Shown: positions 1 through 12,024 of the stretch, piece by piece | Position numbering within the stretch: the stretch's first letter is position 1 | Layout of the letters: each line of letters starts with the position of its first letter | From: Octopus sinensis | Lineage: Eukaryota | DNA: 12,024 nucleotides | Assembly (NCBI RefSeq): GCF_006345805.1 | Contig: NW_021826737.1 | Location: forward strand, 1-12,024 | Reading direction: 5' to 3' | Position numbers and translations under genes: made by a program | The notes under the pieces: generated by a model | Databases searched by the model: none | Told to the model about the DNA's origin: nothing | What the model saw: the letters and a program-made list of their open reading frames with translations, nothing else

Positions 1-702
1 AAGAAAGAAAGAATGAATGAATGAATGAATGAATGAAAAAATGAATGAATAGTTGAAAGAGAAAGAATGTTTCAATAAATTAAAGAATGACAGAATGAAA
101 GAAAAACAGAAAGAAAGCAGGGAAAATTTTGAAAGACTATTATAATACAAATAAATAAATAAATAATAGAAATAAATAAATAAATAGATGAACAGAAAGC
201 AAAAAAAAAGAAAAGAAAAAAGAGAAAGAAAATGGTTGAGAATGATAGAAAAATTGGGAAAAAGATGCGGAAAGAATGAGAGAGAAAGAAAATAAGGAAT
301 ACTTAGAATGGTAAAAAAAAGAAGGAAGCGGTGAAAGTTTGATTAAGAAGAATGAAAAGAGACAGCAAAAACAAAAACAAAAAAAAAACAAGGAAAGTTT
401 AGAGGAAGGAAGGAAGGAAGGAAGGAGGAAGGAAGGAAGGAAGGAAAGAATAACGCATGAAAGAAGGAGACGGAAAAGGAAAGAGCGCGAATAAATGAGC
501 TAGAGAAAGAGAGAGGTGAGAAAGTATAAAAAGAGAGAGAGAAAGAGAGGAACAGAAAGTGACAATGGAAAAGAGAGAGAGAGAGAGAGACAGTGAGAGA
601 GACAAAGACAGATTGACAGACAGATAGACGGACAGCGGACGGACGGAGACAGAGATATAAATAGAGAACAGGAGAAGGAAAGCAATATAAGACAGACAGA
701 GA

Positions 703-738
<36 letters not shown>

Positions 739-760
739 AGAGAGAGAAAGAGAAAAGGTG
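1..760. repeat. Purine-rich low-complexity tract with (GAAT)n, (GGAA)n, (GA)n, (GACA)n
   Basis: Plus strand is overwhelmingly A/G; (GAAT)n ~11-50, (GGAA)n ~404-447, (GA)n/(GACA)n ~500-755. Confidence 0.95.
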
Positions 761-800
761 TATTGTAGAGCTTATCGTTAGAAACTATTTTTAAGTTTTG

Positions 801-889
801 CACGTTCGATATGTCGACGCTCTTAATTACTGATTGACGTCATCAGAACTGTGTTTGCAACACGTGGCAGTTAGGTATAGAACACGTGG
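801..889. promoter_or_regulatory. Candidate cis-regulatory motif cluster (CRE plus E-boxes)
   Basis: CACGTT 801-806, perfect CRE TGACGTCA 835-842, two AACACGTGG (E-box CACGTG at 861-866 and 883-888) in a short island of complex sequence. Function not demonstrated. Confidence 0.3.
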
Positions 890-948
890 TCAGGACAAAC
901 AGAAGGCTAAGGCTGAGCTTCACTTTCACAAATCATAATAACTCGAAA

Positions 949-970
949 GACGACGACGATGATGATGATG
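949..970. repeat. (GAC)/(GAT)n trinucleotide repeat
   Basis: gacgacgacgatgatgatgatg. Confidence 0.9.
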
Positions 971-1092
971 GCGGGAGTGACGGTGGTTATAACAATGATG
1001 ATATTAAACTATATTCAATAGCGTTGTGTAGTGTAATAGCGAGGATATTACATAGTCATGGGTTTTGTAAGCTGAACTTCCGCTACGCTGTG

Positions 1093-1125
<33 letters not shown>

Positions 1126-1530
1126 TTATATGCTTGTTTTCATATCTTTTGTTGCTTATTTTTGCTTTTAGTTTAACATGTGCGCGTGTATCTGTACGTG
1201 CACACACGTGTGTGTGTGTGTGTGTGGTGTGTGTGTGTGTGCATGTGTGTCGGCAGGTGTAAGCGTATAAGTATGCATGTGCGAATATGTGTATACACGT
1301 ATAAGCATAAGTATGCGAGCATTATATGCATGTACAATATACACACATATAAACATATACATATGTCTATATGCATCTGTATTTACATATATACTCATAC
1401 TTATAGGTGGGTATGTATGCATACGTATGTACGTGTATGCATGCACGCGTGTACATATGCACGTTTGCAGTTGTGTGTGCATATGTGTATTTGTGTATGC
1501 GTATAGAAATGTATGTATATAAATGCATGC

Positions 1531-1587
<57 letters not shown>

Positions 1588-1754
1588 GTGTCCATGTATG
1601 TATGTATGTATGTATGATGTATGTATGTGCGAATATGTGTATCCAGGTATAAGCATATGTATGCAAACATTGTATGCATATATGTACTTAATATATATAT
1701 GCATGTAGGCATGTGCGAGTCTGTATGTATGCGCATACACGCACACACACATAC
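1093..1754. repeat. Degenerate alternating purine-pyrimidine (GT)n/(AT)n/(ATGT)n tract
   Basis: Pure (GT)n runs at ~1096-1123, ~1208-1241 and ~1542-1586 embedded in degenerate RY alternation. Confidence 0.95.

Positions 1755-1835
<81 letters not shown>
1755..1835. repeat. (AGAT)n microsatellite
   Basis: About 20 perfect AGAT units. Confidence 0.98.
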
Positions 1836-1836
<1 letters not shown>

Positions 1837-2081
1837 AACTTACTAGGAAGAGAATGCATGGTGTTCAATCATATAATAATATAAATGATATATATATATA
1901 TATAATATATATATATATAATCTCTAATTATAAACATAATTATAATTAGGGGCCAGCTAATTGCTTCACCACACAGCGAATTTAGAAATAGGAGTTTAAA
2001 AATTCATTTTCTACCATCGTAAGAATCTCCCAGACAGTAACACACTTTTTTACGTAGAATGAATCCAGTCGACTCCGATTA

Positions 2082-2143
2082 GCCACATACGCGTTTCGAA
2101 ATTAAAGTATATTTACTTACTTATTTCTCATCATCAGTGTAGC
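2082..2143 (-). ncRNA. Type I hammerhead ribozyme motif (minimal Penelope/retrozyme type) with a 3-nt UGA duplication in the core
   Basis: Minus strand reads GCUACA-CUGAUGA-(UGA)-GAAAU AAGUA aguaaaua UACUU ua AUUUC-GAAA-CGCG-UA-UGUGGC. Stem I GCUACA/UGUGGC (one G.U), stem II GAAAU/AUUUC plus AAGUA/UACUU, palindromic short stem III ACGCGU, cleavage triplet GUA. Confidence 0.75.
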
Positions 2144-2336
2144 ATTTCAAATATAAAATTTGAAAGAACTAGGGTTGAATATGTACACGATCAAGCGCAA
2201 CAGATATCCAACCAACACTTCCAAAATTTACACAGCCGAATGTGAATACATACTTGTCCCTTGTACCCACGTGTGTGTTACGAGCGATCCCGCAGAAACT
2301 GCTTTTTTCGATCTGGGAGGAAAAGGAATTTTTTAA

Positions 2337-2677
2337 CAATCTGGCCAGCCCCAATGAAAGACTAAGTTAAATGCAGTAGATTCCTTGGAAGAAAGTAGCG
2401 AATATATAGGAAAACAAAGGCGGAAATAAAAAACGGAAACTGTAACACAAATACAAATAACAGGTCATAACAACAAGTGTCTTTCGACTTAGGACGAATT
2501 ACATTAAGCTGGCGTGAGAGAAATGGTATACAAATACAAATAACAGGACTGACATGTTATTTGTATTTGTGTACCATTTTTCCTTTTTTTTCGTCTTTGT
2601 TTTCGTATATATTCGCTGCTTTCTTCCAAGGAATCTAATGCTCTTAGTTTAATTTTTCCTTGGGGCTGGCCAGATTG
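2337..2677. repeat. Inverted pair of ~125 bp repeat arms with a nested near-perfect hairpin; probably two opposed copies of a dispersed repeat (right copy may extend to ~2830)
   Basis: 2337-2462 (caatctggccagccccaa...ttccttggaagaaagtagcgaatatata...cacaaatacaaataaca) is the diverged reverse complement of 2555-2677. 2521-2545 pairs with 2555-2579 at 24/25 around a 9-nt loop. Confidence 0.85.
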
Positions 2678-2875
2678 GACCAATCTCGAGTATAACCAAC
2701 CGAAATTGCAAAGATAATTTGGAACTCGACTGAGGAAAGAAAACTCCGAACGACCCGTCCTTGTTTTCTTTGTATCGTTTATCTGGATGTTTTGCGTTCT
2801 TGTCCCAATTTTGTATTTTTTTATTCATAAAAATATAGCGGCGTACGTACACTTTGGTCTCATATATATATACTC

Positions 2876-3085
2876 ACTCTTTTACTCTTTTATTTGTTTC
2901 ATTCATTTGACTGCGGCCATGCTGGAGCACCGCCTTTAGTCGAGCAAATCGACCCCAGGACTTATTCTTTGTAAGCCTAGTACTTATTATATCGGTCTCT
3001 TTTGCCGAACCGCTAGGTTACGGAGACGTAAATACACCAGCATCGGTTGTCAAGCGATGTTGGGGGGGGACAAACACAGACACAA

Positions 3086-3163
<78 letters not shown>

Positions 3164-3278
3164 GACGGGCTTCTTTCAGTTTCCCTCTACCAAATCCACT
3201 CACAAGGCTTTGGTCGGCCCGAGGCTATAGTAGAAGATACTTGCCTGACACCGCCCAATGGGATTGGACACAGAACCA
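2876..3278 (-). mobile_element. tRNA-derived SINE family A, copy 1 (head degraded)
   Basis: Reverse complement aligns to the complete copy at 10437-10852, including the (AAAAGAGT)n tail at ~2876-2895 and an internal (CA)n(TA)n at ~3090-3162. Similarity decays after ~3245. Confidence 0.92.
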
Positions 3279-3499
3279 GAGACGTATGACCTTAAAATGA
3301 TCTTGCCCATCAATCTACGTTCATGCCTCGACGTTATCATCTATTATTAATTATAATCTCCTCTGTATATATTTAGATTTTTATTGTTTAATTTTTATGT
3401 AATACTATAAATATTAATTTATCCTTATCCGTGTTTAGCTATTAATTATTTTAATGGATAATCTGCTTTAGTTTCATTATCTTTATTTGTATTGTCATT

Positions 3500-3625
3500 A
3501 CTATTTCATTATATATACATACATATATGTATATGTGTGTATATATTCACATACATATATCTATATAAATACACATATATATAATGTGTGTGTACACACG
3601 TATATTTATATGTATATACTGCGCT

Positions 3626-3658
<33 letters not shown>

Positions 3659-3730
3659 TATGTTGCTAAGTACTAATAAAATATGTGTGTGTTTCTCTGT
3701 GTGTGTGTATTTGTGTGTGTCTGTGTCTTT
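3500..3730. repeat. AT/GT low-complexity microsatellite tract
   Basis: Degenerate (AT)n and (GT)n. Confidence 0.85.
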
Positions 3731-3742
3731 ATAAGGTATACA

Positions 3743-3890
3743 AGTGGGTTTCCTGTGGTAAAAGTTTACTTCTCAATCCAATGGTTCTGGATTCCATTCC
3801 CACAGAGTGGTACCTTCGGTAAATGTTTGGAGTTAACCAAAGCCTTTTCAGTGGATTTGGTAACCAGAAACTGAAAGAATCCCGTAGTAT
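3743..3890 (+). mobile_element. SINE family A, copy 2 (old, 5' half only)
   Basis: ctgtggtaa...atggttctggattccattcccac...gtggtaccttcggtaaatgt...accaaagcctt...agtggatttggtaaccagaaactgaaagaatcccgt matches 10447-10600; it ends in the (TA)n that is internal to the family. Confidence 0.8.
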
Positions 3891-3894
3891 ACAG

Positions 3895-3926
<32 letters not shown>

Positions 3927-4017
3927 TATATTTAAGAAAATTGAATGTTACTGCCGGTCAAAAGGTGACTGTTGGTTTCGTACCTATAAAGCGCTTAACT
4001 GCATAGGCGACCCGGCT

Positions 4018-4063
4018 ATCTTTACATTCTGAGTTCAAATTCCACCGAGGTCAACATTTCCTT
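4018..4063 (+). mobile_element. SINE family B fragment (B-box region)
   Basis: tctttacattctgagttcaaattccaccgaggtcaac matches the family B B-box segment. Confidence 0.7.
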
Positions 4064-4065
4064 TA

Positions 4066-4242
4066 AGACGATGAGCAGTCAGAATCGTTAGCACACCAGG
4101 CAAAATGCTTGGCGGCATTTCGTCCGTCTTGTTGTTCTGAGTTCAAATTCCCCCAGGGTCGACTTTGCCTTTCATCCTTCGGGGTCAATAGATTAAGTAC
4201 CATTGTGTGCTGGGGGTTGATGTACCAAAATTTGACACTAAT
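4066..4242 (+). mobile_element. tRNA-derived SINE family B copy
   Basis: Head gatgagcagtcagaatcgttagcacacc, B box gagttcaaattcc, central gcctttcatccttcggggtcaatagattaagtacc, shortened ccaaaatttga-type tail. Confidence 0.88.
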
Positions 4243-4400
4243 ATTGAATGCAATCATGAAATACCGCAAAAATTCCTCAGATTAGTACGTTTTTCTCGAG
4301 CCCTGGTTCTTATAAGAGCAGGTTACCTATTTTCCAATGTATATTAGTTACCGAGATCACAACCTTATCCTTCAACGAGATGCCGGTCTGTGGCAGAATT

Positions 4401-4790
4401 CAAGGCCAGCAATTTTGAAGGGAGGGGCAAGTCAATTACATCGTCCCATGGGATGAAAGGCAAAGTTGCCCACGGTGGAATTTGAACTCATATCGTAAAG
4501 ACCATTTCGTAAAGAAATGGTTCCAAGCATCTTCAGCGAAGCGCCACCGATTTTACCAGCTCGTCACATTAACATTGGTTTCAAATTCTGACGCCAAGCC
4601 AGCAATTTGAAGTGAAGTTAATCGATTACATCGATCTCGGTCCTTGACTGAAACTTTATTTTCATCAACTCTGATGGATTTAAAGGCAAATTTTACCTGG
4701 GCGGAATTTGAACTCATACCGTAAAGAATCAGAAGAAATACCACTGAGAATTTTGTCCGACGTGCAAACAGTTCTACCAACTCACCACCT
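4401..4790 (-). mobile_element. Two older SINE family B copies in head-to-tail tandem (~4401-4569, ~4574-4790) with the AAATTGCTGGC-type tail
   Basis: Each has ggaatttgaactca (B box, reverse complement), ends at a ccagctcg/ccaactcaccacct head, and starts with a gccagcaattt tail. Confidence 0.85.
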
Positions 4791-5208
4791 ATTTCTTTAT
4801 TGCACACAAGGGGCTAAACATAGAGGGGACAAACAAGGACAGACAAACGGATTATATCGACCCCAGTACGTAACTGGTACTTATTTAATCGACCCCGAAA
4901 GGATGAAAGGCAAAAATCGACCTCGGCGGAATTTGAACTCAGAACGTAGCGGCAGACGAAATACCTATTTCTATTTCTTTACTACCACCCACAAGGGGCT
5001 AAACACAGAGAGGACAAACAAGGACAGAGAAACGGATTAAGTCGATTACATCAATCCCAGTGCGTAACTGATACTTATTTATTCGACCCCGAAAGGATGA
5101 AAGTCAAAGTCGACCTCGGCGGAATTTGAACTCAGTACATAACGGCAGACGAAATACGGCTACGCATTTCGCCCGGCGTGCTAACGTTTCTGCCAGCTCG
5201 CCACCTTA
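4791..5208 (-). mobile_element. Young dimeric SINE family B unit (full copy ~4966-5208 plus 5'-truncated copy ~4791-4965) with Tx1-like-derived tail
   Basis: Two highly similar direct units. Minus-strand head ggtggcgagctggcagaaacgttagc (A-box-like), B box gagttcaaattcc, tail ...tgtttagccccttgtg...taaagaaata. Confidence 0.92.
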
Positions 5209-5320
5209 ATAACAATATAGGGCCACACATACTTGATGGTGATAAGAAGGAAGTATAACCGATTAAATTGTACCTCTTGAAAGCGAAATCAAAACTGGAA
5301 AAATCGGTTCGTTGATTTTG

Positions 5321-5600
5321 TGTGTCTCAGTAGCTGGCAAGTTGCTTGACTATCTTTCAACTGCGGCATTAGAATAACGGTGACTTCCACCCGAGTCATA
5401 ATTTGGTGTCAGTCCAACTAGAACTTACATTTAACCATTGTCTACTTTTCTGTTTATAAAGAGAAACTCATAAAATTTGATTTGCATATCGATTTCATCA
5501 AGGCCTTTGATAAGGCTTATTGTGAAATAGTGTAGAAGCCATTTGAACGTTATGGACATATACGCAAACTAATATCATTATCACAAACACTTCACAGTAT
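5321..5600 (+). pseudogene. Degenerate non-LTR reverse transcriptase fragment (RTE-like)
   Basis: Manual translation gives VSVAGKLL...LPPES*FG...; after a frameshift IDFIKAFD (DFIKAFD at 5491-5511)...V*KPFERYG..KLI.L.QTLH. This follows the RT motif order LLSxxGK / LPESQxGFR / FxDFxKAFD / LWxxLxxYG; several stops. Confidence 0.7.
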
Positions 5601-5606
5601 AATGAT

Positions 5607-5684
5607 ATCTATCTATTTATCGATCTATCTATCTACCAATCTACATATCATTCTGTCTATGTATTAAACTATCTGTCTATAAAC

Positions 5685-5766
<82 letters not shown>

Positions 5767-5957
5767 GTGTGTGTATATATATATGGTCAGGCACATATAT
5801 GTATATATTGTGTGTGTATGTGTGTGCGTCTACATACTTATATAAACGCACGTATCGTGTATGCATAGCGTCTCAAAATAGACGCTCCATCTCATTCTTT
5901 TTGTATGTGTGTGTATATATATATGTTTGTGTTTATGTGTATACATATACTTATGTG

Positions 5958-6020
<63 letters not shown>

Positions 6021-6196
6021 TTTATGTATTAATTCTATTTATATGGACAGGCATATGTCTGTGCGTGTGTGTATGTGTGTTTTGCGCATGTATGAAGACG
6101 CGCGTCCGATTGGTTTGCACGTTCTTTTTAAGAACACATTCTTGTCTGCACCTGCATATATACATACGCACATACATACATACAGACAGACAGACA

Positions 6197-6271
<75 letters not shown>
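5607..6271. repeat. Compound microsatellite tract: (ATCT)n, (AT)n, (ATGT)n, (AGAC)n, (AGAT)n
   Basis: (AT)n ~5691-5743 and ~5958-6017; (AGAT)n ~6197-6271. Confidence 0.92.
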
Positions 6272-6272
<1 letters not shown>

Positions 6273-6351
6273 CTTTCTTTATTGGATACACAGGGCTAAA
6301 CACAGTGGGGACAATTACAATGTAGAGTTTTTCTTTTCTGAAAGACGGGAA

Positions 6352-7095
6352 AGACGCGTTCAGTTTCCAGTAAATGAGGCCCTGCCTATATGCTTTATCT
6401 AAATCTAGCGTACACGTCACAAGTTTGTGATCCGTGTAGCTGACTATGTGGAATTGTGGACATCCGAAGCTATCCCTATCAACTGTCCTACACAGTATCC
6501 TATCTAGATACGATCTCGACGACCCAATGCGGTTGGTCCATGTCCACGTTGGCGCTTTTGGATGATCGAGTCAGTACCTGGCAGACAGTTGAGAGCGTTC
6601 GAACAGGTCTCGAAGGCATTTCCATCCCCGTCTATTTCTGTCTCTTCCCACGTAGTCTAGATGCGTGTCCAAGGTAGCATTCCAATCCCCCACTAAAAGT
6701 AAAGGACGAGACGTTCCCAAGAATACTTCTAGATGTCGAAAGATAACCGGCCAACCTGTTAAAGGCGGTGCATAGACTGCTAGGAGTCGAAAAGCGCACC
6801 CATCGCTGCCGTCGACAGCCAGTCTACCCTCCGGGTCTACGAATATCGTCTTTACTTCGAGATCCAGACTCTTGCGAAAAATTACTGCCGTGCCACTACC
6901 GCCCATCTTCGGCAGACAGGACGAAAAATAAACGTTAACCTGTCCGCCAAACATGGATTTTAGGGCCCGTGGCTCATGGAGTATGGTCTACTTATGGCTA
7001 TGATTCCCAAATCGTGTGACTTTGTCATTTAATAAGTACCCTTGTTTCCAAGGGGACTCCAAGCCACGCGCATTCGCACAACTAATCTTGACCAT
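6352..7095 (-). pseudogene. ORF2 apurinic/apyrimidinic-like (APE) endonuclease domain of the retrotransposon, disrupted and truncated
   Basis: From ATG at 7095: MVKISCANARGL, then (frameshifted) IIAIS.T, GTAVIFRKSL, FVDPEGR, AVYAPP, LLLVGDWNATLD, a TGA at 6573-6571 (probable CGA>TGA), then PTWTW...SRSYLDRI...YTDHKLV...YWKLNAS. These are the canonical L1/Tx1 EN motifs in order. Confidence 0.92.
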
Positions 7096-7210
7096 GATCC
7101 TATTGAGTTGTGTGCTTTAAAACACAAACAAGAGGAACAGAGAATTACTTACCGTTCGAAAGTTTTGTTTCCCACTTTGATTTTTCATCAAGGAGGCTAC
7201 TGTAAAGTTT

Positions 7211-8205
7211 TTATGCTAAGTATTTATGACATCCCCCTACCGCATTGAGGCAGAGAGATTTTAGTGTGTGGTGCAATTTTGGTGTGATATGGTAAATTTT
7301 GATGTGTTCTGGTGGTGTTGTGTATGGGTGGTTGCTCGTTTTAATGTTTTGCTGTTCAAGGACACCAATTTCTAAAATATTAGCTTCCTCCATTTCGAAG
7401 CAGATGGTAGATAACAACCATTGCGTCTCTATCTCTGGAGGCACATTCTTTATTCTTACCTTCGTCACTCTTTGCCCAAGATAGCTGGGTATCATTATCA
7501 GCTGGTTTCTACGAAGAGTGAGTGGTGAAAATTGCTTTGCTAATTTTTCGCTGTGGAAATGAATTTGAACAGTGGCAAATTTATGCCACTAATTGATGTA
7601 TTCCTTATGTGGCCATACAGGGCGAAGGCATTTTGAATTTTTTCCTGTGCTGCGTTTTCGGGGTTTTTTTTCTGTACTCAATATTTTGTAGATGATGGCT
7701 TTTTTTGCGTGTGTTTGTTCTATGTTCTGAAGGATGTATAAATGTAAATTTTCGTCTTCTTTCTTAAGAAGTGTTTTTGTTTCTTTGATCTGTTGTGCAG
7801 TGAAAGATACGATTGTTCTCTTTTGTTTAATTGCTTCGGCGAAATTTGTTTTGGTGGTGGTGATTGTGTCGGTGGCAGAGGTGTCATTTGTAGCAGTTGA
7901 GGTTGTAGTAGTGACGGCATAGCGACGATATCATTGTTGTTGTTGTTGTTGGTGTTATTGGTGGCGGTAGCAGTGGTAGTCATGGTGGTGGTAGTGGTGG
8001 TGACAGGGCTGTAAACGATCGTAGTTGCAGAGTTCACTTCCACGTCACTCAGGTTTGCCTTTGATTTCTTATCATTTTTCATGTTTGTAGTTGTATGTGT
8101 GCGCGTGCAGGAGTTATTCTTTTTTTCTCCTAGCGTTTCAAGGCTAGGGAAATGCTGGTCCATGAAGGAATTTGACCAACGTTCTATGATGACATTTCTC
8201 GACAT
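7211..8205 (-). pseudogene. ORF1 (RRM-like, Tx1-type) remnant of the retrotransposon, frameshifted
   Basis: Lies directly upstream of the EN domain. Thr/Asn-rich N-terminus (ORF 7720-8205); across frameshifts KFATVQIHFHSEKLAKQF...MIPSYLGQRVTKVRIKNVPPEI resembles the Tx1 ORF1 RRM region. No CCHC knuckle found. Confidence 0.65.
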
Positions 8206-8394
8206 TTTTTAAAGTCAAGAAGAAAATATACAAATTTAATTAAGGTTGAAACTTTCCCTTGGAAAGACACTCAAACGAAATTTGGGTACTTCACACTCCT
8301 TATGGGCAAAAATGTAAACAAAATGTGGGCTATAAATGGTAAAAAAAAAATGATTACTTTCGGAGCCGATGCGACAACACGTCAGTCGATACAC

Positions 8395-8707
<313 letters not shown>

Positions 8708-9030
8708 TGTACGTCAGAAATAACGGGATGTTGCTCTACCTCAGGGGAAAAGATACTCTGACAAAACTCGCCGTCAAAACAGTACCAGCCATTTTGTCAT
8801 GATATCATGGCGAGCGATTGGGTGGCGCATGTATGAAAGTAAACCACAGCAATTGGGTTGAATACGAGGCGGCAATAATGTGACGTGATTAGGCAACCAT
8901 CATGTATGTATATTTATTATGTCAAAAGTTGACAGTTTTTCTTCTCGGTTTGAATACCTCAAGACAAATATAATAAGTCTAGCCTGGCTAAAGCTCTGAG
9001 TGGACGACCAAATTTTATATAATAAACATA

Positions 9031-9228
9031 CAGTGTGGTCCAAAAGTAGGTTTACAGTAATTCAACTATCTCTTTCAGATTTGCAGTTTAAATCTTAATT
9101 ATAAAAAAAATGTGAAACCCTTATTCTATGCTAATTTCGTTAATTGTAAGATAGAAATTTAAATGTAATAAATTTTTTTGTAAAAAAGTGCCTAGGTGAT
9201 AACTGTAAGCCTACTTTTGGCCAGTCTA
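9031..9228. mobile_element. Tc1/mariner-type MITE (~198 bp) with TA target-site duplication
   Basis: Left TA|CAGTGTGGTCCAAAAGTAGGTTTACAGT; right ACTGTAAGCCTACTTTTGGCCAGTCTA|TA. Inner 19 bp of the TIRs match 18/19; AT-rich non-coding interior. Confidence 0.75.
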
Positions 9229-9296
9229 TATTTATGCACTCATTCCAGAGAGTTTTATATCAGATAATGTCTGAACTACATAAAATATATTTTTTT

Positions 9297-9740
9297 CTTA
9301 GCGACATTTTGTCTGTCTTTACGTTCTGAGTTCAAATTCCGGCGAGGTCGTATTTACGTTATGAGTCCAAATTTCGGCGAGGTCGTTTTTGCATTTCATC
9401 CTTTCGGAGGCGATGAAATAAATAAGTACTAGTTGAACACTGGGGGTCGATGTAATCGATTTTCTGTCTCTCCCCTCCACCCCAAATTGCTGGCCTTGCA
9501 CCGAAAGTTGTAACAAGTATTACCGTCTAAGGTGGTGAGCTGGCGGAATTGTAACCGCGCCGGGCAAAATGCTTAACAGCGTTTCGCCCGTCTTTTCGCT
9601 CTGCGTTCAAATTCCGCTGAGGACGACTTTGCTTTGCGTCCTCTGTGTCAATGACATTTGTACCAGCTAAACACTGAGGTTGATGTATCCGACTTAAACG
9701 CTTCCTCAAGATTGCTGGCCTTGAGCCAAAATTCGATATC
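9297..9740 (+). mobile_element. Two SINE family B copies head-to-tail (~9297-9515, 5'-truncated with duplicated B box; ~9531-9740)
   Basis: gagttcaaattcc B boxes, tttcatcctttcgg...aataagtactag...ctgggggtcgatgtaatcga core, attgctggccttg tails, second head ggtggtgagctggcggaattg. Confidence 0.88.
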
Positions 9741-9769
9741 CATACTGTTATCTTCTACCTTCAGCATTG

Positions 9770-9864
9770 GACAGTGGCCATGCTGGGGCACCACCCTGAG
9801 GAGTTTAGCTGAGCATATCGACTCCCAGTACTTTTTTAAAGTTCTGTATATATATATATATATA

Positions 9865-9899
<35 letters not shown>

Positions 9900-10204
9900 T
9901 GTATGTATGTATGTATGCATGTATTTATGTATCGCTTGGTTACGGTGACGTATGTAAAACAACACTGGTTGTTAAGCGGTGGATGGCGGGCAAGCACAAA
10001 TACAAAGACACACACGCATAGATAAGTACATACATATATACAACGGGCTTCTTTCAGTTTGCCTCTACCAAATTCACTCACTAGGCTTTGGTTTACCGAG
10101 GTCAATAGTAGAAGACAATTACCCAAGGTACCACGCATTAGGAGTGAACCTGGAACCATGTAGCTAGGAAGCAAACCTCTTACCACGCAGCCAAGTCTGC
10201 GCCT
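9770..10204 (-). mobile_element. SINE family A, copy 3 (older, split by an (AT)n/(ATGT)n tract at ~9846-9930)
   Basis: Tail-side ggccatgctggggcaccacc at ~9777-9796; body cgggcttctttcagttt...; head ending cttaccacgcagccaagtctgcgcc at ~10203. Confidence 0.85.
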
Positions 10205-10436
10205 ATATATGCATACATACAGTGTAACTCACGCGCACAACACACACACACACATACCTAGTATATTTTTGTAAGTGACAATGAACGAAGCGTTTCAGCC
10301 CTTGAGCCAATTAATATAAAATGATACATACTCATTTTTGAGTTCTATTTATCTGTTTCCATCACCAAATCTATGTACATGCATATATAATGTATAGATA
10401 GATAGATAAATACATAGAGACGCAGGAGTGGCTACA

Positions 10437-10852
10437 GGCGTAGGAGTGGCTGTGTGGTAAGTAGCTTGTTTACCAACCACATGGTCCCGGGTTCAGTCCC
10501 ACTGCGTGGCACCTTGAGCAAGTGTCTTCTACTATAGCCCCGGGCCGACCAAAGCCTTGTGAGTGGATTTGGTAGACGGAAACTGAAAGAAGCCCGTCGT
10601 ATATATGTATATATATGTATATATATATGCGTGTGTGTGTTTGTGTGTCTGTGTTTGTCCCCCGAGCATTGCTTGACAACCGATGCTGGTGTCTTTATGT
10701 CCCCGTCACTTAGCGGTTCGGCAAAAGAGACCGATAGAATAAGTACTGGGCTTACAAAAGAATAAGTCCCGGGGTCGAGTTGCTCGATTAAAGGCGGTGC
10801 TCCAGCATGGCCGCAGTCAGATGACTGAAACAAGTAAAAGAGTAAAAGAGTA
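10437..10852 (+). mobile_element. tRNA-derived SINE family A, copy 4 (complete)
   Basis: A box TGGCTGTGTGG 10447-10457, B box GGTTCAGTCC 10490-10499, CORE-like ccttgagcaagtgtctt, internal (TA)n(TG)n, tail (AGTAAAAG)n. Resembles described octopus tRNA-SINEs; the family name was not verified. Confidence 0.93.
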
Positions 10853-10900
10853 TACATACAAACATACATACATACATACATACACACATGCATACATACA

Positions 10901-10934
<34 letters not shown>

Positions 10935-11217
10935 CATACATACCTACGTGTATTTTACAAATGCATTCAGGTATATATGTAAGTACAGATGTATATATGC
11001 ATTATATATATATATATATAAATATAAATACACATATATACATATGTATGTATGAGCATGTATATGAATACATTTATGCATATAAATATATATATTTGTG
11101 TGTGTGTCTGTTTATATGAATATCTGCATATATATAACTATATGCATTCGTATGTACATCTCTCTATATGGGTGTGGTGTGTGTGTGTTTGTGTGCGTTT
11201 GTTTGTGTGTTTGCATG

Positions 11218-11261
<44 letters not shown>

Positions 11262-11432
11262 AGGTACATATAGATAGCTTGATAGACAGAGAAATACATG
11301 TATGCGTGCAGGTATATATTGGCATGTATGTGTATGTATATGTATGTGTATGTATGTGTGTGCATATATATATATTATATATGTATGAATGTGTATATAT
11401 TATATATATATATATACATATGTATGTATGTA

Positions 11433-11470
<38 letters not shown>

Positions 11471-11885
11471 ACAATATATGTATATATATATGTATATATT
11501 ATAACATACATAATATATATTATATGTAGTAGTATGTATTATGTAGTATTATGTATGTATGTATGTATGTAGTATGTAGGTATGTATGTGTATGTATTGA
11601 ATATAAAATCAAAAAAGCAACAAGGATTGATTTTAATCACCTCACTTTGAAATTGTATCGATTATGCCGTACCAATTCTGGTGCCTCAACTAAGTAGCAT
11701 ATTCATCTGAATCTAAATTTTTGCTACACTTATCTACCATGCCTATGGTATATATATTATGTACATATGCCTATATATATTTATGCATATATGTATATGC
11801 ATAAGAATGTGCATGCATATTTATATATGTATTTATACATGGATATATATATATAATAATATATATATATATATATATGTAATAT
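10853..11885. repeat. (ATAC)n, (AT)n, (GT)n low-complexity tract with a short unique island at ~11600-11745
   Basis: Direct inspection. Confidence 0.92.
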
Positions 11886-12024
11886 GTTGTTGTTGCTGTT
11901 TGTGTTAACGTTTTTTTTCCTCGTGTGTGTGTGAGTTCCGTCTCCCTCCTTAATACATAGTGACTAATGGCCTAAAACTAAGTTTCCTCACTTTCTCTAG
12001 TTCGGAGATGTTCCAAACGATAAG

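Follow-up and report, generated by a model that had tools for sequence, protein, structure and literature searches.

Small, structurally minimal hammerhead ribozymes are known from Penelope-like elements (PLEs), and related motifs occur in non-coding retroelements. As described in the sections of Cervera and De la Pena 2014 (PMC4209133) that we draw on, the PLE minimal hammerheads (min-HHRs) have a type I fold in which helix III spans 1-2 bp and its loop is palindromic. A genome contains many variable copies of them, grouped into covarying families, and they lie mostly as single motifs in truncated elements, with some motifs on opposite strands 100-700 bp apart. The same sections give four hallmarks of the class, namely an extra nucleotide between A9 and G10.1, a G10.1-C11.1 pair, a palindromic 15.2-16.2 with loop 3, and a long helix II. 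In the non-LTR retrozymes of animals (Cervera and de la Pena 2020, PMC7229834), each unit is non-coding and AT-rich, measures a few hundred bp and contains a single type I hammerhead; genomic copies may be longer than one unit. Retrozymes form tandem arrays, from dimers to large multimers, carry canonical hammerheads with loop-loop contacts and are expressed as circular RNAs. The parts of a preprint by Li, Clavereau and Pollet 2026 (10.64898/2026.07.22.740005) used here argue that non-LTR retrozymes are derived from PLEs and propose that they depend on them. Sm-alpha and Sj-alpha of schistosomes, in the portions of their description considered here, are dispersed, short, non-coding retroposons with a type I hammerhead; they have canonical hammerheads that are active as monomers, and a tRNA-like part.

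In this study, we analyzed a hammerhead motif and its relatives starting from a 12,024-nt stretch of Octopus sinensis DNA (contig NW_021826737.1, positions 1 to 12,024; the whole stretch is called the window). Our favored reading, which we hold to be likely, is that the motif is a minimal type I hammerhead with an intact core, lying in a decayed copy of a 538-bp non-coding repeat that was most likely mobilized in trans by PLEs, and that the motif, in the source transcripts of the family, is predicted to cleave itself only as a dimer. The octopus family shares with the PLE min-HHRs, as far as the cited sections describe them, the type I fold with its short helix III and palindromic loop, the many variable copies in covarying families and the prevalence of single motifs in truncated elements, some of them on opposite strands 100-700 bp apart. 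Unlike the PLE min-HHRs, it has no open reading frame (ORF) of the RT-GIY-YIG type between or beside its hammerheads, and we found no PLE with matching ends. With the non-LTR retrozymes it has in common the non-coding, AT-rich unit of a few hundred bp, the single type I hammerhead in each unit and genomic copies longer than one unit; unlike the retrozymes, it has a minimal hammerhead, and it shows direct dimers at 3 of 91 loci and no arrays among the loci sampled. It resembles Sm-alpha and Sj-alpha, on the portions considered, as a short dispersed retroposon, but has neither their canonical monomer-active hammerhead nor a tRNA-like part. The element is of a known and fairly ordinary kind, and the family adds to the PLE-associated minimal hammerheads.

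The motif occupies 2143..2082 of the minus strand and reads GCUACA / CUGAUGA / U / GAGAAAUAAGUA-AGUAAAUA-UACUUUAAUUUC / GAAA / CGCGU / A / UGUGGC. When helix II is drawn in the register with a one-nucleotide bulge, it becomes GCUACA-CUGAUGA-U-GAGA-AAU-AAGUA-AGUAAAUA-UACUU-UAA-UUUC-GAAA-CGCGU-A-UGUGGC. Its parts are as follows, where A1 denotes an alignment of 107 distinct hammerhead instances taken from pattern matches in the genome.

2082..2143, minus strand: whole minimal type I hammerhead motif, from sequence match and conservation in sibling copies
2138..2143, minus strand: 5' strand of helix I, GCUACA, positions 2.6-2.1; 91% of 648 cells paired (642 cells in A1)
2131..2137, minus strand: core box C3-A9, CUGAUGA; A1 columns invariant by construction of the pattern
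2130, minus strand: single unpaired U between A9 and G10.1, from comparison with siblings; a PLE min-HHR feature in the cited sections of PMC4209133
2098..2129, minus strand: whole of helix II; all 9 pairs with changes on both sides in 107 sequences
2129-2126 with 2101-2098, minus strand: proximal part of helix II, GAGA with UUUC, one G.U; 82.4% paired in 107 sequences
within 2098..2129, minus strand: 3x3 internal loop between the proximal and distal parts of helix II
2122-2118 with 2109-2105, minus strand: distal part of helix II, AAGUA with UACUU; 86.3% paired in 107 sequences
2117-2110, minus strand: loop 2
2094..2097, minus strand: core box G12 A13 A14 plus A15.1 (GAAA), from sequence
2089..2094, minus strand: palindrome ACGCGU; 2-bp helix III (A15.1-U16.1, C15.2-G16.2) closed by a loop of 2 nt
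2087..2088, minus strand: predicted cleavage site, 3' of A17 (2088) and before U1.1 (2087), as a motif position only
2082..2087, minus strand: 3' strand of helix I, UGUGGC, positions 1.1-1.6, from pairing and covariation

The initial annotation had placed a hammerhead on this strand, and the sequence bears this out, with every element that it named lying in the order in which it named them. The type I core is complete (CUGAUGA, GAAA, the A15.1-U16.1 pair, and A as H17), and helix I forms six pairs, one of them G.U. Its assignment to the minimal type I hammerheads of the PLE class with a 2-bp palindromic helix III is supported, all four hallmarks given in the cited sections of PMC4209133 being present in the motif, and the predicted cut between 2088 and 2087 stands as a position within the motif. 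The window contains one more hammerhead-like match, at 4536 on the minus strand; it lacked helices and was taken as chance.

The hammerhead motif is not a chance match. We searched with the core pattern CTGANGA-N30-48-GAAACGCGT, in which only the core boxes and the palindrome were fixed, so that the stems were free to vary. The window contained a single match to the pattern and 200 dinucleotide shuffles of it contained none; in the whole 2.72-Gb genome there were 356 matches versus 13 for a reversed-pattern control. The stability of the fold did not differ significantly from that of shuffled sequences (z = -1.35), 20 of 200 shuffles folding as well. The initial annotation had proposed Rfam Hammerhead_1 (RF00163) as a check. 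No Rfam hammerhead model matched in the window at the gathering threshold, and there was likewise no hammerhead match at E<=10 in window 1900-2300 or in five sibling loci that included canonical-core copies; the scans returned only microsatellite-driven miRNA look-alikes. RF00163 and related models describe the same core boxes and the same type I topology, and the helix III of 2 bp and 2 nt together with the bulge is a likely reason why the window motif is missed.

We then looked at the helices across the family. At fixed offsets, and independently of any alignment, 591 of 648 helix I cells were paired (91.2%), compared with 18-36% in shifted registers. Every helix I position showed at least two Watson-Crick pair types (at 2.2-1.2, C-G in 45 and U-A in 43 instances), there were 29 distinct fully paired haplotypes, and all six pairs formed in 67 of the 107 sequences of A1. 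For the structure as a whole, 87.2% of the cells in A1 were paired versus 31-47% when it was slid along the alignment, and the covariation score was 0.51 versus at most 0.155, a value reached by none of 500 shuffles. Thus helices I and II covary heavily over 107 instances, and covariation among homologues was one of the features whose absence the initial annotation had named as evidence against its reading. Subfamilies are 68-83% identical to one another over the unit, so the compensatory changes arose while the source copies diverged, which argues for a constraint on the fold. H17, which the pattern left free, was A, C or U in 105 of the 107 instances. Individual hammerhead copies decay freely: in a sample drawn without bias, only 14 of 31 copies kept both boxes and the ACGCGU palindrome.

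The point at which our reading departs most from the initial annotation is helix II. That annotation had paired GAAAU with AUUUC and saw an extra UGA triplet, a lesion that might leave this copy of an otherwise canonical hammerhead inactive. The pairing does exist in the window copy, where it gives the better fold by 2 kcal/mol (-10.6 versus -8.6 kcal/mol for the alternative). It is a C-to-U change in this copy (UCUC to UUUC) that favors this non-family fold, which explains the earlier choice made from a single sequence. Across the family, however, the three-nucleotide register fails. On A1, just 20 of 107 sequences form its pair between columns 21 and 67, so GAAAU/AUUUC is not the family helix II, whereas the one-nucleotide register leaves the proximal helix paired at the level listed above, with A-U/G-C exchanges. 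When registers were counted over 108 instances by pairs from both anchored ends of helix II, the best register had no bulge in 47 instances, a one-nucleotide 5' bulge in 43 (25 of which have an opposed 3' nucleotide) and the three-nucleotide register in 2. The string CUGAUGAUGAG is common to most copies of the subfamily of the window and is therefore not a private lesion, and siblings with C in place of U (CUGAUGACGGG) retain the one-nucleotide register. The "extra UGA" is thus a mis-registration, and its proposed disabling effect is extremely improbable: the window motif differs from the canonical core by one nucleotide and not by three.

The family helix II is GAGA/UYUC with one unpaired nucleotide between A9 and G10.1. 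Canonical-core siblings read CUGAAGA-GAGAAG...UCUC without the extra nucleotide, the subfamily of the window reads CUGAUGA-U-GAGAAA, and other siblings read CUGAUGA-C-GGG...CUC. In viroid hammerheads, a single nucleotide inserted at the same place is reportedly compatible with activity; those hammerheads are of type III, come from plant viroids and have stable helices, whereas the octopus motif is a minimal one of type I. Since the unpaired nucleotide is a published hallmark of the PLE min-HHRs (cited sections of PMC4209133), it is no sign of inactivation. The C-to-U change is a different matter, and judging from the modeled folds it may cause the window copy to misfold. A G-C pair closes helix II in 57 of 107 sequences. 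Unlike the PLE min-HHRs, some octopus subfamilies lack the extra nucleotide (absent in 71/107 and present in 36/107 by alignment column), and others oppose it to A. We also observed that at columns 17 and 69 of A1 the base of helix II is N opposite A in 26 of 107 sequences (C.A 16, A.A 7, U-A 3), which makes a third closure of helix II in the superfamily besides G-C and the one-sided bulge.

The hammerhead belongs to a dispersed repeat, for which a DNA search using window 1945-2200 as the query returned at least 1381 first-look candidate copies. Of these, 40 were scored, and the full-length non-self matches among the 40 were 79-90% identical. The genome-wide search for copies that the initial annotation had suggested therefore shows that the sequence is not single-copy. 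As a ruler we used a real copy with two hammerheads, L030:1011-1850, in which the hammerheads are 538 bp apart, so that the unit is 538 bp. Ruler positions 351-800 align to window 2323..1896 with 80.4% identity, and when 29 sibling loci are placed on the window, their coverage goes up at about 1900 and drops at about 2330. These comparisons, together with an alignment of 30 copies, delimit the following features.

1917..2323, minus strand: single copy of the non-coding repeat that carries the hammerhead, covering about 407-428 of 538 bp
1755..1932, no strand assigned: microsatellites adjoining the 3' end of the copy, (TA)n-like at 1871-1932 and (AGAT)20 at 1755-1835

The window copy has its 5' end at 2323 and its 3' end near 1917, the BLAST alignment extending to 1896 through TA-rich sequence, and it contains 188 nt upstream and about 200 nt downstream of the hammerhead. 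Of the earlier proposal that about 1945-2170 is a non-coding mobile unit, the non-coding, multi-copy nature held up and the limits did not, the copy spanning about 1917-2323 and the unit 538 bp. The copy is single, shorter than one unit and about 80-90% identical to its siblings. Probably it is a lone, old insertion with an intact core that is now inert, since it is single and diverged and carries the change that favors a fold foreign to the family.

Other repeats were seen in the window. Three copies of a different repeat of ~420 bp lie at 2861-3278, 9967-10219 and 10433-10858; this repeat also flanks the hammerhead element at 13 of 29 sibling loci, has an enormous word depth in every run compared and, with loose ends that resemble a tRNA-type box B, is probably a very abundant SINE. 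On the minus strand at 6571-6987, an ORF fragment matches the Exo_endo_phos endonuclease domain (E 1.2e-5) and is a decayed LINE remnant. The window is exceptionally rich in microsatellites: Tandem Repeats Finder lists 58 rows for its 12 kb, and in 19% of its 60-nt windows simple repeat makes up >=30%.

We scored the architecture of insertions in 30 loci from the DNA search. The 5' ends lie at scattered positions throughout the unit. For the 3' ends there are two classes, one near unit positions 235-262 in about 18 loci, the window included, and one near 336-350 in 8-9 loci. The direct part is longer than 538 bp in 9 of 30 loci and reaches up to about 1.7 units; in seven loci besides L030, one continuous alignment crosses the same unit junction. 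At 8 of 30 loci an inverted, 5'-truncated partner abuts the 5' end head-to-head, and in at least 6 of these 8 the partner reaches the element's own 3' end. Microsatellite sequence covers the 3' flank in 13/30 and the 5' flank in 10/30 loci versus 12.1% of 2559 random 60-nt windows. According to the passages of PMC8557442 consulted, PLE insertions are marked by high 5' truncation, by partial tandems, by inverted 5'-truncated copies next to the element and by a bias toward microsatellites, and the octopus family shows each of these traits. The initial annotation had also suggested looking for tandem copies. These do exist as direct tandems of two hammerheads, at 3 of 91 loci with a spacing of 538-551 bp, and none had three; the loci counted came from a sample of about 124 drawn from more than 1000 copies. 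When the 30 5' ends were compared with the predicted cleavage site, none came closer than about 10 nt, and in 2 of 30 copies the sequence continued through an upstream hammerhead. Hence, cleavage does not define the ends of the cDNA. The two discrete 3' end classes, ~90 nt apart, recall a PLE 'tail' or two start sites of reverse transcription.

Variable 5' ends and microsatellite 3' flanks could also be expected of a SINE-like element with a microsatellite tail that is mobilized by LINEs and carries its hammerhead incidentally, like schistosome Sm-alpha, and two copies (L009/L125 and L039) are indeed directly followed by a 5'-truncated RT of the LINE type. We regard this explanation as very improbable. 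As the two LINEs come from different families (32% identity) and each is 5'-truncated itself, they appear to have inserted later. Inverted partners with their own 3' ends and partial tandems with a fixed junction are traits of PLEs and not of LINE twin priming, and no tRNA-like part was found in the window, where ARAGORN detects no tRNA and a tRNA-derived SINE was accordingly rejected, or in five sibling loci. As an observation on these two loci, the truncated LINE-type RT sequences begin right at the 3' end of the hammerhead element and in the same orientation, and LINEs perhaps land in its AT-rich or microsatellite tail.

We searched for an autonomous partner among the PLEs of the genome, which contains thousands of candidates with RT and GIY-YIG domains. 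Of 5029 candidates from a genome search with PF01541, 150 were scored, and all but one of these (149) passed; four ORFs of 775-883 aa combine RVT_1 with a C-terminal GIY-YIG domain. Around the hammerhead copies, 127 ORFs of at least 150 aa were present in 124 loci; 78 were dropped as low-complexity, and among the 49 scanned none had an RT joined to GIY-YIG. Linked RT/GIY-YIG ORFs, which the initial annotation had thought worth looking for, were not found in the +-1.5 to 3 kb surrounding 94 hammerhead loci. Comparison of the unit with 16 PLE loci (12 GIY-YIG and 4 long PLE) gave only short AT-rich matches and no shared sequence. Three neighboring sequences were considered as partners and rejected: a PLE 1.4 kb from one copy (L086/L142) is itself 5'-truncated, unrelated and an independent copy, the RT next to L009 (L009/L125) belongs to a LINE-type ORF, and the RT next to L039 belongs to the different LINE family mentioned above. 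In the loci covered, the family thus lies outside the pseudo-LTRs of RT plus GIY-YIG elements, where PLE min-HHRs are placed, and because it lies there outside any ORF-bearing PLE we file it as a non-autonomous relative.

In a genome so full of PLEs, the copies might alternatively be cut-down 3' ends of an ORF-bearing PLE, the 538-bp unit being merely a pseudo-LTR junction and the family having no standing of its own. This seems improbable to us: eight loci run unbroken past one 538-bp unit with no ORF between the hammerhead positions, and the negative searches around the 94 hammerhead loci and in the 16 PLE loci tell against it as well.

Some PLEs of the genome carry hammerhead-like motifs of their own. 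The PLE at L140 (G000:C1:207473000-207482900) has ORFs of 479 and 781 aa (RVT_1 plus GIY-YIG) and identical hammerhead-like motifs in flanking direct repeats, at 584 and 6519 on the plus strand and 5,935 bp apart; these motifs belong to another sequence family than that of the window. Further min-HHR-like motifs, with the palindromes ACAUAUGU and ACGAUCGU, were seen at L141 and L134.

How might the family be copied? On our favored reading of PLE mobilization in trans, the source RNAs would be multimeric or circular, and the combination of fixed 3' ends, no fixed 5' end and unbroken copies up to ~1.7 units fits a template of this kind. A PLE reverse transcriptase, acting on nicked AT-rich or microsatellite DNA, would initiate at an internal, fixed 3' site and copy a variable length; for one PLE, the passages of PMC11167929 considered here describe internal initiation and cleavage of AT-rich DNA. 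The hammerhead, as a dimer and possibly aided by protein, would process the multimers. With a helix III of 2 bp, the hammerhead is not expected to fold stably alone, and self-cleavage is predicted to require the pairing of two copies via the ACGCGU palindrome. When two window motifs were cofolded, the energy was -26.7 versus 2 x -10.8 kcal/mol, and the minimum-energy structure paired both ACGCGU stretches, predicting a 6-bp intermolecular helix in the dimer. This matches the dimer model for such hammerheads as reviewed in the relevant part of PMC6765202. Over window 1200-3400, the element has only a low word depth in Logan contig runs labelled 'RNA?'; that label is a guess, and since contigs do not reveal ends, the depth carries no information on expression or cleavage.

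The motif could instead be kept for a role other than cleavage, as a platform for binding or folding with a PLE protein, as a promoter or as a signal for the initiation of reverse transcription, with cleavage incidental or absent. We consider this unlikely, although several findings speak for it. In the one PLE treated in the passages of PMC11167929, hammerhead mutants inserted normally in vitro, hammerhead cleavage needed protein, and those passages report no RNA-seq reads ending at the site; the cited sections of PMC4209133 describe low in vitro activity of PLE minimal hammerheads, even as dimers; and in the octopus family no 5' end of the 30 lies at the cut site, and two copies read through an upstream hammerhead. 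These points, and the rarity of direct dimers in the DNA, weigh against our favored reading as well. Set against this, what has been conserved is the catalytic core together with two helices that covary while their sequences drift, and the avoidance of G at H17 in 105 of 107 instances is a pattern that a working hammerhead needs and that goes beyond what a protein site would require.

A more specific version of PLE mobilization in trans, which we offer tentatively and think has only a modest chance of being right, would make the family a ribozyme-bearing parasite of PLEs whose template is circular or endlessly repeating RNA. From one of two fixed sites, reverse transcription would run for half to 1.7 turns of the 538-nt template, through the hammerhead site.

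Overall, our finding leaves the knowledge of ribozymes or retroelements unchanged. The family contributes over 100 natural variants in which helices I and II show compensatory changes and helix II closes in three ways, and as Rfam misses these variants, they could guide better search models. It also illustrates that a reading made from sequence only can misplace helix II. The copies with a fixed 3' end and a length of more than one unit are a testable hint on the reverse transcription of non-coding PLE passengers. If the family is indeed a parasite of PLEs copied from circular or repeating RNA, it would offer a natural series of bulged, unbulged and N-opposite-A hammerhead cores, and it would tie the minimal hammerheads of PLEs to the life cycle of retrozymes in an invertebrate-like genome.

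What the first reader, a model, noticed from the sequence alone, without database searches (positions are those of the whole stretch)
4791..6320. SINE B tail matches the 3' end of the Tx1-like LINE: candidate LINE/SINE partner pair in one window
Seen: LINE 3' end on the plus strand, 6274-6314 tttctttattggatacacagggctaaacacagtggggacaa, versus SINE tails 4792-4832 tttctttattgcacacaaggggctaaacatagaggggacaa and ~4973-5018 tttctttactaccacccacaaggggctaaacacagagaggacaa. The terminal ~40 nt are shared, in the same orientation, and both end at AATAAAGAAA/GTAAAGAAA. Known: SINEs are mobilised by LINEs whose 3' ends they share, mostly documented for CR1/L2/RTE; L1-type elements usually recognise poly(A), so a sequence-specific Tx1/L1 tail on a tRNA-SINE is less usual. 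Inference: this Tx1-like family mobilises the young SINE B subfamily through stringent 3'-end recognition.
Basis: partly seen in the sequence, partly recalled or inferred. Interest (0 to 1): 0.8.

Follow-up and report, generated by a model that had tools for sequence, protein, structure and literature searches.

The report
Octopus SINE wearing a Tx1 tail
A very abundant short jumping element in this genome, likely an octopus's, ends in the same hairpin-shaped tail as a whole group of Tx1-like retrotransposons and likely borrows their copying enzyme, though probably from a sister family rather than from the broken, microsatellite-targeting copy lying next to it.

Summary
The shared tail is real; all elements lie on the minus strand. 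The window's LINE is an internally deleted copy (ORF1 remnant, endonuclease, last ~67 nt). ORF2 is EN-RT-zf, closer to Xenopus Tx1 (340 bits) than human L1 (174).

The tail is not private to this family. About eight related families (55-67% protein identity) share a pyrimidine tract, a 4-5 bp hairpin with family-specific stems, and AATAAA. The window family inserts in (TATC)n (50 of 62 ends); SINE B never does (0 of 171) and has ~16-bp target duplications. Sister family F3 matches the SINE's last 28 nt and end register best; an ORF2-less family matches its upstream tail best. No autonomous family with the whole SINE tail was found.

Verdict: a Tx1-derived SINE tail, about 200,000 units, likely mobilised by this clade, probably not by the window's family. 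Seven literature searches found no tail-sharing Tx1/SINE pair; Repbase and Dfam could not be searched.

The parts
4972..5207 (-). SINE B, first unit of a tandem pair: head with A-box-like and B-box-like motifs, central body, Tx1-type tail
   Evidence: sequence; copies with same layout. Box motifs are recalled; no Rfam tRNA match
4972..5032 (-). Tx1-type tail of the first SINE unit
   Evidence: alignment score 36 to LINE end
4790..4965 (-). SINE B, second unit (body plus tail, starting inside the head at GGTATTTC)
   Evidence: 67 of 171 units are followed by such a unit
4790..4847 (-). Tx1-type tail of the second SINE unit (about 58 nt; last ~45 nt shared with the window LINE)
   Evidence: 39 of 47 identical, score 53 against shuffle maximum 31; tail-swap point at about 4850
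4573..4790 (-). Older SINE with the same head and body but a different tail, into whose 5' end the SINE B pair is inserted (left end approximate)
   Evidence: sequence, repeat family D17, tail classes
6197..6271 (-). (TATC)n tract at the LINE 3' junction (target)
6272..6338 (-). 3' terminus of the Tx1-like LINE (TATC-targeting family, b-type tail); two substitutions break the hairpin in this copy
6337..7095 (-). ORF2 remnant: APE endonuclease, broken by a frameshift and a stop, cut off by a ~3 kb internal deletion at a 2-nt GA microhomology (6337-6338)
   Evidence: PF03372 E=1.2e-5
7150..8205 (-). ORF1 remnant, broken (left end approximate)
   Evidence: related ORF1s carry zf-CCHC at E~0.003, below the Pfam cut-off
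8206..8394 (-). 5' UTR of the LINE
   Evidence: 74% identical to 5' ends of related elements in L039
8395..8707 (-). (TATC)n-type tract at the LINE 5' junction

Best explanation
SINE B carries a ~58-nt 3' tail homologous to the conserved 3' ends of this genome's Tx1-like LINE clade and is likely copied by that clade's ORF2 protein, most likely of a family without a microsatellite target (F3-like, or an unsampled or extinct sister) rather than of the (TATC)n family in the window. Shown: the homology; the tail swap (same head and body occur with another tail); ~16-bp target duplications in both SINE and LINEs; the same end register (AATAAAGAAA plus two bases); different targets of SINE and window family. 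Inferred: Pol III transcribes the SINE from its internal boxes and reads a few bases past the tail; ORF2 binds the terminal hairpin plus AAUAAAGA; the endonuclease nicks; the RNA 3' end (AUAGGUA or AUAAGAA by subfamily) would pair with the nicked strand, favouring GGTA/TATA sites and SINE-into-SINE arrays. The window's LINE is a dead, internally deleted bystander.
For: 19 of 20 LINE copies end in the tail. Eight family groups with 55-67% protein identity keep the tail and form one clade (SH-aLRT 99 and 96, quick trees). Mean alignment score to 34 random SINE tails: F6 68.8, TATC-b 49.7, F3 48.5, F5 48.0, F7 39.8, window copy 39.5, F4 38.7, TATC-a 38.3, F8 30.5, FU 21.0, shuffled ~14; on the last 30 nt F3 is best (42.5 against 29.0 for TATC-b). 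Hairpin before AATAAA: 3.6 Watson-Crick pairs against 2.75 in shuffles (0 of 500 rounds reach it) and 1.24 in the adjacent window, 25 tails; covariation 0.494 against 0.258. Target duplications: 60 of 95 terminal SINE units have 8 bp or more, 51 have 12 or more, median 16; LINE families 14-19 bp. 32 of 50 body-bearing SINEs in random DNA have this tail, 14 another. F3, F5, F7 hold open ORF2s of 1126-1133 aa.
Against: No autonomous family with the whole SINE tail was found in two negated-pattern searches (197 and 189 matches, 100 listed each, 44 loci inspected each). No F3-type end followed by AGGTA, the SINE's commonest flank, among 82 matches; the 30 loci checked were 28 SINEs and 2 SINE-like pieces. 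RNAalifold finds no consensus structure on the unanchored alignment and single SINE or TATC tails fold no better than shuffles (z 0.0 to 1.4; F3 -1.8). The tails are related, so shuffle counts overstate significance. The target-duplication search had no shuffle control and includes (TA)n matches. The trees hold no L1 outgroup. No binding or mobilisation was tested.
Confidence: 0.66

Rival explanations
1. One reading: the (TATC)n-targeting family in the window is itself the SINE's partner.
For: TATC-b tails tie for the best whole-tail score among autonomous families (49.7); the TATC family is abundant (3389 first-look candidates) and has young copies (2.6% pairwise among top hits).
Against: 0 of 171 SINE ends against 50 of 62 LINE ends lie in TATC, although 18 such tracts occur in 400 kb of random DNA; its hairpin (GCC/GGC, 6-nt loop) differs from the SINE's (GCCC/GGGT, 5-nt loop, as in F3 and F7).
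Confidence: 0.12
2. The tail came from a Tx1-like element but is now a relic; another LINE (for example RTE, which is expanded in cephalopods) or relaxed recognition moves the SINE.
For: No autonomous family matches the full tail; SINE units far outnumber ends of these LINEs (27-35 SINE tails, 0 TATC-family tails and 1 F8 tail in 400 kb); RTE-BovB expansion in cephalopods (PMC10294476, passage). Long target duplications are not unique to Tx1 (recalled).
Against: The SINE ends at the same register as the LINEs, keeps the hairpin, and has no poly(A) or simple-repeat tail; same-bodied SINEs with another tail exist, which is what a change of partner predicts.
Confidence: 0.14
3. Several families of the clade share the work: different SINE B subfamilies are moved by different Tx1-like families because the tail is recognised across families.
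For: Tail variant and first flank bases are coupled (T variants 70 GGT: 2 AGA; C variants 11: 18); the SINE tail looks like a mosaic of F6/F4-type upstream and F3-type terminal sequence. Kojima 2015 infers several Tx1-Mar families for SINEU (PMC4494074, section 16).
Against: The coupling is explained as well by different read-through sequences of master copies; stems differ between families, which suggests family-specific binding. Overlaps with the best explanation.
Confidence: 0.06
4. Chance or convergence of AT/pyrimidine-rich ends around a polyadenylation signal.
For: AATAAA and T-rich tracts are common at 3' ends.
Against: Score 53 against shuffle maximum 31; 29-nt exact match to F4 and 28-nt exact match to F3 copies; F6 68.8 against 15.5 shuffled.
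Confidence: 0.02

Closest known systems
SINEU / Tx1-Mar of crocodilians (Kojima 2015, PMC4494074; passages and section 16 read)
   Same: A SINE inferred to be mobilised by Tx1-clade LINEs; several Tx1 families with different targets in one genome.
   Different: In the passages read the link rests on shared target, age and snRNA-derived heads; here it rests on a shared 3' tail, the head is tRNA-type in layout, and the target does not match the nearest LINE.
ZmSINE2/ZmSINE3 with LINE1-1_ZM, and SINEX-3_CR with L1-1_CR (Ohshima 2012, PMC3472496 part 1 of 3; Ohshima 2013, PMC3747384 passages and Table 1)
   Same: L1-superfamily LINE with a conserved ~45-nt 3' end, hairpin with compensatory changes, shared with a SINE.
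   Different: Those are plant and algal L1s with homopolymer tails; the review's table of pairs lists none with Tx1 and none in octopus. Here an animal Tx1-like clade, no poly(A).
Kibi (TC)n and Koshi (TTC)n Tx1 elements of fish (as described in PMC4494074, passage)
   Same: Tx1-type element inserted specifically into a microsatellite.
   Different: Target is (TATC)n; the octopod clade lies apart from the vertebrate Tx1 rows in the tree.
Octopus OK, OR1, OR2 SINEs (Ohshima and Okada 1994; not seen, known only from citations in PMC4758252 and PMC4824008)
   Same: Octopus tRNA-derived SINEs, OR1/OR2 filed as CORE-SINEs; SINE B may be one of them.
   Different: Could not be compared: sequences not available; no partner LINE is named for them in the passages read.
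UnaL2/UnaSINE and ZfL2 stringent recognition (PMC4176376, passages)
   Same: Model for how an ORF2 protein binds a terminal stem-loop shared by LINE and SINE.
   Different: L2 clade, shown by assay; here only inferred.

Membership tests
Tx1 clade (L1 superfamily) | ORF2 with APE endonuclease, RT and C-terminal zinc finger | tested here: met
   L042 ORF2: PF03372, PF00078, PF13966 all above cut-off
Tx1 clade (L1 superfamily) | ORF2 closer to Xenopus Tx1 than to L1 | tested here: met
   340 bits to YTX2_XENLA (P0273) against 174 to human L1 ORF2 and 75 to R2, phmmer in both
Tx1 clade (L1 superfamily) | RT nested among Tx1 elements in a rooted tree | tested here: inconclusive
   Quick trees without an L1 outgroup; octopod families form one clade, vertebrate Tx1 rows another
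Tx1 clade (L1 superfamily) | ORF1 with CCHC zinc knuckle (recalled feature) | tested here: inconclusive
   zf-CCHC E~0.003, 18 bits, below the 20.8 cut-off, in 2 of 3 ORF1 pieces
Tx1 clade (L1 superfamily) | Target-sequence preference | tested here: met
   50 of 62 3' ends and 14 of 15 5' sides at TATC-type tracts
Stringent SINE/LINE partner pair | Shared 3' terminal sequence | tested here: met
   met for the clade, no single family matches the whole tail
Stringent SINE/LINE partner pair | Conserved terminal stem-loop with compensatory changes | tested here: inconclusive
   met in anchored tests; no consensus fold; weak energies
Stringent SINE/LINE partner pair | Same insertion signature (window family against SINE B) | tested here: not met
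   TATC flank 50 of 62 against 0 of 171
Stringent SINE/LINE partner pair | Same insertion signature (F3 against SINE B) | tested here: inconclusive
   same end and duplication length, varied flanks, but no GGTA preference in F3
Stringent SINE/LINE partner pair | Overlapping ages | tested here: inconclusive
   SINE 10.9% pairwise (27 random copies); TATC top hits 2.6% (biased young), window copy 9-11% from them; F6 15.8%
Stringent SINE/LINE partner pair | Tail-dependent mobilisation in trans | not testable with these tools
   needs an assay
tRNA-derived SINE | tRNA-related head with A and B boxes | tested here: inconclusive
   box-like motifs by eye (recalled consensus); no ARAGORN or Rfam tRNA match
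tRNA-derived SINE | Short, non-coding, dispersed, with target duplications and 5' truncations | tested here: met
   232-nt copy in L050, 35 units in 400 kb, duplications in 60 of 95; 5'-truncated copies
Octopus OK/OR1/OR2 (CORE-SINE) | Sequence identity to published consensus | not testable with these tools
   sequences not held; SINEBase supplement unavailable

The most novel reading that the evidence does not exclude
An animal Tx1-like clade uses stringent, hairpin-based 3' recognition, with each family carrying its own stem while it evolves its own DNA target; a tRNA-type SINE captured this tail by tail swap and rode it to about 200,000 units, making a Tx1 enzyme the engine of a major part of the octopod SINE expansion, a pairing not found in the papers searched.
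Probability: 0.5. Interest if true: 0.72.

Novelty: new variant of a known kind. Interest (0 to 1): 0.55.

Why it matters
A 2012-2013 survey found only three SINEs with L1-clade tails among 58 pairs, all in plants or an alga, and proposed that stringent recognition was ancestral and later relaxed (PMC3472496, PMC3747384). A tail-sharing SINE on an animal Tx1-like clade would extend stringent recognition to the animal side of that superfamily. SINEs are a leading part of octopus repeats (PMC8967140, PMC13282606) and most recently active SINE families there are unclassified (893 of 900, PMC13282606), so naming the engine of a ~200,000-unit family is useful. The natural series of families with intact ORF2s, different stems and different targets makes RNA-tail and DNA-target specificity directly testable by swaps.

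Tried and rejected
Independent SINE-tail insertion at 6272-6340: rejected; the upstream AAAAGAAAAACTCTAC part is LINE-specific and full-length copies end so. (TATC)n as an element-encoded tail: rejected as the sole reading, since tracts also stand at 5' sides of full-length and truncated copies. A recurrent non-autonomous family with the window's deletion: not seen; only the window matched across the joint among 40 scored hits in each. A hybrid LINE-upstream/SINE-hairpin pattern: 0 matches. Autonomous LINE with the full SINE tail: not found. An ORF2 upstream of F6: none in 30 loci with 1.5 kb flanks nor in 5 ends with up to 6 kb (one 36% RT piece of another kind in L294). One search was mis-aimed (mostly flank) and served only to collect F3 ends. 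Expression: no RNA holder listed; contigs laid on the window did not show the deletion joint among the joints listed; neither is evidence. ESM Atlas gave only domain names. Cluster look-up gave no Tx1 name. The careful tree did not finish; quick trees used. The partner of the other-tailed SINE was looked for in held loci and not found. Earlier scan notes: none. Albertin 2015 not held.

Full report
Observation. The LINE end aligns to the SINE tail at 4792-4836 with 39 of 47 identical columns (score 53) and to the second tail with score 36; 200 shuffles gave mean 23.4 and maximum 31. The two SINE tails are consecutive units of one array, 5207 to 4790, set at the head of an older SINE with another tail. 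The organism is likely an octopod: the nearest named reverse transcriptase is from Argonauta hians, 68% identical, and the SINE style is one I recall from octopus; this is inference.

The LINE in the window. Read on the minus strand: (TATC)n-type tract, 5' UTR from about 8394, broken ORF1, ORF2 from 7095 with an endonuclease (PF03372) that has a frameshift and a stop, then a jump at a GA microhomology (6337-6338) to the last ~67 nt, then (TATC)n. The best genomic matches stop at the same point and run on into RT. The joint was seen only in the window among 40 scored hits in each of two searches, so this is likely a single deleted copy.

Of 20 endonuclease-matched copies fetched with flanks, 19 have a homologous tail downstream on the same strand, 18 at 2.9-3.1 kb and one at 1.0 kb; L035 has none. 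The closest matches to the window's tail (91-97%) are 3' ends of a b-type subfamily, many with ORF2 upstream. The tail is therefore the LINE's own end. ORF2 of L042 carries EN, RT and zf-RVT and scores 340 bits to Xenopus Tx1 ORF2 against 174 to human L1 ORF2. The trees lack an L1 outgroup, so 'Tx1-like' rests on score, layout and target specificity. The family targets a microsatellite: 50 of 62 distinct 3' ends have two or more TATC within 34 nt, and 14 of 15 copies checked have a TATC-type tract on the 5' side, four of them at truncation points.

The SINE. A full copy is 232 nt (L050). Forty 10-kb stretches taken at round coordinates of the large contigs hold 27 tails by a strict motif and 35 by BLAST, which scales to roughly 180,000-240,000 units; the same DNA held no TATC-family end and one end of family F8. 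Of 50 SINEs with the shared body motif, 32 have this tail, 14 a different one, 4 other; contigs from public runs also diverge at about 4850. The tail is thus a swapped module of about 58 nt. Neither ARAGORN nor Rfam recognised a tRNA in the head; the A and B boxes are by eye. Among 171 distinct units none is followed by TATC repeats, 67 are followed by another SINE body and 9 by a SINE head; 60 of 95 terminal units have a target duplication of 8 bp or more, 51 of 12 or more, median 16 (no shuffle control, some are (TA)n). Duplications start two bases after AAAGAAA, most often GGTA (14 of 51) or TATA (12 of 51). The tail variant predicts the flank (70:2 against 11:18), and in two copies (L091, L252) the 3' duplicate reads GGTA where the 5' one does not; I infer that these bases are templated by read-through RNA and help priming.

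The tail belongs to a clade. A zf-RVT search and follow-ups (50 of 150 zf hits inspected) found further families, 55-67% identical in protein, all ending in a pyrimidine tract, a short hairpin and AATAAA. They form one clade with the Argonauta protein (SH-aLRT 99 and 96 in quick trees). Stems differ by family (AGCC/GGCT, GCCC/GGGT, GGCC/GGCC, AACC/GGTT, ACCT/AGGT, GATT/AATC). Over 25 tails the anchored stem has 3.6 Watson-Crick pairs against 2.75 in shuffles and 1.24 just upstream; all 4 named pairs show two-sided changes, covariation 0.494 against 0.258. Against this, RNAalifold predicts nothing on the same alignment, single tails are not unusually stable except F3, and the tails are related. 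Their duplications are 14-19 bp.

Which family is the partner. Against 34 random SINE tails, the best whole-tail match is F6 (68.8), an old element with ORF1-like zinc-knuckle remnants and no ORF2 found; then TATC-b 49.7, F3 48.5, F5 48.0; the window copy scores 39.5. On the last 30 nt F3 leads (42.5), on the upstream part F6 (45.2) and F4 (32.8). F3 has the SINE's hairpin, its end and varied flanks, and an open 1128-aa ORF2. But no F3-type end was followed by AGGTA, and two negated-pattern searches found no autonomous element with the full tail (44 loci inspected each). Ages do not decide: SINE copies differ by 10.9% pairwise, TATC top hits by 2.6% (biased young), F6 by 15.8%. My odds: tail derived from this clade 0.93; moved by this clade 0.84; by the window's family 0.12.

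Comparison with print. Ohshima's survey found three SINEs with L1-clade tails among 58 pairs, in maize and Chlamydomonas, with a covarying hairpin in the monocot lineage (PMC3472496, first of three parts read; PMC3747384, passages and Table 1, which lists no Tx1 or octopus pair). Tx1-mobilised SINEs are known from crocodilian SINEU, argued from target, age and heads (PMC4494074, passages and section 16). Mollusc SINE papers name CR1 and L2 partners (PMC4758252, PMC4824008, passages) and tail exchange is established (PMC5786205, passages). Octopus repeat surveys list L1-Tx1 and abundant SINEs without pairing them in the passages read (PMC13282606, PMC8967140; also PMC10294476, PMC3531059, PMC4176376, passages). 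Seven searches turned up no tail-sharing Tx1/SINE pair. Repbase, Dfam, the 1994 octopus SINE paper, Albertin 2015 and the SINEBase supplement were not seen and may already hold the family or the link.

Verdict. Real and worth reporting: a Tx1-derived, likely structured tail on one of this genome's commonest SINEs. New variant of a known kind; interest 0.55.

Noticed in passing
L343:7159-7322 (G000:C15, near 29,053,160): A Tx1-like copy ends six bases before a full U1 snRNA sequence (Rfam 125 bits); one copy only, so U1 targeting is a lead.
   Followed up: partly
L291-L294, L355-L384: Family F6: ORF1-like zinc-knuckle remnants joined to a 3' UTR and the Tx1-type tail, no ORF2 found, ends mostly followed by CAGT; a likely non-autonomous Tx1 derivative with the best match to the SINE tail.
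   Followed up: partly
L033, L037, L039, L040, L042, L046: Different subfamilies of the TATC-targeting LINE stack head to tail in the same microsatellite; their 5' UTR/ORF1 differ while ORF2 is alike.
   Followed up: no
L337/L338, L341, L342, L181-L210, L231-L237: Sister families have their own recurring 3' flanks (F7, FU, FU2, F8, part of F4), suggesting a radiation of target specificities in one clade; several lie in ~5.3 kb tandem arrays (spacing).
   Followed up: partly
L086, L096, L097, L101, L103, L053: SINE B dimers and trimers bounded by a single target duplication, so arrays move or form as one unit.
   Followed up: partly
window 2876-3245 and 10433-10851 (also 9995-10207): Another SINE-like repeat in inverted copies, 81-94% alike, with an internal TA/CA microsatellite; different tail, not examined.
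   Followed up: no
window 2337-2430 and 2584-2677: 94-nt inverted arms, 86% complementary, 153 nt apart: likely a MITE or DNA transposon remnant.
   Followed up: no
window 4000-4260, 4380-4790, 9297-9740: Several older copies and fragments of the same-bodied SINE with the other tail; its partner LINE was not found.
   Followed up: partly
L131:1-1570 (minus): A reverse transcriptase of another LINE kind (24% to the Tx1-like ORF2); not classified.
   Followed up: no
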